Part shown: in pieces, positions 1-64,000 of the stretch | How positions within the stretch are numbered: the first letter of the stretch is position 1 | Layout: each line of letters starts with the position of its first letter | Assembly: GCA_963737655.1 (NCBI GenBank) | Contig: CAVTTN010000002.1 | Location: 1,664,001-1,728,000 of the forward strand | Length of the DNA stretch: 64,000 nt | From: an uncultured Planctomycetota bacterium | GTDB lineage: Bacteria > Planctomycetota > Planctomycetia > Isosphaerales > Isosphaeraceae | Direction of reading: 5' to 3' | Program-made: the position numbers and the translations under genes | The notes under the pieces: model-generated | Told to the model about the DNA's origin: nothing | What the model saw: only the letters and a program-made list of their open reading frames with translations | The model's database searches: none

Positions 1-146
1 AAGTAAAGGAGATCGAAGTCACCATCAACACTTGCATCACTCATGCAGAGAGTCTGGTAAGATGATCGGAGCAGACTTTGGATAATTGGATCTTCAATTT
101 CGTTCAGAAATTCAGATGCGAGCTTGTGGTTTATGAAAGCACCCAA
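1..146 (-). CDS. probable immunity protein of the Rhs toxin (partial, runs off window)
   Basis: TTG at 146 preceded by GGAGG at the end of the toxin ORF; open frame MGAFINHKLASEFLNEIEDPIIQSLLRSSYQTLCMSDASVDGDFDLLY...; low GC; directly downstream of the toxin C-terminus. Confidence 0.55.
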   Translation of the reverse strand, partial: MGAFINHKLASEFLNEIEDPIIQSLLRSSYQTLCMSDASVDGDFDLLY

Positions 147-150
147 CGTG

Positions 151-2181
151 TCATCCTCCAGGAACGAGAAGTTCGGCACCAGATAGATCGACATCGAAAA
201 TCTTACCTCCGCCTCCTCCGATAGGTTTGATTTTTGACGGGTCGAACTCCATTCGTAGAACAGATCCATCTGGCCGTACCACTACGACATTCTTGAGGCC
301 GGGTCTCTGCCCAGAGCCAATGAAGAGAAAGTCACCTTTCAGAGAACGTGCCTCTTGGGCAAGAAATTCGGGATTAGCCTCTTTGGCCCGCCTAATCATA
401 TCTCGGCCGGCGTTGATCTTGTCTTGGAAACTCCCTTTTCCCATACTGTTGACGATATCTTGTCTGCTGGCAGGTTTGATAGGTCCACTGTTTGGAGCGA
501 CGTTTCCGGGCGTGCCTGAGACGTTGTGGACGAGGGCCTGGGCCTCGCCCGCGGCGAAGGAGTGCAGCCCCTCGACGGTCAGGTTGCAGACCGGCATCCG
601 CTCGGGACGCAGCGTGACCCGGCGTATTGTAGCGGCCCCCTGGCCCCTGAGGAAGACCGCGTCGCCCTCGCGGACCTCGTGGGAATTGACCCACCGCCCC
701 GGGAGGGAGCCGCCCTGGTCCTCGTCCGGGCCGAGGTGCCTCGGGGTCGGGCGTCCGGTCAGGTCGTCTCCCCTGACCACCCAGAACGGATGAAAGGCGG
801 TGGCCGTGGCCCGTCCGGCGTCGGTCTCGAGCGTGACGATGGGGCCGTCGTAGACCGAGTCGTGGCGGCGCTCGACGGCGCACAGGCCCCAGAGGCCGGC
901 GAGGAAGTCGTAGGCCCAGACCCGGTCGCCGGCCGCGACCTCCCCGATGGGCCGCGGCCCCGCCTCGGTCGCCACCGGGGTATCGGGCGGGAAGCAGTTC
1001 GGCACATCTCTCGGGCAGAGGGTCCCCTCGGCCTCACGGGCCATCCTCCCGGACGGACTGATTTCCTCGGCCTCACGGACCATCCGTGTGAATGGATTCG
1101 CTTCCTCGATGCGTCCGGAGGTCACGGGGCCGCTCCGGCTCCCTCCGAACAACGGGATGAGCCTGCCGGTTGCTTCCATGATCGCGATGCCGCCAAGAAC
1201 CTTGGTGGCCTCGTGCTCGCCCTTGCTCCTGTGGAAGGGGAAGTCTTGGCTGTAGTCGTAATCATCTCTGTTGATCGGGGGTTCCGATACCTTGAGGAGT
1301 TCCTCGAAATCCTGGACATCTTCGGTCGTGAAAGAGGGCCTAGCCAGGGTGGTCGTGGGACTTCCAGAGCCGTTGGTGATGGTGCGAACGTTGCGTCGCA
1401 GGTAGTCGGCTTTCTGATACAATGAGTTATATTCATCTATTGCGTAATCGGTGACGCCGTTGACGGACTCGACAACGGTCTGGAAGGCGTCCAGCTTCTC
1501 TTCAGGCGTGGACCACGGGGTGGAAAGAGCGTTGGCTGCGCGGAGAAGATTGCCGGTGGCCTTCAAATAATTGTTGGCGGCTTCTTTCAAAGAATCCCGA
1601 AGCCCCGCGAAATAATTCCCGATTCCCGACAACCCCGTGGGGTCGGAGGCATCGGTGGGGGAGTTGCCGGCGAATCGGTAGGGGTTGGCGTCGGCGGCGA
1701 GTCCCAATGGGTCCTGGACGGTGAAGCGGCCGGTGGCCGGGTCGTACTCGCGGGCGTCGTCGTTATACATGGCGAGGGCCTGGTCGACGGCCATGCCCTG
1801 GAACTTGAACCGGCCGCCCGAGGCGGCGTTGCTCTCGGAGGTGATGTTGCCGAAGGGGTCGTAGGCGACGTGGTCGAGCGAGCCGCCTGCGGCCGAGACG
1901 ACGTCGCGGACCGATCCGCGGCCGTCGGCGAGATACCACGAGAGGGAGCCGCCGGAGGCGGTGGCGGCCAGGGGTGCGTCGGTGGCGGCGCGGAGTCCGG
2001 CCAGGGCGTCGTCGACGGGGGCGCCGCCGAGGTAGCGCGTCAGGAGGGTGCCGGAGGCGTTGAAGTCGGCGTAGGGGTCGGCGCCGTCGAAGACGGTGTA
2101 GGTCTGGGTGGTGAGGCCGGAGGCGGAGGTGTAGACGTCGGAGCCGATCCGTCGGCCGAGGGGGTCGTAGGTGAAGGTGGA
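151..2181 (-). CDS. 5'-truncated (orphan) Rhs-core protein with pretoxin HINT domain and C-terminal toxin tip
   Basis: The frame is open upstream of the ATG at 1794 (TFTYDPLGRRIG...HVAYDPFGNI) to a stop at 2212-2214 with no start codon; Rhs core REYDPATGRFTVQDPLG...DPTGL; HINT CFPPDTPVAT...NLTVEGLHSF...LVHN; lower-GC C-terminal tip. Confidence 0.85.
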   Translation of the reverse strand, partial: STFTYDPLGRRIGSDVYTSASGLTTQTYTVFDGADPYADFNASGTLLTRYLGGAPVDDALAGLRAATDAPLAATASGGSLSWYLADGRGSVRDVVSAAGGSLDHVAYDPFGNITSESNAASGGRFKFQGMAVDQALAMYNDDAREYDPATGRFTVQDPLGLAADANPYRFAGNSPTDASDPTGLSGIGNYFAGLRDSLKEAANNYLKATGNLLRAANALSTPWSTPEEKLDAFQTVVESVNGVTDYAIDEYNSLYQKADYLRRNVRTITNGSGSPTTTLARPSFTTEDVQDFEELLKVSEPPINRDDYDYSQDFPFHRSKGEHEATKVLGGIAIMEATGRLIPLFGGSRSGPVTSGRIEEANPFTRMVREAEEISPSGRMAREAEGTLCPRDVPNCFPPDTPVATEAGPRPIGEVAAGDRVWAYDFLAGLWGLCAVERRHDSVYDGPIVTLETDAGRATATAFHPFWVVRGDDLTGRPTPRHLGPDEDQGGSLPGRWVNSHEVREGDAVFLRGQGAATIRRVTLRPERMPVCNLTVEGLHSFAAGEAQALVHNVSGTPGNVAPNSGPIKPASRQDIVNSMGKGSFQDKINAGRDMIRRAKEANPEFLAQEARSLKGDFLFIGSGQRPGLKNVVVVRPDGSVLRMEFDPSKIKPIGGGGGKIFDVDLSGAELLVPGG

Positions 2182-2544
2182 AGAATCCGGAACGGGGTCA
2201 GGAGCGGATTCTCAGACTCGCGTGCAGGGAGTGTGCTCAAAACGGACCGCTTTTCCGCCCTTCTGCCCTCTTTTCCGCCCTGCGGAAGGCGTGGAAGAAA
2301 TACGCCTGCTCGATGGATTCCTCGCGGTCGAGCACGGGCATGGCGAGGAATCCGACCTATTCTCGAAGACGAGAGAGCGCGACGCGAGCGGATTCAGGAT
2401 ACCGCCGCCGAGGGCCCGGTAGCCAGCCCCGGGCCCGTCGCGGGATGGCTCGCTCGATCGCGGAACGGTTGACCCGGTGGTCCGAGAAGTGCTAGCATGC
2501 ACGGCTTCGACAGGCCGCCCTGATGAAGGTCCGGAGAAATCCCG

Positions 2545-3504
2545 GTGATGATGACATGGGTTGGGATCGTGGCCAACGCCAACTCGGGCCGGGGCAAGGG
2601 GCGTCAGCGGGTGGATCGCCTGGTGGCGGCGCTGAAGGCCCGGGGGATCGGCTCGCGGGTGGCCTGGAACGTCGAGGAGCGGTCGGCGATGGTGGCCGAG
2701 GCCGACGGCGACGCCGGGTGCCTGTGCCTGGTCGCCGCCGGGGGAGATGGCACGGTCGCCGCCCTGGTCAATGAGCATCCCCGGACGCCGATCACGGTCC
2801 TGCCGACCGGCACGGAGAACCTCTTCGCCCGCCATTTCGGGATCAGGAGGTCGCCGGAGGACGTGGCCGAGACGATCGCCCTGGGACGGACGATCCGGCT
2901 GGACCTGGGCGTCTCCTCGGGCCGGAGGTTCACCCTGATGGCCGGGGTGGGGTTCGATGCGGAGGTCGTCGGCCGCCACCACGCGGCGAGGCTCGGCCAC
3001 GCCGGGAGGATGAGGACGACCACGCGCTCGGCCTACGTCGAGCCGGTCCTCCGCGCCAGCTTCGCCTACAAGTTCCCGTCGCTGAGGCTCCAGGTCGAGG
3101 GGCCTTCGGGCCGGGAGGAGCTGGTCGGGACCACGGCGTTCCTGTTCAACCTGCCTCGGTACGCCCTGGGGCTGCCGATCGCGCCGGACGCCCAGGGGGA
3201 TGACGGCCTCCTGGACGTGGTCGTCTTCCGGGACGCCGGGGCGCTTCGGGCCCTGCATTACCTGTGGATGGTCTTCCGCGGCCTTCACCTCCGCCGCGAG
3301 GGGGTGTTCCACCGGAGGGCCTCGCGAGTGGTCGTCACGGCGACCGAGGACGTCCCGGTCCAGCTCGACGGCGACCCCGGCGGGCTGATCCGGGCCCGGG
3401 GCGACGACTCGGACCTGTCCGGCGACTGGTCGGCCGAGGTTTTGCCCTCGGCCCTGGGTGTCATGGTGCCGGAACGCTACATGCCGGCCGTCGCAATCGC
3501 CTAA
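2545..3504 (+). CDS. diacylglycerol/lipid kinase family protein
   Basis: NANSGRG, AAGGDGT, LPTGTENLFA, GVGFDA, QLDGD motifs. Confidence 0.9.
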   Translation: MMMTWVGIVANANSGRGKGRQRVDRLVAALKARGIGSRVAWNVEERSAMVAEADGDAGCLCLVAAGGDGTVAALVNEHPRTPITVLPTGTENLFARHFGIRRSPEDVAETIALGRTIRLDLGVSSGRRFTLMAGVGFDAEVVGRHHAARLGHAGRMRTTTRSAYVEPVLRASFAYKFPSLRLQVEGPSGREELVGTTAFLFNLPRYALGLPIAPDAQGDDGLLDVVVFRDAGALRALHYLWMVFRGLHLRREGVFHRRASRVVVTATEDVPVQLDGDPGGLIRARGDDSDLSGDWSAEVLPSALGVMVPERYMPAVAIA

Positions 3505-3878
3505 TCCGGGGAGATTCGTCGGGTCGATCACCGTTTTCCTGGCGAATGATCTGCAGATATTCGCAAATCGTGCGTGGATGGCTGGTCGGACCTCCGGGCC
3601 TTCCTATAAAATCCCCTGACGCGATCGACCTTGAAGGCCGACCGCCCGAGGAGGAACGAGGACGGTGTCGCGAGCGTCCAGCTCGCTCGGCGCCGGGCCT
3701 TTGATCTCCTCCGCGCCGACGGAGGCCCTCCGATCGGCGCGGACTCATCGGCCAGGGATGGAGAGACAATCCCCTGTTCGTGTGAGTCCATCAACCGCAT
3801 GTTCGGGCCCGCGCCGACGCCGCCCAATCCCCCTTCGGGGGGACCGTTCGCGGACCCGACGAGGAGTCACGAGGGATC

Positions 3879-4916
3879 ATGAAGCGTTCTGCGATGAGCA
3901 TGCTGGCCCTGGCCGCGATCCTGACGGCCCCGGGCCTCGCCTCGGCCGATTACAATTATGGAGACTTGACGACCTGGGACCTCGTCGTCATCGGCAAGGA
4001 CCTCTCGGCGACCCACGGCGCCGGCAATAACGGCAATTATCACGTCGGCGGCGATGTCGAGGGCCGGGCCCTGGCCGGCTCGACGGTCAACGGCAACGAC
4101 GGGCCGATCGGGATTCGCTTGCAGAATATCTCCACGTTCAATAACGCAGATACGTTCGTGGCCATCGGCGCCGTGGGCAATCCGGTGCAGGTCCAGAACG
4201 GCGGCGCGAGGGTCATGGATCAGTCGTCGGCGAACAACATCCACTTGAATGGGACCGGCTCGACGATCGTGGATTCGACGATCGCCGGTGCCGGCACCAG
4301 CAACAGCCTGTTCACCCAGTTGACCGGGGTCTCGACCAACCTGGAGGCGCTCGCGCCTCAGGGCCAGGCCGTCGGCGCCCAGAACGGCAATTACACCTTC
4401 ACGACCTCGGCGGCCAACACCCACAACGGCGTGGCCGTCTTCAACATCGACGGCAGCCTGCTCAACACGCAGAACGTCAACCTCGACCTGAGCAACGCCT
4501 CCGGCGCCACCACGATCGTGTTCAACGTCTCCGGCAAGAACGTGACGATCGGCGACAACTTCGGCGGGGGGTTCCAGAACAACTCCACCAAGATCATCTA
4601 CAACTTCTTCAACGCCGATTCGGTGACGGTCAATCGCGAGATCTACGGGGCATTCCTCGCGCCGACGGCCCTCCTGACCAACACCAGCCCGATCGACGGC
4701 CCGACGTTCGTCAACACGTTCAACCAGGGGGCCGAGATCCACCTGCCGACGCAGAGCTTCAACGGCACCCCGGGCTTCGGCCCGACGACGAAGCTCTTTC
4801 CGGGCCTGTTCCCGGTCTCGGCGGTGCCCGAGCCCGGATCGATCGCCCTCCTGACGATCGGAGGGGCCGGTGCGTTGACCGCCCTCCGCAAGAAGAAGGC
4901 GAGGGCCGGGGCCTGA
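3879..4916 (+). CDS. secreted choice-of-anchor A-like protein with PEP-CTERM sorting signal
   Basis: Signal peptide, GDVEGR motif, N/G-rich beta domain, C-terminal VPEPGS-TM-RKKK. Confidence 0.8.
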
Positions 4917-5059
4917 TCGCTCGTTCCGAGGATTCCGACGGGGGAGGCCCGCTCTCGATCTCGAAATCGAGGGTGGGCCTTCGCGTTCCCAGGGGAAGCG
5001 GTTTTCGGGTAAGATCGGCCCGGAGCCCCAAGCCCCCAGGCCGCACGGAGGCGATCGCC

Positions 5060-5884
5060 ATGCCCGTCCCGAACCCCGTCGTCGTCGGCCCGGTGAGGAT
5101 CGGCCGGGGCCAGCCCCTGGCCCTGATCGCCGGCCCGTGCGTGATGGAGCCCAACGACCTGACCCGGACGATCGCCGGCCGCCTCGTCGAGATCTGCGGC
5201 GCCCTGGGCGTTCCCTTGGTCTTCAAGGCGTCGTTCGACAAGGCCAACCGCACGTCGAAATCGAGCTATCGGGGGCCCGGGCTGGAAGGCGGGATGCGGG
5301 TCTTCGAGAGGATCAAGGCCGAGACGGGCCTGCCGGTGACGACCGACGTCCACGAGACCCACCAGGCCGCCCCGATCGCCGAGGTCGTGGATCTCCTCCA
5401 GATCCCCGCGTTCCTGGCCCGCCAGACCGACCTCCTGGAAGCGGCGTCGGCCACCGGCCGCCCCCTGAACGTCAAGAAGGGGCAATTCATGGCCCCGTGG
5501 GACATGGCCCACGTCGTCGCCAAGGTCACCGAATCGGGCCCCGGAGGGGTCCTCCTGACCGAGAGAGGGACCACCTTCGGCTACGGCCGGCTGGTCAACG
5601 ACATGAGGGCCATCCCCCAGATGCAATCCACCGGGGCCCCGGTCGTCTTCGACGCCACCCACTCGGTCCAGCTCCCCTCGGCGGGGGCCGGGGTGTCGTC
5701 CGGAGAAAGGGAGATGGTGCCGTTCCTGGCGAAGGCGGCGGTGGCGGCGGGGTGCGACGCCCTGTTCCTCGAAGTCCACCCCCGGCCCGAGGACGCGCTG
5801 TCCGACGGCCCCAACGCCCTCCGCCTGGACGACCTGGCGGCGCTGCTCGGGACGGTCCTGCGAATCCGGGAGGCGATCGGCTGA
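5060..5884 (+). CDS. kdsA: 3-deoxy-8-phosphooctulonate (KDO8P) synthase
   Basis: [52 protein letters not shown] motifs. Confidence 0.95.
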
Positions 5885-6017
5885 AGGGGCGCCCTGGCGG
5901 ATTCGAAGGGCCGAGGCGAACCTTCGGGCCTCGGGCCGCGTACTGGAGAAATCGCGGACGTCCGCTCCGCGCGCCCACGCCCCTGACCCCCCGATCGGCC
6001 GATCCCAGGAGCCTCCC

Positions 6018-7745
6018 GTGACTCGGCGACTCCGCCCCTTCCCCGGCGTCCTGCTCGCCCCGGCCGCGGCGCTGGCCCTGATGGCCTCCGGGTGCTCGGA
6101 CTTCTCCTCGCCTCCGCCGCCGGTCGCCCCGGGGTCGTCCCCCGGTTCGATCTCGGGCGCCGTCGGCGACGGCTCCTCGGGCCTCGACCCGGAGGGGCGG
6201 AAGACGATCATCGACAACGTCTTGAAGCTGATCCGCGACGCCGCGACCAACGCCGGCGGCCACAACTTCGACATCGCCACCGAGAACCTCAACGACTACT
6301 TCGCCCCCGAATCGGCCGACCGCTTCGCCATCCCCGAGGCCACCCTCGCCTATCTGAAGACCCAGAAGCTCCCGCCCGACACGATCCAGGCCGTCGCCGA
6401 CCGCCGGTTCCAGAAGAACGACGGCCGACACATCGAGGACAACGACGTCTACCACGCCATCGCCTCCCGGGTGGCCGGCGAGAGGCTCGCGGGCGAGGCC
6501 GACGACCTGCCTCGGGTCCGCCGCCTGTTCGACTGGACCGTCCGCCACGCCATGCTGGTCCCCTCGGGCTCCCTGGTCCCCTCCGGGATGCCCCAGGCCC
6601 AGGCCCGGCCATATGACGTGTTGCTCCGCGGGATGGCCACCGAGGATCGCGGCGATTGGTCCGAACGCGGCTGGCTGTTCCTGACCCTCTGCCGGCAGAT
6701 CGGCATCGACGCCGGGATGATCGCCTACACCATCCCGATCCGACCTCACGGCCCCCTGGCGAAGTACGGGACCAGGCAGTTGACCGACCGCCTCCAGGCC
6801 CTGGCCGGCACCGGGGTCCGCGACCCCATGCCCTGGGCCTGCGGCGTCCTGATCGACGGCAAGGTCTACCTGTTCGACCCCCGGCTCGGCGTGGAAATCC
6901 CCTCCGCCGACGGCCGATCGGTGGCGACCCTCGAAGACGCGGCCACCGATCCGACCGTCCTGGCCCGGCTGGACCTGCCCGGCCGAGGCTACGAACCCAC
7001 CCGGATCGACCTGGCGAGCCGGCCGGTCCACGTCCTCCTGGAATCCAGCCTCGGCAGCCTCTCCCCCCGGATGAAGCTCCTCCAGGAGGCCCTGACCGGC
7101 AAGAACCGGATGAGCCTCTACCGCGACCCGGTCGAGCAGGCCGAGGCGTTCCGCAAGGCCCTGGGCCCTCGATGCGCCGGGGTGGACCTCTGGTCCCTGC
7201 CCCTGACCGTCGAGTACCTCCTGTTCCACGACGGCAACTTCACCGCCGCCACGCTCTACCCCCTCCAGTTCTTCGAGTCCCGATGGCCCCTGCTCTCGGC
7301 GAGGCTGACGCAGCTCCGCGGCGACCTGCCCGGCGCGATCCTCAAGTACGTCTCCTTCCGGTTCTCCGACGACACCTACGAGGCCGACGGCCGGACGAGG
7401 GTCCCGCAGAACGTCCAGCACGTCCTGGACATGTTCGCCACCTATTACCTCGCCCTCGGCCAGCTCGACAAGGGGGACCGCAAGCAGGCGGAATTCCTCT
7501 TCCGGGAGACCAGGCGGCTCCTGCCCGAGCCCGTCCGGGGCCAGCCCTTCACCATGTTCGGCTGGGGGGCCGAGACCAACCTCGGCCTGATCTGCCTCGA
7601 CGCCGGCCGGACGGCCGAGGCCATCCACTTCCTGACCATCGAACAGCCCACGGCCCAGGCCCACGGCAACCTCGTCCGGGCCCGAGAGCTGATCTGGCAA
7701 GACCCCTTCGCCACCACCCCAAGCCAGGCCCAGACCGGCCGATAA
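6018..7745 (+). CDS. hypothetical lipoprotein (possible transglutaminase-like fold, TPR-like C-terminus)
   Basis: Long ORF with GC3-biased codons; lipobox-like MASGC. Confidence 0.7.
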   Translation: MTRRLRPFPGVLLAPAAALALMASGCSDFSSPPPPVAPGSSPGSISGAVGDGSSGLDPEGRKTIIDNVLKLIRDAATNAGGHNFDIATENLNDYFAPESADRFAIPEATLAYLKTQKLPPDTIQAVADRRFQKNDGRHIEDNDVYHAIASRVAGERLAGEADDLPRVRRLFDWTVRHAMLVPSGSLVPSGMPQAQARPYDVLLRGMATEDRGDWSERGWLFLTLCRQIGIDAGMIAYTIPIRPHGPLAKYGTRQLTDRLQALAGTGVRDPMPWACGVLIDGKVYLFDPRLGVEIPSADGRSVATLEDAATDPTVLARLDLPGRGYEPTRIDLASRPVHVLLESSLGSLSPRMKLLQEALTGKNRMSLYRDPVEQAEAFRKALGPRCAGVDLWSLPLTVEYLLFHDGNFTAATLYPLQFFESRWPLLSARLTQLRGDLPGAILKYVSFRFSDDTYEADGRTRVPQNVQHVLDMFATYYLALGQLDKGDRKQAEFLFRETRRLLPEPVRGQPFTMFGWGAETNLGLICLDAGRTAEAIHFLTIEQPTAQAHGNLVRARELIWQDPFATTPSQAQTGR

Positions 7746-8672
7746 GCCGCCGAAATCCTCGCGGATCGGACGCGTTCAGCCCGTCGAATCGCGGTCCCTG
7801 TCGGGTCCGCTCTTGCGGACCTCTTCGATCTCGCATCATCGCGAAGAGGTCGACAAAATCCGCGATCCGACCCGCTCAACAGGAACCTCGGACCTTCGGC
7901 GGGCGGCACGGGTCGAACCCGACCCAGGGCACCCGGCGCGAGGAGTCGGAACGGACCGACCCGACCAACCCCCGACCCGGCCAGGACCGTTCGAGCCGAG
8001 GGCCTCGCCTCGCGACGAACCCCGGACACCGACCGACCCTCGGCCCATCGCCGTCCGAACCCATCCCCGGCCCTCACGTCCCACCCCCGATCCCACGAAT
8101 CAAGATCCCGACCCCCACGTCCATCCTCGCCAATCCCTCCGAACCAAACCATCGAGACCGCACCCCACCCCCGATCACCCAATCCCGCCACCACACCCGA
8201 CCAACCTCCCGAACGCCCCCTCACGCCCCACCCCAAACGGTCCACCCATTCCGACGAAAACCGGCGACGATTCCCCAAAAATTCACTCGACACAAGCCGT
8301 TCCAGCATCCAGCTTTGCCGGTCAAAACCAAACGAATTCTCGGATCGGAACTCCTGCCCTGGCAACAGTGACTGCGCGCCAGAAAACCCTGGAAAAACCG
8401 CCCTCCGGCGCAGTTTTTCGGGAAAAAGTGTCGTCAAGTTCCTCCAAATCAACGGTCATGCACCTCTAGCCTCGAGAAAAGTTGAGCAATCCAAGAAATG
8501 AGTAGAATCCAAATCAATAAATCGCAAAACATCGGCAAAATGGACGCTCGCCAGCCCGCAAACCCGACCCCACCCGCTCCTCCCCGGCGGATTTCCCGGA
8601 AGCCCCAGACCCCCCAGGATCGCAAGCCCCGGGAACCGTCGAGTGAGCCCTCAGAAATCAAAATTTGGGTGA

Positions 8673-8745
8673 CATGCTCACGTCTTCGTAAGAGTGGATT
8701 CGGCCGGGTTCGAATAGAAGACATGCCTACGAAGACGTGAGCATG
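8673..8745. repeat. REP-like inverted repeat
   Basis: CATGCTCACGTCTTCGTA (8673-8690) / TACGAAGACGTGAGCATG (8728-8745), 18-bp perfect IR. Confidence 0.75.
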
Positions 8746-8766
8746 CCATCCGACCAAAGAAAATCC

Positions 8767-8795
8767 TTGCAAGGCGAACTCGCCGTCGGCAAAAT
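8767..8795 (+). promoter_or_regulatory. candidate Pc-like sigma70 promoter facing the cassette array
   Basis: TTGCAA-17 nt-CAAAAT about 110 bp upstream of the attI-like site. Confidence 0.45.
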
Positions 8796-8819
8796 CAACA
8801 ACCGGCCCGAGATTATCCA

Positions 8820-8853
8820 TCCGAAACGACGTGATAAATCACGTCGTTTCGGA
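8820..8853. promoter_or_regulatory. perfect 16-bp palindrome (possible operator)
   Basis: TCCGAAACGACGTGAT-AA-ATCACGTCGTTTCGGA between the promoter candidate and the attI-like site. Confidence 0.5.
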
Positions 8854-8894
8854 CGCATAATCCCGCAAATTCGGGGATTCTGCGTCACTTTCGA

Positions 8895-8913
8895 TGTCTA
8901 CTTCATGTTAGGC
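8895..8913 (+). other. attI-like site at the head of the cassette array
   Basis: TGTCTAC-TTCAT-GTTAGGC: GTTRRRY core with a degenerate inverted box 5 nt upstream and no attC hairpin before it. Confidence 0.55.
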
Positions 8914-9104
8914 GGCTCGGCAACCGGTCGAGCCGGGGAGGGGGATGCGATGCCCGTTCGGCCGTTCGCGCCTCGTCGCCGTGCCGGTCGTCGCGTCGCC
9001 GTGCCGGTCGTCGCGTCGCCGTCGGCCGCGCCCCGCGTCGTCGCCGCCCGGGGTGGCGCGCGTGGTCGCCGCCGGCGGTCGTGCCCCGCGCGGTCGCGCC
9101 GCCT

Positions 9105-9484
9105 CTTCGTGAACTCTTTGGCTGGGAACGGCCATCGACGCGCGACACTACCCCAACCCCAGGCTTTGTGGCCGGGCAGCGGCGAGGTCCGGGTAGCAAA
9201 CCGACGGATTCAAGAGCGGCGGACGAGGCGCGGGCCGAGAGGGGAGTCGGTTACGCTTGCAGTCTCTTCGACGGGAACATCCCCGCGAGTCGGCTCGCGG
9301 GGCGTCGCCAATGACCGGATCACGACCTCTCGGGCCAGGCTAACCTACGGGCAGGGAGCACCAAGGTGGAGACGGCCGGGAGGCCCGCGCCACACTCAGG
9401 CTACGCCGCGCCGGGTCGGCGGGCAAGTCGTCCCCGACCCCCGTTCACGCCCCGTCGGGAGCGGACGAAGGCCGCAGGATGGTT
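9105..9484 (-). mobile_element. 380-bp non-autonomous IS110-derived mini-element, copy 1, inserted in attC
   Basis: Inserted at GCCT|AAC; homologous to the non-coding end of the IS110 at 13049-13337; no transposase ORF. Confidence 0.9.
9230..9392 (-). ncRNA. putative bridge RNA of the mini-element (boundaries approximate; also present in copies 2-4)
   Basis: Two stem-enclosed loops on the minus strand; AGGTTAG (plus CTAACCT 9340-9346) matches the attC target; CGAAGAG (plus CTCTTCG 9264-9270) matches the element end junction 9103-9109. Confidence 0.7.
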
Positions 9485-9579
9485 AACCTCGCGCTGCAGC
9501 GGACCCCACCCGCCGCATCGGTTTCTGGTAGATTCAAGGTCGCTCGTGCGGGTGGGTCCGCTGAGCTTGGCCGTTAGGC
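9485..9579 (+). other. attC site 1 (R'' box split by mini-element)
   Basis: AAC...GCTGCAGCGGACCCCACCCGC / GCGGGTGGGTCCGCTGAGC...GTTAGGC with extrahelical bases. Confidence 0.9.
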
Positions 9580-10565
9580 GGCTCAGGAGTCGAAGCCTTC
9601 GGTCGTGCTCGTCGTCGGCCTCGCCGGTCGCGCCTCGGCTCGACGACGCCATCGGTCGGGCCCCTGGAGTCGGCCTCGGCGGTGGTGCGCGTCGTCGCCC
9701 TCGCCGGCCGCGCCCCCGAGGTCGGGCCCGTCGGCCGGCGCCCCCTTGCCAACGCCGTCGGTCCGTGCCAGGATCGTCGGTGTCGGCGCGTGGGGCGTCG
9801 CCGGGCGCCGCCTAACCCGGCGCTGCAGCGGACCCGGCCCGCGGTCGACGATCACTCTCCTCTCAATCTCGCCGGGCGCGGGCCGGTCCGCTGAGCTTTG
9901 TCGTTAGGCGGCTCAGGAGTCGAAGCCTTCGGTCGTGCTCGTCGTCGGCCTCGCCGGTCGCGCCTCGGCTCGACGACGCCATCGGTCGGGCCCCTGGAGT
10001 CGGCCTCGGCGGTGGTGCGCGTCGTCGCCCTCGCCGGCCGCGCCCCCGAGGTCGGGCCCGTCGGCCGGCGCCCCCTTGCCAACGCCGTCGGTCCGTGCCA
10101 GGATCGTCGGTGTCGGCGCGTGGGGCGTCGCCGGGGCGCCGCCTAACCCGGCGCTGCAGCGGACCCGGCCCGCGGTCGACGATCACTCTCCTCTCAATCT
10201 CGCCGGGCGCGGGCCGGTCCGCTGAGCTTTGTCGTTAGGCGGCTCAGGAGTCGAAGCCTTCGGTCGTGCTCGTCGTCGGCCTCGCCGGTCGTGCCTCGGC
10301 TCGACGACGCCATCGGTCGGGCCCCTGGAGTCGGCCTCGGCGGTGGTGCGCGTCGTCGCCCTCGCCGGCCGCGCCCCCGAGGTCGGGCCCGTCGGCCGGC
10401 GCCCCCTTGCCAACGCCGTCGGTCCGTGCCAGGATCGTCGGTGTCGGCGCGTGGGGCGTCGCCGGGGCGCCGCCTAACCCGGCGCTGCAGCGGACCCGGC
10501 CCGCGGTCGACGATCACTCTCCTCTCAATCTCGCCGGGCGCGGGCCGGTCCGCTGAGCTTTGTCG
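9574..10565 (+). repeat. three tandem copies (330/331/331 bp) of an apparently ORF-less cassette, each with an intact attC (9810-9909, 10141-10240, 10472-10571)
   Basis: Near-identical units bounded by G|TTAGGC crossovers; attC GCCTAAC...GTTAGGC, 100 bp. Confidence 0.9.
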
Positions 10566-10652
10566 TTAGGCGGCTAGGAGATGACGTCGCCGGAAGCACG
10601 CACAATCCGACGACCCTTTCGATGGAACGGCCGATCTCGCGGCGGGGCGTTT

Positions 10653-11543
10653 ATGGCTTTCCTGCGGATGTCGGTCCTCGGCCTCACAGGCGTCATCGCA
10701 ATGGTCGCCCTCGCATTGGCGTCTCTTCGCTACTCGACGCCGAACGTGGCGCGATGGAGCCTGACGGCGGTCTTCCTGATCCACGGGCTCGCGATCCTCG
10801 CCGCGATCTATCGACGTGGGGCGACTCGCGCCTTCTGGCTGGGCTTTGCCCTGATGGGCGGGGGCTATCTGGGCCTCTCCTCCGGCTCGTGGACGCTCAC
10901 CCAAAAGGAAGATGACTTGTACAAGAATGGATTCTTCGTGGATTTCGCCGGCGTTCACGGCGCGGTGCGTGAACCGGCCCCGCTCGGACACTGGCTAGGT
11001 ACAACGGCCCTCCTCGACTCGCTACGCATCGGGATTCAGATCGACAACGGCACCGGCTCGCCCCCGAACAGGCTGGAAGGATTGTTCGACTTCGATCGCA
11101 GGAGAAGTGCCATGCTCGCCGCGTTAGACCGGCCGCTTGAGATGCCGTTTCCACGAGAAACTCCGCTCGATGACGTGCTGAATTACATCAAGGTCTCGAC
11201 TCGCACCGCGGCCCTGCCGGACGGGATCCCGATCTACGTCGATCCGATCGGGCTGGTGGAGGCGGAGAAGACGATGTCGTCGGGCGTGAGCCTGGAAGTG
11301 AAGGGCATCCCGCTTCGGAGGTCACTGCCCCTGATCCTCGGGCAGGTCGATCTGGCGTGCGTCGTTGATGCCGATCTTGTGACGATCACCAGCCGTACCC
11401 GCGCCTCGGTGACGGACCGCGTCGAGGCGTTTCGCCGCATCGGGCACAGCCTATTCGCCTTGATATTCGCCGTCATCGGCGGGGTTGCTGCTTGTACCCT
11501 AAGGACGAAGCCTGAAAGATCCACCCACGCCGCCTCCCCGTGA
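10653..11543 (+). CDS. cassette-borne planctomycete membrane protein (paralog of 52698-53603 and 53600-54481)
   Basis: N-terminal TM helices, YRRGATRAFWLGFAL, MPFPRETPLDDVLNYIK...GIPIYVDPIGL domain; alternative start 10581. Confidence 0.8.
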   Translation: MAFLRMSVLGLTGVIAMVALALASLRYSTPNVARWSLTAVFLIHGLAILAAIYRRGATRAFWLGFALMGGGYLGLSSGSWTLTQKEDDLYKNGFFVDFAGVHGAVREPAPLGHWLGTTALLDSLRIGIQIDNGTGSPPNRLEGLFDFDRRRSAMLAALDRPLEMPFPRETPLDDVLNYIKVSTRTAALPDGIPIYVDPIGLVEAEKTMSSGVSLEVKGIPLRRSLPLILGQVDLACVVDADLVTITSRTRASVTDRVEAFRRIGHSLFALIFAVIGGVAACTLRTKPERSTHAASP

Positions 11544-11695
11544 ACTCTTCGCGCCGGCGGTTCGGCATCGGTTGATACTATGTGGGCGTGATCATCGATC
11601 GGCCCGCATCCCCCCCGGCCCCCGCGACGACGGGGACGGCCCGATCCGGCTCGGCGGGGCTTGCGGCCGGGCGCCCCGCCTCCGACCCGTCGCCC

Positions 11696-13048
11696 TCACG
11701 ACGGCGGCGACGGCGGCGACTTCGCCACCAGCTCGTAGCCCAGCGACCTCGCCTTGCGCCGCAGCGAACGCTCCTGCTTCCGCCTCACCTCCGCCTCGTA
11801 CTCCGCCAGCGACCTCGACACGTACTCCTCGCCGTGCCTGAGCAGCCGGTACACCAGCCGCGACAGCTTGTGCGCCGTCGCCGTGATCGCCCCGCGGCCG
11901 CCGATCCGGCCCTTGATCCGCCGGTAGAACTGGCCCGTCGCCGTCGCCGTCCGGCCCGCCGCCTGCGCCGCCATCCGCAGCGCCTGACCCACCCGGTTCT
12001 TGCCCTTGCGGGGCGTGCGACGCCGCTCGGTCTTGTTGCTCCGGTCGGTCCGCGGGCAGAGGCCCAGCCAGCTGGCGAAGTGCTTCTCGCTCGGGAACCG
12101 CCCCACGTCGCCGCCGAGCTCCGCCAGGATCACCGTCGCCGTCGTCGCGTCGATCCCCTCGATGGCCGTCAGGTCGACGCCGATCGCCCGGGCCAGCTTG
12201 GCCGGGGCGTCGAACCGCACGTCGTTGGCCTTGCGGCCGCGACGCCGCGGCCTCGGGGCGACCGGCTCGCCCCCGGAGCGGTCGGGCAGGCGGTCCAGCT
12301 CCTCGGCGATCCGGGCGTCGCACTCGTCGACCTGGCGGTGGAGGTACTGGTACAGGTCGGACGCCTGCTTCAGGGCGAACAGGTGCTCGGGCCGCCAGGT
12401 GCCCTCCAGGGCCCGGGCGATCTCCGCCTCGTCCCGGGCGCACCGCTCGTGCCGCAGCGCGGCCAGCCTCGCCGGGTCGCGCTCGCCGGCGAGGATGGCG
12501 GCGATGATCGCCGTGCCGGTGACGCCCGTGATGCTGCTGACGACCTCGGTCAGCTTCACATTCATCTGCTCCAAAGCCTTCTGCATGTGCTGGACGTGGT
12601 GCGAGGCGTACCGCACGAGCATCTGCCGCTGCCGCCAGTAGCCGCGCAGGGCCAGGACGGCCCCGGGCGGGCGGAAGGACGGGCGGAGCAGGCCGCAGGC
12701 GTGGAGGCGCTGGAGCCACTGGCAGTCGAGCCGGTCGGTCTTGGGCCGGGCGCCGCAGTGGCTGGCCTGGCTCGGCTCGATGAGGAAGACCTCGAAGCCG
12801 CGCGATTCGAGCAGCTCGAACAGGGGGATCCAGTAGACGCCGGTGGACTCCAGGACCACCGAGGTGACGCCCTCGGCCCGGAACCAATCGGCCAGGGCGT
12901 GGAGGTCGGCCGAGCAGGCGCCGAAGGTGCGGACCCGTCCGGGCCCGACGCAGGCGACGTGGTTGTCGGAGTGGACGTCGACGGCGGCGGCGTGGGGGTG
13001 GACGACCGGCAGGGACGCGTCGGGATCGGGGGGCGTGCGGCGACTCAT
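11696..13048 (-). CDS. IS110-family DEDD recombinase/transposase
   Basis: AAVDVH, LESTGVYW, KTDRLDC (DEDD RuvC-like); FPSEKHFASWLGLCP...SN; ATAHKL. Confidence 0.95.
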   Translation of the reverse strand: MSRRTPPDPDASLPVVHPHAAAVDVHSDNHVACVGPGRVRTFGACSADLHALADWFRAEGVTSVVLESTGVYWIPLFELLESRGFEVFLIEPSQASHCGARPKTDRLDCQWLQRLHACGLLRPSFRPPGAVLALRGYWRQRQMLVRYASHHVQHMQKALEQMNVKLTEVVSSITGVTGTAIIAAILAGERDPARLAALRHERCARDEAEIARALEGTWRPEHLFALKQASDLYQYLHRQVDECDARIAEELDRLPDRSGGEPVAPRPRRRGRKANDVRFDAPAKLARAIGVDLTAIEGIDATTATVILAELGGDVGRFPSEKHFASWLGLCPRTDRSNKTERRRTPRKGKNRVGQALRMAAQAAGRTATATGQFYRRIKGRIGGRGAITATAHKLSRLVYRLLRHGEEYVSRSLAEYEAEVRRKQERSLRRKARSLGYELVAKSPPSPPS

Positions 13049-13084
13049 GGCGAGGGCTCCGGCGGGTGGGGGGCCAAGCCGTCG

Positions 13085-13250
13085 CGGGCCGAGAGGGGGT
13101 CCGGGGACGAGGTAGTCTCCCCGACGGGAACGTCGCGGGGCCGTGTTGACACGGCGCCGCGGGTCACCAATGATGGGGCCACGGCCTCTCGGGCCATGCT
13201 AACCTGCGGGCGGCGAGCACCAGGGAGATGACGGCCGGGAGGCCCGCGAC
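13085..13250 (-). ncRNA. putative IS110 bridge RNA (boundaries approximate)
   Basis: Non-coding end upstream of the transposase; CTAACCT 13199-13205 matches the target; CTCCCCG 13117-13123 matches the element end junction 11534-11540. Confidence 0.75.
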
Positions 13251-13337
13251 GGCGTGCCCCAGCGTATCGCGCCCGGTGGTCGGGGCCACCCCCGGTTCAC
13301 GTCCGTCGGGGAGCGGTCGGAGACGGCGCGGAGAGTT

Positions 13338-13435
13338 AACCTCGCGCTGCAGCGGACCCCGGCCACGGGCCGCGCTTTCTCCGTTGTCATAGCTCACTGG
13401 TCCGTGGCCGGGTCCGCTGAGCTTGGTCGTTAGGC
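13338..13435 (+). other. attC site 5 (split by IS110)
   Basis: AAC..GCTGCAGCGGACC..GGTCCGCTGAGC..GTTAGGC. Confidence 0.9.
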
Positions 13436-13447
13436 GGCTCGGTGGCG

Positions 13448-13717
13448 ATGCCTGAAGTACCGCTCGCTCACCTCGTATTCCTGCGGCGTGGCTCCGTACT
13501 CATCGTCAAGCGGCCCGAGGTCGACTGGCGGCAACTCCAAGACGAATACGACGACTACATGGCGTCGCTCGGCCCTTGGTCGGAGGACGACATCTGCGAG
13601 CACTTCGCGCTTGACTACGGGGAGGACGATCGCCGCTGGCCGTTCACGCGGTCGGCCATCGGCGAGTTCATGCGCGCGGCTGGCCCGGTCGTGCTGGAGT
13701 CGGCCGCCTCTTCGTGA
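13448..13717 (+). CDS. cassette hypothetical protein (acidic, about 90 aa)
   Basis: ORF fills the cassette; stop codon supplied by mini-element 2. Confidence 0.7.
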   Translation: MPEVPLAHLVFLRRGSVLIVKRPEVDWRQLQDEYDDYMASLGPWSEDDICEHFALDYGEDDRRWPFTRSAIGEFMRAAGPVVLESAASS

Positions 13718-14089
13718 ACTCTTTGGCTGGGAACGGCCATCGACGCGCAACACTACCCCAACCCCAGGCTTTGTGGCCGGGCAGCGGCGAGGTCCGGGTA
13801 GCAAACCGACGGATTCAAGAGCGGCGGACGAGGCGCGGGCCGAGAGGGGAGTCGGTTACGCTTGCAGTCTCTTCGACGGGAACATCCCCGCGAGTCGGCT
13901 CGCGGGGCGTCGCCAATGACCGGATCACGACCTCTCGGGCCAGGCTAACCTACGGGCAGGGAGCACCAAGGTGGAGACGGCCGGGAGGCCCGCGCCACAC
14001 TCAGGCTACGCCGCGCCGGGTCGGCGGGCAAGTCGTCCCCGACCCCCGTTCACGCCCCGTCGGGAGCGGACGAAGGCCGCAGGATGGTT
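13710..14089 (-). mobile_element. 380-bp IS110-derived mini-element, copy 2
   Basis: Near-identical to copy 1 (one substitution seen); inserted at GCCT|AAC. Confidence 0.9.
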
Positions 14090-14184
14090 AACCTTGCGCT
14101 GCAGCGGACCCCACCCGCCGCGACGGTTTTGGTACTATCCGAGGTCGCTCGGGCGGGTGGGTCCGCTGAGCTTTGTCGTTAGGC
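14090..14184 (+). other. attC site 6 (split)
   Basis: attC hairpin ending GTTAGGC 14178-14184. Confidence 0.9.
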
Positions 14185-14199
14185 GGCGGAGATTTTATC

Positions 14200-14820
14200 G
14201 TGCATCGAGCGATGTTCGTACTCACGGCCCTATTAACCGCCGGGTGCGGACAAGATCTATCTTCGAAGACGCCCCCGATCCTTTCGAAGGCTCTCCCCGA
14301 CTCGGGTCGCCGTGTGATTGATGCCGATCGGGTTGTAAAAGTTGCAGGGCGGACTCTCCCGGATGTTCCCCTCGTCGTGAACGGCGCGACGGGGGAGTCC
14401 GACTCCGCTGGTCATGCACTGTTCACGCTCAAAGGCGGACCGGAGCGAGTTCTGGCATCTGATCCCATCCTCAGCATCGCGCACGTCAAGATCGCGCCGG
14501 ACCGATCCGTCGGGGTCGAGAGCCGGGGAACCACGAGCGGGAATACACCCGACAAGTTCGTCTGGGACGAGCATCGCGATTTCAAGATCAATGGACAGCC
14601 GGCCACTTTGAGCCTTCGTCTGGATGGGCGCAATCATAGCCTACAAGTTGCCGGCGAGACCTTCGATCTCGCCCGAGGTAATTTCTTCACCGTCAGGCTG
14701 GCGGCCGGTTCACGTCTGGTCGCTGAACAGTTTCCACTGATTGATGTCATCGAGGATGATCCGCCCAAAGTTGAAGCCAGATTCACTGGATTCGAGAAAT
14801 CTCGACAAGGTGGTAAGTAG
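14200..14820 (+). CDS. cassette hypothetical lipoprotein
   Basis: Lipobox LTAGC after a hydrophobic stretch; lower GC. Confidence 0.7.
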   Translation: MHRAMFVLTALLTAGCGQDLSSKTPPILSKALPDSGRRVIDADRVVKVAGRTLPDVPLVVNGATGESDSAGHALFTLKGGPERVLASDPILSIAHVKIAPDRSVGVESRGTTSGNTPDKFVWDEHRDFKINGQPATLSLRLDGRNHSLQVAGETFDLARGNFFTVRLAAGSRLVAEQFPLIDVIEDDPPKVEARFTGFEKSRQGGK

Positions 14821-14865
14821 CTGTGGCCTTGCCTAAGCTTCGGCCGGCGTAGCGGCGAGATGCCT

Positions 14866-15245
14866 CTTCGTGAACTCTTTGGCTGGGAACGGCCATCGAC
14901 GCGCGACACTACCCCAACCCCAGGCTTTGTGGCCGGGCAGCGGCGAGGTCCGGGTAGCAAACCGACGGATTCAAGAGCGGCGGACGAGGCGCGGGCCGAG
15001 AGGGGAGTCGGTTACGTTTGCAGTCTCTTCGACGGGAACATCCCCGCGAGTCGGCTCGCGGGGCGTCGCCAATGACCGGATCACGACCTCTCGGGCCAGG
15101 CTAACCTACGGGCAGGGAGCACCAAGGTGGAGACGGCCGGGAGGCCCGCGCCACACTCAGGCTACGCCGCGCCGGGTCGGCGGGCAAGTCGTCCCCGACC
15201 CCCGTTCACGCCCCGTCGGGAGCGGACGAAGGCCGCAGGATGGTT
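14866..15245 (-). mobile_element. 380-bp IS110-derived mini-element, copy 3
   Basis: Near-identical to copy 1 (one substitution seen); inserted at GCCT|AAC. Confidence 0.9.
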
Positions 15246-15341
15246 AACCTCGCGCTGCAGCGGACCCCGCACCGCCGCGGCGATTCTTGTGTTATCATCG
15301 CGTTCTCGGCGGTGCGGGTCCGCTGAGCTTTGGCGTTAGGC
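15246..15341 (+). other. attC site 7 (split)
   Basis: attC hairpin ending GTTAGGC 15335-15341. Confidence 0.9.
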
Positions 15342-15369
15342 GGCTCGGCGAAGATGCCTCGGGACACCC

Positions 15370-15765
15370 GTGACGTTCGACCCCGACCGAATCATGACCC
15401 TCTCGACCATGCAGTTCCGACGTTTCGGAATCGCGTGCTGCTATCGGTTGGGGTGCGACCGCAAAGACAAGCGTCTCGCGAAGGCGCTCAAGAGACTGGA
15501 GCAATCGCTGGGGCCGCCGGCCGACGAGAGCATGCGTCGTGACGCGCTCAACGCCGCCAACTCCGCTTGCCGAGACCTCTCCGCAAGCAGCGGCGTGATA
15601 CAGGTCGTTGCCCGCACCCTTGTTTGTGCCTGCTGGGACGGTCCCAATGAGAATCTGATTGGGAATTTCGAAGCGGCGCTTGAACAAGGAGAGCACTTGA
15701 GCAGGTCCGAGATCAAGGACATTGAAAGCGAGATCTTTCGGGCTATCCTGGGCGCCTCTTCGTGA
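15370..15765 (+). CDS. cassette hypothetical protein
   Basis: ORF fills the cassette; stop codon supplied by mini-element 4. Confidence 0.7.
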   Translation: MTFDPDRIMTLSTMQFRRFGIACCYRLGCDRKDKRLAKALKRLEQSLGPPADESMRRDALNAANSACRDLSASSGVIQVVARTLVCACWDGPNENLIGNFEAALEQGEHLSRSEIKDIESEIFRAILGASS

Positions 15766-16137
15766 ACTCTTTGGCTGGGAACGGCCATCGACGCGCGACA
15801 CTACCCCAACCCCAGGCTTTGTGGCCGGGCAGCGGCGAGGTCCGGGTAGCAAACCGACGGATTCAAGAGCGGCGGACGAGGCGCGGGCCGAGAGGGGAGT
15901 CGGTTACGCTTGCAGTCTCTTCGACGGGAACATCCCCGCGAGTCGGCTCGCGGGGCGTCGCCAATGACCGGATCACGACCTCTCGGGCCAGGCTAACCTA
16001 CGGGCAGGGAGCACCAAGGTGGAGACGGCCGGGAGGCCCGCGCCACACTCAGGCTACGCCGCGCCGGGTCGGCGGGCAAGTCGTCCCCGACCCCCGTTCA
16101 CGCCCCGTCGGGAGCGGACGAAGGCCGCAGGATGGTT
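15758..16137 (-). mobile_element. 380-bp IS110-derived mini-element, copy 4
   Basis: Matches copy 1; inserted at GCCT|AAC. Confidence 0.9.
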
Positions 16138-16232
16138 AACCTGGCGCTGCAGCGGACCCGGCCCGCCGCGGTAGTTTCCGTGCTATCATCGGTCTGCTCG
16201 GCGGGCCGGTCCGCTGAGCTTGGTCGTTAGGC
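16138..16232 (+). other. attC site 8 (split)
   Basis: attC hairpin ending GTTAGGC 16226-16232. Confidence 0.9.
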
Positions 16233-16372
16233 GGTTCGGGCACCGTTGGATCGCGCGGCGAAATCCAGAAGTCCCAACGGCAGCCCCTTGTCATCCGCCG
16301 CCGGGATCGATAGGGTCGCCGGCGTCGGTGCCACGCAGCGGAGCGAGGCTTGTCTAATCAGGGGCGTAATCC

Positions 16373-16582
16373 ATGAAAGCCTGGAAGAAAACCTTCCCTT
16401 CGATCGGGTTCGCGATCGCCGCCGTGGCATTCCTATTCGCCGGTTTGGAGGAGCGGGTCATCGCTGGGGGGCGGCTCCGCTACCCCATGCTGAGCTTGGC
16501 ATTCTTGTACTTCGTCTTAGCCTTCGTATTCTTCGACCGAGGCCGGAAGTCAGGTGGCGAGACCGGACCGCCAAATGCCTGA
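16373..16582 (+). CDS. cassette small membrane protein (2 TM)
   Basis: AGGGG upstream; two hydrophobic segments. Confidence 0.6.
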   Translation: MKAWKKTFPSIGFAIAAVAFLFAGLEERVIAGGRLRYPMLSLAFLYFVLAFVFFDRGRKSGGETGPPNA

Positions 16583-16651
16583 CCTGCTGGCTAGCCCGGG
16601 CGATGCGGCGAGGAGGAACGATCGTCAGCGGCATTCAAGGTCTCCCGGCCT

Positions 16652-17647
16652 CCCCGTGAACTCTTCGCGCCGACGGTTCGACATCGGTTGATACTATGTG
16701 GGCGTGATCATCGATCGGGGTCAAAAAGGGGACGGGGGTCAAAAAGGGGACGGGGGTCAAAAAGGGGACGGGGTCAAAAAGGGGACGGAGCGAATAAATT
16801 CAGCTTTTTGCATTTTGCCGCGTCTCATCCAGGCCGAACTTATTCGCTCCGTCCCCTTTTCGGCCCCCGCCGTCCCCTTTTCGGCCCCCGCGTCCCCTTT
16901 TCGGCCCCCGTCCCCTTTTCGGCCCCTCTGCCGCTGCCGCCAGTAGCCGCGCAGGGCCAGGACCGCGGCCGGCGGGCGGAAGGACGGGCGGAGCAGGCCG
17001 CACGAGTGGAGGCGCCGGAGCCACTGGCAGTCGAGCCGGTCGGTCTTGGGCCGGGCGCCGCAGTGGCTGGCCTGGCTCGGCTCGATGAGGAAGACCTCGA
17101 AGCCGCGCGATTCGAGCAGCTCGAACAGGGGGATCCAGTAGACGCCGGTGGACTCCAGGACCACCGAGGTGACGCCCTCGGCCCGGAACCAGTCGGCCAG
17201 GGCGTGGAGGTCGGCCGAGCAGGCGCCGAAGGTGCGGACCCGTCCGGGTCCGACGCAGGCGACGTGGTTGTCGGAGTGGACGTCGACGGCCGCGGCGTGG
17301 GGGTGGATGACCGGCAGGGTCGCGTCGGGATCGGGCGGCTTGCGACGGCTCATCGGGCGGCTCCGGCGGGTTGGGGCGTGGGGGCCGAGCCGCCGCGAGC
17401 CGAGAGGGGGGCCGGGGACGAGCAGTCTCCCCGACGGGAACGTCGCGGCGCCGCGTTGACACGGCGTCGCGGGTCACCAATGATGGGGCCACGGCTTCTC
17501 GGGCCAGGCTAACCTGCGGGCGGCGAGCACCAGGGAAGGGACGGCCGGGAGGCTCGCGACGGCGTGCCCCAGCGTATCGCGCCCGGTGGTCGGGGCCACC
17601 CCCGGTTCACGTCCGTCGGGGAGCGGTCGGAGACGGCGCGGAGAGTT
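16652..17647 (-). mobile_element. internally deleted IS110 copy in attC (both ends and bridge region retained; transposase truncated, 16927-17353)
   Basis: High identity to 11536-13337 at both ends; about 1 kb replaced by a palindromic repeat block. Confidence 0.9.
16719..16926. repeat. palindromic tandem-repeat block (REP-like)
   Basis: 4x TCAAAAAGGGGACGG, central IR GGAGCGAATAA/TTATTCGCTCC, 4x GTCCCCTTTT(T)CGGCCCC. Confidence 0.8.
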
Positions 17648-17743
17648 AACCTGGCGCGGCAGCGGACCCCGCCCGCCACGACGCCTTCTGGTATCATCAA
17701 GCCTTTCCTCGGCGGGCCGGTCCGCTGAGCTTGGGCGTTAGGC
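17648..17743 (+). other. attC site 9 (split)
   Basis: attC hairpin ending GTTAGGC 17737-17743. Confidence 0.88.
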
Positions 17744-17772
17744 GGCTCGGAGGCGCGTAAGAGGGTCGAAAG

Positions 17773-18135
17773 GTGCCGCGACTCCGATTCACGGTGCGGG
17801 GGATGATGATCACCGTGGCGATCGCGGGGGTAGGCCTCGGCAGCCATCGGATGCACGCGCGTCGGCTCCGTTTCCTGGACCAAGCCCGATCCCATGCGGA
17901 GTCCGAGGCACATTGCGCCTTCATGTGGAGCGAGGTCTCCGCCTACCCGGATTTCCGATGGCCGGGCGACCGGCGACCCCCGAGGCCGCCCGAGAAAGTT
18001 CGCAGCGAGCAAGCGGCCGCGCGATCGTATTATGAGAGGAAGATCGCCCACCACGTCACCATGCGCGCGAAGTACGAGCGCGCCGCCCGCTACCCGTGGC
18101 TCCCCGTCGCGCCCGACTCGCGCGAGCCCAAGTGA
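17773..18135 (+). CDS. last cassette gene: small planctomycete-type membrane-anchored protein
   Basis: RFTVRGMMITVA N-terminus, KYERAARYPWLPVAPD C-terminus; no attC follows. Confidence 0.7.
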   Translation: MPRLRFTVRGMMITVAIAGVGLGSHRMHARRLRFLDQARSHAESEAHCAFMWSEVSAYPDFRWPGDRRPPRPPEKVRSEQAAARSYYERKIAHHVTMRAKYERAARYPWLPVAPDSREPK

Positions 18136-18148
18136 GGACACGCCATGC

Positions 18149-18650
18149 TGGACTTCCCCGCCGAGGGCGGGCGCCGGGTTACGAGCGTAAGCTCGAACCT
18201 GGAGGCCTTCATGCCGACGATCCGAAGGACGTGCACGCCCGAGTTCAAGGCCGAGGCCGTCAAGCTCGTCACCGAGCAGGGGCGGAGCTTCGTCGAGGTC
18301 TCTCGCGACCTCGACATCGGCGACAGCACGCTGAGGGGCTGGCGGGATGCCATCGCCAAGGACGGCCAGCGGGTCTTCCCGGGGCGGGGCATCCCGCCCG
18401 CCCTGGAGGAGGAACTCCGCCGCCTCCGCGCCGATGTCAAGCGGCTCACGATGGAGCGCGACATCCTGAAAGAAGCGACGGCCTGCTTCGCCGGGGGGTC
18501 GTCATGAGGTACGGCTTCGTCGAGGCCCACCGGGGCGATGGCCGGTCCGGCTCATGTGCCGGGTCCCGCGCGTCTCCCCGGGCGGCTACTACGACTGGCG
18601 GGGAAGGCCGAAGAGGGAAGGGGCACGGAGGCGCGACGACCTGGTCGTCG
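18149..18650 (+). pseudogene. IS3-family remnant (orfA 18211-18507; orfB frameshifted and truncated)
   Basis: TG-starting end; RRTCTPEFKAEAVKLV...LTMERDILKEATACFA; orfB fragments MRYGFVEAHR / MCRV..VSPGGYYDWR. Confidence 0.85.
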
Positions 18651-18751
18651 CCCAAACGCTCCGGGGCGGCGAGACGATCACGTCCCAGTCGTCCGCGAAG
18701 CACCTGCCCAGCCGGTTCCGCGTGACGGCCCAGCAGGGCGCCAGCAACCGG

Positions 18752-19213
18752 ATGCCGAGCTACCGGCTCGAACCCGAGGACGCCCCGACGGCACGACAGA
18801 CCCCGCTCCGTCGGCTCGAAGGACCGACGACGTCTCCGGGGACCAGGGCCGAGGCGGCGCCCGTCCCACCGGCCTCACCGCAGAAGGCTCCGGCCTGGCC
18901 GGAGAGCTTCCTCGCCGAGGCCCAGGCCCTGGCCCGCGACCTGGCGAGCGACCGGCCCGGCCGCCACGGCCTCCAGTTCGTCGTCGAGGAGCTCCAGGAG
19001 GTCGTCAACGACCGGCCCGACGACCTGCTGACGATCCTCCTGGCCGGGTACGTGGCCTCGGTGAAACTCGCCTGCGCGAGCGAACCCGATCGGGCCTACC
19101 GCGGCCACTTCGACGACCTGGCGCGGAAGGCCCTCGACCCGACCCTCCAGAACGTGGCGACGACCGCCCGACCCGGGGGCCTCGGCTCGCTCCTGGGGGC
19201 CGTCACCCGCTGA
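18752..19213 (+). CDS. hypothetical protein (start uncertain)
   Basis: GC3-biased frame downstream of the IS3 remnant. Confidence 0.35.
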   Translation: MPSYRLEPEDAPTARQTPLRRLEGPTTSPGTRAEAAPVPPASPQKAPAWPESFLAEAQALARDLASDRPGRHGLQFVVEELQEVVNDRPDDLLTILLAGYVASVKLACASEPDRAYRGHFDDLARKALDPTLQNVATTARPGGLGSLLGAVTR

Positions 19214-19604
19214 CTCGGCCTCGGCCGCGAGGCCTGACCGGAAGACGAAGCCGTCGCCCGTCCCCACGCCCGACCTCGGCGCGGGCCCTCCCGTCGCACT
19301 CCGCGAGATCGGCCCCTATGGTCCGGCGGGGACGGTCCCCGGCGCCCTGCACGACGATCGTCCCGCCCAGCCGCGGGCGAGCCAGGTCCGCAAGCTCCGC
19401 GCGATCCCGAGGTCGTCAGGGCCTTCCGTCGGACCCCCCTGGAGTTCCTCGCGAACGGGCTTCCTGTCCTCGGCGGACGCGAGTGCGTCCGGAAATCCCG
19501 AACGAGAGGATGTCTTCATGAAGGGAGTCATCGCAAGCCCGAAGGACGGCCCCGCCAACGGGCCGCTGGTCCGAATGGAGCGTCGGGAGCCGGGTGGCGC
19601 GGTC

Positions 19605-22600
19605 GTCTCAATGGGGCCACGGCCTTGGGGCCGTGGATGACGTCAACTTGACGATCTGCTTCAATGGGGCCACGGCCTTGGGGCCGTGGATGACGCGAGT
19701 CAGGCGGTTGAAGTAGCCGGCCGACGATGCGCTTCAATGGGGCCACGGCCTTGGGGCCGTGGATGACTACTCGCCGGAGGGCGCGATGGTGTAGCCGTCC
19801 TCGCTTCAATGGGGCCACGGCCTTGGGGCCGTGGATGACGGGCCGGCGTGGCGTCGATCCGGGCGTGAATCCCCTGGCTTCAATGGGGCCACGGCCTTGG
19901 GGCCGTGGATGACTCCGACGACGACGCGGCGGCGTGGGTCGAGGCCCTGCTTCAATGGGGCCACGGCCTTGGGGCCGTGGATGACAGGATCTGCTGGACG
20001 CCGTGGAGAAGGCGGAGGGGATGCTTCAATGGGGCCACGGCCTTGGGGCCGTGGATGACCAGGTCCTCGACGTGGCCGAGCTGCGGGTCTCCGAGCTTCA
20101 ATGGGGCCACGGCCTTGGGGCCGTGGATGACCCTCCATTGGCCCAAGGGCCGCGGCCCTGAGACCTCGCTTCAATGGGGCCACGGCCTTGGGGCCGTGGA
20201 TGACGTGCCCGAGGTCGATCCGACCGTGGGCGGGCTAGCCGAGCTTCAATGGGGCCACGGCCTTGGGGCCGTGGATGACGGCGTGGGTATTTAGGTGGCC
20301 ATGAATTGGCGAGAAGCTTCAATGGGGCCACGGCCTTGGGGCCGTGGATGACCGCATAAGCCCGCCAGAGGCCGTAATACACGTCATCGCTTCAATGGGG
20401 CCACGGCCTTGGGGCCGTGGATGACGAAGACGATCGCCAAGGGCCGGGGCGTGCATATCAAGCTTCAATGGGGCCACGGCCTTGGGGCCGTGGATGACGT
20501 CAGGACTCCCTGGATCGCCGCCGCGAGCGCCTCGCTTCAATGGGGCCACGGCCTTGGGGCCGTGGATGACGCCTGTCTTGCAGGACCTGCGTGCGTGCAC
20601 GACACGCTTCAATGGGGCCACGGCCTTGGGGCCGTGGATGACTCGGATCGGACGATCGCGACGAGCTGGCGATCGGGACTTCAATGGGGCCACGGCCTTG
20701 GGGCCGTGGATGACGGGACGTAGCCGGTGACGACGTGCATCGACGGCGTGCTTCAATGGGGCCACGGCCTTGGGGCCGTGGATGACTTCCGTTCGCCGCG
20801 TAGAGCGAGCACACCGACTGGTGGCTTCAATGGGGCCACGGCCTTGGGGCCGTGGATGACTCGCCGCCCCGCGGGTCGATGAGGAGGCTGCGGAAGATGC
20901 TTCAATGGGGCCACGGCCTTGGGGCCGTGGATGACACCCTCGGAGTTAACAACGCTCTCAACAGGGGCAACTAGCTTCAATGGGGCCACGGCCTTGGGGC
21001 CGTGGATGACGCCCAGGACGACAAGGGCGTGCTCGTGCGGTTCCTGCTTCAATGGGGCCACGGCCTTGGGGCCGTGGATGACGGCGGCGGTGGCGACCTC
21101 GGCCTGTCTCTCGTCGGGGCTTCAATGGGGCCACGGCCTTGGGGCCGTGGATGACCCGGATGGAGGCGATCGCCGCCAGTGCCAAGGTCGATCGGCTTCA
21201 ATGGGGCCACGGCCTTGGGGCCGTGGATGACGTGTCGGACTCCCGGCCCGAGGCGAAGGGGGCGACGCTTCAATGGGGCCACGGCCTTGGGGCCGTGGAT
21301 GACGAAGCCCTGGTGCATCGCGTCCCGCACCAGCACAACGCGCTTCAATGGGGCCACGGCCTTGGGGCCGTGGATGACATCCTCACGGTGGTCGGCGTCG
21401 GGTTCATGCTCCTGCTTCAATGGGGCCACGGCCTTGGGGCCGTGGATGACGACATCGACAAGCTGCACCGCCTCCGGGGCGTGCTGCTTCAATGGGGCCA
21501 CGGCCTTGGGGCCGTGGATGACCGAACAACGCCCTCGGCAACCTCCGCTGGGACACGCCGCTTCAATGGGGCCACGGCCTTGGGGCCGTGGATGACCCTA
21601 CCAGAAATCCCAGATTGACGTCCGCTACGTCGTGCTTCAATGGGGCCACGGCCTTGGGGCCGTGGATGACGGCCGCCGACCAGGTGCTCTACGGCCCGCT
21701 GGACAAGCTTCAATGGGGCCACGGCCTTGGGGCCGTGGATGACAGGAATCCCCCGGATGGGATGATCGGATAAGCGAAGCTTCAATGGGGCCACGGCCTT
21801 GGGGCCGTGGATGACGCGGCGAGGAAGCCGGGGCCGTGCCGCCGGAGCCAGCTTCAATGGGGCCACGGCCTTGGGGCCGTGGATGACGCCTGGTCGGCCC
21901 GACGGACGGTGACCCGGCCGGAGAGAGCTTCAATGGGGCCACGGCCTTGGGGCCGTGGATGACGACGGCCTCGCCCCGGTGTCGCGGAGGAAGTCGAGGC
22001 TTCAATGGGGCCACGGCCTTGGGGCCGTGGATGACGCCTGCGAGCCGTCGAGCGGGTAATCCCGCGAGCGGCTTCAATGGGGCCACGGCCTTGGGGCCGT
22101 GGATGACCGGGTCCGGGAGCGGATGCAAGCCAACCGGGACCGGCTTCAATGGGGCCACGGCCTTGGGGCCGTGGATGACGCTGGGGGTCAAGTTCACCCG
22201 CCACGCCCCGAACGCGCTTCAATGGGGCCACGGCCTTGGGGCCGTGGATGACCCGTACCGATTGACCGGCCCCTTCTTCGTTATGGCCACGCTCGCCGCT
22301 TCAATGGGGCCACGGCCTTGGGGCCGTGGATGACGTGCTGGCTCGGGCCGATGTCGCCGTAGTTCGACGTGCTTCAATGGGGCCACGGCCTTGGGGCCGT
22401 GGATGACCAAGCAAGCCGAGGCCAATCTGATCGCCCGGGGCGAGCTTCAATGGGGCCACGGCCTTGGGGCCGTGGATGACGGCCGGCAACGCGACGGCGA
22501 GCCTCGGATTTCGCTCGCTTCAATGGGGCCACGGCCTTGGGGCCGTGGATGACCGCCGACCGGGTCGAGGCCTTCGCGGCGACCCTGGCGCTTCAATGGG

Positions 22601-22770
22601 GCCACGGCCTTGGGGCCGTGGATGACGAAGGCTCGGCCGGTCATGATTCGCCCCGGAGCTTGCTTCAATGGGGCCACGGCCTTGGGGCCGTGGATGACCT
22701 CCAATCCGGACTCTCGACGGCCGGGGGGAAGCTGCTTCAATGGGGCCACGGCCTTGGGGCCGTGGAGGAC
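19605..22770 (-). CRISPR. CRISPR array, 44 repeats / 43 spacers, repeat GTCATCCACGGCCCCAAGGCCGTGGCCCCATTGAAG(C)
   Basis: Counted by eye; spacers mostly 35-39 nt (one 16 nt, one 45 nt); degenerate trailer repeat at 19605; ATTGAAG end sets the minus orientation. Confidence 0.97.
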
Positions 22771-23050
22771 TGCTGGCGTCCGAAACACTGCGGGGGTTGA
22801 CCTTTGAGCTCTCTCCGCGAGCGGCTCCGCTTTGGGATCGGTCTTGCAAGTCCGGGCGACTCCGAGCCGATCCGCATGCCCTTCCGGGATCGGGGTTTCC
22901 GGATCGCGAGCGGCCTACTCGCGGAGGTTCGTTCGTAAACCCGAATTGTCAAAGAGATAGGACGCAGGTGAGGCCGAAGGTGCCGATTCACCATCGTCGG
23001 ACTCGCGGATGGGCTGCGCCTCTTGGGATTCGACTCTATTCGATCGCGAC
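22771..23050 (-). promoter_or_regulatory. CRISPR leader (approximate)
   Basis: Non-coding, lower-GC region between csb2 and the first repeat. Confidence 0.6.
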
Positions 23051-23236
23051 CCCGAATCCCAGGATCGTGAGGGAGGTTGTCCGCAGCGGCTCGGCCTCGG
23101 AAGGTCGGAAGGCGTTCGAGGAGGTCGCGAGGATGGACCGATGGCGGGCCGACCGAGAGTCAACCGGGCGGGATGAGCTGGTCACCTCGTCTCGGGTTGT
23201 CCGGATCAGGAACGATCCTTCGGAGTCGGGCCGCGA

Positions 23237-24798
23237 TCATCCTCGGAGGAAGAGGCCGAGGCCGAAGTGGCAGGAATGGCCGAAGGCGATCGGTCCCGGG
23301 ACCGGCTCCGAGAACTCGAGGCGGAAGGCCCCGCGGGGCCTCCGGCCGCCGTCGTCGCCGGTCTTGGACCGGGACAGGCGGAAGTCCAGGGCGCGCCGGC
23401 CGAGGGGGCCGATCCGGTCCAGTCGATGCACCTCCGCCGGCGGGAGCCCTCGGCGTTCGATCTCCTCGCGGAGGACCGCGGAGACGAACTCCTCGAGCCC
23501 GCCCGGCGACCGCGACCACTCCGCCGGGTCGCGTTTCTGGCCGCGACGCTTGAGGTGCCGGGTCACGAGGAACGGGGTCGCGGAGGCCCAGACGTTCGAC
23601 GTCCCGAGCACCGGCGAGGACGAGAATTCGTCGAGGCGCCCCAGGCCGACCAGCCTCAGGGACAGCTCGGAGTCGCCGAACCGGAGCGACCGGAGGGAGT
23701 CGATGGCCCGGGTCGCGACCGAGTCGAGGCCGCCGAGCCCCCCTCCGCGAAGAGGGTGACGTGGTCCAGGCGGCCGTCGCCGTCCTCGTCGGCCGGCAGG
23801 AAGAACGTGGACTGGTGGTCGTTGCGGAGGGGTTGTCCATCGTCACCCTTACCCGAGAAGGCCGGGACGTTCACTCGCGGCTGAGCCTCCCGGGGGATGC
23901 CTGTCTCCCGCTGGACGTCCGCCTGTCGGATTCGCCTGGAGAGGCCCATCAGGTGGCGTCGCAGCTGCTCGGCCAGGGGGAGCGTGAGCGTCGATGAGGG
24001 GAGGGTCGGGCCGTCCAGGAGGTATCTCGCGACGGTGAACCCCTCCGCGGCGGCGAGGGTCGCCGATCTCGGGGAGGACGGGGCCTCGGCGGGTCGCGAG
24101 TAGGTCATCCATCGGGCTCCGGGGACGTGGGGCCAGCGTTCCTTGTGGATCGTCTCGGTGTCGAGGCAGAGGTGCCAGCGGGGGCAGTCGAACAGGAGGT
24201 CCGACGGGGCGAGGCCCTTCCTGATCTTCTTGCGATCGTGGACCGGATAGAAGTCGCTCGCGAAGGCCGAATCGGGGTCGGGGCAGAGGACGGGGACCGT
24301 CTCGCCATCGTCGGTTCGCTTGCAGTTCGGCTCGAATTGGGGGGGATCGACGACCTCGGCGATCACCCAGCTCTCGGCGCGACCGAGTGTTGTGAGGTTC
24401 TGGAGGAGTTCGTCGAGGACGCGACGCTCGCCCTCGGAAAGCCCCGCGTCGGGCCATCGGACACGGAGGGAATCGACGTGCCTGTCGAGGACGACGAAGG
24501 TATCGAAGACGAGCGTCCGGTCGCCCGGCCCTTTCTTCTCCCAGGGGACGTAGTGCCGGGTATGCGCGACCCGGTGGGGGGGCAGGTCGAATTCCGGCGG
24601 TTGGGCGAGGGCCCCGAGGACTCGACGGACCCCGGCCTCGGGGAGTGCCGGGCATTTCCTCTTCCAGGTCGCGACCAGGGCGCGGAGGAGCCTCCAGGGC
24701 GAGGGCGGCCACTCGGCGACGCCCTCGTTGACGTGGCGGCCCCAGGGCGTGGCGTGATAGCGGCCGGCGGGGAACGTGAGCTTCAGGGTGATGGACAT
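23237..24798 (-). CDS. csb2: type I-G Cas5/Cas6 fusion Csb2 (frameshift near 23720)
   Basis: FPAGRYHATPWGRHVNEGVAEWPPSPWRLLRAL N-terminus; C-terminal GPIAFGHSCHFGLGLF in a second frame. Confidence 0.9.
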
Positions 24799-24823
24799 CT
24801 CGGGCCCTCCTCTCCGCTCGCGA

Positions 24824-25861
24824 TCACTTCTTGGGCTTCTTCTCGCCGCCCGACCAGGTCAGCTCGGTCACGGCCGGCTCGGCGAAGAGCGGCTTGCACC
24901 GGGCGATCCGGTCGCGGATCGCCTTCGCCAGGTCCGAGGTGCTCGGCAGGCGGAAGGCTTCGGGCCTCCTGGCGACGAGGGAGCCGTCCTGCGAGGCCGG
25001 CTCCAGGTCGCAGGCCGTTCGGAGCCGGAGCCCCGATTCCAGGAACCGGCGGACCTTCCACAGGGACAGGGCGATCAGGAGGTCTGAGGCGTCGTCCCCC
25101 AGGCCGTAGCCGCGGATCTGGGCGAGGTCCAGCGCGAAGAACGCCGTGATCGTCTCGGCGGTGAACTCCGACCGCGAGAACGGGACGTTGCCGTAGCCCC
25201 CCTTCGCGTCGAGGCCGGCGAGCTTCGGCGCCGGGAGGGCGCGATCGAGCTTTACCCCTCCGCTGTCGGCCCGATTCACGCCTTTCGCCTCGATGAAGGC
25301 GGAGAGGGCCCGGGGATGGCGGAGTCGGCCGGCGATCTTCTCCAGGAAGATCCCGTGGACCAGCGAGTTCGGGTCGTACTTGAAGACGACCTTCGCGAGC
25401 CTCCGGAGATTCACCACGCCGGCCGACTCCGCCCCTTCTCCGTCCTCTCCGACCTTGGCCCCGGGGAGGATCTCCGACCGGAGCACCTCCACGAAGGGCT
25501 TCTTCTCGGGGGTCGTGGCCGAGGTGATGTACGGGGAGTTCAGCCGGTGGAATTCCTGGAGGCTGGTCGTCGTATCCTTCCCGTCGTTCAGGGACGCGAG
25601 CCGGACCCGGACGAAGGGCAGGCCCTTCAGCTCGGGGGCGATGTCGTCGGTCGCGTCGTCCCAGCAAACCGCCTCCAGGCGATTGGCCATCGACTGGGCC
25701 GACTCCACCAGGAGCATGGCCGACTCTTCCGGGCCGGAGTACAGGGCGGGGCCGAGGTCGGGGAACCCGGTGGGCTGGAACCTCGTCCCGAGGACGGGCT
25801 TCAGGGGCACTTCGAGGAGGATTCGAGACTCTCGGGCCAGGGCGGAGAAATCGACGGGCAT
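24824..25861 (-). CDS. cas7g: type I-G Cas7 (Csb1)
   Basis: RFQPTGFPDLG, LLVESAQSMANRLE, HRLNSPYI, DPNSLVHG, GNVPF, LRLRTACDL. Confidence 0.9.
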   Translation of the reverse strand: MPVDFSALARESRILLEVPLKPVLGTRFQPTGFPDLGPALYSGPEESAMLLVESAQSMANRLEAVCWDDATDDIAPELKGLPFVRVRLASLNDGKDTTTSLQEFHRLNSPYITSATTPEKKPFVEVLRSEILPGAKVGEDGEGAESAGVVNLRRLAKVVFKYDPNSLVHGIFLEKIAGRLRHPRALSAFIEAKGVNRADSGGVKLDRALPAPKLAGLDAKGGYGNVPFSRSEFTAETITAFFALDLAQIRGYGLGDDASDLLIALSLWKVRRFLESGLRLRTACDLEPASQDGSLVARRPEAFRLPSTSDLAKAIRDRIARCKPLFAEPAVTELTWSGGEKKPKK

Positions 25862-28178
25862 GGGGCGCTCCGAGGCTGAGGGGGCGTCAGATCGAGGGGC
25901 TCCGGCGGCGCCAGGGCCTTCCTGGCGAGCGAGGTCAGCGACGAGGCGGACAGCGGGAAGAGGCAGGCGGCGAGCAGGCGGGCGGGGTCGAGCCCCTGTT
26001 CGCTCGCGACCGAGGCGCGGCGCCTCTGGCGGTTCCTCCAGCCGAACGGGACGAGTCCATCGCTCGCGAGCCGATGCTCGGCCGAGTTGATGGCCCCGGG
26101 GAGGTCGCCCTTTGCCAGCAGGTGGAACGGGAATGCAGTGGGCGTCGTCGCCTTCGCCCCGTTGCGGGAGGCGGCGACGGTCCAGTGTTTCTCGTCCCCG
26201 TCCGGCCCGGTCGCGTCGAGCGCCACTCGATGGACCACCAGCCTCAGCAGGGCGAAGGGGGCCGGGACCAGGCACCGGGGGGCCTTCCAGGGCCGTCCCC
26301 CGGATTTCAGGCCGATCAGGCCCCAGAGGAGGTCGGACAGGAGTTCGTCGTCGGTCCCTCCGCGGAGGAAGGTCACGACGTCGGCCAGGGAGGCGGTGAC
26401 GACCGGCCGCTTCTGGTCCCGGCGGGCCCGATTCCGGGTCTCGTCGGCCTTCTCGGTGTTCGATTCGCGCTCCTCGGCGAACGGGTCCAGCCCGCCCTCC
26501 GCGCCAGCCCTCTCGGCCTCCATCCACCGGCGGAGGAACGCGGCGGAGAGGTTCTCGACGAGGGGCCGATCGGACCAGACGGCCGAATGGCCCCCCGGGG
26601 ACCATTTGACCCTCCGTCCCTTGGACTCGACGGGCTCCATGTGCGAGCGGAAGGGTCCGATCCGGCCCCCCTTCGCCGGGGGGATCGAGGCCAACGAGGC
26701 GGCCAGGCGGAACTCGACGCACCCCGGCCCGTCCCCCTGGCCGACCTCCAACCATCGGGGGCTCAGCCCTTGAAGCGGGCGGATCGACTTCTCCGAGCAG
26801 AATTTCACGCCCCGGGACAGGGTCTCCTCGGCCCGGCCGAGGGCCGCCATGACCCCCCTCAGGGCCGAGGCGTCCGAAGCCTCGTCCGTCTGGGAACGGA
26901 CCGCGAAGCCGAACAGGGCGCGGTCGATGCCCTTCAGCGCCGAATCGTACCGGGCCGGGGTCTTGGACTTGTCGCGACAGGCCGAGCGCAAGCGATCGAG
27001 CCAGGACGTCAGGGCCGGGTCGGCAAGGAGGCGTGCTTGCGGATGGGGCTCGACTCGGATCCGGCCCAGCGGCGTGGCGAGGAAGGCGAGGCCGTTTCGC
27101 TTGAGGAACCCGTATCGGACGAAGGAGGTCACTCCCCGGTCGAGTCCCAGCAGATTGACCGCCAGCGCGAACTCCACGGCGTTCCTCGCCTGCCGTCGGC
27201 CGAACTGGGCCCGGCCCTCGCCGAATAACTGGACGATCTCGGGGAGCGTCGCGGCGGAGTCCCAGATCGGCAGCCAGAGCTCGCGTCTCGACGCCTCGGT
27301 GGTCTCCTCGGAGCCGACCGCCGATCCATAGCCCACGGCGACCGACTGGACCGTGAATGGAAAGACGGCACGCTCTCGCGAATCGACCCCGAGGCGACGG
27401 GCGAGGGAGCCGGCGAAGAGGAGGGCCCCTCGATCATCAAGACGAAGTCCCAGGGGTTCACCCGCGAACCGGCCTCGAAGCCGCCCTGGACCCCGTTGGG
27501 CCCGCCGATCCCTCCGGGATGGAACTGACCGACCGCCGAGCGGGCCAGGGGCGTCAGGCCCTCCTCGAAGAGAGACCCCATGAGCCAGCCTCGCGAGATG
27601 GCCGTTGCGGGCGCGGTTTCAACGAGAGGGACGACTTCAGCGATCCTCTGCATGAAATTGTTCGTGAATTCCAGGCGGCCATCGTTCCCTCCCGTCCCGA
27701 GGAGCGGGAAGAAATCCGGACCGTCTTCCCCGAGTGTGTAGCAGCAATCCAGCCAGGGGACGAGCTGATCGGGAAGCTCGGCCCGGCAGAGGGAGAGCAA
27801 ACGAGCCTTCTCCTCATCCTTCGGGGCCGTCCTGGGCACGAGGTCTCGCGTCCTTGCGATGGCCTCTCGATAGGGCGCGAGGCGGACGGACGTCGATCCC
27901 GAGAGGGCCTCCAGAGGCTCGGCCCCTCCCCCATAGAACCCGCTCCCGGCGTTCCAGGGGGCCAGGATCGGAGTCGGCCGGTAGTGGTTCAGGAAGAAAT
28001 CGATCAGCCCTTCGCGGTCGAGCCGACTCTTCAAAGTCAGGGCATTGCCCGACCAGGAGGCGCGGGCTTCGGGGTCCCCTCGGGCCTCGTCCTCGGCCAC
28101 GAGGCGGAGGATTCCCAGGGCCTTCAGGTAGCTCATCAGGGGCTCGGGCGTGCATCCCTCGAGGGTGATCTCAGGCAT
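25801..28178 (-). CDS. cas8g: type I-G large subunit Cas8g/Csx17 (frameshifted near 27420-27350)
   Basis: PEPLMSYLKALGILRLV, PWNAGSGFY, LGTGGNDGRLEFTNNFM, NPWDFVLMIEG; continues ELWLPIW...GEGR...FVRYGFLKRNG. Confidence 0.88.
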
Positions 28179-30632
28179 CTTCGGCCTCTTTCCGGCTCGC
28201 CCTCATGTCGGCGGCCCTCAGGAGCGCTTCGAGGTAGGCCAGGCGGAACGGGCCGAGCTCGTTTCGGAGGTTCAACGCCCGGGCCGTCCAGCTCGACTTG
28301 CCCCCGAGTCTCATCGGTGAGAGGTCGATGAGCATCTCGGGGCTCCTGGTCGTCCCATCCAGATGGACTTCGGGCAAGGGGTCGTCGTGGCGGACCCCGA
28401 GCGCGAAGAGGGCATTCGTCGAATCGGTCCTCGGGGGCGACTCGTCGGGCAGGGACCGGATCGAGAGGCGGACCTTGCCATGATGGGCGGCGATCAGGTA
28501 GGCGATCTCGAACGGGAGCCCCGCCTGGAGGGCCGCCATCGCGGAGGCGAGCTCGTGACGGAAGTAGCGCCGGCGATCGTCGCCAACCGCGTAGCGAAGC
28601 CGCGACTTCAGGCCCGACTTCGCCCAGGGCCCGTCGCCGTCCGGCTCGCGACCGGAAGTCCGAATGGCCTCGCGGACCGCCTGCTGGAACGCCGGGTGGG
28701 CCTTGCCGACGTCGTGCCAGACCGCCGCGATCTTCAGGGGGTCAATCCAGCGCGGGCAGTCCTCGTCGCCGAGGTCCGCGAGGCCGGCTAGAATTTGTTC
28801 CAATTGGTCGGAAACGTTCCGCGTGTGCTGGGCGATCGTCAGGATCGGGCCGGCCCGCAAGGAGAGGGGGTCGGACTCGGTGCCTTCCTCGGGCCTAGCG
28901 GTCTCGGGGTCGGCCGGGACCGGCGGCACCGGGCCCTTCGAGGCGAGGTCCCATCCCTGCTTTTCCTCCTCGCCCCAGGAATACCCTCCGGCCGAGGCGG
29001 GCAGGAGGATCATCATACCGGGACGGAGGTCCTGGGGACCGAGCTTCCTCCATTCATCCGAGAGTTGGTCCCACACATGTCCCGAATGTCCCGCCTCGGA
29101 GATCCGTTCGAGGAGCTTGACCGCATCCCCGACCGGCGCGGGGCACAGCTCGGCCCTCCGGGCGCAAGCTCGGCCTTCGGGCCGACCTTGCGGTCGAACC
29201 CCCGCCAGAAGACCTGGACGTCGGTCTCGGGGTCGTCCCCTCGGATGAACCGGCCGACGTCGATGTCGCCGCCCGAGAGGTCGGGCGTGGTGTCGAAGAG
29301 GTCGAGCACGTCTCGGCGGCGGATCACCTGCCCCTCGGGGCGGCCGAACTTAATCCCCCGCTCTCGGCCGAACTTCCGGAGGGCGAGCGGCGAGACGTCC
29401 TCGCCTTGAAGCTCCCGAAGGTGGGGGCGGGCCGCCTCCAGCGACTCGGGGGCGTAGGGGGCGGCGGCCTTCTCCGTCGGCAGATCGAGCCAGAAGACTT
29501 CTCCGGGCTCCGTCAACTCGCCATGCCGATGGCAGCGGCCGAGCCTCTGCACGAAGCTCGACCAGGGGCAGAGCTCGGTCACGAGGACGCGGGCCGAGAG
29601 GTCCACGCCCGCCTCGATCACCTGCGTCGAGACGATGATCCGCCCGGCCTTCGGGATCGTCTTGTCGTTGACCTTCTTCAGGATCACCTCCCGCTCCGCC
29701 GGCCGGAACCGGCTGTGGAGGAGGATCAGTTCGTCTCCTCCCTTGACCTTGTTCAGGGCCTCGTAGACCGCCCTGGCGCGGCCCACCGTGTTCAGGACGA
29801 CGAGAGTGAGTGCTCCTGGCCGCGCGGCCTTCGTCACAAACTCGGCGACGGCCTTGCCGTACCCCTTGTCCGTCGCAGGAGCGGCGATTTTCGCCTCCTT
29901 CAAGACCTTCGCGGCCTTCATCCTCTGGCCGATCTTCCCCTCGGACAACTCGTCCTCCGTCAGTCCGAGGGCGGTCAGGGATCTGGCCCGTTCCCGATGA
30001 TCGACCGTGGAGAGCCAGTCGCGGTCCAGGGTCGCCGACATCCAGATCGACCGGGATGGGCCGAACGTCCCGAGCCCGGGCCGCAATCCGGCCAGTTGCG
30101 CCGAGGTCGCGACGCCGGGGCCCATGAGCTGGACCTCGTCGAAGACCCAGAGGCAATCGTTGTTCAGGAGGGCATACGGCAGGGGCCAGCGGAACCGGCT
30201 CATCCCGTAGCCGCGGTTCATGGCGCGAGACAACAGCATGTCCTGGGTGCCGACCAGGACCGCCTCGCGCTCGGGGTGGATGTCCCAATCGGCGGCGTCC
30301 TCGCCCCCCATCAGGACGTGGACCTCGACATCCTGGGATTTCGGGTCCGCCGCCGAGAGGTTCTCCAGCCACTCCTGGATTTCGTCCCGGGTCTGCTCGA
30401 CCAGGACGCGCATCGGCAGGCAATACGCCAGGCGACGGGACACGGCCTCGGGGCCGACCGGGCCGAAGTGCCTCCTCCACAGCCAGGCGAGGACGACCGC
30501 CGCCGTCTTCCCCGCCCCGGTCGGGGCGTCGATCAGGTCGGGGAGGTCACCTTCCGTGGCCACGCGGACCTGGTATGGGAAGGGTTCGTCCCGCGACCCC
30601 ATCGCCGTCTTGAAGAACTCCGAATATTCCAT
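28171..30632 (-). CDS. cas3: Cas3 with N-terminal helicase and C-terminal HD nuclease (type I-G order); frameshifts near 29160-29080
   Basis: APTGAGKT, DEVQ, SAT, LHSRF, STQVIEAGVD, QRLGR; then HDVGK, FRHELAS, HHGK, LRAAD. Confidence 0.92.
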
Positions 30633-30636
30633 GATC

Positions 30637-30897
30637 TCAGCTCACGATCACGACATCCCGGGCGTCATGGGGCTCGATCGGACGGCCGAGGGACCCGGCC
30701 AGGCCGGCGCATCGCTTGCATAGGGGGATGAACAGGACCTGGTCTCGGTCCCGGTCGATCGTCTCGTCGAGGCGACTTCGGAGTCTTACCAGGTCGGTCG
30801 CGACTAGTCGACAAAAAAACACTGAATATTGTTTCCGTAGCCCGAAGTCCTGGCAGAGCCGGGCGACCTTGCGGAGCCGCTTCGGGTCGGCGATGTC
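30637..30897 (-). pseudogene. cas2: Cas2 lacking its first residues
   Basis: DIADPKRLRKVARLCQDFGLRKQYSVFFC...DQVLFIPLC; abuts the cas1 end with no start codon. Confidence 0.8.
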
Positions 30898-31480
30898 GGC
30901 GGACGGTGGAGCCGGGGTAGCTCGGGACGTCGCACCGGACGAAGGCCGCGAGCATCCTGGCCTGGACCTCCAGCATCCTCCCGTAGCTCATCGTGTAGCC
31001 GTAGAGCGGGTGGGTCACGACCGTCGCCTTGCGGGCCTCGTAGGCCCCGAAGAACGCCTTGCGGCCCTCGGCCGTGAGCCCGCACGACTCCCTCCAGACG
31101 AGGAAGTCCCCCTCGGCCACGGTCCCGTTGTTGACCAGGGTGATCACCACCGAGTCGGCGATGATGCTGCGGAACTCTTCCATGAAGTCCAGCGCCGGCG
31201 ACGGACGGCCGTGGCGCCCGGCGTGATAGAACCCCTGGTACGGGTCGAAGCCGACCGTGCAGGCCGCCGAGAAGCAGTCCTTCGCGAGGATGGCATACGC
31301 AAAAGATAAAAGGGCGTTCACGGGATTTTTGGGGGGCCTTCGGTTCCCGGTGCGGAAGTCGAACGGTCGGCCCGGTTTCTGGTTCTTGAGCATCCGGCCG
31401 AACTCGCCGAAGTAGAGGGACGCGGCCTGCCCCTCCAGGCCGAGGAGGCCCCCGCCGCGGCGCTCGGCGGCGTCGCCCGG
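30895..31480 (-). pseudogene. cas1: Cas1 C-terminal fragment (5' part and any Cas4 missing)
   Basis: LLGLEGQAASLYF, NRRPPKNPVNALLSFAY, GFDPYQGFYH, ALDFMEEFR. Confidence 0.85.
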
Positions 31481-31685
31481 GGCCCCGGGGGTCCGGCCCC
31501 GCGCCCGACCGCCCGCTCGGCCCGGCGGTCTTCGCCCTGGCGATGCGGCGGCTGGCCTGGTCCGGCCCTCGCGAGCTGGGGGCCGAGGTCGTCCTGGGCG
31601 ACTCCGACGAGGACGCCCTGGTCGAGGCCGTCGCCCGGTTGCTCTGGGACCGTCGATCGGCCGGTCGACCGGGGAGGGCTTCCGC

Positions 31686-32207
31686 ATGAACGCCCGACCC
31701 GCCGCCGGGGCCGCGGCCTGTTCTACACGAGGGACTCGCAGGGCCGCTCCGACATGGCCCCGCCGCAGTACGTCGCCTGGGCCCGGGCCGAGGCCGCCCG
31801 GCGACGGCTCGCCGGAGGACCTGACGGACATGAGGGCTCGGCGGGCCTCGGCCCGGGGGAGCCTGTACCTCGACTACGGCATCCCCGGCAATCAGCGGAG
31901 CCCTCCGCGCCCGGCCCCTCTCCGACCCAGGCGTCTCGCACCTGTTCGTGCCCCGTCGCGACCGGATCGCCCGGCCCGACGACCCGCTCGACGCCCTGAC
32001 GATCGAGTTCGAGCTCCGGTCGGCCGGGTTGGCGCTCGTCTTCACCAACGGCGTCGCGCCGGCCCAGGCCCCGGGGCGGCCGACGGATCCACGTCCCGGT
32101 CGGGGGAGCGATGACCTTCGGGTCGGAGCCGCCGCCGGGCCCGCTGGACGACGGCCCCACCGACCGCCCGGCGATCCGCAGGAGGATCGACGGCGGCGAG
32201 CTTCCTC
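31686..32207 (+). pseudogene. degenerate serine recombinase catalytic domain
   Basis: Across frames: LFYTRDSQGRSDMAPPQYVAWA, YLDYGIPGN, RRDRIARP, ELRSAGLALVF (Y-x-R-x-S and DRxxR motifs). Confidence 0.6.
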
Positions 32208-32208
32208 C

Positions 32209-33458
32209 TAGTAGTCCGCCAATCTTAAAGTACCGGGTATAGTCGTCGGAGCTTGATCCGTGCCTCCACCGTCGTGAATTGCCACTGGATCTCGACGCCC
32301 CGCTCGTTCCGCTCCTCTTCCCACGCCGCCACCTCCCGCTCCAGCTCCTCCCTGGTCTCGATCCGCCGGGCCAGGCACTGCCGGGCCAGTACCGACAGCT
32401 CGATCTCCGCCATGTTCAGCCAACTACCGTGCTTCGGCGTGTGGTGGATCTCCAGCTTCTCGGCGATCCGCCTCGCCTGCTCGGGCGGGAACGCCTCGTA
32501 CAGCGAGGCCAGCTTGTGCGTGTTCAGGTTGTCCATCACCAGGACCACCTTCTCGGCCTCCTCGTGTAAATCCTCGACCAGCCATCGGATCACCTCGGCG
32601 AAGTCCACCGCCGTCCGGCGGTCGGTCACCTTCACCGCACGCCATCCCAGCAGCGGCTCGGAGATCATGAACAGGTTGGCCGTCCCGTTGCGGGTGTACT
32701 CCTAGTCGAACCGCTCGGGCTGGCCAGGACCGGCCGGGATCGGCTCGATCACCTCGCCGATGAGCTGCTTGCTCGCCTCGTCGAGGCAGACCAGCGGCCG
32801 CTTCTCGTCGTAGGGCCGATGGTAGACGTCGAGCACGTCCTCCATGGCACAGACGAACTCGGCGTTCGCCTCCGGCGGGATGCACCATTGCTCCTTGAGG
32901 TGCGGCTTCAGCTCGTTTTTTTCAGAGCCAGCCGCACCGTCTCGTCGGAGATCGAGTCGACGACCTCCAGCTCGACGAGCTTGTCAGCCAGCAGTTGCAT
33001 GGTCCAGGCCGCCCGCCCCAGCGGCGGTGGCGAGCAGGCCAGGGCGATCAGGCGGGCCTCGGCCCGGCCGTCGAGCTTGATCTCCCGGGGCGGTCGCTCC
33101 CGCTGCTTGCGATCCAGGGCGGCGTCGAGGCCCAGCTCGACGAACCGCTGACGGACCCGCTCGACGGTGTCGGTGCTGACCTCCAGGGCGTCGGCGATCT
33201 GCCGGTCGGCCCAGGCGGGGCCGCCGTCGGCGGCATCGGCCTTGAGCAGGATCCGGGCATGGGCCAACTTGCGGGCGGCGGCCTGACCGGTGGCGATCAA
33301 GTCGTGGAGTTGCTGGCGTTCCTCGGCTTCGAGCGTCACCTGGTATCTCTTCACGGCAGGCCTCCTTTGGCGATAATTGCCTCAGGAGAATCGATGTAGA
33401 GATGATCCGCAACCCAAATTGGGCAGACTGCTCGACCCATGTGGTTGCCAGTCGATTA
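32209..33458 (-). mobile_element. IS630-family element, transposase orfA 32908-33354 plus orfB to 32225 (slippery A7; internal TAG at 32702-32704)
   Basis: [41 protein letters not shown] at the ends; right end approximate. Confidence 0.85.
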
Positions 33459-35294
33459 TCGGCTTGGTGGCGCGGCGAGGAGGGTCTTGATCTGGGCAGC
33501 GACCGCGGCATGGTCGCGGGGGTTGACGGACCCGACGACCTGGCCCGCCCGGTCGATCAGGAGCGTGGTGGGCCAGAGCTCGACCGAGTATCGCCGGGCC
33601 GACACCCCGCCGCCGATCCCGGAGTCGTTCGGCTTCAGGTCGGGCTCCGGATTGTCGAGCGCCACGCGGAACGGGAGGTCGCGGTCGTTCCAACTCGACC
33701 GGCGGACCGCCCCGAGCTTGACGTCGAAGGTCGCTCGCGACTGGATCGATTGGTCATGCAGGGCGACGATCGTCACCGGTTGACCGACGAACTCTTCGTG
33801 GATCTTGATCAGTTCGGGGAGCGCCCCCAGGCACGGCCCGCACCAGTATCCCCAGAAGTCGAGCACCACCACCCTCCCCCGAAAGTCGGCGAGCCGGACC
33901 GGGGCGCCGGTGTCGAGGTCCTTCGCGGCGATCTCCGGCGCGGGCTTGCCCGCCATCTGATCGTGGACCTGAGGTCTCAGCGTAAGCGCCGGGAGGATCA
34001 GCTCACCTTCACCAGGCGGGACATCCAGCCTGGTCGTGGTCTCCTCCAACACCCGCGCGGCTTCGGGGTCTTCCGATTTGATCACCATTTCATAGGAACC
34101 GGGCGGGAGGAAGGCCTCAATCCAGTCACCCGCCGGTTTGCCGCCGTCGCCCGCCTCGCGGAAGGCCGACCCGCTCGCCACGGGAATCGACGTTCCGGGC
34201 CCGATGGCGTCGGCCCTGAAGTTCAAGGTCCAACCAGTCTCCTGCTTGCCCGACGACGAGGTAACGACGTGCTCGACCGGAAACCGGACGTGTCGCGTGG
34301 GGCCAATTGTCACATCATATGACGTCCTGGGATTCCGTCGGTGAAGAACCACAAAAGCGACTTGGCGGAAAGCGGCGTCCGCGAAGCAGAGCGCTTGTGG
34401 GAACAGGCGAAGCTCGCCGGCCTTGGAGATCCCTCGCGCGAAGGCCCTCACCGGCAGGTCGAGCACGAATCGCCCATCAAGGTCGGTTGTGAGATCGGCG
34501 GTAGTTTTCGAGTAAGGGAGCAGGGTGAACCGACGCCGGGCCGCGGGATCGTCGGCCATGTCATCCGTCGCGATCAAGCGACCGATCCGGAGGCCGACCA
34601 CCGGTCGCCCGGCGGGATCGATCACTCGACCGCGAACCGGCTCGCGGATCGGCACGATGATCCGGGGTGGTTCGTCGGTTGTGCCCATCGCGGTGACGCT
34701 GGTCTGGACCGACCCAGGGCGCCAGGCGGTGATGACGTAAACTTTCCCCGGCGGGTTGGACACGCGGCAGAGCCCGTTCGCGTCGGTCCGGAGGTGTGCC
34801 CACTCCCTGATCCCCGACATCTGCTGGATGACCTCGCCATCCGTGACAGGTCGGTCCGCCGCGTCGACGAGTTGATACTCGGTCTCCCGCCACGCTTCGG
34901 CCCTCAGGCGGACGTCGCAGGTCAGTGGGCCCGCCCCGGGCGGGGTAGCCACGACACCCGACTCGGCTCGATACCCGGGAGCCAACACCTCGAAGCGCAG
35001 CGGGCCGGAGGCTCGCGCCGTGATCATTTCATCGCCGACGAGCGATTGCTGGACTGTGTCGACTAGTTCAATCCGATAACGACCGTCTGCATCGAGCGGG
35101 GTCGACCAAGCTTCGGGGGAGGGCTGGGCACGGCCATCGGGCCGGAAAAAGATCCGCCCCGCTTGCGGTACTTGCCCGTCACCCGCGACGCAGCGACCGG
35201 CGATGATTCGTCGGGTTCCCGACTGCGGCGGGTCATCGGCCCCCAGGTGGGGCAACATCGACCAGATGGCTAGGAGTAGCCAAGCACGCGGCAT
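33456..35294 (-). CDS. secreted TlpA/redoxin-domain protein with N-terminal carboxypeptidase-regulatory-like beta domains
   Basis: Signal peptide; GRVIDPAGRPVVG; C-terminal VVVLDFWGYWCGPC...WPTTLLID. Confidence 0.85.
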   Translation of the reverse strand: MPRAWLLLAIWSMLPHLGADDPPQSGTRRIIAGRCVAGDGQVPQAGRIFFRPDGRAQPSPEAWSTPLDADGRYRIELVDTVQQSLVGDEMITARASGPLRFEVLAPGYRAESGVVATPPGAGPLTCDVRLRAEAWRETEYQLVDAADRPVTDGEVIQQMSGIREWAHLRTDANGLCRVSNPPGKVYVITAWRPGSVQTSVTAMGTTDEPPRIIVPIREPVRGRVIDPAGRPVVGLRIGRLIATDDMADDPAARRRFTLLPYSKTTADLTTDLDGRFVLDLPVRAFARGISKAGELRLFPQALCFADAAFRQVAFVVLHRRNPRTSYDVTIGPTRHVRFPVEHVVTSSSGKQETGWTLNFRADAIGPGTSIPVASGSAFREAGDGGKPAGDWIEAFLPPGSYEMVIKSEDPEAARVLEETTTRLDVPPGEGELILPALTLRPQVHDQMAGKPAPEIAAKDLDTGAPVRLADFRGRVVVLDFWGYWCGPCLGALPELIKIHEEFVGQPVTIVALHDQSIQSRATFDVKLGAVRRSSWNDRDLPFRVALDNPEPDLKPNDSGIGGGVSARRYSVELWPTTLLIDRAGQVVGSVNPRDHAAVAAQIKTLLAAPPSR

Positions 35295-35414
35295 GTGTCC
35301 ACCTCGAAGGCCCGAGCCAGGAAGTCTCGATCACCAAGAAGTGTACCAATCTTGGGATGCGAGATGCCACTTAAACCACAGAATTCTATCCGCAAAATAA
35401 GGTTGGTGGGCCAC

Positions 35415-36603
35415 TAGTGGTCTACCGCTGTAAAGGTTGTGGGTAGAGATGGGCGAGTTTCCGACGGGCGTCGGCCACACGGAAGCTCCACTCCAGCCTT
35501 ACCCCGAGCCGATTCCGCTCCGTCTGCCACGTATCGACCTCCCTCGTCACGGACTCCTTGTCGGGCAGGCGGCGGTCGAGGCACTGCCGGGAGAGCACCG
35601 ACAGCTCGCACTCCGCCATGTTCAGCCAGCTGGCGTGCTTGGGCGTGAAGTGGAACTCCAGGCGACGGGCCAGCCGCCACGCCTCATCCGGCGGATAGGT
35701 GGCGAAGAGCGACCCGAGCGCATGAGTGTTCAAGTTGTCCAGCACTACCCGGATCACGTCCGCCTCCGGATACAACTCGTCGCAGAGGTGGCGCATCTGG
35801 GCGGCGAAGTCGGGGATCGCCCGGCGGTCCGTCACCGTGACATGACGCCGGCCAGCCAGGGGCTCGACGATCACGAACAGGTTGGCCGTGCCATGGCGGG
35901 TGTATTCGTAATCCTGCTTGGCTGGCGAGCCCGGCCGAGGCGGGATCGGCTCGGCGACATCGCCCCGCAGCTCCTTGCTCGCCTCGTCGAAGCAGACCAC
36001 CGGCCGGGCCGAGTCGTGGGCCTCGGCATACAGCTCGAGCACGTCCTCCATGCGATGGATGAACTCCCCATCTACGCCCTTCGGCAGGCACCACGACTTC
36101 TTCTGCCACGGCTTGAGCTCGCTTTTTTTAGGACCCGCAGGATCGTGTCCTCGGAGACCGATTCGACAACCTGGAGCTCGACCAGGCGGTTGGCCAGCAT
36201 GCGTGCGGTCCAGGTGGCCCGCCCCTCAGGCACCGGGCTGCATGCCATGGCGATGACGATCGCCTCGGCCTTGCCGTCGAGGAGGGGCTTGGCCCCGGGG
36301 CGTGGCCTCTCGTGGATCGCGGCGCCGAGCCCGCCGGCGGCGAACCGACGCCGGACGTTGGCGACGGTCCCGAGGGAGACACCGACCCCCTCGACGATCT
36401 CCTCGTCGGTCTCGCCGGCATCGGTCCGGAGGAGGATCTGCGCCCGATTCCGCTGACGACGGGTCAGGGGACCGGCCTCCCACCGATCGAGCTCCATCCT
36501 CTGGTCATCTGTCAACTGAACCGCATGTCGCTTCGGCATGATCGGCCTCCTATGAGGCCATCTTACCGGAATGACCGTCAATCTCTACAGCGGGCAACCA
36601 CTA
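35415..36603 (-). mobile_element. IS630-family element, apparently intact (orfA 36072-36539, programmed frameshift, orfB ends 35422)
   Basis: IRs TAGTGGTCTACCGCTGTA / TACAGCGGGCAACCACTA, CTAG at both ends; FDEASKEL, LDNLNTH, PKHASWLNMAECE. Confidence 0.9.
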
Positions 36604-36604
36604 G

Positions 36605-36867
36605 TCCTCGCCGCCGTTATCGTGACCTCCAGCCCTCCGGTAGCGTCGCTCTGGAGAAATCCGCGGCTTGGCATCCGGTTCTGGATGGCCGTCGGGGACC
36701 TGGGCAGGGCGCTTGCGATGGCGTCCTTCGTCGGTTGCCTCGTGCTCGCCATCGCGTGTCTGCCACTCTCCGGGAGCAAGGCGGGGCGCATTGGTCTGTA
36801 CGCCTGGCTCAACGTCGCTACCCTGGTGCTCTCGATGTTCGTTCCAGCGGTCGCCGCGCGCTGGTAA
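36605..36867 (+). pseudogene. membrane protein fragment truncated by IS630
   Basis: Hydrophobic open frame starting at the IS end. Confidence 0.4.
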
Positions 36868-36868
36868 A

Positions 36869-37050
36869 GCGGGGAAAGGGGACGTTCTTGCTCTGGAGAA
36901 AACCCCATGGAGAATGAGGAAACGAGTAGGTCCGACTTCAGTCGGGCCTACGAAAAAAAGGATTCCTGGAGGCCCGCCTGAAGTCGGACCTACTCCTATC
37001 GATCCTTCGTAGGGGTTTTCTCCAGAGCAAGAACGTCCCCTTTTCCCCGC
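36869..37050. repeat. REPIN-like nested palindrome containing paired GTAGGTCCGACTTCAGTCGGG REPs
   Basis: Outer IR GCGGGGAAAGGGGACGTTCTTGCTCTGGAGAAAACCC; inner REP pair. Confidence 0.8.
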
Positions 37051-37091
37051 GCCAGACGGCTCTTCTGGCGTTACTTTGTCCCGATAGGCAA

Positions 37092-37678
37092 ATGAAACGA
37101 TCTATTGCGCTTTTCGTCATCGCCGCCTCGACCTTGCTTCCTTGCGGCATCGCCCAGGGGCCTTTCGGTCCCGGATCGGACTCGGATCGCGACTATTCGG
37201 CGCTCGAGGCGGCACTTGGAGATATTCTTTCCTTGGACGGTTCGCCACTTCGGCCCCCTGACCCAGCCAGGAGGCATCTCTTCTTCTCTCCGGAGGCCCT
37301 CAGCGGGCGCCCCAAGGTCGAATTCCTCCCCGACGATGCGGGGCGATGGGGCGAATTGACCCCGGCCCAACTCAAGCTCGCAACGGAGGCAGCCGAGGAC
37401 CTGGCGACGCGACCTCGGATCGACGATCCTTCAAGGGCTTTGAGCCGAAAAACGAGCGGATCACGATCAGGGGCAAGAATCGAAAGGTTGAAGGGCGCCC
37501 ATCCCGTCTGACTCAAGTCTTCGGCGCGCACCCGACCGGTTATTCTCCGAAACGGCGGCTTGCCGTCATTCGCTTGCACTTCACGTGGAGCAAACACAGT
37601 GGCGAGGGGACTTACGTCTTGGAGAAACAGCGTGGCGAGTGGATCGTTCTTGGACGAAGCTTCTCCTATTTTTTCTAG
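37092..37678 (+). CDS. secreted hypothetical protein (frameshift near 37430)
   Basis: Signal peptide; two overlapping frames join into one plausible protein. Confidence 0.5.
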
Positions 37679-38266
37679 GAGGTCCCGGGACAGAGGTTTG
37701 GGGAACCCGCCGCCTCCTTGTGGACCTTGCACCGGCCTGGGTCGTCGAAGATTGATGGCGTGTTCGAGTCGTTGAACGTTCGCGAATGAAGCCCCTGGCC
37801 CTTCGTTCGTCGGGGGTGAACTCCTTGCGGCCTCGACGCCGGCCCGGGGCTGGCGCCTGCCCTCCGTTTTCACTCGACATGAACATGACCATGCACGTCG
37901 ATGGCGGCGGGGTGACGATGGGCGACGAGGAGCGAGGCGCGGCGGGCCGAAATCTCCCGGGATTTTCGGTTGACCTGGGCCGGAGCGCGTCCTTATGATG
38001 ACGATCGCCTCGCACGAGTCGAAATCTCCGGGCTCCTCGGACCCGACCATGCCCCTCGATCCCCGAATCCTCCCGGGCCTCCGACTTTTCCTGGCCCTCG
38101 GCCTTCCCGGCCGATGGAGGTCCTAGGGTTCGTCTTTCTCCGAGCGCCTCGCGCGAGACTCACGAAGCCCCGAGACCCCCTTCCGGCGGATCTCGGGGCT
38201 TCTTTCGTCTCGACCCCAAGCCCTCCGCCGGTCCTCTCCTTTTCCGACAAGGATTGAAGGCGAATC

Positions 38267-39838
<1,572 letters not shown>

Positions 39839-39842
39839 TGTC

Positions 39843-40139
39843 TTGGGAGAGATCCTCAAGAGGCTCGGGACGTCCCGGGAATCGGCGGCACGCCTGGGGC
39901 GAAAGGCGGAGGAAGCCGAGGCGGCCCTGGGAATCCACGGCGTTTCCGTGACGGCCGGAGCGGCGATCGGACCGGCCTCCGAGGCATCCAGGGACGAGGT
40001 CGAGAAGAGCTTCCCGATCCACGAGACCCCCTCCCGGGCCGATCCGCTCCACCGGACGATCGAATTGCCGAGACCGATGACTCAGGAGGCCGCCGATCTG
40101 TTCAACGAACTCTTTGGTCGGGGAGGGCCATCGCGATGA
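39843..40139 (+). CDS. small hypothetical protein (possible orphan toxin tip)
   Basis: Open frame GIHGVSVTA...DPLHRTIELP; start uncertain; stop overlaps the next ATG. Confidence 0.45.
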   Translation: MGEILKRLGTSRESAARLGRKAEEAEAALGIHGVSVTAGAAIGPASEASRDEVEKSFPIHETPSRADPLHRTIELPRPMTQEAADLFNELFGRGGPSR

Positions 40140-40618
40140 AGGACGAGAACGCGAACGGCGAGGCCGGGCCCGGGAGGGCCTTCGATCGGGTCATCGCCCT
40201 GGATTGGTACGACGGCCCGCGTTCCGGGCTGGCGTCTCGTTCGGGTTCGGAGTATCGATTCGACCTGCTCGATGAGACGACCGACGATCCCTCGGGGCGA
40301 GACGTGCGGATCTTCTCCCTGTCTCCGCTCCCGCCGGGTTCCATCGATCGGTTCGCGGCGGCCGTGTCTCGGTTCGACGAGCCTCGCCTGCCGGTCTGGG
40401 TCCCCTCCTGGCTCTTCCCCGCCGAGGCCGATCGGGCGGCGATGGATGCGATGGCCGACGAGATCCTCCGCTCGGCCGGGCCCCCGGTCCAGGCCGTCGC
40501 CTCGACCGACTTCGATCGAGAGTCCCTCGCCGCGATCGATCTCTCGGGCATCGACCCGGCCTCGGTCGAGGACTGGTTCGTCCTTCTCGGGATCGAGCGC
40601 GTTCATGTCGGTTCCTGA
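40136..40618 (+). CDS. acidic hypothetical protein (possible immunity protein)
   Basis: ATGA overlap with the upstream ORF; DWYDGP motif. Confidence 0.6.
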   Translation: MKDENANGEAGPGRAFDRVIALDWYDGPRSGLASRSGSEYRFDLLDETTDDPSGRDVRIFSLSPLPPGSIDRFAAAVSRFDEPRLPVWVPSWLFPAEADRAAMDAMADEILRSAGPPVQAVASTDFDRESLAAIDLSGIDPASVEDWFVLLGIERVHVGS

Positions 40619-41537
40619 GCGAGACGCGCGGGAGGTCCGCCCGCGTGACCGGCGTCGCCTGAGCCGATGGCTTCGGGTCGCGGCGGTCGTGGTCGTGGCC
40701 TGGCTCGTGGCTTCGTGGGCGGTCGCGTATCGCTTGACGCGCCGCCCTCGGTCCGTGTTCGCCGAGGCGGTCCCTGCGGTCGCCTGGGCGGAGTTCGAGG
40801 GGCTCCGGCTCTCGACCCGTGATGGGGAAGAGGTCGGCGGTTGGTATTCACCCGGGAAGGCCGGGACGGCGGCGGTCCTCCTGCTTCATGGCAATGGCGG
40901 GAGTCGGTGGAATTGCCTGAGGAGGGCGGAAGTCCTGGCGAAACGCGGTCATCCGGTCCTGATGATCTCGCTCCGGGCCCACGGCGATTCCTCGGGCGAT
41001 TATCACGACATCGGCTACGGGGCGCGTCATGACGTGGTGGCCGCCGTCGAGTTCCTCGAACGGCGGAGGCCCGGGTCGCCGATCGTTGTCGTGGGGACGT
41101 CGATGGGCGGGGCCTCGGCGTTGTTCGCGGCGGGGGAGCTGGGCCGGAGGGTCCGCGGTTACGTCCTGGAGAGCCCGTATCGCGACCTGAGAACGGCGGT
41201 CTGGAACCGCGTGAATAACGCCCTGCCGATCGGGCTGGACTGGGTCGCCTATCGAGGGCTGATCGCCGTTTCGCCGCTGGTCCTGCCTCACCTGGACCGG
41301 ATCGCCCCGGTCGATGCGATCAAGGGCGTCCCGGACGACGTGCCGATCCTGATCCTCGCCGGAGACGCGGACCGGAAGGCGCGCCCCGACGAGGCCCGCG
41401 ACCTGTTCGATCGCGCCCGGTCTCATGCCGAGCTGACGATCTTCGCCGGGGCGGGGCACCTGGGGATGATGGAGACGGACCCGGAGCGGTACTGGAAGGC
41501 CGTCTTCGGCCTGATCGCTCGGGCGGCGACGCAATGA
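40605..41537 (+). CDS. alpha/beta hydrolase with N-terminal TM
   Basis: LLHGNGG, GTSMGG nucleophile elbow, GAGH. Confidence 0.9.
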   Translation: MSVPERDAREVRPRDRRRLSRWLRVAAVVVVAWLVASWAVAYRLTRRPRSVFAEAVPAVAWAEFEGLRLSTRDGEEVGGWYSPGKAGTAAVLLLHGNGGSRWNCLRRAEVLAKRGHPVLMISLRAHGDSSGDYHDIGYGARHDVVAAVEFLERRRPGSPIVVVGTSMGGASALFAAGELGRRVRGYVLESPYRDLRTAVWNRVNNALPIGLDWVAYRGLIAVSPLVLPHLDRIAPVDAIKGVPDDVPILILAGDADRKARPDEARDLFDRARSHAELTIFAGAGHLGMMETDPERYWKAVFGLIARAATQ

Positions 41538-41577
41538 GGCCGGGAGATGGCTCCCCCGGCCTCGGTCGAGCTCGACC

Positions 41578-43107
41578 TCATCTCACTTCGGCTTCCGGCC
41601 CTCCCCCTCCCGGGGATTGGCGTGGGGCGGTCGGTTCTCGAGGTGCTGATTGGGGTGGAACTCGGGCGTGGGGACGTGCCGGAGGGACTCGGCGCTCCGG
41701 CCCGGCGGGCGGATTTCTCGGTTGACTTCGGGGTGGCGCGGGGCCTCCGGCGCCGCGACGCGGTTGGGGCCTTCGCGGCGGGCGGCGATGATCGGCGACC
41801 GGGCCATCTCGGCTCGCCTGGGTTCGGTCAGGGCCGCTCGGTTGCCCTGGAGGCCCTGGGCCTCTCGCTTCAGCCTCTCGTCGCGGAACTGGTTGAACTG
41901 GGTCGCCTGGCGGGCGAGTTCCTGCCGACGGTTCTGCTCGACCCTCTGGAGCCTCAGCGCAGTTCTCTCCGGCGTTGTTCCCGCCGTTGAAGGCGTTCAG
42001 GCGACGGGCCAGGACCATGTTCGACGCCGCCAGGGCCGCCGGGGCGTTGTTCCCGGCGGGCCGGGCCGCGAGGTTCCTCATCGCCGCGAACGTCCGGGGG
42101 GGCCGGGCTTCGGGATGATCGCGTCGGTAGGTGTAGACCTGATGGAGGTTCTGCGCCCAGTTCGGGTTGTTGATGTTCCTGGCCGCGTTATAGGCGTAGA
42201 TCGGGTCATACCCGTACCGGCTGTTGTGGAAGGCGTAGAACGGGTAGATCCCCGAGCCGAAGTTGTTCGCGCCGTAGTAGTCGCCAAAATAGTACGACCC
42301 GTAGTTGGGCCTCACGAACAGGCTGGAGAGCAACGCCGAGCCGAGGAGGGCCGTCGTCGGCGAGTACTGGAAGCCGGGCTGGTTGTAGATCGGCTGGTTG
42401 AACGCGACCGGGGCGAACGGCAGCCCTCGGTTGGCCAGCGGATAATCCCAGAACCCCTGATTGTAAAGATAGCCGTTGGGGGTCCAGGAATAGGAGGCGG
42501 GGGTCCACATCCAGTTCTGCTGGGGCTGGACCCAGAACCCGGGCCTCCAGAGGTACTGGCCGTCCTGCCAGACCCACAGGCCGGGCGACCACGTCGCGTT
42601 GGGCGTCGGCGCCGCGGAGGTCGGGCCGTTCTCCTGGCTGGGCGGAGGCTCGGGGAGGTACTGGAGCTGCTGGGCCCCTTCGGCGGAGGCCCAGTAGCCC
42701 GGCACCCACTGATAGCCGTTCTGGGCCTGGGCATAGTAGCCGGGCACCCACTGGCGGCCCGGGGGGATGTCTCGCCAGACCCCGGGGATCCAGATGTAAT
42801 GGCTCGTGGAGTCGTCCCACGACCAGTACCCCGGAATCCACTGGACGTCCGCCCCCTCGGGCCTCTGGTCGGGCGGGATTTCGTGGATCGCCGCCGGGGG
42901 GGCCTGGGGGATCACGGGCCCGCCCCTCGGGTCATACAACACGGGCTCGGCGAACGCCTCGTGGATCGGCCCCTGGGTGAGGACCTCCGCCCCCTCGGGC
43001 TCTTCCAGGGCCGGGCCTTGATAGGCCCGGGCCGGGGCCGCGCCGAAGGTGATCCCGCCCAGGACGGCCAGCGAGCCCGCCGCCGTCCACCATCTCCGTC
43101 GATTCAT
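41578..43107 (-). CDS. WXXGXW-repeat secreted protein (probable frameshift near 41960)
   Basis: WIPGYW, WIPGVW, WVPGYY, WVPGYW, WSPGLW, WRPGFW repeats. Confidence 0.85.
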   Translation of the reverse strand: MNRRRWWTAAGSLAVLGGITFGAAPARAYQGPALEEPEGAEVLTQGPIHEAFAEPVLYDPRGGPVIPQAPPAAIHEIPPDQRPEGADVQWIPGYWSWDDSTSHYIWIPGVWRDIPPGRQWVPGYYAQAQNGYQWVPGYWASAEGAQQLQYLPEPPPSQENGPTSAAPTPNATWSPGLWVWQDGQYLWRPGFWVQPQQNWMWTPASYSWTPNGYLYNQGFWDYPLANRGLPFAPVAFNQPIYNQPGFQYSPTTALLGSALLSSLFVRPNYGSYYFGDYYGANNFGSGIYPFYAFHNSRYGYDPIYAYNAARNINNPNWAQNLHQVYTYRRDHPEARPPRTFAAMRNLAARPAGNNAPAALAASNMVLARRLNAFNGGNNAGENCAEAPEGRAEPSAGTRPPGDPVQPVPRREAEARGPGPPGQPSGPDRTQASRDGPVADHRRPPRRPQPRRGAGGPAPPRSQPRNPPAGPERRVPPARPHARVPPQSAPREPTAPRQSPGGGGPEAEVR

Positions 43108-43230
43108 GAGATCTCGCTCCCTGCCGAGGTCCGCCGCGAAGGGCCATCCCGGAGGCCGCCTCGCCGGCCCTCGGGTCCATCAGCCCGATTCGCAAATCCT
43201 GGGCCTCGGACGAGCCGGAGCGGCAGGGCC

Positions 43231-44043
43231 TCACCGACCGGCCTGGCCCCAGGCCGCCTGATCGACGATCCACGTCGTCTTCGAGGCCACGGTCTGGAGC
43301 AGGGATGCGGGGACATCCGCCGAGATCGGGCCGTCCACGGCCCTGGCGACGGCCTCGGCCTTGGACCGGCCGAAGGCGAGGATCAGGATCTCCCGGGCCG
43401 CGAGGATCGTGGCGACTCCCATCGTCAACGCATGCTTCGGCACGAGCTCGGGGTCGCCGCCGAAGTCCCGGGAGGCGTCCTCGGTGGTGATCGGGTGGAG
43501 GGGGACGAGGCGGGTCCTCAGCGACAGGGCGGCCTCGACGGGCAAATCGCTCGGCTCGTTGAACCCGATGTGCCCGTTCCGGCCGATCCCGAGGAGCTGG
43601 AGGTCGAGCCCGCCGTCGGCGGCGATCCACCGCTCGAACTCGGCGCAATGGTCGGCCACGGCGAACTCGGGCACGGTGCCATCGAGGACGTGCGACCGGT
43701 TCGGGGGCAAATCCACGTGGCTGAACAGGTGCCGATGCATGAAGGTCCGGTAGCTGTTGGGGTCTCGGGGGCTGATCGGGTAATATTCGTCGAGGTTATA
43801 GGTCGTCACGCCATTGAACTTCAAGTCGCCGTCGCGATGGCGGGCGACCAGCCGGGCATAGACCGGGATCGGCGTCGATCCGGTGGCCAATCCCAAAACG
43901 GCCTTCCCCCGGCGGGCCCCGGCGGAGTCCACGGCCGACCGGATGAGGTCCGAGGCGGCCCGGGAGGCGGCATCGAGGTCCCCCTCGGCGAAGATCAGGA
44001 CGGAACCGGCCCGGGTCATCCGGGAGGCGAGCGGAGCGGGCAT
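43231..44043 (-). CDS. nagB: glucosamine-6-phosphate deaminase
   Basis: LGLATGSTP, NLDEY, LGIGRNGHIGFNEP, LTMGVATI. Confidence 0.92.
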   Translation of the reverse strand: MPAPLASRMTRAGSVLIFAEGDLDAASRAASDLIRSAVDSAGARRGKAVLGLATGSTPIPVYARLVARHRDGDLKFNGVTTYNLDEYYPISPRDPNSYRTFMHRHLFSHVDLPPNRSHVLDGTVPEFAVADHCAEFERWIAADGGLDLQLLGIGRNGHIGFNEPSDLPVEAALSLRTRLVPLHPITTEDASRDFGGDPELVPKHALTMGVATILAAREILILAFGRSKAEAVARAVDGPISADVPASLLQTVASKTTWIVDQAAWGQAGR

Positions 44044-44415
44044 GGCGACGAAATCCCCGGCGGAAGAAGGCTCGGACCCGGACTGTACCCGGTCCCCCGA
44101 GACCGACGCAACGCCGGGGCGAATCCGCTAGGGGCGGGAGGCCATCGTGCCGCATCGGCCGGTCGTTCGACGGCTCGCCCTCTCGAGTGTGGTCCGCCGA
44201 GGGCCGGCGGACAAGGGACGTGCCGGATGCTCCGGCCTCGGAGGGCTTCGGATTGGCCCGGCCCGGGAGGCCCGGAGATCGTCTCGCCGGCGCGCCGTCT
44301 GGCAATCCGCGTCCCCTCGGGCTTACACTGAGGGCGGGGGACCGGGCGCGTTCCCCTCGTGGATGGATGAGACGAGTCCCGGGCGCCCCGGGTTCTGGCG
44401 AGGGATCGATCGACG

Positions 44416-44931
44416 ATGGGACCGGAGCTCATCTGGCCTCTGATCTGCCTGGCGCTGGGGCTGATCCTGCTGATGGCCGAGGTGTTCGTGCCGTCGGGCG
44501 GCCTGATCGGCCTCCTGGCCGTGGGTTTGCTGGGCGTGAGCCTCTACCTGGCGTTCACGACCACCACCCACGGGCTGAAGTTCGTCTTCGGGCTGGCCGT
44601 GCTGCTCCCCTTGAGCCTGGCCGCCGCCGTGAATCTGTGGCCGAGGTCTCCGATGGCGAAGTACATCTTCCTGACGCCGCCCCGGCCCGAGGAATTCGCC
44701 CCCGAGGCCCCCCGGGGGCTCGTCCTGGAGCACCTGATCGGCCAGTTCGGCCGGGCCCTGACCCCCTTGCGGCCCTCGGGACTCGTCGATTTCGAGGGGA
44801 AACGGCTCGACGGGATCTCCGAGGAAGGCCTGATCCCCGCCGGCGCGCTGGTCCGCGCCATCCAGATCCGCAGCGGACAGATCATCGTCCGCGCCGCCAG
44901 CGAGAAGACCCTGGAAGAATTCCTTTCCTGA
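44416..44931 (+). CDS. NfeD family membrane protein
   Basis: AEVFVPSGG, TM helices, C-terminal ALTPLRPSG OB-fold. Confidence 0.88.
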   Translation: MGPELIWPLICLALGLILLMAEVFVPSGGLIGLLAVGLLGVSLYLAFTTTTHGLKFVFGLAVLLPLSLAAAVNLWPRSPMAKYIFLTPPRPEEFAPEAPRGLVLEHLIGQFGRALTPLRPSGLVDFEGKRLDGISEEGLIPAGALVRAIQIRSGQIIVRAASEKTLEEFLS

Positions 44932-44941
44932 ATCTCCGGAG

Positions 44942-45125
44942 ATTGAACCGCCAAGGCACAAGATCGCCAAGGACAGAGGAGAAGAGAGGAGACGAGAAGA
45001 GGAGAAGAGGACAAACGAAACAAGTTCAAAAGGCCCTGTGTTCCTCGTTTTCTCTCGTCTCTACTCCTTTGCTCTCCTCTCCTCTCCTCTGTCCTTGGCG
45101 CTCTTGGCGTCTTGGCGGTTCAATC
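44942..45125. repeat. long REP-like hairpin between convergent genes
   Basis: ATTGAACCGCCAAG...GGACAGAGGAG / CTCCTCTGTCC...CTTGGCGGTTCAAT with a purine tract then a pyrimidine tract. Confidence 0.75.
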
Positions 45126-45506
45126 TCCCCCCAGCCCCCGGCGGATCGCGTCGAGGAAGGCGGGTCGTCCGAGGTCGGACTTGCCGAATCCGTCCAGGGC
45201 GCCGAGGGACCGGGCCTGGGCCTGGGCGTCGGCGAAGTTGCTGACGAGCACCACGGCCGGGGCGGCGGATGCGGATCCGGCTCGGGCCTTGAGGGCCCGG
45301 ATCAGGTCCAGGCCCGGGGCGCCGTCGGCGTCGCCGACTCGGTTGACCAGGACGAGGTCGAAGGCGGACTCGTCCAGGGCGTCGAGGGCCTCGGCGTGGG
45401 TGTCGGCGGCGACGACCTCGGCGTCGAAGTTCTGGGAGAGCTGGCGGGTGATCTGGCCGTGGTCGTAGCCGCACTGGCCGACGCTGAGGATTCTCGGGCG
45501 GGGCAC
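45120..45506 (-). CDS. atypical single-domain response regulator-like protein
   Basis: ILSVGQCGYDH, DLVLVNR (N at the usual phospho-Asp position), LVSNF, GK. Confidence 0.75.
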   Translation of the reverse strand: MPRPRILSVGQCGYDHGQITRQLSQNFDAEVVAADTHAEALDALDESAFDLVLVNRVGDADGAPGLDLIRALKARAGSASAAPAVVLVSNFADAQAQARSLGALDGFGKSDLGRPAFLDAIRRGLGGD

Positions 45507-45591
45507 GGGGAGGGACTCCGAGGGGGGCGGCCGGCGCCGATCGCGCCGGCCGCCCCTCCACTCTATCGCCTCGGAGGCGACCGCCTCAAGC

Positions 45592-47448
45592 TCAGGAGCG
45601 GGCCGCCCGGGCCATCCCCGGCCGGCTCAGGCCCCCGGTCAGGGGCCGGACCCGGGGCGAGGCGGGGGAGCCGTCGGCAACCACCACCGAGGCCCTCTTG
45701 CCGATCGAGACGGTCTGGCCGACGTTCTGCGCGACGTTCCGCCTCGGGATCGAGACGGTCAGCGGGGAGGCGTTGGTCCCCACATGGCCGGTCTGGGTCG
45801 CCGCCGCGGCGCCGACCCCGGCGGGAAGGTTGGTGGTCGCCGTGGCGGCTTCGGCGACGGAGGAGGCGTCCTGGGCCTTCCTGGCGGCCCGGGTCTTGAC
45901 CTTCACCGTGGGGCGATCGGTCGAGGCGAACGAGGCCGATCCGTCAGTCGTCGCCGCGTGGAGGGCCTGGTCGTGGTGGTTGGCCACGTAGTGCTTCTGC
46001 GAGGGGGTCAGCGGCGGATTGGTCGAGCTGAACCCCTCTCGGGCCTGCCGGGCGTCCCGGGCCTTGATTTCCGCGGGGGAGTAGTACGAATCGTTGCGGT
46101 TGAAGATCTGGTAGGTGCTCTGGAACATCCTCCCGTCGGTGGTCTCGCCGGTCACGACGGCGTTGGTGATCCCTCGGGGCAGGGTGATATCACTGCCCCG
46201 GAAGATGAAGGTGCGGTCGAGGTAGCCGTCGCGGTTGATGTGTCGCTCGAAGTTGTAGATCTGGTCGGCGCCGCCCAGCTCGACCGACTCGGGGATGATC
46301 CTGTCCACGGGAAACCCGGCCGATCCCAGGATGTTCACGCGGACGTCCGTCGGGTGCGCCGTGTTCACGTGCCGGTGCAGGTGAGGATTGATCAGGATCG
46401 GCGGCTCCGCCGGGGGGCACACCATGGGGGGCGGCGGAGGGGGCGGCGGCGGCGGCGGAGGGGGCGGCGGCGGCGGCGGAGGAGGCGGAGGCGGCGGCGG
46501 AGGAGGCGGCGGGGGAGGGGGGGGCGGAGGCGGCGGCGGGGGCGGCGGGGGCGTGGGGACCACTCCGAAGGTCACGTCCTGGGACCCGAAGAACGCCTCG
46601 CTGATCCCGTCGTCGTCGTTGGAGGTGCCGAAGGCCCCCACTCCGATCTTGGAATCGGTCTGGAGCTGGTTGCCGGTCTCGGCCAGATAGAGCTTGGAGA
46701 AGTTGGTGATCTGGAATTCGAAGCTGGGCTTGGTGGGGTCGTTGGTGAGGAACGAGGCCCCGGTGTTGTCGAGCAGTTGAGTGCCGAAGTGGGGGATGGT
46801 CTCGGCGGCGATGGTGGGATCGCTATTGACGACGGCGTCGGCGACCTGATAAGACTTCAGCCCTGGATTGGTGGCCGCGTCGGTGGTGGCGGGGCTGGCG
46901 ATCCCCGCGACGACGGTGGGTACGTTGTCGCCCTTGAGGTCAAGGAAGACCCCCATGCTCTCCGAACCGCCCAGGTATGGGAAGTCCATGAAGGTGGGGC
47001 GGAGCGCCTGGACGGCCGGGCTGACGGTGCCGCCGTCGCCGTTGTTGTCGGTGTCGCCGGCCAGGACGGGGAAGCCCGCCCGGGGGTCTCCGGCCGCGGC
47101 CTGGTTGTCCGGTTGCTGGATGGCGATGCTCAACACGTCGTCCGACGGCGTGTACTGGAGCCGGATGCCGTTGATGGTCAGGCCCGAGACCTTGATCAAG
47201 GGCTGGAGATCGGTGGGGATGCCGGCGGGGCGGACCGTGCCGTTTCCGGGGTCCTGGAGGATCGCGACGCCCGGGCCGGATGGGCCGGGAATGTCTTTTG
47301 TAGCGTTTCCGGTGAAGGTGACGCTCAGGAGCTGCCGATGATCGAGGCATTCCAGCGCGATGTCGGTCCGGCGTGGTGGCTTCGGTCCGCCGCGTCGGCG
47401 CCGCCACGCTTGGACGGCCTTGCTCAGGAGTGATTGGAACGAGAACAT
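45592..47448 (-). CDS. planctomycete extracellular protein with LExRxLL-type signal and polyproline linker
   Basis: LECLDHRQLLS motif; poly-Pro tract of about 40 residues at 46426-46552. Confidence 0.8.
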   Translation of the reverse strand: MFSFQSLLSKAVQAWRRRRGGPKPPRRTDIALECLDHRQLLSVTFTGNATKDIPGPSGPGVAILQDPGNGTVRPAGIPTDLQPLIKVSGLTINGIRLQYTPSDDVLSIAIQQPDNQAAAGDPRAGFPVLAGDTDNNGDGGTVSPAVQALRPTFMDFPYLGGSESMGVFLDLKGDNVPTVVAGIASPATTDAATNPGLKSYQVADAVVNSDPTIAAETIPHFGTQLLDNTGASFLTNDPTKPSFEFQITNFSKLYLAETGNQLQTDSKIGVGAFGTSNDDDGISEAFFGSQDVTFGVVPTPPPPPPPPPPPPPPPPPPPPPPPPPPPPPPPPPPPPPPPPPPMVCPPAEPPILINPHLHRHVNTAHPTDVRVNILGSAGFPVDRIIPESVELGGADQIYNFERHINRDGYLDRTFIFRGSDITLPRGITNAVVTGETTDGRMFQSTYQIFNRNDSYYSPAEIKARDARQAREGFSSTNPPLTPSQKHYVANHHDQALHAATTDGSASFASTDRPTVKVKTRAARKAQDASSVAEAATATTNLPAGVGAAAATQTGHVGTNASPLTVSIPRRNVAQNVGQTVSIGKRASVVVADGSPASPRVRPLTGGLSRPGMARAARS

Positions 47449-47677
47449 CGCGCCATCGTCCTTTCTGGCGGGTTGGCGGGCCCCTCGGGGCCGATCACCC
47501 AACGGGAGGGGCCTCGGGAGGCGGGGCGGAGGATCCGCCCCGGACCGTGAGGACCGGCGGTGTAAGGATCGACCACTCGGGACCGCTCAACGGCGACCCC
47601 GCGGGACAAGACCGCGACGCGTCGTCGATCGGCCGGGCCACCGGAAACTGGGAACTCTTCGCGGAAGGAGACGCGTC

Positions 47678-48553
47678 ATGGTTCGCCGCAGATTGCTGAT
47701 CGGGGCCGCGCTGGCCTTGGGCCTCGCGGGGGCACGGCCCGCGACGGCCGGCCCCATCTCGTTTACCGGGAACGTCGAGACGGACATGGCGTCCTCGACA
47801 CCCGGCGTCGTCACGATCGTCAACCATCCCTACCCCGGCACGAGCATCAGCAACCCGAACACTGTGTACCAGGCGCAGTGGATGACCGACCGGGGTTGGA
47901 TCAACGGCTGGGATATCAAGGACATCCGAGCCAGCTACGACGCCGCCACCGATAGCCTCCAGATCGGCGTGAACTTCTTCGGGATCGCCGGCGACGTGGA
48001 CGGCAACGGCACGCCCGGCGTCGCCGACCCGCAGCTGACCAAGGATGGCGGCCACGAGTGGGCCCACCTCGGCCAGGGGACCTCCAGCGACGCCTCGATC
48101 ACCGTCGGGATCGACCTGGCCAACTCGGGCAAGCCGACGATCGTCGCCGGCATCGCCGCCGACAAATCGATCACCGGCCCGGGGATCGACGGCTTCACCG
48201 TCAACTACGCCAAGAACAGCTCCGGGGGCCTGAGCACGGCCTACGGCGCCTCGCTGAATGACCACAACGGCGGCCTGGCCTTCGATCCCTCGGCCGCCCA
48301 CCCGGACTTCGAGTTCACCATCACCGGCCTGAGCAAGATCCCCGGGTTCGACCCCAAGAACGGCATCGGCCTGTCGGCCTTCGCCGGCGCCAGCGACGAC
48401 GTGGACGTGGGCGAGGACTCGCTGCCCCTGACCCACATTTCGTTCGAGCAGATCCCCGAGCCGGCGACGATGCTCGCCTGGGGCCTGGTCGCCGGGGGCG
48501 CGGCCTGGCGAGGGGCCCGGGGGCGTCGCCGCCTTCGGCCCGATCCCGCCTGA
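47678..48553 (+). CDS. secreted PEP-CTERM protein
   Basis: AAGGAG RBS, signal peptide, IPEPAT-TM-RRR. Confidence 0.85.
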   Translation: MVRRRLLIGAALALGLAGARPATAGPISFTGNVETDMASSTPGVVTIVNHPYPGTSISNPNTVYQAQWMTDRGWINGWDIKDIRASYDAATDSLQIGVNFFGIAGDVDGNGTPGVADPQLTKDGGHEWAHLGQGTSSDASITVGIDLANSGKPTIVAGIAADKSITGPGIDGFTVNYAKNSSGGLSTAYGASLNDHNGGLAFDPSAAHPDFEFTITGLSKIPGFDPKNGIGLSAFAGASDDVDVGEDSLPLTHISFEQIPEPATMLAWGLVAGGAAWRGARGRRRLRPDPA

Positions 48554-48892
48554 GTCGTCCCGCGCGATCCGTCGCAACATCATCGCCCAATCGCCCTCCC
48601 GGCGCGAGGCGGAGGCCCGATCCGTCGGGCATCCGCCTCTTCTTTTCGGCCCGGGACGGGCCCCGAGTCCCGGCGATTCGCCGCCGACGCCGCCCCGCGA
48701 TCGCCCCGGCCGTCACAGGCGGCATCCCTTACCAGGCGGGCCGCCGCGGCCCCCGCATCGGGGGCGAGATCGCCCGGATCGGGGCCTCGACGCCCCTTGA
48801 GGGGACCGGGCCCGCCGGTTACCCTGGCCGGAGGAGGGGCGACGCCTCGCCGCCCCGCTTCGGCGACCGATCGACCGTGGAGCCCGCCTCCC

Positions 48893-49462
48893 ATGAGCCG
48901 CACCCTCTTGTCGCTCGCGGCCCTCGCCCTGATCGGGGCCTCACCTCGCGGCGACGATCCCCCGGCACCGAAGCTGGCCATGACCCCGGCCATCCCCTGC
49001 GTCTCGATCGCCGGGTTCGAGGACTTCGTCCCCCTGGACGAGGTGGTCCTGACCCGCGACGAGAAGCTCCTCCTCTATTACAAGCCCCGGAATTATCGCC
49101 ACGAGGTCGTGGGCAAGGAGTACCGCGTCCACCTCGTCGAGGACGCGAGAATCCGCCGCAAAGGGGAGAAGGCCGTGATCCAGAGCAAGGACAAGCTCCT
49201 GGAATACAAGGGCAAGAGCAAGCAATTCCCGGCCAACGTCTACCTGACCAACTCGATCTCGCTGAAGCCCCTGCCGCCGGGCGAGTACGACCTGGAGATC
49301 ATCCTCCGGGACGAGATCGGCAAGGGGCCCCCGGCGACCCAGACCGTCCGGTTCCGGGTCAAGGCGGCCCCGGCCGCGGGCTCCCCGGCCGAGTCGAAAG
49401 ACAAGGCCACGGAGAAAGCCAAGGGGAAGGATCCCGAGGCCGACCCGGGCCGGGACCGCTGA
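48893..49462 (+). CDS. secreted hypothetical protein
   Basis: Signal peptide; LPPGEYDLEIIL Ig-like end. Confidence 0.7.
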   Translation: MSRTLLSLAALALIGASPRGDDPPAPKLAMTPAIPCVSIAGFEDFVPLDEVVLTRDEKLLLYYKPRNYRHEVVGKEYRVHLVEDARIRRKGEKAVIQSKDKLLEYKGKSKQFPANVYLTNSISLKPLPPGEYDLEIILRDEIGKGPPATQTVRFRVKAAPAAGSPAESKDKATEKAKGKDPEADPGRDR

Positions 49463-49638
49463 GCCCGCGCCCCGCCCCGGGGCCCGGCCGTCGCAAAATA
49501 TCTTGAAATTCATATATTTGAGTATCGATAACCTGTTGAATTTCAGGGCCGTTCCTGGTCCAATGCTCGGGCGGGCGAGATCGCGAGACGGCGGCCGGCT
49601 GGGGCCTCGACGACGATCGCCCCGGGGGCCAGAGCATC

Positions 49639-51171
49639 ATGAGGGCGGACGAGGCGGCCGATCCGGGCGGGGATCGGCGCGAGGGTGAAAGCCACGACCG
49701 AGCGGGCGGCGGCGACGCGCTGAGGAGGTCCGAGGCGCTGCTCCGCGCGGTCTTCGAGAGGGCGCTGGACGCCCTGATCCTCGCCGACGACCGGGGCGTG
49801 TACCTCGACGCCAACCCCGCCGCCGCCTCGCTGTTCGGCCTGCCCCGGGAGGCCCTCCTGGGCAAGACGATCGCCGAATTCGCCGGCCCGGACTTCGACG
49901 TCCCGGCGGCCTGGGACGCCTTCCGACGCGAGGGGACCGCCCGGGGGGAATTCCGCCTGTTCCGCCCCGACGGCTCGATCCGCGAGACCGAGTACGCCGC
50001 CTCGACCGACGTCGTGCCCGGCCTCCACCTCTGGGCCGTCCGCGACGTGACCCAGAGGGTCCGGGCCGAGGACGCCCTCCGGAGCAGCGAGGGGCGGTTC
50101 CGCCGGGTCCTGGAGAGTTCCCGCGACGTCATCTATCAGCTCAACCTGACGGAGCGGACCTACGACTACGTCAGCCCGTCGATCCGGGACGTCCTGGGGA
50201 TCGACCCGGAGGAGGTGGCGGCCGGGGGGCTGGCCGGGATCCTCCAACGGGTCCACCCCGAGGACCTCCGCCAGCTCCGGGACGTGGTGGACCGGCTGAT
50301 GGTCCCGCGTCCCGAGCTCGATTACGGGCCGATCATGGAATATCGCGCGCTCGTCCCGGGCAAGGGCTGGCGGTGGATCAGCGACAACGGGGCGGCGATC
50401 CGCGACGCCGGCGGGATGCCCGTGGCGATCGTCGGCAACGTCCGCGACGTGACCGAGGAGAAGCTCGCCGCCGACCGGCTCCGCGACCTCTCCCGTCGCC
50501 TGCTCCGGGCCGAGGAGGAAAGCCGCCGGCACCTCGCCCGCGAGCTCCACGACGAGATCGGCCAGGCGCTGATGGCCATCAAGCTGAACGTCCGCGCGGC
50601 CCTGAGGGACCCGGCCGGGCCGGGGTCGGCCCGGGGTCTGGCCGAGGTCCTCGCCCTGGTCGATCGCACGATCGCCCAGGTCCGGGACATCTCGCTGGAC
50701 CTCCGCCCGTCGATGCTCGACGACCTCGGCCTGGTCGATGCCCTGCGGTCCCACGTCCGGGGCTTCGCCCAGAGGTCGGGCCTGGACGCCCGGTTCTCGG
50801 CCGAGGGGGGCATCGGCCGGCACGAGCCCGACGTCGAGACGGCCTGCTACCGGATCGTCCAGGAGGCGCTCACCAACGTCGCCCGGCACGCCTCGGCCCG
50901 GTCGGTCCGCGTCGAGCTGTCCCGGGCCGGCGAGCGGCTCCTCCTGGTCGTGGCCGACGACGGCGACGGGTTCGACGTCCCCTCGGCCACGGCGCGAGCC
51001 ACCGGCGGGGAGAGCCTCGGCCTCCTGGGGATGGGGGAACGGGCCATGCTCGTCGGGGGGACCCTGGCGATCGTGTCGACGGCGGGCCGGGGGACCGAGC
51101 TCGTCGCCGAGTTCCCGATCGGGTCGGTTCCCCCCGCCCGGATCCCCTCGGAGGGCCCGCCGTGGACGTGA
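49639..51171 (+). CDS. PAS-PAS sensor histidine kinase (HisKA_3 type)
   Basis: Two PAS domains; LARELHDEIGQ; QEALTNVARHA; DDGDGF; GLLGMGER. Confidence 0.93.
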   Translation: MRADEAADPGGDRREGESHDRAGGGDALRRSEALLRAVFERALDALILADDRGVYLDANPAAASLFGLPREALLGKTIAEFAGPDFDVPAAWDAFRREGTARGEFRLFRPDGSIRETEYAASTDVVPGLHLWAVRDVTQRVRAEDALRSSEGRFRRVLESSRDVIYQLNLTERTYDYVSPSIRDVLGIDPEEVAAGGLAGILQRVHPEDLRQLRDVVDRLMVPRPELDYGPIMEYRALVPGKGWRWISDNGAAIRDAGGMPVAIVGNVRDVTEEKLAADRLRDLSRRLLRAEEESRRHLARELHDEIGQALMAIKLNVRAALRDPAGPGSARGLAEVLALVDRTIAQVRDISLDLRPSMLDDLGLVDALRSHVRGFAQRSGLDARFSAEGGIGRHEPDVETACYRIVQEALTNVARHASARSVRVELSRAGERLLLVVADDGDGFDVPSATARATGGESLGLLGMGERAMLVGGTLAIVSTAGRGTELVAEFPIGSVPPARIPSEGPPWT

Positions 51172-51815
51172 TCCGGGTCCTCCTGGCCGATGACCACACC
51201 CTGCTCCGAGCGGGCGTTCGTGCGCTGCTGGAGGACCTGCCGGGCGTGGAGGTCGTCGCCGAGGCGGCCGACGGCCCGGAGGCCCTGGCCCGAGCGATCG
51301 AGCTTCGCCCCGACGTCGCCCTGCTCGACATCGCCATGCCCGGCCTCTCCGGCCTGGACGTCGCCGCCCGGCTCGCCCGGGACTGCCCCGAGGTCCGCAT
51401 CCTGATCCTCTCCATGCACAAGGATGAGGCCTACGTCCGCCGGGCCATCCTGGCCGGGGCCGCCGGATACCTCCTGAAGGATGCCGACACCGGCGAGCTC
51501 GGCCTGGCCCTGCTCGCCGCCGCCCGGGGCGAGACCTATCTCAGCCCCGCCGTGACCACCCACCTCGTCGCCGATTACCGCCGGCAGGCCGCCGCCGAGC
51601 CCGGCCCCTCCGACGGCCTGACCGCCCGGCAACGCGAGGTCCTCCGCCTCGTCGCCCAGGGCCGGACGACCAAGGCCATCGCCCGGACCCTGGGCATCAG
51701 CGCCAAGACCGTCGAGTCCCACCGGGCCGTCCTGATGGAGCGCCTGGGCATCCACGACGTCCCCGGGCTCGTCCGCTTCGCCCTCCGAGTCGGCCTGATC
51801 CACTCCGAGGACTGA
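51162..51815 (+). CDS. NarL/LuxR-family response regulator
   Basis: LADDH, LDIAMPG, LTARQREVL...SAKTVESHR. Confidence 0.93.
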   Translation: MDVIRVLLADDHTLLRAGVRALLEDLPGVEVVAEAADGPEALARAIELRPDVALLDIAMPGLSGLDVAARLARDCPEVRILILSMHKDEAYVRRAILAGAAGYLLKDADTGELGLALLAAARGETYLSPAVTTHLVADYRRQAAAEPGPSDGLTARQREVLRLVAQGRTTKAIARTLGISAKTVESHRAVLMERLGIHDVPGLVRFALRVGLIHSED

Positions 51816-51821
51816 AAAGGC

Positions 51822-52508
51822 TCACTTGCCCGGGGGGGCCAGCGAATTCCGCTTCACCTCGGCGAGCTTCGCCTCCAGGCGCCCGACCAGGGCCGTCAAC
51901 CGGCGGTCCAGCGCGGCGCGGTCGGCGTCGGTGGCCGAGGGGATCGCCTCCAGGATCGCGTCGGCCTCCTTCTGGCCGTCGGCCAGCGTCTTGCTGAGGT
52001 CGGCCATCAGCTTCATCGACTCGGTGCGATTGGGCCGGAGCTTCGGGGCCGGATTGACCGGCGGGGTCGGCGCGGCCTCGGGGCCGTTCAGGCCGGACTT
52101 GTCCTCGGCGAACTTCATCGCGTCGGTCTTGAACAAATTCGGCCCGGTCGGGCTCGCGGCGAACTTGTACGCCTTCTGATACGCCTCCAGGACCCTGGCG
52201 CCGTCCCTCCTCTTCGCCATCCGATCGGCCAGCTTCATGGCGTCGGCGCGGAAGAGGTTGGGGCCGTCGGGCGTGGTCGCATACTTGTAGGCGCCTTGAT
52301 AGACCTCCAGGGCCCGGGCCCCGTCGGGCCGGGCGGACATCTCCTCGGCGAACTTCATGGCGTCGGTCTTGAACTGGTTCGGGCCGTCGGGCGCCTGGGC
52401 GTACTGGAACGCCTTCTGATAGACCGAGAGGTCCCCCTGGCCCCTCGCCACGGCCCAGACCAGGCCCAACCCCACGGCCGAGACCGCCAGCACTCGTCGA
52501 TGAGCCAT
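51822..52508 (-). CDS. secreted protein with three internal repeats of about 38 aa
   Basis: Y(Q)xAxxxAxxPxGPNxFxxDAMKxA x3. Confidence 0.75.
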   Translation of the reverse strand: MAHRRVLAVSAVGLGLVWAVARGQGDLSVYQKAFQYAQAPDGPNQFKTDAMKFAEEMSARPDGARALEVYQGAYKYATTPDGPNLFRADAMKLADRMAKRRDGARVLEAYQKAYKFAASPTGPNLFKTDAMKFAEDKSGLNGPEAAPTPPVNPAPKLRPNRTESMKLMADLSKTLADGQKEADAILEAIPSATDADRAALDRRLTALVGRLEAKLAEVKRNSLAPPGK

Positions 52509-52632
52509 CGTCGCCTCCCCGTCGCGAGAAGAACGGGCCCGCCCGTCGGGAGCCCGGGGATAGCTTCGCTCGGGAGCCGCGATCCTTGAAGGGCCCGGCG
52601 ACGAAAATTGCACGATCCCGAGGCGCCCTCCG

Positions 52633-52710
52633 GCGAATCTCGTAGGGCAGGCCTCGGCCTGCCGTCGCCGGGCCGAAGCGGCAGGCCGAGGCCTGCCCTA
52701 CGAGATTCGC
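52633..52710. repeat. GTAG-type REP doublet
   Basis: GTAGGGCAGGCCTCGGCCTGCC / GGCAGGCCGAGGCCTGCCCTAC. Confidence 0.8.
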
Positions 52711-53603
52711 TCGGGACCGGCGTCGAGCCGATCGCTCCCGGCCCTGACCCGTCCCTCGCGAGTGGCGAAGAACGCCCGGCCCGCCAATCCGCCGAGGGCC
52801 GCCGCGATCAGGGCCCAGAGGCAATGGCCGATCTTTCGGAACGGGATCAGGGGGTCTTCATCCTCGGAGATCAGCGAGGTCGAGGACGTCGCCGTGATCA
52901 CGAGCAACCCGTCCCGGACCCGATAGGTCAGGTCCAGCTGCTTCAGGAGCAGCTTCAGCGATTTCTTCAGCGGGACGCCGTCGAGCTTCAAGGTGATCGG
53001 CGAGGCCATCGATTGCTGGGCCTCCCGGAGGCCGACCGGATCGACGAAGATCGGCAGGCCCTGGGGCATGTCCGCGCCGGTCGTGGCCGTCTTGATGGAC
53101 TGGAGGACCTGCGCCAGGGGAGTCTCCTGGTCGAACGGCATCGGCACTTGCTCTTCAAGTTTCCGCAGGACGGCCCGGCTCGAAGCGTCGCCTCCGGACG
53201 GATCGAGGAGACCTCGGGGCATGGTCCCCCGCTGGTAGGCGTGGAGGCTCGGCTCGATCATGTCGAGGATCTCCGTCGTGATCAGGGTCGGATGCTCGGT
53301 GGACTCGAAGACCGCCCCGCCCTGCTTCGTGACCCGGAACACTCGGTGATCGACGGGCCTCCAGAACCACTCGGCGCTCATGGCGAGGTAGCCCGACCCC
53401 ATCAGGGCGAACCCCACCCAGAACGCCCGCCGCGCCCCTCGCCGATAGACGATGCCCAGGACCGCCGACGCGAGGAGGGCCAGCGTGAGCACCCAAACCA
53501 GCCCGGCCCACCCCTCCGAGGCGAACCTCAGCGACACGAACCCGACCGCCACGAAGAACACCAGGGCCATCAGCCCCCGGATCGACACGCGGAACGGGCT
53601 CAT
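52698..53603 (-). CDS. planctomycete membrane protein (paralog family)
   Basis: RVSIRGLMALV, YRRGARRAFWVGF, MPFDQETPL...IFVDPVGL. Confidence 0.85.
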   Translation of the reverse strand: MSPFRVSIRGLMALVFFVAVGFVSLRFASEGWAGLVWVLTLALLASAVLGIVYRRGARRAFWVGFALMGSGYLAMSAEWFWRPVDHRVFRVTKQGGAVFESTEHPTLITTEILDMIEPSLHAYQRGTMPRGLLDPSGGDASSRAVLRKLEEQVPMPFDQETPLAQVLQSIKTATTGADMPQGLPIFVDPVGLREAQQSMASPITLKLDGVPLKKSLKLLLKQLDLTYRVRDGLLVITATSSTSLISEDEDPLIPFRKIGHCLWALIAAALGGLAGRAFFATREGRVRAGSDRLDAGPERIS

Positions 53604-54481
53604 CCCGAGGCTCCCGGGAGGGTGGTCTCTCGCGGCGATCGCTCCCCCTCATCGCGGGTGGCGAAGAAGATCCGGCCCGCCAGGCCGCCGAGGAGCGCCG
53701 CCAGGAGCGCGAAATACGCATGGCCGATCCGGCCGAACGATTCCTTGGGGGACCCTTCGTCCAGGGTGTCACTCGTGATCGTCAGCAGGCCGTCCCGGAC
53801 CCGATAGGTCAGGTCCAGTTGCCTGAGGAGGAGTTGCAGGCTCACCCTCAGCGGCACGCCGTCGAGGTTGAGCTGGATCGGCGAGGCTAACGTCTTCTCG
53901 GCTTCCTGCAAGCCCACCGGATCGACGTAGATCGGGATGCCCTGGGGGAAATTCGGATCCACAGTCGCGGTTTTGATGTAATGAACCACGTCCTCAAGCG
54001 GTGTCTCGTTGGGAAACGGCATCGAGAAGGGCGCCTCCAGCTTGTCGAGGATTCGCTGGCTCTTTCCGTCGGCCATCAGGCGGCCGAACATCCCGGAGGA
54101 TACGGCGGAGCCCTGGTCCCGGTGGAGGCTCGGATAGAGCCAGTCGAGGAATCTCGTGGTAACCAGCGGCGGGTGCTTGTACTCGCTCCCCCAGATCCCC
54201 GACCCCATGGTCGGCCTCGTCCGGGCCTCGATCGTCTGCCAGAGGAAGTCCGTCGAATAGGCGATATATCCCCAGCCGAGCAGCACGAACCCCACCCAGA
54301 ACGCCCGCCGCGCCCCTCTCCGATAGACGATGCCCAGGAACGCCAGGATGAGGACCCCGAGTGTCATCATCACGACCAGCCCGGCCCACGTTTCCGAGGC
54401 ATACCTCAGCGCCACGAAGCCGAAGGCCACGAACAGCACCAGGGCCATCAGCCCCCGGATCGAGACGCGGAACGGGCGCAT
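53600..54481 (-). CDS. planctomycete membrane protein (paralog family)
   Basis: Same architecture as the neighbouring gene; MPFPNETPLEDVVHYIK...GIPIYVDPVGLQEAEKT. Confidence 0.85.
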   Translation of the reverse strand: MRPFRVSIRGLMALVLFVAFGFVALRYASETWAGLVVMMTLGVLILAFLGIVYRRGARRAFWVGFVLLGWGYIAYSTDFLWQTIEARTRPTMGSGIWGSEYKHPPLVTTRFLDWLYPSLHRDQGSAVSSGMFGRLMADGKSQRILDKLEAPFSMPFPNETPLEDVVHYIKTATVDPNFPQGIPIYVDPVGLQEAEKTLASPIQLNLDGVPLRVSLQLLLRQLDLTYRVRDGLLTITSDTLDEGSPKESFGRIGHAYFALLAALLGGLAGRIFFATRDEGERSPRETTLPGASG

Positions 54482-54578
54482 GGGACGGCTCCGGGAATGG
54501 TGGGATCTCGCAACGAATTCACCCCTTCGACGCCCCCGCTCGCCCCGAGTTCCTTCGCCGGTCCCCGATCCCGTCTCG

Positions 54579-54995
54579 TCACTTCGACAGGCGGACGAAC
54601 CCGGCCTGTTCGAAGTGCCCGTCGGTCGTCAGGGCGTCGGTGATCCCCCGGTCGTCCATCACGACGAAGCTCGCGCAATCGACGAGGCTCCAGTCCTTGT
54701 CCGGCCTCTTCTTGAGGAGGTCCCAGGCCCGGGCGTCGAGCTCGGGCGTGATGTGGACGACCCGGACCCACGGGAGCGACCGGATGGTCTCGGGGATCGA
54801 CCATTTCTGCTCCCGGGCCCCTCGGCCGCGACTCATCAGCGGGGCGACCAGCTCGGCCAGGACGTAATTGGTCGTGACGACGGTCCTCGCGGAGTTATGC
54901 CAGCGACGGAGAAGGGCCTGCGCCTTCAGGTGATGGGGTTCGGTCGCGACGAAGAACGTCATCCAGCCCGAGGTATCGCCGAACTCCTCAAGCAT
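54579..54995 (-). CDS. vapC: PIN-domain (VapC-like) toxin
   Basis: DTSGW, TTNYVLAE, SLVDCASF, LTTDGHFEQAGF. Confidence 0.85.
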   Translation of the reverse strand: MLEEFGDTSGWMTFFVATEPHHLKAQALLRRWHNSARTVVTTNYVLAELVAPLMSRGRGAREQKWSIPETIRSLPWVRVVHITPELDARAWDLLKKRPDKDWSLVDCASFVVMDDRGITDALTTDGHFEQAGFVRLSK

Positions 54996-55276
54996 CGCGA
55001 TCATCCCGCGATCCGACGACGGCCGGCGCCAGTCGCTGAGGTCTGACCGGGCCGGAAACATCGCCGAACAGGTCGTCATGTTCCCTGGCCGCCTGCTCTC
55101 CTTCGACCCGGACCGTTCCGGCCAGCTTCAAGAGCGGGTCTTGATCGTGCCGTCGGATGCCTCCGACCAAAAGGTCTCCGGCGGCCTCTTCCGGGGTCTG
55201 GAGTGTCAGCCCGGCGATCCGGGCGAGCGCCTCGAACACCTCGTCGGAGAGACTCCATCGTCAGGGAGCGGGCCAT
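54988..55276 (-). CDS. probable antitoxin (frameshift near 55250)
   Basis: MARSLTM../SDEVFEAL...DPLLKLAG...AREHD; overlaps the toxin start. Confidence 0.6.
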
Positions 55277-55380
55277 GATTTGTTACCTCCACCGGGCCGA
55301 TCGTCCGCCCCGGCACTCCGCGGCCGAGGCCCCCGGGCCATTCTACCCGGGCCGCTCCAAGAGGTGATACAATCGCCGCC

Positions 55381-56851
55381 ATGAACGTGATCGTGATCGC
55401 CTGCAATGCCCTGCACCTGGGATTTCTCGGCACCTATGGGAACTCGTGGATCGAGACGCCCCACCTCGACCGCCTGGCGGCCGAGGGGGTGGTCTTCGAC
55501 CATCATTTCGCCGAGAACCTGACCACCCTGCCCACGCGCCGGAGCTGGTGGACCGGCCGCTACGGGTTCGCCGACCCCGATTCGGGCTGGACCCCGTTGC
55601 GGCCCGACGAGGTCATCCTGCCGGACTTGCTGTTCCGCCACGGGGTCCGCTCGGCCCTGATCTCGGACGTCCCGATGCTCCGCGAGGCCGGCAGGGGCTT
55701 TGGCCGGGGGTTCGATGACGTGGTCTGGGTCCGGGGCTCGGGCTATGACCCGCTCATCCCCGAGAATGACGCTCGGGCCCGGAACGTTCGGGTCGAGGAC
55801 GAGCCCGGCTTGCGGCTCCCGGACGCCGACGACCCGGATTTCGACCTCTGGAAAGGTCGCTGGGAGCAATATCTCCGCAACCGCCGGGTCTTGAAGTTCC
55901 ACGAGGACGAGGAAACGACCGGCGTGGCCCGGACCGTCTCGGCCGCGATCGACTGGCTCGATCGGCAGGGCCGCGACCCCGAGCCGTTCTTGCTCTGGCT
56001 CGACCTGTTCAGCCCCCACGGGCCGTGGGACCCTCCCCAGCCGTACCGGGACCAGTACGCCGCCGCCGAGCCCGACGAGTTCGAGGCCGGCGAGGAGGGG
56101 GACCTCGTCGAGGAGGAAGACGACGAGGACCTCGACCTCGAAGAGGTCCGCGTCCTGATCGACGTCCCGGCCGGGGCCGTCGGCGACGTGATCGACGAGC
56201 CCGAATTGCTCCGACTGCGACGGACCTACGCCGGGGCCGTGACCCTCCTGGATGCCCAGGTCGGCCGGCTCCTGGAGGCGATGAGGGGTTCGGGCCGTCT
56301 GGACGACTCGCTCGTGATCTTCACGGCCGACCAGGGGGAGCCCCTGGGCGAGCACGGCTACGTCCGCCGGTTCCGGCCGTGGCTCTATGAAGAATTGATC
56401 CACACGCCGTTGATCGTCCGCCTCCCCCGGGGCGAGGCGGGCGGGACGCGGTGCCCGGCGCTGGTCCAGCCGGTGGACCTCCTGCCGACGGCCCTCGCCG
56501 CCCTGGGCCTGCCGCCGAGCGACGACGCCCACGGTCACGACCTGATGCCCCTGGCGCGGGGGGAGGCGTCCAAGGTCCGCGATTATGCGTGCCTCGGCAT
56601 GGACGTCGAGGAATTCGCGATCCGCACCCCCGGATGGCACCTCACGGTGCCCATCGAGGCCGATCCGGACGACCCGCCCCGGGGCCCGAGCTCTTCGGAA
56701 GCCCGAGGACCGATGGGACCAGAACGACGTGGCCGCCGAGAACGCGGACGTCGTCGAGGCGCTCGAACTAACCCTCCGCCGGTTCGTGGCGGCCGTGGAG
56801 AGGGACTCGCTGGCGTCCCTGCCCCCTCTGCGAGTGCCGGAACGGGCCTGA
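55381..56851 (+). CDS. sulfatase-like alkaline phosphatase superfamily protein (frameshift near 56690)
   Basis: TPHLDRLAAEGVVF, PHGPWDPP, TADQGEPLGEHG, LYEELIHTPL, KPEDRWDQND. Confidence 0.85.
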
Positions 56852-56897
56852 AGCCCTGCGGTCCGGGAGCATTCGGAAACAAATGGGGACTGGCTTG

Positions 56898-57157
56898 CTC
56901 CGTGGAAAACCCCGTTGAGAATGAGGAAATGAGTAGGTCCGACTTCAGTCGGGCCTTCACGGAGTCAAGGCTTGTACATTGATTCACGGTTTGATGGCAC
57001 ACGCCGGTCTTCTTAGGTCAGGCCTCGGCCTGCCCTCTTCGCGGATCGGCAGGCCGAGGCCTGCCCTACATGGGTGCGACCCGGTCGTGACCTGCTGAAG
57101 GCCCGACTGAAGTCGGACCCACTCGATCCTTCCGTTTCTCCGAGGTTTTCGACGGAG
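56898..57157. repeat. nested REPIN: GTAGGTCCGACTTCAGTCGGG pair enclosing a GGCAGGCCGAGGCCTGCCCTAC pair
   Basis: Both REP families also occur elsewhere in the window. Confidence 0.8.
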
Positions 57158-57189
57158 GATGCCGGTCCCCATCGTGGTGTTCAGGATTC

Positions 57190-58554
57190 TCACGGACCGC
57201 CGCGGAGCCGGGACAGGAACCGGGGCCGCCAGGTCCATCGGGCGACTTTCTGGGTCTCGGGGTCGGCCTTGGGCGGGTCGAGGGCTTCGCCCTTGCCCTT
57301 GCCCGTCTCCGAGGCGTAATAGGTGGCGGGGAAGGTGACCGGGGGCAGGCCGGGCGGGAGGGCGTCTCGGGTGGCTCGGACCCGGGGGAGCCTCGGTCGC
57401 CCGGCGAGGGCGGGGTTGCCGCCGGTGTCGGGGTCCTCGGGGACTTCCGGCTCTCTCAGGGCGACCTCGCGAGAGATCGGCTTGCGGGGTCGCGCCTCGG
57501 CCTCGGGCGCCCGGGGAGTCTCGGGCCGGGCCGGCACCGCCGAGGGTTCGACGGACGGGTCGGCCGGGGGCGGGACTCGCTCCAGCTCGGGCTTCGCGGG
57601 GGCCTCAAGCTGCTCCGGAGCGGGCCCGGTCCTGGGCTTCGCGGGGGCCTCGGATTCGGATTCCTGGGCGATCCGTTCCAGGTCGGCGGCGGTCGAGGGC
57701 TGCGGCCCGGTGATCGGGGCCGGAGGGCTCGGGGCGTCGGCCGGGGGCTCGACGACGGGGGCCGGCGGGCGGTCCTCGGAGACCGCCAGGATCGGCGTGA
57801 CGGCCGAATCGGACCGGGCCTCGTCCTCGAGGGCCCGGACGGTCCGGGCCTCGGAGTCGGCGGAGGGCCGGGTGGCCGTCCAGTCGGACCTGGGCTTGCG
57901 GATCGTCGGGTCGAGGTCCGGGACCGGCGGCATCCTCCTCTGGGCGACCGAGGCGACGATGGCCGTCGGCCGGGAAACCGGCTCGGGCGCCTCCGGGGGC
58001 GGAGGGGCGACGAACCGGGGATCGACCTCGGCCACCAGCGCCGCCGTCGCGAGCAGAGGGGATCGAGAGGCGGCCCGGGGCGGCGTCCGGGAGGGAGCGG
58101 AGGCCGACGCGGCGGCGGAGGCGGAATCCAGCTCCGGCGGGGCGCTTTCCCGCAACGGTTCGGCCGGGGGAGGCGCGGCCGGGGTCCGGGCCATCGGGGC
58201 CCGGAAGAACCGGGGCCACTCTCGCTTGCGGGGCGGGGGGGCGGCGGCCTCGGCCGTGATCTCGCCCGGGGGCGGCGACGGCATCGCGGTCCCGGCGTCC
58301 CCGGGGTCGATCAGGGGCGGAGGGCCCGGCGGGAGGGCCGTCGAGGACGGCGCCGGAGGCCCGTTCAGGCCCGGGAAATACCGGGCGATCCGCTCCCCGA
58401 TCGGGTCGCGACGGGGGTGGAACGGGTCGGCCGCGACCGCGATGGCCGGGGGCGTCCGGGTCCACGACCGGGCCGACAGCCCGTCGGGCCCCGAGGCGCA
58501 GCCGGCCCCGGCGACGATCAGACCCAGCGCCAGGATGGACCGAACCCGATTCAT
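57190..58554 (-). CDS. Pro/Ala-rich hypothetical lipoprotein
   Basis: GGAG RBS; lipobox AGAGC; low complexity. Confidence 0.6.
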   Translation of the reverse strand: MNRVRSILALGLIVAGAGCASGPDGLSARSWTRTPPAIAVAADPFHPRRDPIGERIARYFPGLNGPPAPSSTALPPGPPPLIDPGDAGTAMPSPPPGEITAEAAAPPPRKREWPRFFRAPMARTPAAPPPAEPLRESAPPELDSASAAASASAPSRTPPRAASRSPLLATAALVAEVDPRFVAPPPPEAPEPVSRPTAIVASVAQRRMPPVPDLDPTIRKPRSDWTATRPSADSEARTVRALEDEARSDSAVTPILAVSEDRPPAPVVEPPADAPSPPAPITGPQPSTAADLERIAQESESEAPAKPRTGPAPEQLEAPAKPELERVPPPADPSVEPSAVPARPETPRAPEAEARPRKPISREVALREPEVPEDPDTGGNPALAGRPRLPRVRATRDALPPGLPPVTFPATYYASETGKGKGEALDPPKADPETQKVARWTWRPRFLSRLRGGP

Positions 58555-58797
58555 GGCGACTCCCTCCGCCCTCGACCGATCGCCGGGGGGCGGCCTCATG
58601 CCGCCCCGGCCTTTCCTCAAGCCTTCGCTGAGTCTCCATCGGCCGATGAGCCGGGGGGCGGCCCCTCGATTCGGCCCCCGGGGCGGCCGGGGGCGAGACA
58701 TAATTCGGCTATCCGGTACAATCGGTCCGAGCGGCCCGGGGAGTCGAGCCGATCTGCGGGCCTGTTCCGAATGGTCCTTGCCCCGTCGAACGCGGGA

Positions 58798-58870
58798 GGA
58801 GGTCCGACTTCAGTCGGGCCATCCGCCCGAGAATTCGGCTTGCAGGCCCGGCTGAAGTCGGACCTACTGA
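58798..58870. repeat. GTAG-type REP doublet
   Basis: GGTCCGACTTCAGTCGGGCC / GGCCCGGCTGAAGTCGGACCTAC. Confidence 0.75.
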
Positions 58871-59019
58871 GCCCATCGACCGGGCGGGGACGCGTCCCGG
58901 ACGGCCTCGGAAACGATCTCCCGGGCCCCGAGGGCGCCGACCCCTGCCGTCGTCTCCGTCGTAGAAACACGGGAGGGCCGACCGGCCCCCTCGCCCCGAC
59001 TCTCCCGGGAGCCTTGCCG

Positions 59020-59554
59020 ATGGTCTCGCCCGATGCCGCCGAACGCTTCCTCGCCTGCCCCTGGATCGAGCAGATGGACAGCGCGACCCGCCAGGAGGTC
59101 CTCAACGTCCTGGTCGAGTCCCGGGCCCCGGCCGGCGCGGTCCTGCTCGCCCAGGGGCAGCCCAATGACCACATCGCCTTCCTGATCGACGGCCGGGCGA
59201 CGGTCTCGCGGGTCACCGAGTCGGGCCGTCACGAGACGTTGACCTCGTTGACGGCGCCGTCTCTGTTCGGCCTGACCTCGTTCTTCCGCCCGAGCCCCTC
59301 CGGGCTTCTCGGTCCGGGCCGACACGCCGGTCTGGGTCCTCACCCTGGACCACCACGCCCACGACCTCCTGAGGAGGGCCGACCCCCGGGCGACCGAGGA
59401 GATCGCCCTGGCCGCCGTCCGCATCCTGGCCGACCGCTTCGACCTCCTGGACAAGCGGATGACCGCCGACATGGCCGAGCACCCCGACGGCCACCCCAAG
59501 GCCACCGAATGGGCCGAGTTCCGATCGCGCCTGTTCGAGGAATCGAGCATCTGA
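59020..59554 (+). CDS. cyclic nucleotide-binding domain protein (frameshift near 59300)
   Basis: AGAVLLAQG...FLIDGRA...LFGLTSFF cNMP-binding beta-roll. Confidence 0.75.
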
Positions 59555-59569
59555 TCGGAGGCCCCGGCC

Positions 59570-61398
59570 TCAGCGGATCAGCCGGGGGGCCCCGTCGTCG
59601 ATCGTCCCGGCTTCGCGGAGGGTCAATCGCACCCGGCGGACGGTCCGGCCGTCCCAGTGCGGCAGGCGATCGAGCGAGACGGCCCACTCCGCCCGGGGGC
59701 GCGACGGGTCGGGCCTCCAGCGGATGCTCCTCGCCTCGGTCCACTTGCCCGGGCGGTCCGACCACCAGACTTCCACCGCCGAGCTTCCCGGGAGGCTCAG
59801 GGATTTCGCCTCCGGCGAGTCGCCCGAGAGCTCATACTCGACGAACGCCGGAGGGCCCGAGGCCGACCACCTGTGACCCGGTCCTCCCGGCTTCAGGCCC
59901 AGGGTCTGGACCAGGTGCCCCTCGGCCACGGCCTGGCCCTCCCCGACGGCGCGGAGGTAGGGCGAGGCGTCCATCCCCCCGCAAATCGCCTCGCGGTCGG
60001 CCAGGCCCAGCGAGCCCAGGAGCACCCCCCGGACCTCGGCATCGGCGATCGAGGGCGTCTCCACGGTCGTCGGGAACATGGTCAGGGCGTTGAATTCGTG
60101 GTCGAACCAGCGGGTGCGGATCGGGTCGAGCGCCCGGAGGGCCTGGCCCCGGGTGATCCCCCTGGACCGCGCAGCTCGCCGAGGCGGTCGATCGCCGCGA
60201 GGGTCCGCGCCTGGTCGCGGAACAGGAAGAACCGCGAATGGACCTTCATCCTCGGCAGGTTCACGCCGAGGAGGACCGCCGCGATCGCCAGGAGGACCGC
60301 CGGGCCCGTCCGCGATCGGTCCAGGCGGGCCATCGCCGGCCCGATCGCGGCCGAGAGGATCAGGACCAGCCCCACGGCCGGGAACAGATGGTAGCGCTGG
60401 AGCGCCAGGATCACCCGCGAGCCGGCCGTCGAGCGGACCCCGAACGTGATCGCGTAGCCCGAGGCGATCAGGGCCAGGCCCACCAGGAGCATCGGCCGGG
60501 CCGCCGGCCTCTTCGCCGCCAGGACGAGGACCGCGACGGCCAGCGCCGCGCCCAGGGCCAGCGCCGCCGCGTCGGGAACGAACCGTTCGAGGCTGGGCAG
60601 GCCGACCATCCCGGGCAAGAGCACGTCGATCGGGGCGCAGCCGACGTTGCGGAGCCCCGCGACGATCGCCACGTTCCGTTCCAGGCTCTGCGAGAGGACC
60701 TCGCGATAGCCGAACGTCTGGCAGATGGCCAGGTAGGCGAGCGTGCCGACCATCGGCGCGACCGAGCCGGCCAGCCGGCCCCGCCACGTCCCCCGCCCGG
60801 CCAGGATTCGCAGGCCCGCCGAGGGGCCGGCGAGGAGGCCGATCGCCGAGAACGCCGGCGCCACGGCCGAGGCGACCGCCGACCCCGCCAGCCCCAGCCA
60901 CCGCCTCCGCCCCGGATCGGCTCGCCCGGCGAGGTCCAGGGCGGCCACGGTCCCGGCCAGGGCCCAGGTGAAGCTGCTGGCGGAGTACCAGTAGAGGGTC
61001 TCCGACGCCACGGCCGTCATCGCGGTGACCATGACGGCCAGCCACGCCGCCGATTCCGAGCCCGCTTCGCGGCGGACCAGCCGGAAAATCAGGATCAGCG
61101 CCACGACCCAGGGCACGACCGACGCCAGGGTGAACGCCAGGGGGGCAACCGGCAGCCTCCGCCCGGCCAGGCCCCAGGTCGTCCACGACACGACCTCGAA
61201 CAACGGGGCCATGTGCTCGTTGAACGGCCGGAACAGCAGGGCCCGGAGCGGGCTTTCTTGAAGGTGGGAGATCCGGACCACGTCATCGGAATAGAGGCTG
61301 GGGTGGGCGGCCCTCAAGGAGGGCGGGACGATCAGCAAGGCGAGCAGGGCCGCCGGGACGAGCCGGCGGCCGGGGAGGCGAGCTTCGGGACCGGGCAT
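59570..61398 (-). CDS. multi-pass membrane protein, possible GT-C-like glycosyltransferase (frameshift near 60170)
   Basis: YSDD, FNEH, many TM segments, QRY; soluble C-terminal domain in a second frame. Confidence 0.65.
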
Positions 61399-61970
61399 GG
61401 ACGGTCGCTCCGCGGGTCCGGGGCGTGGGGCAGGGTCTCCATCTGAGTAAGAGGGTCGGTCCTGGGGGGGGCGGCCTCGAACCCGCTCGGCCCGGGATTG
61501 TCGAGATCCTCGCCGTCCTGTCACGCCCAGATTCCCCCCGGAGGACCCGCCCCGACCCGGCCGGATGGCGAGACCCTGGGGGTGGGGCAAACGGTGATGG
61601 GCCGACTCTTCCGAAAGTGACGAAGATTCGGGCGCTCATCTTTCGCAGATCCCCGGGACTGCCCGACTGTGACGATCGTCACGACCGGACGACGTAAGTC
61701 CTTGCTAGAAAACGGGAAGGGCGTTCAAGGCGATTCGCGGGGAAGACGATACAACGGTTGGCTCGCCACGGTTCGCCACGGCGAGGACTCGGGAGCACCC
61801 CAACGGGGGTGCCGTCCGGGGGGTGCGGCCTTCGGGCCTCGGGCGCGGGAACGCCCGCCTTCGGACGGCGCCGGACAGATCCAAACGAAGTGGGAGGGCC
61901 TGCCGCGACCGGCCGGCCGGATTTCGTGGCCCCTCTCTCAGACCAAGCTTGCCAAGGAGAACCGTCTCCC

Positions 61971-62612
61971 ATGTTGAAGCCCCTGTCTTTGAGCGTCAGC
62001 CTGGCTGTCGCCCTGGGCGCGTGCAGCCTGAGCCTCGCCGGTGGTCACCTGAAGACCTATGCGTCGGGCCAGTGCGAGACCGTCGCCAGCCCGCAGTCGG
62101 TCGTCCCCTCGGCGCAGAGCATCGGGGAAGGCTGCGGCGAAGTCTGCGGCCCCGTCGCCAAGAAGTCCTGCTTCGGCAACCTCTTCAAGCACAAGCCCAA
62201 GACCTACACCTACGAGTGGGTCCTGAAGAAGAAGCGTTGCGGCGGCCTCTTCGGCGGCGGCTGCGGCACGGCCACGGCCGGCGGCTGCGAGTCCTGCGGG
62301 ACGGCCCTGCCCTCGGCCCAGTACCCGAGCAGCCAGTCTTATGGCAGCGCCCAGTACCCGACGACCTACAGCGCCCCCCAGGGCAGCTACAGCGCCCCGC
62401 AGGCCGGCTACAGCGCCCCGCAGTCCGGTGGCATGACGGCCGCCCCGGCGGCCGCCGCCGCCCCGACGATGGAAGCCCCCCCGGCCCCCGAAGTCGCCCC
62501 GGCCCCGGCTCCCGCCCCGGCCCCGCCGACCAACCCCGCCCCCGCCCCCCCGGCCCCGGCCCCGCCGACGGCCTCCAACGGCGGCCTCCAGCTCCTGCCC
62601 TCGGGCAACTGA
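61971..62612 (+). CDS. secreted Cys-rich / Pro-rich planctomycete protein
   Basis: AAGGAG RBS, signal peptide, Cys clusters, YSAPQ x3. Confidence 0.75.
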   Translation: MLKPLSLSVSLAVALGACSLSLAGGHLKTYASGQCETVASPQSVVPSAQSIGEGCGEVCGPVAKKSCFGNLFKHKPKTYTYEWVLKKKRCGGLFGGGCGTATAGGCESCGTALPSAQYPSSQSYGSAQYPTTYSAPQGSYSAPQAGYSAPQSGGMTAAPAAAAAPTMEAPPAPEVAPAPAPAPAPPTNPAPAPPAPAPPTASNGGLQLLPSGN

Positions 62613-62645
62613 GACTCGATCGGCCCCAAGCCGTTCGATCGATCG

Positions 62646-62681
62646 AAGCCCACGCACCCTCGCGGTGCGTGGGCTTTTTTT
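62646..62681 (+). terminator. intrinsic terminator
   Basis: AAGCCCACGCACC-CTCGC-GGTGCGTGGGCTT then a T-run. Confidence 0.85.
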
Positions 62682-63081
62682 CGTGGGGTCGGAGTGCGGG
62701 GTGAGGGTCGATGGGCGGGCGGGGCCCGCCGCCGGTTGGCGCATTGCATGCACCCTGCTTGATGGGAGGCCGGCGCCGACGGCTTTGCTTCGGCAGTGCG
62801 AATTGACAAACGGCGCCGATTGTGGATAACACTGGCCGCGCAGGATGCGATGGGCCTCGCTCCCAAGGATGGGACGACGGCCGACCTCGATCGCTCCGCC
62901 TCGGCGGATCGACGGGATCGGCCCCGATCGACGGGCCCTTTGCCGTCCGCCGATTTGCTCTTGCGACCGGATCGATCTTCCCGGCCGGTTCGGAGTCTCG
63001 CGCCGTCGCCGATCTCGGCGTCCGGCGGGTGGGCCTCCGATCGGCCGCCGAAGGCTTGGCCGGGGGGCCGGAGGAGAGACG

Positions 63082-63987
63082 ATGCGGACCGATTCCACGC
63101 CCCGGACCGACCCCTCGCTGGACCGGCTCCCCTCGCGGGTCCGGCGGGCCTGGCGGTGGCTCTCCGGGCGGAGCCCCCAGGTCAGGATGGCCGTCGCCGG
63201 GGCCGCCCTGATCGCCCTGATCGCCGCCGGCTACGTGGCCACGACGGCCCCCGAGCCGGTCGAGACCGCCTGGCTCCACGGCGACCGTCCGTTGACGCCC
63301 GAGGAGCTGGAGGCCGTCCTCGCGGCCCTGAGCGAGGGGAAGATCCCCGCCTCGGCCTCCGAGCGGGGCCGGGTGGCCGTCCCGGCGTCGCGACGCGGCG
63401 AGGCCCTCGCCCTGCTCGCCCGCAAGAAGGTCGGCCCCAAGGGGTTGCGAGAACTCCACGAGCAGGCCGTGGCCGCCTCGCCCTGGGAAGGACCCGCCGA
63501 GAGGGCCGAGCGCCAGCAATGGCTCAAGACCCAGGAATTGGAGGTCGGCCTCGCCAAGCTCCCCGGCGTCGCCTCGGCCGAGGTCCGGATCAATCGGGCC
63601 GCCGGCCACGGATTCGGGCCCAAGGCCCCGAAGGTCGCCGCCATCGTCTGGCTCCGCCCGGCCGACGGCGAGCCCCTGCCGCCCCCGACGATCAAGAACG
63701 TCCAGGCCGTCGTCAAGTCGTTCGAGCCCGACCTGCCCGACGACGCCCTGTCGATCTTCGACGAGTCCGGCCAGGCGTACCTGATCGCCGGCAACCCCGA
63801 GGCCGGCCAGGAGCTGATGGCCCACGCCCGCGAGGAGCAGTTGCGGAGGCGGATCAAGCGCGACCTGGAGTGGATCGACGGCGTGAGGGTGTTCGTGACC
63901 CTCGACCCGATCGCCCCGGCCCCTCCCCATCGGGCCGAGAGCCGCCGGGCCCGGCCGCGACGCTCCCGCCGGGTCCCGTGGCCGTGA
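63082..63987 (+). CDS. FliF/YscJ-like membrane ring protein N-terminal part (may continue past a frameshift or the window end)
   Basis: TM followed by GRVAVPA..ALALLA, ELEVGLAKLPGVASAEVRI, AVVKS..PDL...SIFDESG ring-building motifs. Confidence 0.65.
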   Translation: MRTDSTPRTDPSLDRLPSRVRRAWRWLSGRSPQVRMAVAGAALIALIAAGYVATTAPEPVETAWLHGDRPLTPEELEAVLAALSEGKIPASASERGRVAVPASRRGEALALLARKKVGPKGLRELHEQAVAASPWEGPAERAERQQWLKTQELEVGLAKLPGVASAEVRINRAAGHGFGPKAPKVAAIVWLRPADGEPLPPPTIKNVQAVVKSFEPDLPDDALSIFDESGQAYLIAGNPEAGQELMAHAREEQLRRRIKRDLEWIDGVRVFVTLDPIAPAPPHRAESRRARPRRSRRVPWP

Positions 63988-64000
63988 ACCTCCCGGCGGA

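Follow-up and report, generated by a model that had tools for sequence, protein, structure and literature searches.

Candidate bridge-RNA guide segments in an IS110-family element and its transposase-less companion at integron attC sites of an uncultured planctomycete

In a 64,000-nucleotide stretch of DNA from an uncultured Planctomycetota bacterium (GCA_963737655.1, CAVTTN010000002.1:1664001-1728000; hereafter the window), mobile elements of two types carry internal 7-mers that repeat their own junctions and the sites that they occupy. Are these words the donor- and target-binding guide segments of a bridge RNA, as a preliminary description of the DNA proposed, and why would an element that has no transposase carry them? 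The domains of the IS110 protein, the position of the words in loops and their covariation all agree with that proposal, and we consider it very probable that an IS110-family element here uses a bridge (seek) RNA to choose both donor and target, and that the small element is a transposase-less relative with an RNA of its own.

The elements and their attC targets

The window holds one full and one broken copy of a 1.8-kb IS110-family element and four transposase-less relatives of 380 bp (mini elements; Table 1), all six at the identical point of integron attC sites and antisense to the cassettes. The preliminary description had listed a mini element with words of its own at 9103 but not its further copies (at 13708, 14864 and 15756), in each of which the internal words are the same. 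Genome-wide, 28 mini elements and eight IS copies were counted, six of the latter full and one a 655-bp fragment. In the broken copy, about 1 kb of the interior has been swapped for a repeat-flanked palindromic insert (approximately 16718-16945). The mini element (in copy 1: left end, complete bridge-RNA module, short right end) has IS-like ends, and all 28 copies have the same attC position and orientation.

Table 1. Coordinates of the elements, their predicted RNAs and guides, and neighbouring attC sites in the window
Feature	Position	Strand	Remarks
Full IS110-family element, cores included	11534-13337	-	one of six full copies in the genome
Parts of the full IS, read on the + strand	11534-11535; 11536-13335; 13336-13337		right-end core CT; body; left-end core TT
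Transposase gene	11696-13048	-	450 aa; DEDD (PF01548) and Transposase_20 (PF02371)
Predicted bridge/seek RNA core, IS	13069-13258	-	five helices, P1-P5
IS donor guide	13117-13123	-	RNA CGGGGAG = right element end CGGGG + core AG; donor loop 3' strand
IS target guide	13199-13205	-	RNA AGGUUAG = left target flank AGGTT + core AG; target loop 3' strand
Broken IS copy	16650-17647	-	both ends and RNA region retained
Broken IS, donor and target words	17427-17433; 17509-17515		
Mini element copy 1	9103-9484	-	about 380 bp with cores; no transposase ORF
Predicted bridge/seek RNA core, mini copy 1	9216-9399	-	IS-like architecture
Mini copy 1 donor guide	9264-9270	-	CGAAGAG = own right end CGAAG + AG at 9103-9109
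Mini copy 1 target guide	9340-9346	-	AGGUUAG
Mini element copy 2	13708-14089	-	
Mini element copy 3	14864-15245	-	
Mini element copy 4	15756-16137	-	
Mini copies 2-4, donor guides	13869-13875; 15025-15031; 15917-15923		CGAAGAG
Mini copies 2-4, target guides	13945-13951; 15101-15107; 15993-15999		AGGUUAG
attC site occupied by mini copy 1	9485-9582	+	AACCT remainder of R'' box abuts element; R' box GTTAGGC at far end
Empty attC site	9808-9912	+	CTAACCC, one mismatch to target guide

The 1.8-kb element is an IS110-family insertion sequence. A single protein contains both domains that define the family (sensu lato), PF01548 with 63.4 bits (E 2.6e-17; cut-off 29 bits) and PF02371 with 64.8 bits (E 9.9e-18; cut-off 21.3 bits), and the element has neither terminal inverted repeats nor a target duplication beyond a short common core. 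The C-terminal domain of the family has a conserved serine motif, given in the part of the literature drawn on here as G--P----SG (PMC11187229); in the window's protein, taken alone, it reads GLCPRTDRSN, with the serine and the spacing retained and Asn at the usual Gly position. The gene is preceded by 294 nt of non-coding sequence and followed by 162 nt. Near the ends lies a 7-bp inverted repeat (CGTGAAC/GTTCACG), its left copy about 45 bp inside the element and its right copy 5 bp from the end.

In integrons, an attC site follows each cassette as an imperfect palindrome (R'' RYYYAAC ... R' GTTRRRY), and such sites stand in arrays. Arrays at eight places of this genome contain GCCTAAC and GTTAGGC with a spacing of about 85-90 bp, and an integron integrase gene (intI, TIGR02249; 474.6 bits, cut-off 265 bits) lies beside the array at 6.778 Mb; judged by these sequence features, the targets are genuine attC sites. 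Each element in the window is followed by an equivalent attC site. The context of 36 insertions (28 mini, 8 IS) reads ..GC-CT-(element)-TT-AACCT.. on the + strand, one left flank ending in A, not C. The empty target reconstructed in the preliminary description exists as real empty sites (..CGC-CT-AACCT-(C/G/T)GCGCTGCAGCGGACCC). AACCT is present in all 34 occupied sites; empty sites read CGCCTAACCT, with the words CTAACCT (13), CTAACCC (13) and CTGACCT (6). The empty CTAACCC site of Table 1 belongs to a triplicated cassette and recurs at 10139 and 10470, and none of the three is occupied. Away from typical attC sites, some 13 to 17 CCTAACCT words have no insertion; therefore, 7-8 nt are not the whole of target choice. 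The attC hairpin may aid target recognition. An attC target is less ordinary for a 450-aa IS110-type enzyme in a planctomycete-like genome.

Guide words, their covariation and the predicted RNA

All nine 7-mers of the preliminary description lie where it had placed them (CTCCCCG at 11534, 13117, 16650 and 17427; CTCTTCG at 9103 and 9264; CTAACCT at 9340, 13199 and 17509). CTAACCT is found six times on the window's + strand, each time in the homologous position of one of the six elements, and never on the - strand. In this DNA of 69% G+C the donor words are frequent (CTCCCCG 38 times, 16 on + and 22 on -; CTCTTCG 31 times, 20 on + and 11 on -), so that a single donor identity is weak evidence. 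Its weight comes from the homologous alignment columns of IS and mini element, from the paired switch of two bases, by which the two types differ alike in the loop segment and in the end that it matches (as had been claimed), and from the whole-genome counts: the end word equals the internal word in 28 of 28 mini copies (CTCTTCG) and in seven of eight IS copies (CTCCCCG), the remaining 655-bp fragment being without the region, and CTAACCT is present in all 28 mini and seven IS copies with matched words.

Two details of the earlier reading had to be modified. The 7-mers at the left junctions are indeed identical to the internal words, but their initial CT is the common core, derived from the target at the junction, and the element-specific match is therefore 5 bases plus the core. 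Likewise, the core described as CT-like is CT on the window's + strand (CT at the target, TT at the donor left end), but in transposase orientation it is AG at the target and AA at the donor left end.

In relatives from other genomes (45-85% protein identity), guides were compared with DNA at fixed places, namely after the sub-terminal TT[CA]N found 3' of the gene (donor; 12 guide variants) and directly left of the element's AA-C start (target; 11 guide variants). The donor guide matched the right end in 57 of 62 loci when it was the locus's own and in 4 of 637 comparisons when it was foreign; for target guide and left flank the figures were 29 of 33 and 2 of 330 (misses: 5 donor and 4 target loci). 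Both guides thus co-vary with DNA in homologs, as a guide function had led one to expect, and there has been natural re-targeting among the relatives, in line with the proposal that the system is naturally reprogrammable. The words might instead be alike by chance or as a residue of common descent among the copies, a reading that could draw on the frequency of the donor words and on the fact that copies inside one genome are not independent. We give it almost no credence, since own and foreign guides separate across relatives from many genomes, the two-base switch is paired, and a third guide/end pair occurs on contig L028, where a further mini element beside an IS has the donor guide TGAAGAG and the right end CATGAAG-AG; within the reach of computation, the own-versus-foreign test refutes the reading. 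On that contig, a right end-AA-left end junction that might have marked a circle turned out to be an IS followed by a mini element.

The predicted IS RNA comprises an outer stem (P1), a target loop (closing stem P2, inner hairpin P3) and a donor loop (closing stem P4, inner hairpin P5). A consensus of 21 sequences has 37 pairs in five helices with 95.7% of cells paired, falling to 40-47% when the partners were slid by 1-3 columns; both sides have changed compensatorily in 16 of the 37 pairs, a result equalled by 0 of 500 shuffles. Helices P2 and P3 are invariant, and covariation therefore gives no test of them. Both 7-mers lie on the unpaired 3' strands of the two internal loops, between inner hairpin and closing stem, which bears out the two similar stem-enclosed loops described before; the UGG(U/C)G said to face them is present opposite but belongs to an invariant inner-hairpin motif and not to the guide. 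The region is thus a structured non-coding region with two internal loops adjoining a recombinase gene, and its loop segments co-vary with the target flank and with the element end, as in bridge RNAs and seekRNAs. For an RNA upstream of its gene, long guides on the 3' strand are less ordinary.

Single-sequence folds were no better than shuffles (z -1.08 and -1.56), and in the minimum-energy fold of the mini element part of the target guide pairs with ACCU on the opposite strand. RNAalifold pairs the donor-guide GGGG with UCCC just upstream in 20 of the 21 sequences, a small helix that is impossible in the mini element. Rfam contains no family matching the predicted RNA region. The signal for a right-target guide was weak (mean anchored run 4.3 own vs 3.25 foreign; 3 nt, CCU:AGG, in the window's IS), with convincing cases in some relatives (L034, L042, L046, L047), and a search for a right-donor guide gave none (anchored run 4.56 own vs 4.50 foreign).

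The matches are same-strand identities, which alone do not distinguish an RNA from a DNA reading; the 7-mers could then be DNA sites (repeated protein-binding words, or single-strand DNA guides like those of IS200/IS605), and the element does have short sub-terminal inverted repeats. We regard this as highly improbable: the target guide matches DNA beyond the element's borders, and the two vary together in 11 variants; the 7-mers lie in loops of a structure that compensatory changes on the transposase strand preserve; the element contains no gene for a Y1 HUH transposase; and the enzyme is of the DEDD family, for which RNA guidance has been demonstrated experimentally in the reports consulted in part (PMC11208160, PMC11187229).

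Under the RNA reading, the 5' non-coding region of the IS would encode a bridge (seek) RNA with the target-binding loop before the donor-binding loop, and this RNA would be made and bound by the recombinase. The target guide AGGUUAG would pair, as RNA with DNA, with the left target flank plus core, which is the AACCT-CT part of the R'' box GCCTAAC, and the donor-loop 3' strand CGGGGAG would pair likewise with the element's right end plus core. The RNA-bound recombinase would then bring the joined ends of the element and the attC site together, with strand exchange at the core, and the element would land at GCCT^AAC, in every case antisense to the cassettes.

The mini element as a possible RNA-only satellite

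The mini element retains the RNA module in full, with the target guide of the IS and a donor guide (CGAAGAG) that fits its own right end; most likely it provides the RNA itself and takes the recombinase from the IS, which may thus mobilise it. A more specific proposal, to which we assign an even chance, is that it is an RNA-only satellite with a full bridge RNA and a private donor loop of its own, sharing the target loop and scaffold of its helper, with the attC hairpin acting as a structural gate. The retention of a complete RNA with a private donor guide, and the presence of 28 copies beside six full IS, are less ordinary.

The RNA logic may also hold for the IS alone, the mini elements being relics of an absent IS with CGAAG ends that are not moved by the resident recombinase and whose own RNA is unused. 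The two types are only about 75% identical over 167 bases of the RNA region and elsewhere unlike except at the extreme ends, and at the start of the left end the mini element has CCATCC and the IS CTCTCC. An autonomous element with the CGAAGAG guide was not found (a bridge-RNA context of any kind was present in 0 of 29 metagenome matches and in 0 of 5 from 400 further genomes of the phylum), nor was a close transposase in a congeneric genome that contains mini copies (77% complete). We nevertheless consider the relic reading unlikely. In this genome 22 of the 28 mini copies share at least 99.2% identity with the reference copy, a sign of recent spread; in the mini copies of the congeneric species (83-86% identity) the guides and the right end are unchanged, and the base changes, read by eye, leave the predicted stems paired; the invariant protein-side motifs (P2, P3, P4, UGGUG..CCCG) are common to IS and mini element; and on contig L028 an IS and a mini element of this kind adjoin.

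Relation to known systems and implications

The kind of system is already known, because the same bridge/seek-RNA logic was published in 2024 for IS110/IS1111 elements (Durrant 2024, PMC11208160; Siddiquee 2024, PMC11187229). As far as these two reports describe them in the parts drawn on here, IS621 and ISEc21 also have a DEDD recombinase with PF02371, a non-coding RNA that precedes the gene, two internal loops (that for the target first, that for the donor second), core-containing guides that co-vary with target and donor, and no duplication of the target past the core. Here, however, the long guide that pairs with the bottom strand lies on the 3' and not the 5' side of the loop, guides have 5+2 nt (8-9 nt in IS621), AG/AA replaces CT as the core, no right-donor guide was detected, and the protein, with 450 aa, exceeds the 315-385 aa of the IS621/ISEc21 subgroups (the last from PMC11187229).

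In behaviour, though not by membership, the window's elements resemble the IS1111-attC group (ISKpn4, ISPst6, ISPa21, ISPa25), which likewise inserts antisense to the cassettes and close to the 5' end of attC, according to part of PMC3001079. Both carry sub-terminal inverted repeats as well as, on the partial evidence of PMC11187229, the top-strand-complementary guide 5' of the bottom-strand-complementary one. In the same source, the RNA of IS1111 elements follows a transposase of 330-350 aa, and their sub-terminal repeats measure 11-13 bp and lie 6-7 bp and 3 bp from the ends. Membership in IS1111 was rejected on the upstream position of the non-coding region, the 450 aa protein, and the 7-bp repeat with its left copy about 45 bp inside.

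A parallel to the mini element is found in Pseudomonas putida (PMC12288879; preprint 10.64898/2026.03.19.712850; both in part). ISPpu9 has the same AG core, ISPpu9 and ISPpu10 target a repeated palindromic sequence, and for ISPpu10 a stem-loop in the target, 5' of the paired bases, is an extra determinant. MITEPpu9/ssr9 is a small transposase-less companion with IS-like ends that can directly follow its IS, as on contig L028, and the mini element shows the features of such a companion (short, no transposase, IS-like ends, same target, multicopy). Ssr9 is reported to be dispensable for transposition, and in the parts of those reports used here the authors do not call it a bridge RNA; likewise, the end boxes of MITEPpu9 have 1-3 mismatches to the IS with no matched guide change reported. 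In the companion described here, by contrast, the two-loop RNA is complete, and donor guide and element end have changed in step.

The elements add to the known systems a clade of IS110-type recombinases, most of them from Planctomycetota, that are long (450 aa) and whose RNAs have short guides of 5+2 nt on the 3' strands of the loops, with at least 11 natural target specificities. The joint change of two bases in guide and end is the natural equivalent, within one genome, of a donor-reprogramming experiment. The IS110-type element and its companion fill 34 of the roughly 70 attC-like sites found, and insertion at the R'' box should block excision of those cassettes. If the mini element brings its own RNA, the two would offer one enzyme a pair of orthogonal donor codes, ready-made, and the mini element would be a guide-RNA gene that parasitizes a recombinase. 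If the satellite proposal is true, one recombinase in one cell would serve two orthogonal donor codes (the CGAAG or TGAAG type and that of the IS), target choice would combine a 7-nt guide with the structural gate of the attC hairpin, and the satellite would have outgrown its helper (28 copies vs 6), lasted across species and put about half of the attC sites in the integron and its satellite arrays out of action.

Integron arrays and the elements within them

The G+C content of the window is 69%, and the host genome comprises 7.6 Mb in three contigs. Between 9.1 and 17.7 kb the window carries an array of short plus-strand ORFs. Each of them has an imperfect palindrome behind it, about 90 bp long, with GCCTAAC at its start and GTTAGGC at its end; these palindromes are integron attC sites. 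Arrays of the same kind occur at eight places in the genome. An integron integrase gene (TIGR02249, 474.6 bits, cut-off 265) lies in divergent orientation next to the first cassette of the array at 6.778 Mb, which is about 15 kb long and contains two full and one partial copy of the IS and six of the short element; no adjoining integrase was found for the other seven arrays, including that of the window. A reading of the targets as REP elements was rejected in favor of attC because an integrase adjoins one of the arrays. At gathering score, Rfam gave no match in the whole window; with E up to 5 over 9000-13450, the RNA region remained without a match and only three sub-threshold matches (CRISPR-DR29) were obtained, most likely owing to a chance likeness of the palindromes.

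Coordinates of the mobile elements and associated features (window positions unless a contig or plasmid is named)
Feature	Position	Strand	Remark
Full IS element	11534-13337	-	1.8 kb, in attC site
IS transposase gene	11696-13048	-	residues ~329-338 GLCPRTDRSN
Predicted guide RNA of the IS	13069-13258	-	
Broken IS copy	16650-17647		in attC site
Insert in broken IS copy	16718-16945		~90-bp conserved core between tandem units
380-bp element, four copies	from 9103, 13708, 14864, 15756	-	99-100% alike
331-bp cassette with attC	9490-10570		three tandem copies
Cassette ORFs reading into an element	10581-11543, 13442-13717, 15370-15765		stop TGA at 11541-11543, 13715-13717, 15763-15765
CRISPR-DR29 sub-threshold matches	9790-9826, 10120-10157, 10451-10488	-	19.8-21.1 bits (gathering score 39); empty attC sites
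Integron integrase gene	G000:C2:6777135-6778073		same genome as the window
Further elements with 18-19 nt units	G000:C2, about 286700-286900 and 6792335-6792450		same genome as the window
Short element of L028	DATCEM010000145.1 (2273 bases), 1809-2230		directly behind an IS
L116	NZ_CP044029.1, 19748-21088		plasmid

All six mobile elements of the window are located in attC sites, and every coordinate reported for them in the preliminary description was correct. The 450-aa ORF of the long element, on the minus strand of the window, contains both Pfam domains of IS110-family transposases. Genome-wide, the long element is present in six full and two partial copies and the short element in 28. The reconstructed empty target is indeed present in the genome: attC sites without an element have the sequence CGC-CT-AACCT, continued by (C/G/T)GCGCTGCAGCGGACCC, and occupied ones CGC-CT-(element)-TT-AACCT. 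Read against each other, the two forms place the entry point at GCCT^AAC within the R'' box, with only one or two shared bases and no further duplication. The target reads ..GCGCG-AGGTT-AG-GCGGC.. on the transposase strand. On this strand the long element begins with AA-CTCTCC and ends with ..GTTCA-CGGGG, the short element begins with AA-CCATCC and ends with ..GTTCA-CGAAG, and AG comes after either end. An inverted repeat of 7 bp (CGTGAAC/GTTCACG in the window, longer in relatives) joins the right end with an internal site, which lies some 45 bp in from the left end.

Several further features of the array were recorded. Three cassette ORFs read into an element and terminate at a TGA of the element end (..GCC TCx xCG TGA); the TAA within the R'' box is split by the insertion, and an in-frame stop follows two codons further on. 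The 331-bp cassette recurs at further arrays of this genome. A small element takes the place of a large internal piece in each of the two partial IS copies; its conserved core, about 90 bp long, is flanked by 2-4 tandem units of 18-19 nt (GGGGTCAAAAAGGGGACG type) in inverted orientation, and about 70 related units are present in the genome. In the C-terminal serine motif of the transposase, Asn stands where the literature has Gly (SG).

Guide words, predicted RNA structure and co-variation

The preliminary description had proposed that two internal 7-mers of each element, one identical to the element's own left junction and one to the empty target, are the donor- and target-binding guide segments of a bridge RNA. 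The donor words are common in the window (CTCCCCG 38 and CTCTTCG 31 times, both strands), and a single identity therefore carries little weight. What counts is the pattern: across the genome, CTCTTCG is found at the left junction and inside in all 28 short elements, and CTCCCCG at the same two places in all seven long copies that retain the region; the two words occupy the same columns in an alignment of the IS, the short element and relatives. The shared target word, CTAACCT, has six occurrences in the window, all on the plus strand and each at the homologous position of one of the six elements.

The 294 nt from the left end to the start codon align with the matching part of the short element and with relatives. 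A consensus fold (RNAalifold, 21 sequences: 19 distinct relatives and two of the window) comprises an outer stem (P1), the closing stem of the first loop (P2, GGCCG/UGGCC), a small invariant hairpin (P3, UGGUGC..GCCCG), a second closing stem (P4, GAGAGG/CCUCUY) and a variable inner hairpin (P5). After the removal of two short helices judged spurious, 95.7% of cells were paired and 16 of the 37 pairs showed changes on both sides; none of 500 shuffles came up to the observed value on even one of five measures, and pairing fell to 40-47% when the partners were shifted by 1-3 columns. The compensatory changes sit in P1 and P5; P2 and P3 are invariant and thus offer no test of covariation. As anticipated, both words lie in loops of the consensus. 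The target word (AGGUUAG in the RNA) has P3 on its 5' side and the 3' half of P2 on its 3' side, and the donor word (CGGGGAG or CGAAGAG) is placed likewise with respect to P5 and the 3' half of P4. Both words come after CCCG(U/C) and opposite a UGG(U/C)G; the UGGUG opposite the guide words is part of the invariant hairpin motif. Folds of single sequences were no better than those of shuffles (z -1.08 and -1.56), and in the minimum-energy fold of the short element the AGGU of the target guide is paired with the opposite ACCU. In 20 of the 21 sequences RNAalifold forms an additional helix between the GGGG of the donor word and the UCCC immediately preceding it; this helix is impossible in the short element, which retains everything else.

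To follow the words beyond this genome, one genome per species was searched with an alignment of four relatives, yielding 80 loci (protein identity 45-85%, mostly Planctomycetota assemblies). The donor test covered 62 loci, namely the window element and 61 of the 80, selected by a donor word fitting a regular expression and by 200 nt or more of sequence beyond the gene on its downstream side; 19 loci did not qualify. The sub-terminal TT[CA]N is followed by the initial six bases of the locus's own word in 57 of these 62 (the misses are L076, L092, L093, L098 and L104), compared with 4 of 637 trials with donor words of other loci. Twelve donor variants were found, among them CGGGGAG, TGGGGAG, TTGGGAG, TTGGGAA, TTGAGAG, TTGGAAG, TTGAAAG, TTGTAAG and TTAGAAG, and each of these nine is represented by at least one locus with the identical word at its right end. 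For the target, the test was confined to the closer group, in which the loop pattern was recognized at 35 loci, 33 of them with sufficient sequence upstream. In 29 of these 33 (misses: L037, L038, L040 and L084), the AA-C start has the first five bases of the locus's own guide immediately to its left and lies 117-149 nt upstream of that guide; foreign guides stood in this place in 2 of 330 trials. Eleven target guides were distinguished (AGGTT, CACAT, CATTT, CATGC, ACGCG, CATTC, GGGTT, AGCGA, GGATG, GGTGG, ATCGT), variation that represents natural re-targeting. The 7-mers thus co-vary with their DNA partners in homologs, and overall the interpretation as guide segments is supported.

Two guides per loop are reported for IS621 (PMC11208160). 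Here, the 5' strand of the target loop has 8-9 variable bases, which in some relatives are complementary to the core and right flank (UCGUC with GGCGA in L034, UACACU with AGTGTA in L042, UUACCU with AGGTAA in L046, AUUCCCU with AGGGGAT in L047). The signal is modest and has no constant register (mean anchored run 4.3 for own vs 3.25 for foreign pairs). In the window elements only CCU pairs with AGG, a short match that is consistent with a right flank formed by the variable end of a cassette, the left flank alone being conserved attC. Between the 5' strand of the donor loop and the element left end, no complementarity signal of a right-donor guide was found (4.56 own vs 4.50 foreign).

A genome-wide census based on a single attC left-arm pattern gave 34 occupied sites and 63 other matches. 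AACCT adjoins the element at all 34 occupied sites, and no insertion at a mismatched site was found. Empty sites read CTAACCT (13), CTAACCC (13, mostly one duplicated cassette and thus not independent), CTGACCT (6), CTAACCG, CGAACCT and CCAACCC (one each); the remainder of the 63 are not attC-like. The attC of the 331-bp cassette is CTAACCC, which mismatches the target guide at one position, and all copies of this cassette are unoccupied; a guide that would fit this variant, GGGTTAG, is present in two relatives (L040 and L042). Outside typical attC sites the 8-mer CCTAACCT occurs 17 times in the genome, three or four times in what resembles variant attC, and is never occupied. Selection against insertion in genes could be part of the reason, and a further target determinant beyond the guide word is likely. 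In ISPpu10 of Pseudomonas putida, a target stem-loop 5' of the paired bases is reported as such a determinant (PMC12288879; preprint 10.64898/2026.03.19.712850); the attC hairpin lies in the same position here and may play this part.

The short element and its predicted RNA

The short element shares about 75% identity with the IS over 167 bases of the RNA region and otherwise resembles it only at the extreme ends; it is not a recent deletion derivative of the resident IS. It has the full RNA architecture, with the same target guide and invariant motifs, and its donor guide differs from that of the IS at two positions that match the difference between the right ends exactly. A second species of the genus carries at least four copies of 83-86% identity with the same attC position, guides and right end, in which base changes retain the predicted stem pairing (by reading of the sequences); a close transposase was not found in its assembly, which is 77% complete. 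A third member of the lineage lies at L028, directly behind an IS of 85% protein identity, with the donor guide TGAAGAG and the right end CATGAAG|AG. The arrangement resembles the ISPpu9-MITEPpu9 composites; a reading of the right end-AA-left end junction as a circle was rejected, the junction being that of an IS followed by a short element. Relative to the 7-mer of its neighbors, the target-loop segment of this copy is two bases longer (CGGTTGGAG).

A private donor guide is thus paired with its own end in three versions. In IS621, mismatches are reported to be poorly tolerated (PMC11208160), and excision is reported to depend on donor-arm recognition. Given both, we infer that the RNA encoded by the resident IS would be a poor fit for the short element, which would depend on RNA of its own together with the IS enzyme. 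Alternatively, the copies may be relics of a lost parent element. The search for such a parent used exact patterns, which miss diverged copies: an exact 18-mer around the donor guide hit 29 metagenome stretches, none of which showed a target-loop context, had a right end that fitted or matched a transposase, and a 16-base degenerate pattern hit, among 401 genomes of the phylum, five beside the window's own, none with bridge context. No autonomous element with the donor code of the short element was thus found among these matches.

Relation to known systems

Guidance of IS110/IS1111 elements by a two-loop RNA, found by such covariation, was published in 2024 (PMC11208160; PMC11187229), and the RNA-guided mechanism is of an already known kind. 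In the wide sense, the element belongs to the IS110 family by its domains, its site-specific insertion without duplication and its RNA features; within this family it is a mixture. The upstream RNA and the 450-aa protein are like those of the subgroup of IS110 itself (395-455 aa), a placement by length and gene order alone. The guide order, with the top-strand-complementary strand 5' and the bottom-strand-complementary strand 3', is that described for IS1111 seekRNAs and the reverse of that of IS621 and ISEc21, and target and orientation are those described for the IS1111-attC group (PMC3001079; PMC11187229). The features that define IS1111 were looked for and are absent: a downstream RNA, a protein of 330-350 aa and repeats of 11-13 bp lying 7 and 3 bp from the ends. 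For the AG core with a small companion element, ISPpu9 and MITEPpu9 are described precedents.

The closest matches in plasmid records have 44-50% identity and carry no annotation beyond 'IS110 family transposase'. The nearest relative on an enterobacterial plasmid (L116, 44% identity) is an unnamed IS110-family element with a long upstream non-coding region that adjoins an IS66 element; its protein is identical on 61 Citrobacter records and others.

In the literature covered, mostly open-access papers, we found no published account of an IS110 companion that lacks a transposase and carries a two-loop RNA of its own with a matched donor code. What makes the system valuable is a clean natural donor-reprogramming pair within one genome, a short element that resembles a satellite, and a new clade in which natural target guides are numerous.

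Follow-up and report, generated by a model that had tools for sequence, protein, structure and literature searches.

The integron arrays of this planctomycete raise the question of what the short elements are that interrupt their attC sites and how they came to lie there. The window, which is the whole stretch of 64,000 nucleotides analysed, carries four such mini-elements.

9105..9484, minus strand: mini-element copy 1, 380 bp; in minus-strand direction its left end (LE) is 9484 and its right end (RE) 9105
13710..14089, minus strand: mini-element copy 2
14866..15245, minus strand: mini-element copy 3
15758..16137, minus strand: mini-element copy 4
9105..9111, minus strand: right-end terminus of copy 1, reading CACGAAG and then the AG of the attC; it matches the donor guide of the mini-element

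A sequence-only reading of the window had described four near-identical elements of 380 bp without a transposase, and both statements hold. The four are 98-100% alike in a gap-free alignment with two differing positions inside the element, and the likeness ends exactly at the element boundaries. Genome-wide, where that reading had suggested looking for further copies, there are 28 full-length copies, all embedded in attC sites; fifteen are identical to copy 1, and by identity class 25 are at 98% or more and three at 87-95%. The mini-element has no recombinase gene and no conserved open frame. The plus strand open frame of 125 codons which crosses it has no Pfam match, is not preserved in frame in the relatives at 83% and 72% and was rejected as a gene. 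As in MITEs, the element is small (380 bp), gene-less, present in 28 copies and has ends related to an insertion sequence (IS) of the same genome. Terminal inverted repeats are absent, as is usual for IS110; a sub-terminal inverted repeat of 7 nt is formed by CGTGAAC at about positions 36-42 from the left end and GTTCACG just inside the right end.

The IS in question is present in the window in a full and in an internally deleted copy.

11536..13337, minus strand: full IS110-family element, 1802 bp, sharing attC position and orientation with the mini-elements
11696..13048, minus strand: its transposase/recombinase, 450 aa, the presumed helper, with the domains DEDD_Tnp_IS110 (PF01548) and Transposase_20 (PF02371)
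16648..17674, minus strand: second IS copy, in which about 1 kb of the transposase gene is replaced by a 208-bp palindromic repeat (16719-16926); both ends are kept, together with an RNA core at 17391-17564

The two Pfam domains identify the 1802-bp element as carrying an IS110-family recombinase. The gene has 289 nt upstream and 160 nt downstream of it within the element. The sequence-only reading had raised the attC-targeting IS1111 type; the organisation found is the IS110 type, with the non-coding region, and the RNA in it, upstream of the 450-aa protein. Six intact copies of the IS with six open copies of the gene are present genome-wide. No other related recombinase was found in the genome, where the only other IS110-family gene, at C2:4847084 (480-aa frame), has no end sequence in common. 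On the minus strand the mini-element starts with ~255 nt that show about 75% identity to the 5' non-coding end of the IS, continues with ~90 nt that have no counterpart there, and closes with ~12 nt that match the IS again and are identical. The termini of the two are thus related, and the earlier statement that they differ has to be corrected. The search for a parental IS110 with the right end of the mini-element, also proposed in that reading, found none, either in this genome or among the relatives examined, and the last ~125 nt of the mini-element match nothing else in the genome. Judged by its sequence the mini-element is a non-autonomous derivative of the IS110 group of the IS110 family, not a full member.

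Each mini-element of the window is flanked by GCCT on the left and by AACCTnGCGCTGCAGCGGACC on the right, and the same flanks are found at the IS at 11536-13337.

9485..9582, plus strand: rest of the attC split by copy 1, the first seven outer-box bases being at 9098-9104

Equivalent attC remainders follow copies 2-4 and the IS. The shared insertion base, claimed earlier for the copies of the window, extends to the whole genome: all 28 mini-elements and all six IS copies are at one position of the attC and in one orientation, the mini-elements lying inside the outer box between GCCT and AAC. The right flank is AACCT in 28/28 mini-elements and the left flank GCCT in 26/28, the other two having GACT and TCCT; the inner box of the attC is found beside 27/28, and one attC is truncated. 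Copies at random non-attC sites with target duplications, named in the sequence-only reading as evidence against it, did not turn up (0 of 28), and there is no target duplication. An exact empty site is available for comparison. The 150 nt to the left of the copy at C2:1971065 recur with 100% identity at C2:6787752-6787901, where, in a paralogous cassette, they run straight into AACCTCGCGCTGCAG without duplication. Another paralogous cassette (88%) carries the IS in one copy and the mini-element in the other.

Of the attC sites with AACCT 35/52 are occupied, compared to 0/14 with AACCC and 0/6 with GACCT (Fisher p = 6e-8; p = 0.006 with the repeated AACCC cassette collapsed to five contexts). 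Occupied sites are only those whose 5-mer matches the guide described below; thirteen attC sites are empty despite a perfect CCTAACCT. In total 35 of about 77 recognisable attC sites (~45%) are interrupted.

These distributions bear on whether the mini-elements could be dead deletion remnants, multiplied passively by duplication, gene conversion or integrase-driven cassette shuffling. The second IS copy shows that deletion derivatives do arise, the integron arrays hold many repeated cassettes, and two pairs of mini-element copies share flanks, pointing to segmental duplication between arrays. However, nearly every one of the 28 copies has a 30-nt left flank and an attC interior unlike those of the others, which gives at least 25 different cassette contexts around near-identical elements and argues for separate insertions, not for cassette duplication. 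The fifteen identical copies sit amid different surrounding cassettes, an exact empty paralogous site exists, and only guide-matching sites are filled. Nor does the mini-element correspond to an integron gene cassette: it lies inside the outer attC box, together with many cassettes and attC interiors, and is thus not a unit moved by the integron integrase. Passive multiplication of dead remnants is for these reasons very unlikely.

A predicted RNA of about 175 nt lies on the minus strand of the mini-element; its fold, with two internal loops, is shared with the non-coding region that precedes the IS transposase gene. Its core and guides, and those of the IS, are as follows.

9226..9395, minus strand: bridge-RNA core of copy 1, 167 bits with covariance model R1
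13831..14000, minus strand: bridge-RNA core of copy 2, covariance model
14987..15156, minus strand: bridge-RNA core of copy 3, covariance model
15879..16048, minus strand: bridge-RNA core of copy 4, covariance model
9340..9346, minus strand: left-target guide and core of copy 1, AGGUU-AG, on the 3' strand of loop 1 (in copy 4 at 15993-15999)
9264..9270, minus strand: left-donor guide and core of copy 1, CGAAG-AG, on the 3' strand of loop 2 (in copy 4 at 15917-15923)
13080..13254, minus strand: bridge-RNA core of the IS, 156.9 bits, with target guide AGGUU-AG at 13199-13205 and donor guide CGGGG-AG at 13117-13123

The cores of the mini-elements score 167-169 bits. The predicted shape is a closing stem around two stem-loop domains, each with an internal loop. 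In an alignment of 19 sequences the 41 predicted pairs are paired in 94.9% of cells, compared to 43-48% when partners are slid, and ten pairs have changes on both sides. Among 71 distinct relatives, in an alignment fitted to the model, the figures are 94.2% versus 34-54%, with 31/38 pairs changed on both sides. Within the mini-element family compensatory changes occur in the hairpin between the loop strands. The covariance model proposed in the sequence-only reading for the shared region could therefore be built, and yielded a conserved two-loop fold. It matches about 90-340 nt upstream of the gene, on the strand of the gene, in relatives from several phyla; the putative RNA of the mini-element is the regular 5' RNA of the resident IS subfamily. 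Single-sequence folding was uninformative (z -0.65 for the mini-element and -1.85 for the IS end), and Rfam 15 (E<=1, 7000-19000) gave no match on the mini-elements or the IS non-coding end. The palindrome at 16722-16920 gave the only Rfam 15 matches, sub-threshold ones to microRNA models. A scan of 8900-9700 for promoters and terminators returned 0 sites. Neither in place nor at the computed circle junction was a sigma-70-like promoter found, the junction having one weak hexamer pair for the mini-element and none for the IS. No RNA sequencing run is listed for this organism, and the DNA runs that contain it do so at shares of 0.08 or less.

The two guide strands would tie this RNA to the site and to the element itself. 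AGGUU-AG equals the attC sequence just left of the insertion point plus the following AG, which would let it pair with the other DNA strand of the target. CGAAG-AG equals the last five bases of the right end of the mini-element plus the same AG, and could pair with the donor. The target guide AGGUU is common to mini-element and resident IS, while the donor guides, CGAAG and CGGGG respectively, differ exactly as the right ends differ. That the mini-elements carry their own guide and donor ends, as first proposed from the letters, agrees with this match of one strand to the attC flank and the co-variation of the other with the right end of the element.

A survey of target guides in 13 elements gave eight distinct 5-nt classes, six of which match the five bases left of the element at 5/5 and two at 4/5, against a non-cognate mean of 1.9/5. 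For the donor, guide CGAAG goes with right end CACGAAG (six mini-element entries), UGAAG with CATGAAG (mini-element of contig L001), CGGGG with CACGGGG (three IS entries) and UGGGG with CATGGGG (nine entries); as right ends in this wider table were located with the help of the guide, the clean tests are the five elements whose ends were fixed independently of it, i.e. the IS and the mini-element of the window, the mini-elements of the congener G003 and of L001, and L010.

Of four expected guide strands, two are thus assigned, those for left target and left donor, and these co-vary. The 5' strand of loop 1 was considered as a right-target guide and left unassigned: its CCU end fits AGG in all elements of this genome, and the candidate matches AGTAT in two other lineages with the register shifted by 2 nt and fails in several lineages. 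For the right donor, the 5' strand of loop 2 begins with bases that by eye could pair with about positions 3-14 of the left end in most lineages. This tentative right-donor candidate does not discriminate IS from mini-element. The dinucleotide is AA at the left junction and AG at the right, so that the two sides differ in their flanking core.

The common target guide, scaffolds about 75% alike and a 5' strand of loop 2 in the IS RNA which, by eye, can also pair with the left end of the mini-element are all compatible with movement by the IS recombinase using the IS's own bridge RNA, the RNA gene of the mini-element being a vestige without role; on account of that last complementarity the two donor codes may not be fully separate. 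Against this, the IS guide CGGGG mismatches the right end CGAAG of the mini-element at 2/5 positions, whereas its own guide matches at 5/5, and guide mismatches are poorly tolerated by IS621 according to the accessible part of PMC11208160. It is also unlike a vestige that the RNA fold is kept by compensatory changes in copies 72-88% alike, and that the donor guide of the L001 mini-element tracks its right end (U with T). We consider use of the IS RNA unlikely.

The mini-element is in our opinion probably a transposase-less IS110-group element which keeps a left end, a complete bridge RNA gene and a short right end, and which is moved in trans by the IS recombinase. Its RNA would be read from the minus strand and bound, through the conserved scaffold, by the IS recombinase, which would excise the element as a circle and recombine it into further attC sites with AGGTT|AG, between GCCT and AAC and without duplication. 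Only the protein would be needed from the IS, the donor code being supplied by the mini-element. We infer from the sequence the transcription of the RNA, its binding by the IS protein, the circles, the mobilisation in trans and current activity.

Relatives of the mini-element exist in a congener and on a MAG contig, and three further genera have a second family about 489 bp long. Full-length copies were present, among the 61 genomes searched (60 relatives and this genome itself), only in this genome and in the congener G003, which has at least four mini-elements. In G003 no close recombinase gene was found (best 42% identity) in an assembly only 77% complete; mini-element and IS co-occur in this genome and on contig L001. 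The RNA cores of five 380-bp mini-elements form one group (support 88/96), the resident IS belonging to a separate clade (97/98), and in this genome the mini-element outnumbers the helper 28 to 6. A wider view, for which we see the chances as even, is that mini-element and IS would form a long-lived parasite-helper pair with a shared target code and a private donor code, guide and right end having changed together from GGGG to GAAG. The mini-element would take only the protein, would not be movable by the IS RNA, would out-multiply the IS and would persist across species. RNA-plus-ends satellites would then be a regular way of life in this IS110 subfamily, as the second, 489-bp lineage in other genera suggests, with orthogonal bridge RNA/donor pairs using one recombinase.

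As they interrupt ~45% of recognisable sites, the mini-elements should block cassette excision there, and so freeze those cassettes in an environmental chromosomal integron system with nearly half of its recombination sites split. This might be taken to mean that they are host-recruited RNA genes or attC-blocking modules, no longer mobile, which freeze arrays or regulate the IS; the 35 of about 77 sites interrupted and an RNA fold under selection would fit, and an element-borne sRNA of ISPpu9 is proposed, in the part of PMC12288879 at hand, to regulate transposase. However, the near-identity of 25 copies indicates a recent spread and not old fixed genes, and the match between donor guide and right end is maintained, a feature relevant only to the element's own recombination. 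Recruitment by the host is very improbable.

Bridge recombinases are under development as programmable genome editors. If mobilisation in trans is true, the recombinase works with more than one bridge RNA per cell, donor guide and donor end can shift jointly to a new, separate code, and a 5+2-nt guide suffices for strict site choice. Element, helper gene and target are known to single-base precision, which makes the idea open to a direct test in E. coli.

On the IS1111-attC elements PMC11187229 cites Tetu and Holmes 2008 and Post and Hall 2009. Going by the available text of that paper, ISKpn4, ISPst6 and ISPa25 of this group are RNA-guided and insert at one end of the attC in fixed orientation, disabling cassette sites. 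Their guide RNA lies downstream of a transposase of 330-350 aa, whereas in this genome the RNA precedes a 450-aa protein and the abundant attC-targeting form is gene-less. Given the IS110-type organisation, attC targeting appears to have arisen separately, and is extended from the IS1111 type to the IS110 type.

The sequence-only reading knew of no description of such MITEs. Within one literature library only MITEPpu9 of ISPpu9 from Pseudomonas putida came near a bridge-RNA-carrying MITE. In the accessible portion of PMC12288879 it is a small gene-less module with IS-like ends and extra solo copies, which forms circles and is proposed to move with an IS110-family transposase in trans; the mini-elements described here resemble it in these respects, circles and movement in trans being predicted for them. 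What MITEPpu9 carries, unlike these, is ssr9, an sRNA gene situated downstream of the transposase gene; it has eight copies, in REP sequences, and the bridge RNA of ISPpu9 is, in the same portion, on a long transcript upstream of tnp, outside the module; the mini-elements carry the bridge RNA itself and a donor guide of their own. A preprint (10.64898/2026.08.14.744561), in the part available, describes excision and reintegration of parts of IS110 loci, and elements of about 800 bp that keep the recombinase while lacking the 5' UTR, implying that a bridge RNA can work in trans. This is the converse split, protein without RNA; a family of amplified elements made of RNA plus ends does not appear in that part. 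The claim of novelty is thus softened by both reports, MITEPpu9 being the nearest precedent found.

In comparison with IS621 and the LE-encoded bridge-RNA IS110 group, as covered by the accessible parts of Durrant 2024 (PMC11208160) and Hiraizumi 2024 (PMC11208158), the helper is likewise of the DEDD recombinase family, the RNA is upstream of the gene with two internal loops, one for the target and one for the donor as far as the left-hand strands show, that each include a shared dinucleotide, and insertion is site- and orientation-specific without duplication. The 450-aa protein has by sequence only the C-terminal domain in common with IS621. Unlike IS621 as described there, the mini-element is without a recombinase gene, guides are of 5+2 nt and the element is flanked by the dinucleotide AA on its left and by AG on its right. 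In IS621 the strands for left target and left donor occupy the 5' sides of the loops, in the mini-element and IS of this genome the 3' sides; this 3' placement agrees with the strand order reported for seekRNAs.

The four gene-less elements of 380 bp which the sequence-only reading had proposed as bridge-RNA-only units inside attC sites, here called minis, were recovered as claimed: they align without gaps, differ at two internal positions, and their similarity stops exactly at the proposed boundaries. They share the window with an IS110-family element of 1802 bp, the resident IS.

9105-9484, minus strand, mini, copy 1
13710-14089, minus strand, mini
14866-15245, minus strand, mini
15758-16137, minus strand, mini
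11536-13337, minus strand, resident IS
11696-13048, minus strand, recombinase of the IS, 450 aa (DEDD_Tnp_IS110 and Transposase_20)

The search for further attC-embedded copies suggested at that stage was carried out by BLAST of the 380-mer, and returned 28 full-length minis in the 7.6 Mb assembly of the source genome, all in attC. Of these, 15 match copy 1 exactly, 25 are at least 98% identical and three show 87-95% identity; the IS is present in six full copies plus fragments. All 28 minis and all six IS copies have the same orientation and lie between ..GCCT and AACCTnGCGCTGCAGCGGACC.., at a point which splits the outer box of the attC for minis and IS alike. The left flank is GCCT in 26 minis and GACT and TCCT in the remaining two, and at one of the 28 the attC breaks off behind the box. 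Nearly every copy has its own 30-nt left flank and its own attC interior, two pairs of minis with common flanks being segmental duplicates; set beside these flanks, passive amplification of the minis is a weaker explanation. The 150 nt that border the mini at C2:1971065 on its left are found again, with 100% identity, at C2:6787752-6787901 (contig C2 of the source genome), where the attC follows directly. Since this exact empty counterpart exists, the insert is precisely 380 bp, without duplication and with a one-base ambiguity.

The attC sites of this genome are spread over several cassette arrays; a search with the inner box gave 109 matches, about 77 of them with a recognisable outer box. 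About 45% of the attC sites are split by minis or IS, and occupation depends on the attC type (Fisher's test, p = 6e-8; p = 0.006 when ten AACCC sites, which represent one repeated cassette, are collapsed).

Occupancy of attC sites by type in the source genome.
AACCT (AGGTT on the strand of the element): 35 of 52 occupied, 27 by a mini and 8 by an IS or IS remnant
AACCC: 0 of 14 occupied
GACCT: 0 of 6 occupied

Thirteen perfect sites are still empty. Host recruitment of the minis is, like passive amplification, a weaker explanation than the one preferred below. The only integron integrase gene of the genome (C2:6777135-6778073, TIGR02249, 474.6 bits) adjoins the 6.78-Mb array, so the array of the window is without an integrase of its own; a 335-codon frame to the left of the window array has no Pfam match. 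At least seven attC clusters were seen on the chromosome (0.28, 1.67, 1.97, 4.67, 4.85, 5.88 and 6.78 Mb), of which only the last has an integrase, a single gene serving all. At 9473-10575 there are three tandem units of ~331 bp, two of them identical, each ending in an AACCC-type attC and none with a supported ORF. The unit is found again in at least four other arrays (eight identical attC contexts and two variants), and none of its attC sites in this genome carries a mini or an IS.

The sole solved relative of the 450-aa protein by sequence is the IS621 transposase, and this for the C-terminal domain only. The longer non-coding region of the IS (289 nt) lies upstream of the recombinase gene, and the layout is therefore of the IS110 and not of the IS1111 type; by the same criterion (PMC11187229) the known attC-targeting elements described there are, in contrast, IS1111-type. 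Another IS copy has ~1 kb of its transposase gene replaced by a near-perfect palindrome of 208 bp (16719-16926) built of GGGTCAAAAAGGGGACG-like repeats. Related palindromes occur at C2:286711-286888 and C2:6792334-6792451; a shorter version takes the place of a different internal segment in a further IS copy, and a third copy lies within an attC next to a mini. The palindrome is possibly a mobile repeat that forms hairpins, or else a scar of repair by which non-autonomous IS derivatives arise. An unrelated IS110-family gene (C2:4847084-4848526, 480-codon open frame, PF01548 106.9 bits) has two empty attC sites at a distance of 2 kb and a divergent mini (88%) at 3 kb; no end sequence common to this gene and the mini was found.

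On the minus strand the mini begins with ~255 nt that are ~75% identical to the non-coding end of the IS lying upstream of its gene, continues with ~90 nt that have no match anywhere in the IS, and closes with ~12 nt that agree with it again, which corrects the initial view that the termini of the two differ. Both carry a 7-nt sub-terminal inverted repeat. The search for a parental IS with the right end of the mini was unsuccessful, no full-length element of this kind being present in the source genome. The frame that stays open along the plus strand of the mini gave no Pfam match and was rejected as a gene, its reading frame not being conserved in relatives at 83% and 72% identity.

For the RNA, the region common to 19 elements (minis, resident IS and relatives found via the recombinase) was aligned. 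The two-loop structure sought in the shared region was found: in the consensus fold a closing stem encloses domain 1 (stem, internal loop, hairpin) and domain 2 (stem, internal loop, short stem, variable hairpin). Over 41 pairs, 94.9% of cells are paired, versus 43-48% with the partners slid by 1-3 columns, and in ten pairs both partners have changed. Within the mini family, compensatory changes are seen in the domain 2 hairpin among the window mini, copies of a congener genome (G003) and the copy on the contig L001. The covariance model built from this alignment located the RNA at 78 places in the loci examined; in loci fetched via the recombinase, other phyla included, it lies upstream of the gene on the same strand. 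For 71 distinct sequences the share of paired cells is 94.2% (34-54% slid), with changes on both sides in 31 of 38 pairs, figures which lean towards structure because that alignment was fitted to the model.

Short hypervariable stretches sit between conserved frame motifs of this RNA. On the 3' strand of loop 1, a conserved AGC is preceded by the six-base target guide, whose final 5-mer equals the five host bases immediately left of the element. The 13 elements compared fall into eight guide classes, six matching at 5/5 and two at 4/5, against a mean of 1.9/5 for non-cognate pairs of guide and flank. Two elements of one genome (L005 and L006) have guides that differ at a single base, and their flanks differ at that base too. 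Both the window IS and the mini have the target strand AGGUU-AG, and attC reads AGGTT|AG on that strand. On the 3' strand of loop 2, a conserved AGACU follows the donor guide, a five-base stretch identical to the terminal five bases of the element's right end, and this end is in turn followed by AG.

Donor guides and right ends. Right ends in the wider set were located with the guide itself; those of the window IS, the window mini, the G003 mini, the L001 mini and the relative L010 were fixed independently of it.
Minis (6 rows): guide CGAAG, right end CACGAAG
L001 mini: guide UGAAG, right end CATGAAG
Resident IS and two relatives: guide CGGGG, right end CACGGGG
Nine further rows: guide UGGGG, right end CATGGGG

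By these matches mini and IS have a common target code, and each has a donor code of its own, consistent within the element. For the right halves of target and donor no guides were found in the RNA; a tentative right-donor strand is the start of the 5' strand of loop 2, which by eye could pair with left-end positions ~3-14 in most lineages but does not tell IS from mini. Differently from IS621, the left flank is followed in these elements by AA, not AG, and the matching strands are on the 3' sides of the loops, while in the account of PMC11208160 the IS621 strands pairing with the bottom strand are on the 5' sides; the order seen here is the one given for seekRNAs in PMC11187229.

The best reading is that the mini is a non-autonomous IS110-type element which has retained a bridge RNA and ends of its own and takes its recombinase from the resident IS. 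The mini RNA would be transcribed and bound by the protein, the minis would form circles, and they may be active at present. Movement by the same recombinase with the RNA of the IS itself is a weaker reading beside the separate donor codes. The nearest precedent found in the literature search is MITEPpu9, which, as presented in PMC12288879, carries the sRNA gene ssr9, located downstream of tnp, the bridge RNA of ISPpu9 being placed upstream of tnp; the minis, in contrast, have the bridge RNA itself. A 2026 preprint (10.64898/2026.08.14.744561) describes a recombinase lacking the 5' UTR, the converse of the split seen in the mini, and partial fragments that reintegrate. New here are the bridge RNA itself riding in the mini, a donor code private to it, the targeting of attC by an IS110-type element, and the large scale, with 28 minis to six helpers and close to half of the attC split.

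In the congener G003 minis were found in attC only, one of them complete (83% identity) and three truncated by contig ends; a close recombinase was not found in its assembly, which is 77% complete. On L001, a MAG contig of 2273 bp, an IS (85% protein identity) directly abuts a mini 72.5% identical to that of the window over the whole length. In the tree of RNA cores the five 380-bp minis form a group (88/96) separate from the clade to which the resident IS belongs (97/98), and thus the mini is not a recent deletion product of that IS. By the model, the RNA is present in 22 of 101 genomes (100 of the family plus the source genome). Strong matches were found in 20 loci from other genomes, among 30 loci seen: 13 have the recombinase gene just downstream, two are cut by a contig end and five have no such gene within 1.5 kb. 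Four of these five form a second mini family of ~489 bp.

L128 and L150, members of the ~489-bp family, both in genome G014
L135, member of the same family, genome G098
L152, member of the same family, genome G108

This family has the same RNA and a conserved ~230-nt tail unrelated to that of the 380-bp family; the matches of guide to flank and of guide to end hold (donor UGGGG/CATGGGG), and one copy is in an attC-like site. The insertion point of L135 is at the 3' foot of a long imperfect palindrome.

On L001 (1-2273) IS and mini stand head to tail with zero host bases between them. The target-guide stretch of this mini has 8 nt (ACGGUUGG) instead of the usual 6, and were its two U absent it would spell the right end of the adjacent IS; that the mini lands beside its helper is speculation from a single contig. 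L001 is labelled Solirubrobacteraceae, though its IS protein is 85% identical to that of the planctomycete-like window IS. Full IS copies of related lineages are in direct tandem in L011 (1077-4359) and L053, with an 11-nt spacer repeating the target motif between those of L011, and these tandems fit the growth of tandem IS110 loci as outlined in the same preprint.

Follow-up and report, generated by a model that had tools for sequence, protein, structure and literature searches.

An IS110-type insertion sequence with a putative attC-matching RNA guide, and its transposase-less derivative, in a planctomycete cassette array

Organization of the cassette array

We studied an integron-type cassette array that occupies positions 9100-17750 of the window (the whole stretch of 64,000 nucleotides that was analysed) and has no integrase of its own. 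The host genome is of planctomycete type and relatives are labelled Planctomycetota/Isosphaeraceae. The single IntI of the genome lies elsewhere, at C2:6777135-6778073 (TIGR02249, 474.6 bits against a cut-off of 265), adjoining an array at 6778-6793 kb of C2, and a motif-based attC census located co-oriented cassette arrays at about ten places. Integron attC sites are recognized by the inverse core sites R'' (RYYYAAC) and R' (GTTRRRY) around an imperfect palindrome; those of this genome carry both, reading GCCTAAC ... GTTAGGC.

Three attC sites of the window were empty, at 9810..9909, 10141..10240 and 10472..10571 (+ strand). They are tandem copies of one 331-bp cassette, a kinship about which an earlier note on this DNA had rightly cautioned. 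The first has R'' GCCTAAC, spacer CCGGC and R' GTTAGGC (9903-9909), and the fold of its bottom strand (-36.7 kcal/mol, z = -5.9) has an R stem and a bulged L stem, with the spacer unpaired. The sequence GCCTAACCC begins at 9810, 10141 and 10472, with CTAACCC within it at 9812, 10143 and 10474. Six other sites were interrupted by inserts, and their right parts (TAACCT...GTTAGGC, + strand) extend over 9484..9579 (its GCC at 9101-9103), 13337..13435, 14089..14184, 15245..15341, 16137..16232 (at C2:6788552 an attC 90% or more identical to it holds no insert) and 17647..17743. All six resume with TAACCT after the last base of the insert, a T; this reading and that of the three empty sites are as the earlier note gave them.

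An IS110-family element and its transposase-less derivative

The site at 13337..13435 is occupied by element B, an intact insertion sequence of 1802 bp (11535..13336, - strand) lying within R'', with a left flank ending in ...GCC and a right flank resuming with TAACCT (the junction is ambiguous by 1 base). Its transposase gene (11696..13048, - strand) encodes 450 aa with an N-terminal DEDD (RuvC-like) domain (PF01548 DEDD_Tnp_IS110, E 2.6e-17, 63.4 bits, cut-off 29) and a C-terminal PF02371 Transposase_20 domain (E 9.9e-18, 64.8 bits, cut-off 21.3). The non-coding sequence is longer upstream of the gene (288 nt, 13049-13336) than downstream (161 nt, 11535-11695), which is the criterion given for the IS110 type in section 6 of PMC11187229. 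Based on both domains and this layout, we assigned B to the IS110 family. The upstream region (- strand) was conserved in relatives from other genomes except for varying guide blocks (see below), and we regard it as the putative template of a bridge/seek-type guide RNA. A short inverted motif was also present in the element, CGTGAAC near the left end and GTTCACG at the right end.

The genome holds six full-length copies of B (97.6-100% identity), with six intact transposase genes, and two broken copies. One of the latter, at 16651..17646 (- strand), occupies the last attC site of the array; it matches positions 2-72 and 1092-1806 of the B query, whose numbering is offset by 4 from the element start, and a palindromic repeat element, at about 16720-16925, stands in place of query positions 73-1091.

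The other four inserts of the window, at 9104..9483, 13709..14088, 14865..15244 and 15757..16136 (- strand), are copies of element A, 380 bp long, which has kept the guide-RNA region. A has no transposase gene (its 125-aa ORF had no Pfam match), occurs in many near-identical copies (28 in the genome, 14 of them at 100% identity, vs 8 of B) and shares its target with an autonomous partner in the same genome; in these respects it is MITE-like. No cognate transposase for A was found in the genome; A would be moved in trans by B.

Guide blocks and insertion junctions

Two short blocks within the putative guide RNA template matched the target and the element itself. The left target guide of B (13199..13205, - strand), AGGUUAG as RNA, equals the target CTAACCT of the + strand, and the same guide was present in all 34 copies found by pattern. 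CTAACCT occurs six times in the window, once per insert (9340, 13199, 13945, 15101, 15993 and 17509; the blocks of the first A copy and of the broken B copy are 9340-9346 and 17509-17515), whereas 0.93 occurrences are expected from shuffled sequences and none of 100 shuffles reached six. The left donor guide of B (13117..13123, - strand), CGGGGAG, is identical to B's own end ...CACGGGGA plus the G after it. The corresponding block of A is CGAAGAG and A ends in ...CACGAAGA, then G; among relatives, 13 of the 14 loci searched combined the guide TGGGGAG with an end ...CATGGGGA and a following G. Thus guide and donor covary in three pairs, each guide being the element's own right end plus the next G.

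The junction itself was evident from one cassette found empty at C2:6787910 and occupied at C2:1971064-1971443, where a 380-bp insert lies between GCC and TAACCT without duplication. All 36 inserts of the genome have identical junctions and a single orientation. With respect to the guide, the T/C base that differs between occupied and empty sites of the window is position 3, the outermost guide pair, and it falls in the central spacer of attC.

We then scored guide against target in 28 distinct insertions from several genomes, with the junction set by alignment. Guide positions 1 to 8 matched the left flank in 9, 4, 23, 25, 26, 27, 23 and 27 insertions, respectively, the first two being at about chance level. 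Eleven distinct six-base guides were represented (AGGTTA, GGGTTA, GGATGA, GGTGGA, CATTTA, CATTCA, CACATA, ATCGTA, CAAAAA, TTCGAA and ATATTA) and, since position 3 matched across them in 23 of 28 cases, the T/C base is read by the guide. In one genome (G014) the guide was GGGUUAG and both of its copies lay beside ...GGGTTA flanks, i.e., TAACCC. The proposal of the earlier note that CTAACCT corresponds to a real guide was borne out: the motif is the DNA form of the left target guide in an IS110-type guide RNA. Two related insertions elsewhere were mismatched exactly at position 3, at locus L145 (guide TTCGAA, flank GTCGAA) and at locus L076 (guide AGGTTA, flank TGGTTA, whose flank spans just 7 bases to the contig end). 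Position 7 was mismatched in three copies of one MAG, a same-genus insertion (L074/L004) was sited at TAAC-TCG, and the flank of one copy (L003) had no match to its guide.

The consensus fold of the region comprised an outer stem and one hairpin with compensatory changes, the two guide loops not being resolved. Single-sequence folds were no better than shuffles (z = -1.2 and -1.75) and the Rfam search gave no family match. A search for right-hand guides (RTG, RDG) identified none: there was no consistent complement to the left end, and right flanks were variable after the first G. Note that the circle junction predicted from the element ends, ...GGGGAAC, would mismatch both guides, which end in AG, at the second core base, at odds with the model.

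Occupancy of attC sites across the genome

The genome-wide census was motif-based, and attC lineages were defined as clusters at 90% identity or more. All 36 inserts resume with TAACCT, 34 in intact attC sites and two in attC sites whose right part is truncated; they occupy 36 of 54 matching (CTAACCT) attC sites. The association between occupancy and the T/C base seen in the window also held for the genome: 34 of 51 intact CTAACCT sites were occupied vs 0 of 13 CTAACCC sites (Fisher p = 9e-6, the sites not being independent). None of the 26 attC sites with a mismatch at any of the seven bases held an insert (13 CTAACCC, 6 CTGACCT, 2 CCAACCT and 5 others). Since inserts are present in T sites with a following G (CTAACCTGGC), only the T/C base differs consistently. 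In a metagenome scan of 121 loci, the five true junctions all read TAACCT.

At the level of lineages, an insert was present in 25 of 37 T lineages vs none of 3 pure C lineages (Fisher p = 0.046), and one further lineage had three T copies, all occupied, and a single C copy, empty. All 16 lineages with any mismatch were empty, vs 25 of 37 matching ones occupied (p = 2e-6).

The earlier note had also held that every matching site is saturated, which the genome contradicts: 18 CTAACCT attC sites were empty, and so were all 38 CTAACCT sequences outside attC. It had named many empty TAACCT sites together with occupied TAACCC sites as evidence that would go against it; the former were found genome-wide and the latter were not. 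Its idea that one base gives escape is supported by the lack of inserts in CTAACCC sites but, as full escape, not proven: these sites form only four attC lineages, and two related insertions elsewhere carry a position-3 mismatch. A guide match is necessary for insertion without being sufficient. As a third of the attC sites with a match are empty, and likewise every match outside attC, insertion falls short of saturation and must depend on a further feature, probably the attC stem-loop next to the target.

Proposed mechanism and alternative explanations

The attC sites of the array are the preferred landing sites of B and of A, each with a putative guide RNA template upstream of the place of the transposase gene. 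The RNA would be made, and would be bound by the B transposase. AGGUUAG is the target strand read in the orientation of the element and hence would pair with + strand CTAACCT, that is, the last five bases of R'' and the first two unpaired bases of the central spacer. The other block, CGGGGAG for B and CGAAGAG for A, reads as the far end of the element itself, and the element is joined between GCC and TAAC in one orientation without target duplication. The first, outermost guide base would pair with T; in CTAACCC sites the pair would be rA:dC, a mismatch that most likely reduces insertion strongly, and those sites would therefore stay empty. Insertion would also make the attC unusable for the integrase. 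We hold RNA-guided targeting of attC with the guide AGGUUAG to be very probable. The C mismatch as the cause of the emptiness of CTAACCC sites is a reading towards which we lean with some reserve, and the picture as a whole, guided insertion with the mismatch keeping sites empty, we regard as likely.

History rather than mismatch might account for the empty sites if CTAACCC cassettes are young, the 331-bp cassette having been copied by the integrase after the main burst of insertion. Only cassettes with an intact attC would still be copied, so that empty sites multiply. The 13 C sites correspond to 10 near-identical copies of one cassette, found in four arrays and in tandem, and three others, making four attC lineages. 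One copy of the C cassette is the first cassette beside intI, the usual place of recent cassette integration. The fold of the B-occupied site with the insert present loses the R stem; an insert that abolishes R-box pairing probably makes occupied sites poor integrase substrates. Against this history, the three C sites on unrelated cassettes are empty too, one of them being closely related to three occupied T sites; half of the A copies (14 of 28) are 100% identical, so A looks recent as well; and position 3 is demonstrably read by the guide. We consider the historical explanation unlikely.

Chance is a much less probable explanation still. As roughly two in three matching sites hold an insert, the few independent C lineages could be empty by luck: there are only four, the lineage-level p is just 0.046, and simple arithmetic gives p ~0.012 for four empty lineages at 67% occupancy. 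The emptiness of all 16 mismatch lineages and the covariation across genomes at position 3 itself argue against it. The least credible is the full reading of the earlier note, i.e., saturation, complete single-base escape and selection on the attC R''-L'' spacer: it fits the window (6 of 6 T sites occupied, 3 of 3 C sites empty) and the 13 empty C sites of the genome, but one third of matching attC sites (18 of 54) are empty, as are at least six further ones in a same-genus genome (G003) that carries A-like copies, a CTAACCC attC also occurs in another same-genus genome (G001) in which neither the element's non-coding region nor an occupied junction was found, and two related insertions tolerate the mismatch.

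Relation to known systems

The mechanism is not new, as the RNA-guided targeting of IS110/IS1111 elements and the attC targeting of the IS1111-attC group are already in print; A and B add a new IS110-type, attC-targeting member to it. The IS1111-attC group (ISKpn4, ISPst6, ISPa25 and relatives; Tetu & Holmes 2008, Post & Hall 2009, as cited in PMC11187229) consists, according to sections 4, 8 and 9 of that paper, of insertion sequences with DEDD transposases lying at a single, fixed position and orientation within one of the ends of particular attC sites, and the same paper describes an RNA from their non-coding region with short target matches. They differ from B in a downstream non-coding region, transposases of 330-350 aa and subterminal inverted repeats (PMC11187229, section 6); B has an upstream region, and its 450-aa transposase falls in the size range given there for the IS110 subgroup. 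We considered B as an IS1111-type element, with which it shares insertion into attC, and rejected this since the upstream region and the 450 aa rule out an IS1111 build.

The bridge RNA of IS621 (Durrant et al. 2024, PMC11208160) is described as having upstream blocks for left target plus core and left donor plus core, with a guide that covaries with the natural target motif. Single guide-target mismatches are reported there to be poorly tolerated at all nine positions, a low tolerance that A and B resemble, so the single-mismatch discrimination proposed here is expected from the IS621 work. According to the same source, REP sequences are the target of IS621, its left guide is 9 bases long and the core is CT; in A and B, positions 3-9 alone of the corresponding nine match, both guides end in AG, and neither right-hand guides nor an Rfam or structure match were found. 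The seekRNA element ISEc21, also of IS110 type (PMC11187229, section 12), likewise has an upstream region and makes no target duplication, and a relative has been redirected naturally by changed guide bases; it targets a stretch conserved in IS3-family transposase genes, and its transposase is shorter (358 aa).

Two further systems resemble A or the attC dependence. MITEPpu9 (PMC12288879) is described as a small companion, lacking a transposase, of the IS110-family element ISPpu9; it has similar ends, movement by transposase provided in trans was proposed for it, and it carries the small RNA Ssr9 and not a bridge RNA. In contrast, A keeps the full guide-RNA region, has a donor guide that fits its own, different end, and outnumbers the autonomous element 28 to 8. 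The 'sequence-structure dual match' described for ISPpu10 (bioRxiv 10.64898/2026.03.19.712850) combines guide pairing with an adjoining target stem-loop. Similarly, all 36 inserts of A and B are next to the L stem of an attC, and none of the 38 non-attC matches was used, a site distribution which suggests a role of the attC stem in their targeting.

Implications

A literature search found no paper joining bridge RNA with attC or integrons, beyond an entry in a reference list, and none on transposase-less elements that retain bridge RNA. What is new here is that an IS110-type lineage, with an upstream guide region and a 450-aa transposase, arrived at attC targeting, and that a guide-carrying derivative without transposase dominates in copy number. 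In addition, the 80 attC sites of one genome constitute a natural data set for the guide positions that matter in the wild, and the insufficiency of a 7-base match bears on the structural gating of bridge recombinases. We tentatively put forward a further reading, which is doubtful at present: A may be a self-guided hitch-hiker, with its own guide RNA for its own distinct ends and the attC target of its helper B, which has outgrown that helper and, by splitting R'', has frozen two thirds of the matching attC sites of the genome. In that case the spacer CTAACCC would act as an escape allele, with cassettes remaining both mobile and free of insertions, and this would explain why the sole amplified cassette has it. 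If true, this would amount to an arms race between an insertion sequence and an integron over one unpaired base.

Cassette array and attC sites

Between about 9100 and 17750 the window carried short cassettes in a row on the plus strand, each ending in a site of ~100 bases composed of GCCTAAC, a 5-base spacer, GCTGCAGCGGACC, a variable loop, GGTCCGCTGAGC, a 6-base spacer and GTTAGGC. For one intact site, folding of the bottom strand gave a long L stem with bulges and an R stem of 8 bp, the central spacer being left unpaired; the energy was -36.7 kcal/mol against -22.8 for shuffled sequences (z = -5.9). The genome (7.63 Mb in 3 contigs) encoded a single integron integrase (TIGR02249, 474.6 bits against a cut-off of 265) at C2:6777135-6778073 (C2, contig coordinates), and an array of sites of the same type adjoined it. 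The build and fold of the window sites, together with an integrase adjoining like sites, identify them as attC; the window array is one among about 10 arrays without an integrase. Pfam gave no match for seven cassette ORFs or for two others located upstream of the array, and Rfam at gathering scores gave none in the whole window. Immediately past the array lay an overlapping pair of ORFs, of 120 and 327 aa (18145-19521, plus strand); the product of the first presumably resembles OrfA, a helix-turn-helix protein, of IS3-family transposases.

The three intact attC sites of the window read GCCTAACCC and, as the earlier note had cautioned, lie in a 331-bp cassette that is repeated three times in tandem (9580-10571). 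This cassette, without any ORF recognised by Pfam, was present in 10 copies over four arrays (the others at C2:284341, 284673, 1969912, 1971786, 1972575, 6778526 and 6787373), and one copy is the first cassette next to intI.

Two related elements inserted in attC

The six occupied window sites continue with TAACCT at 9484, 13337, 14089, 15245, 16137 and 17647, exactly as first recorded. Element B (11535-13336, 1802 bp) contained on the minus strand an ORF of 450 aa with domains PF01548 (DEDD_Tnp_IS110) and PF02371; non-coding DNA flanked this gene for 288 bases on the upstream side and 161 on the downstream side. Element A, present in four copies of 380 bp (9104-9483, 13709-14088, 14865-15244 and 15757-16136), lacked a transposase, and a 125-aa ORF spanning it had no Pfam match. 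The ends of A differ from those of B, and identity between the two was 77% along ~165 bases of the non-coding region upstream of the transposase gene in B. In a broken B copy (16651-17646) the middle was replaced by a palindromic repeat element. The genome census gave 28 copies of A, 14 of them at 100% identity to the window copy, and six intact plus two broken copies of B. Other IS110-family matches in the genome were a short fragment (C2:287107-287556) and one gene at only 34% identity (C2:4847285-4848403), which adjoins another small attC array (4849 kb).

The junction was defined by a cassette seen both empty (C2:6787910) and occupied (C2:1971064-1971443), in which the insert corresponded to 380 bases between GCC and TAACCT, with one T ambiguous and no duplication. 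Junction and orientation were common to 36/36 copies in the genome.

In all copies and relatives, a conserved CGTGAAC occurred ~35 nt in from the left end, and the inverse motif, GTTCACG, stood at a distance of 4 nt from the right end (in B, at 13300-13336 and 11535-11550); the CGTGAAC motif was invariant across 8/8 aligned non-coding regions. Judging from sequence, the pair could be a candidate subterminal repeat for transposase binding, which would be atypical of IS110-type elements as PMC11187229 describes them.

The palindromic element (16720-16925) consisted of tandem GTCAAAAAGGGGACGG-type repeats plus their inverse. It marked the exact spot of transposase-gene loss in both internally deleted B copies, and it also follows an A copy at C2:286717. 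Outside the window it occurred at C2:6792342-6792433 and in about 19 other places. Clusters of the AAAAGGGGACGG motif were found in 21 places of the genome, several within cassette arrays.

Guide and target covary

In IS621, according to PMC11208160, the left target guide reads like the left target together with the core, so that it base-pairs to the other strand, and the left donor guide does likewise for the element end. CTAACCT was present once within each window insert (6 matches against 0.93 expected). Read in the orientation of the element, the predicted RNA contains AGGUUAG and the target is ...GAGGTTA/GGCGGC (slash, insertion point); AGGTTAG was present in all 34 own copies that the pattern search found. 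Related non-coding regions were taken from same-genus and same-family genomes and from 79 loci with related transposases, and the left junction was placed by homology in the alignment, independently of the guide. In 28 distinct insertions, guide positions 1-8 were scored against the 8 bases that flank the element on the left: matches numbered 9/28 and 4/28 at positions 1 and 2, and 23, 25, 26, 27, 23 and 27 of 28 at positions 3 to 8, respectively, from which the duplex begins at position 3, the T/C base singled out in the earlier note. Eleven different six-base guides were represented. In another relative (G014) the guide was GGGUUAG and 2/2 copies lay beside ...GGGTTA, i.e., the C allele with a G guide. 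The proposals that CTAACCT is a guide and that the T/C base is read by it were thus borne out. The base after the right end was G in 13/14 searched loci of relatives, in agreement with guide position 9, and also in the G014 and own copies.

A second guide block covaried with the right end of the element that carries it: CGGGGAG with CACGGGGA followed by G in B, CGAAGAG with CACGAAGA followed by G in A and in the A-like copy of the same-genus genome G003, and TGGGGAG with CATGGGGA followed by G in G014 and relatives from transposase-related loci. From the ends, the circle junction would be ...GGGGAAC, which does not agree with the AG at the end of both guides.

Rfam searches of the non-coding region with E up to 10 gave chance-level matches only, and when folded as single sequences the A and B regions did not surpass shuffled controls. 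Compensatory changes occurred in 9 of the 45 pairs of the consensus fold of eight sequences, which comprised an outer stem as well as a hairpin with such changes; guide placement in this fold is ambiguous and two guide loops are not separated. A search for right-hand guides identified none.

Six related copies in one public Planctomycetota MAG (L080-L083, L088 and L135), with guide variants CATTCA and CATTTA, sat within a repeated GTYCCATTYA motif; 3/6 had the other variant alongside, that is, a tolerated position-7 mismatch or a U:G pair. In a public MAG contig of 2273 bp (L076), a B-like right end, ...GTTCACGGGGA, abutted at ~1815-1835 the left end, ACTCGCCTGCGG..., of a different element of the same family. 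The guide of this second element had no match to that flank, so guide pairing does not account for the tandem arrangement.

Relation to known systems

The mechanism is shared with IS110/IS1111 guide RNAs, and insertion into attC has a known precedent in the IS1111-attC group. According to PMC11187229, the IS110 type has an upstream non-coding region and a transposase of 395-455 aa (section 6), and the attC-targeting ISKpn4, ISPst6 and ISPa25 are of the IS1111 type (sections 4, 8 and 9). B works like the IS1111-attC elements in targeting attC but is not a member of that group, as its build is that of the IS110 type and not of the IS1111 type. The known MITEPpu9 is, like A, small and accompanies an IS110-family element; the RNA that it carries is a different one. 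In open-access papers and bioRxiv, our searches brought up neither an IS110-type element that targets attC nor a transposase-less derivative retaining the guide RNA.

Genome-wide occupancy

A motif-based census (two conserved arms, up to 4 mismatches), which covers attC of this sequence type, gave 80 attC-type sites after removal of false matches (77 listed plus 3 more). CTAACCT sites in attC were occupied in 36/54 cases (34 intact attC and 2 cut short on the right) and the other 18 were empty, as were at least six CTAACCT attC sites in G003, which has A-like copies. Neither CTAACCC (0/13) nor other attC variants (0/13: 6 CTGACCT, 2 CCAACCT and 1 each of CCAACCC, CGAACCT, CGAAACT, CTAAACT and TTAACAT) were occupied. 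Outside attC, occupancy of CTAACCT was 0/38, including 7 with GC just before; a further 36 CTAACCT are the elements' own guide DNA and not targets. The site at C2:819753 (GGTTAACAT), considered as a third element kind, had no element end upstream and was counted as an empty, mismatched attC.

The match is therefore necessary, not sufficient, for insertion. By analogy with ISPpu10 (bioRxiv 10.64898/2026.03.19.712850), the adjoining attC stem is an obvious candidate for the extra requirement. The interpretation of the earlier note held in part: its guide is real, but the saturation of matching sites is contradicted by the empty TAACCT attC sites elsewhere in the genome, where occupied TAACCC sites were sought and not found.

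A single base as the probable reason for empty sites

Intact T sites were occupied in 34/51 cases whereas C sites were in 0/13 (p = 9e-6, for sites that are not independent). The C sites corresponded to four attC lineages and four unrelated cassettes, one of them in a lineage whose three T copies were all occupied. Since the occupied T sites include some with G as the next base, only the T/C base sets the C sites apart. Covariation of position 3 across genomes counts for escape, and so does the poor tolerance of single mismatches in IS621 (PMC11208160). Against escape count the location of position 3 at the end of the duplex, a weak lineage-level test of C versus T occupancy (p = 0.046), and insertions next to a position-3 mismatch (L145 and L076) or a shifted site (L074). 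A metagenome scan for right junctions of A and B with any base after TAACC gave 5 true junctions among the 121 loci listed, all with T, and its power for detecting occupied C sites is accordingly low. We favor, with some reserve, the mismatch as the reason why C sites are empty; escape by a single base, as first proposed, is probable, upheld by the vacancy of all C sites and weakened by the lineage-level result and the insertions beside mismatches.

A historical explanation, that C sites are empty because their cassettes are young, seems unlikely, even with 10/13 C sites that youth could account for, as the 331-bp cassette looks recently amplified, first beside intI. As regards the possible selection on the attC spacer that was first proposed, the same-genus genome G001 presented one CTAACCC and one CTAACCG attC, and a search there for the element's non-coding region found none, so the C allele exists without the element.

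A possible link to such selection lies in cassette mobility. In the predicted fold the insert abolishes R-box pairing of attC, and it is plausible that mobility would persist only in insertion-free cassettes; the sole amplified cassette has the C allele.
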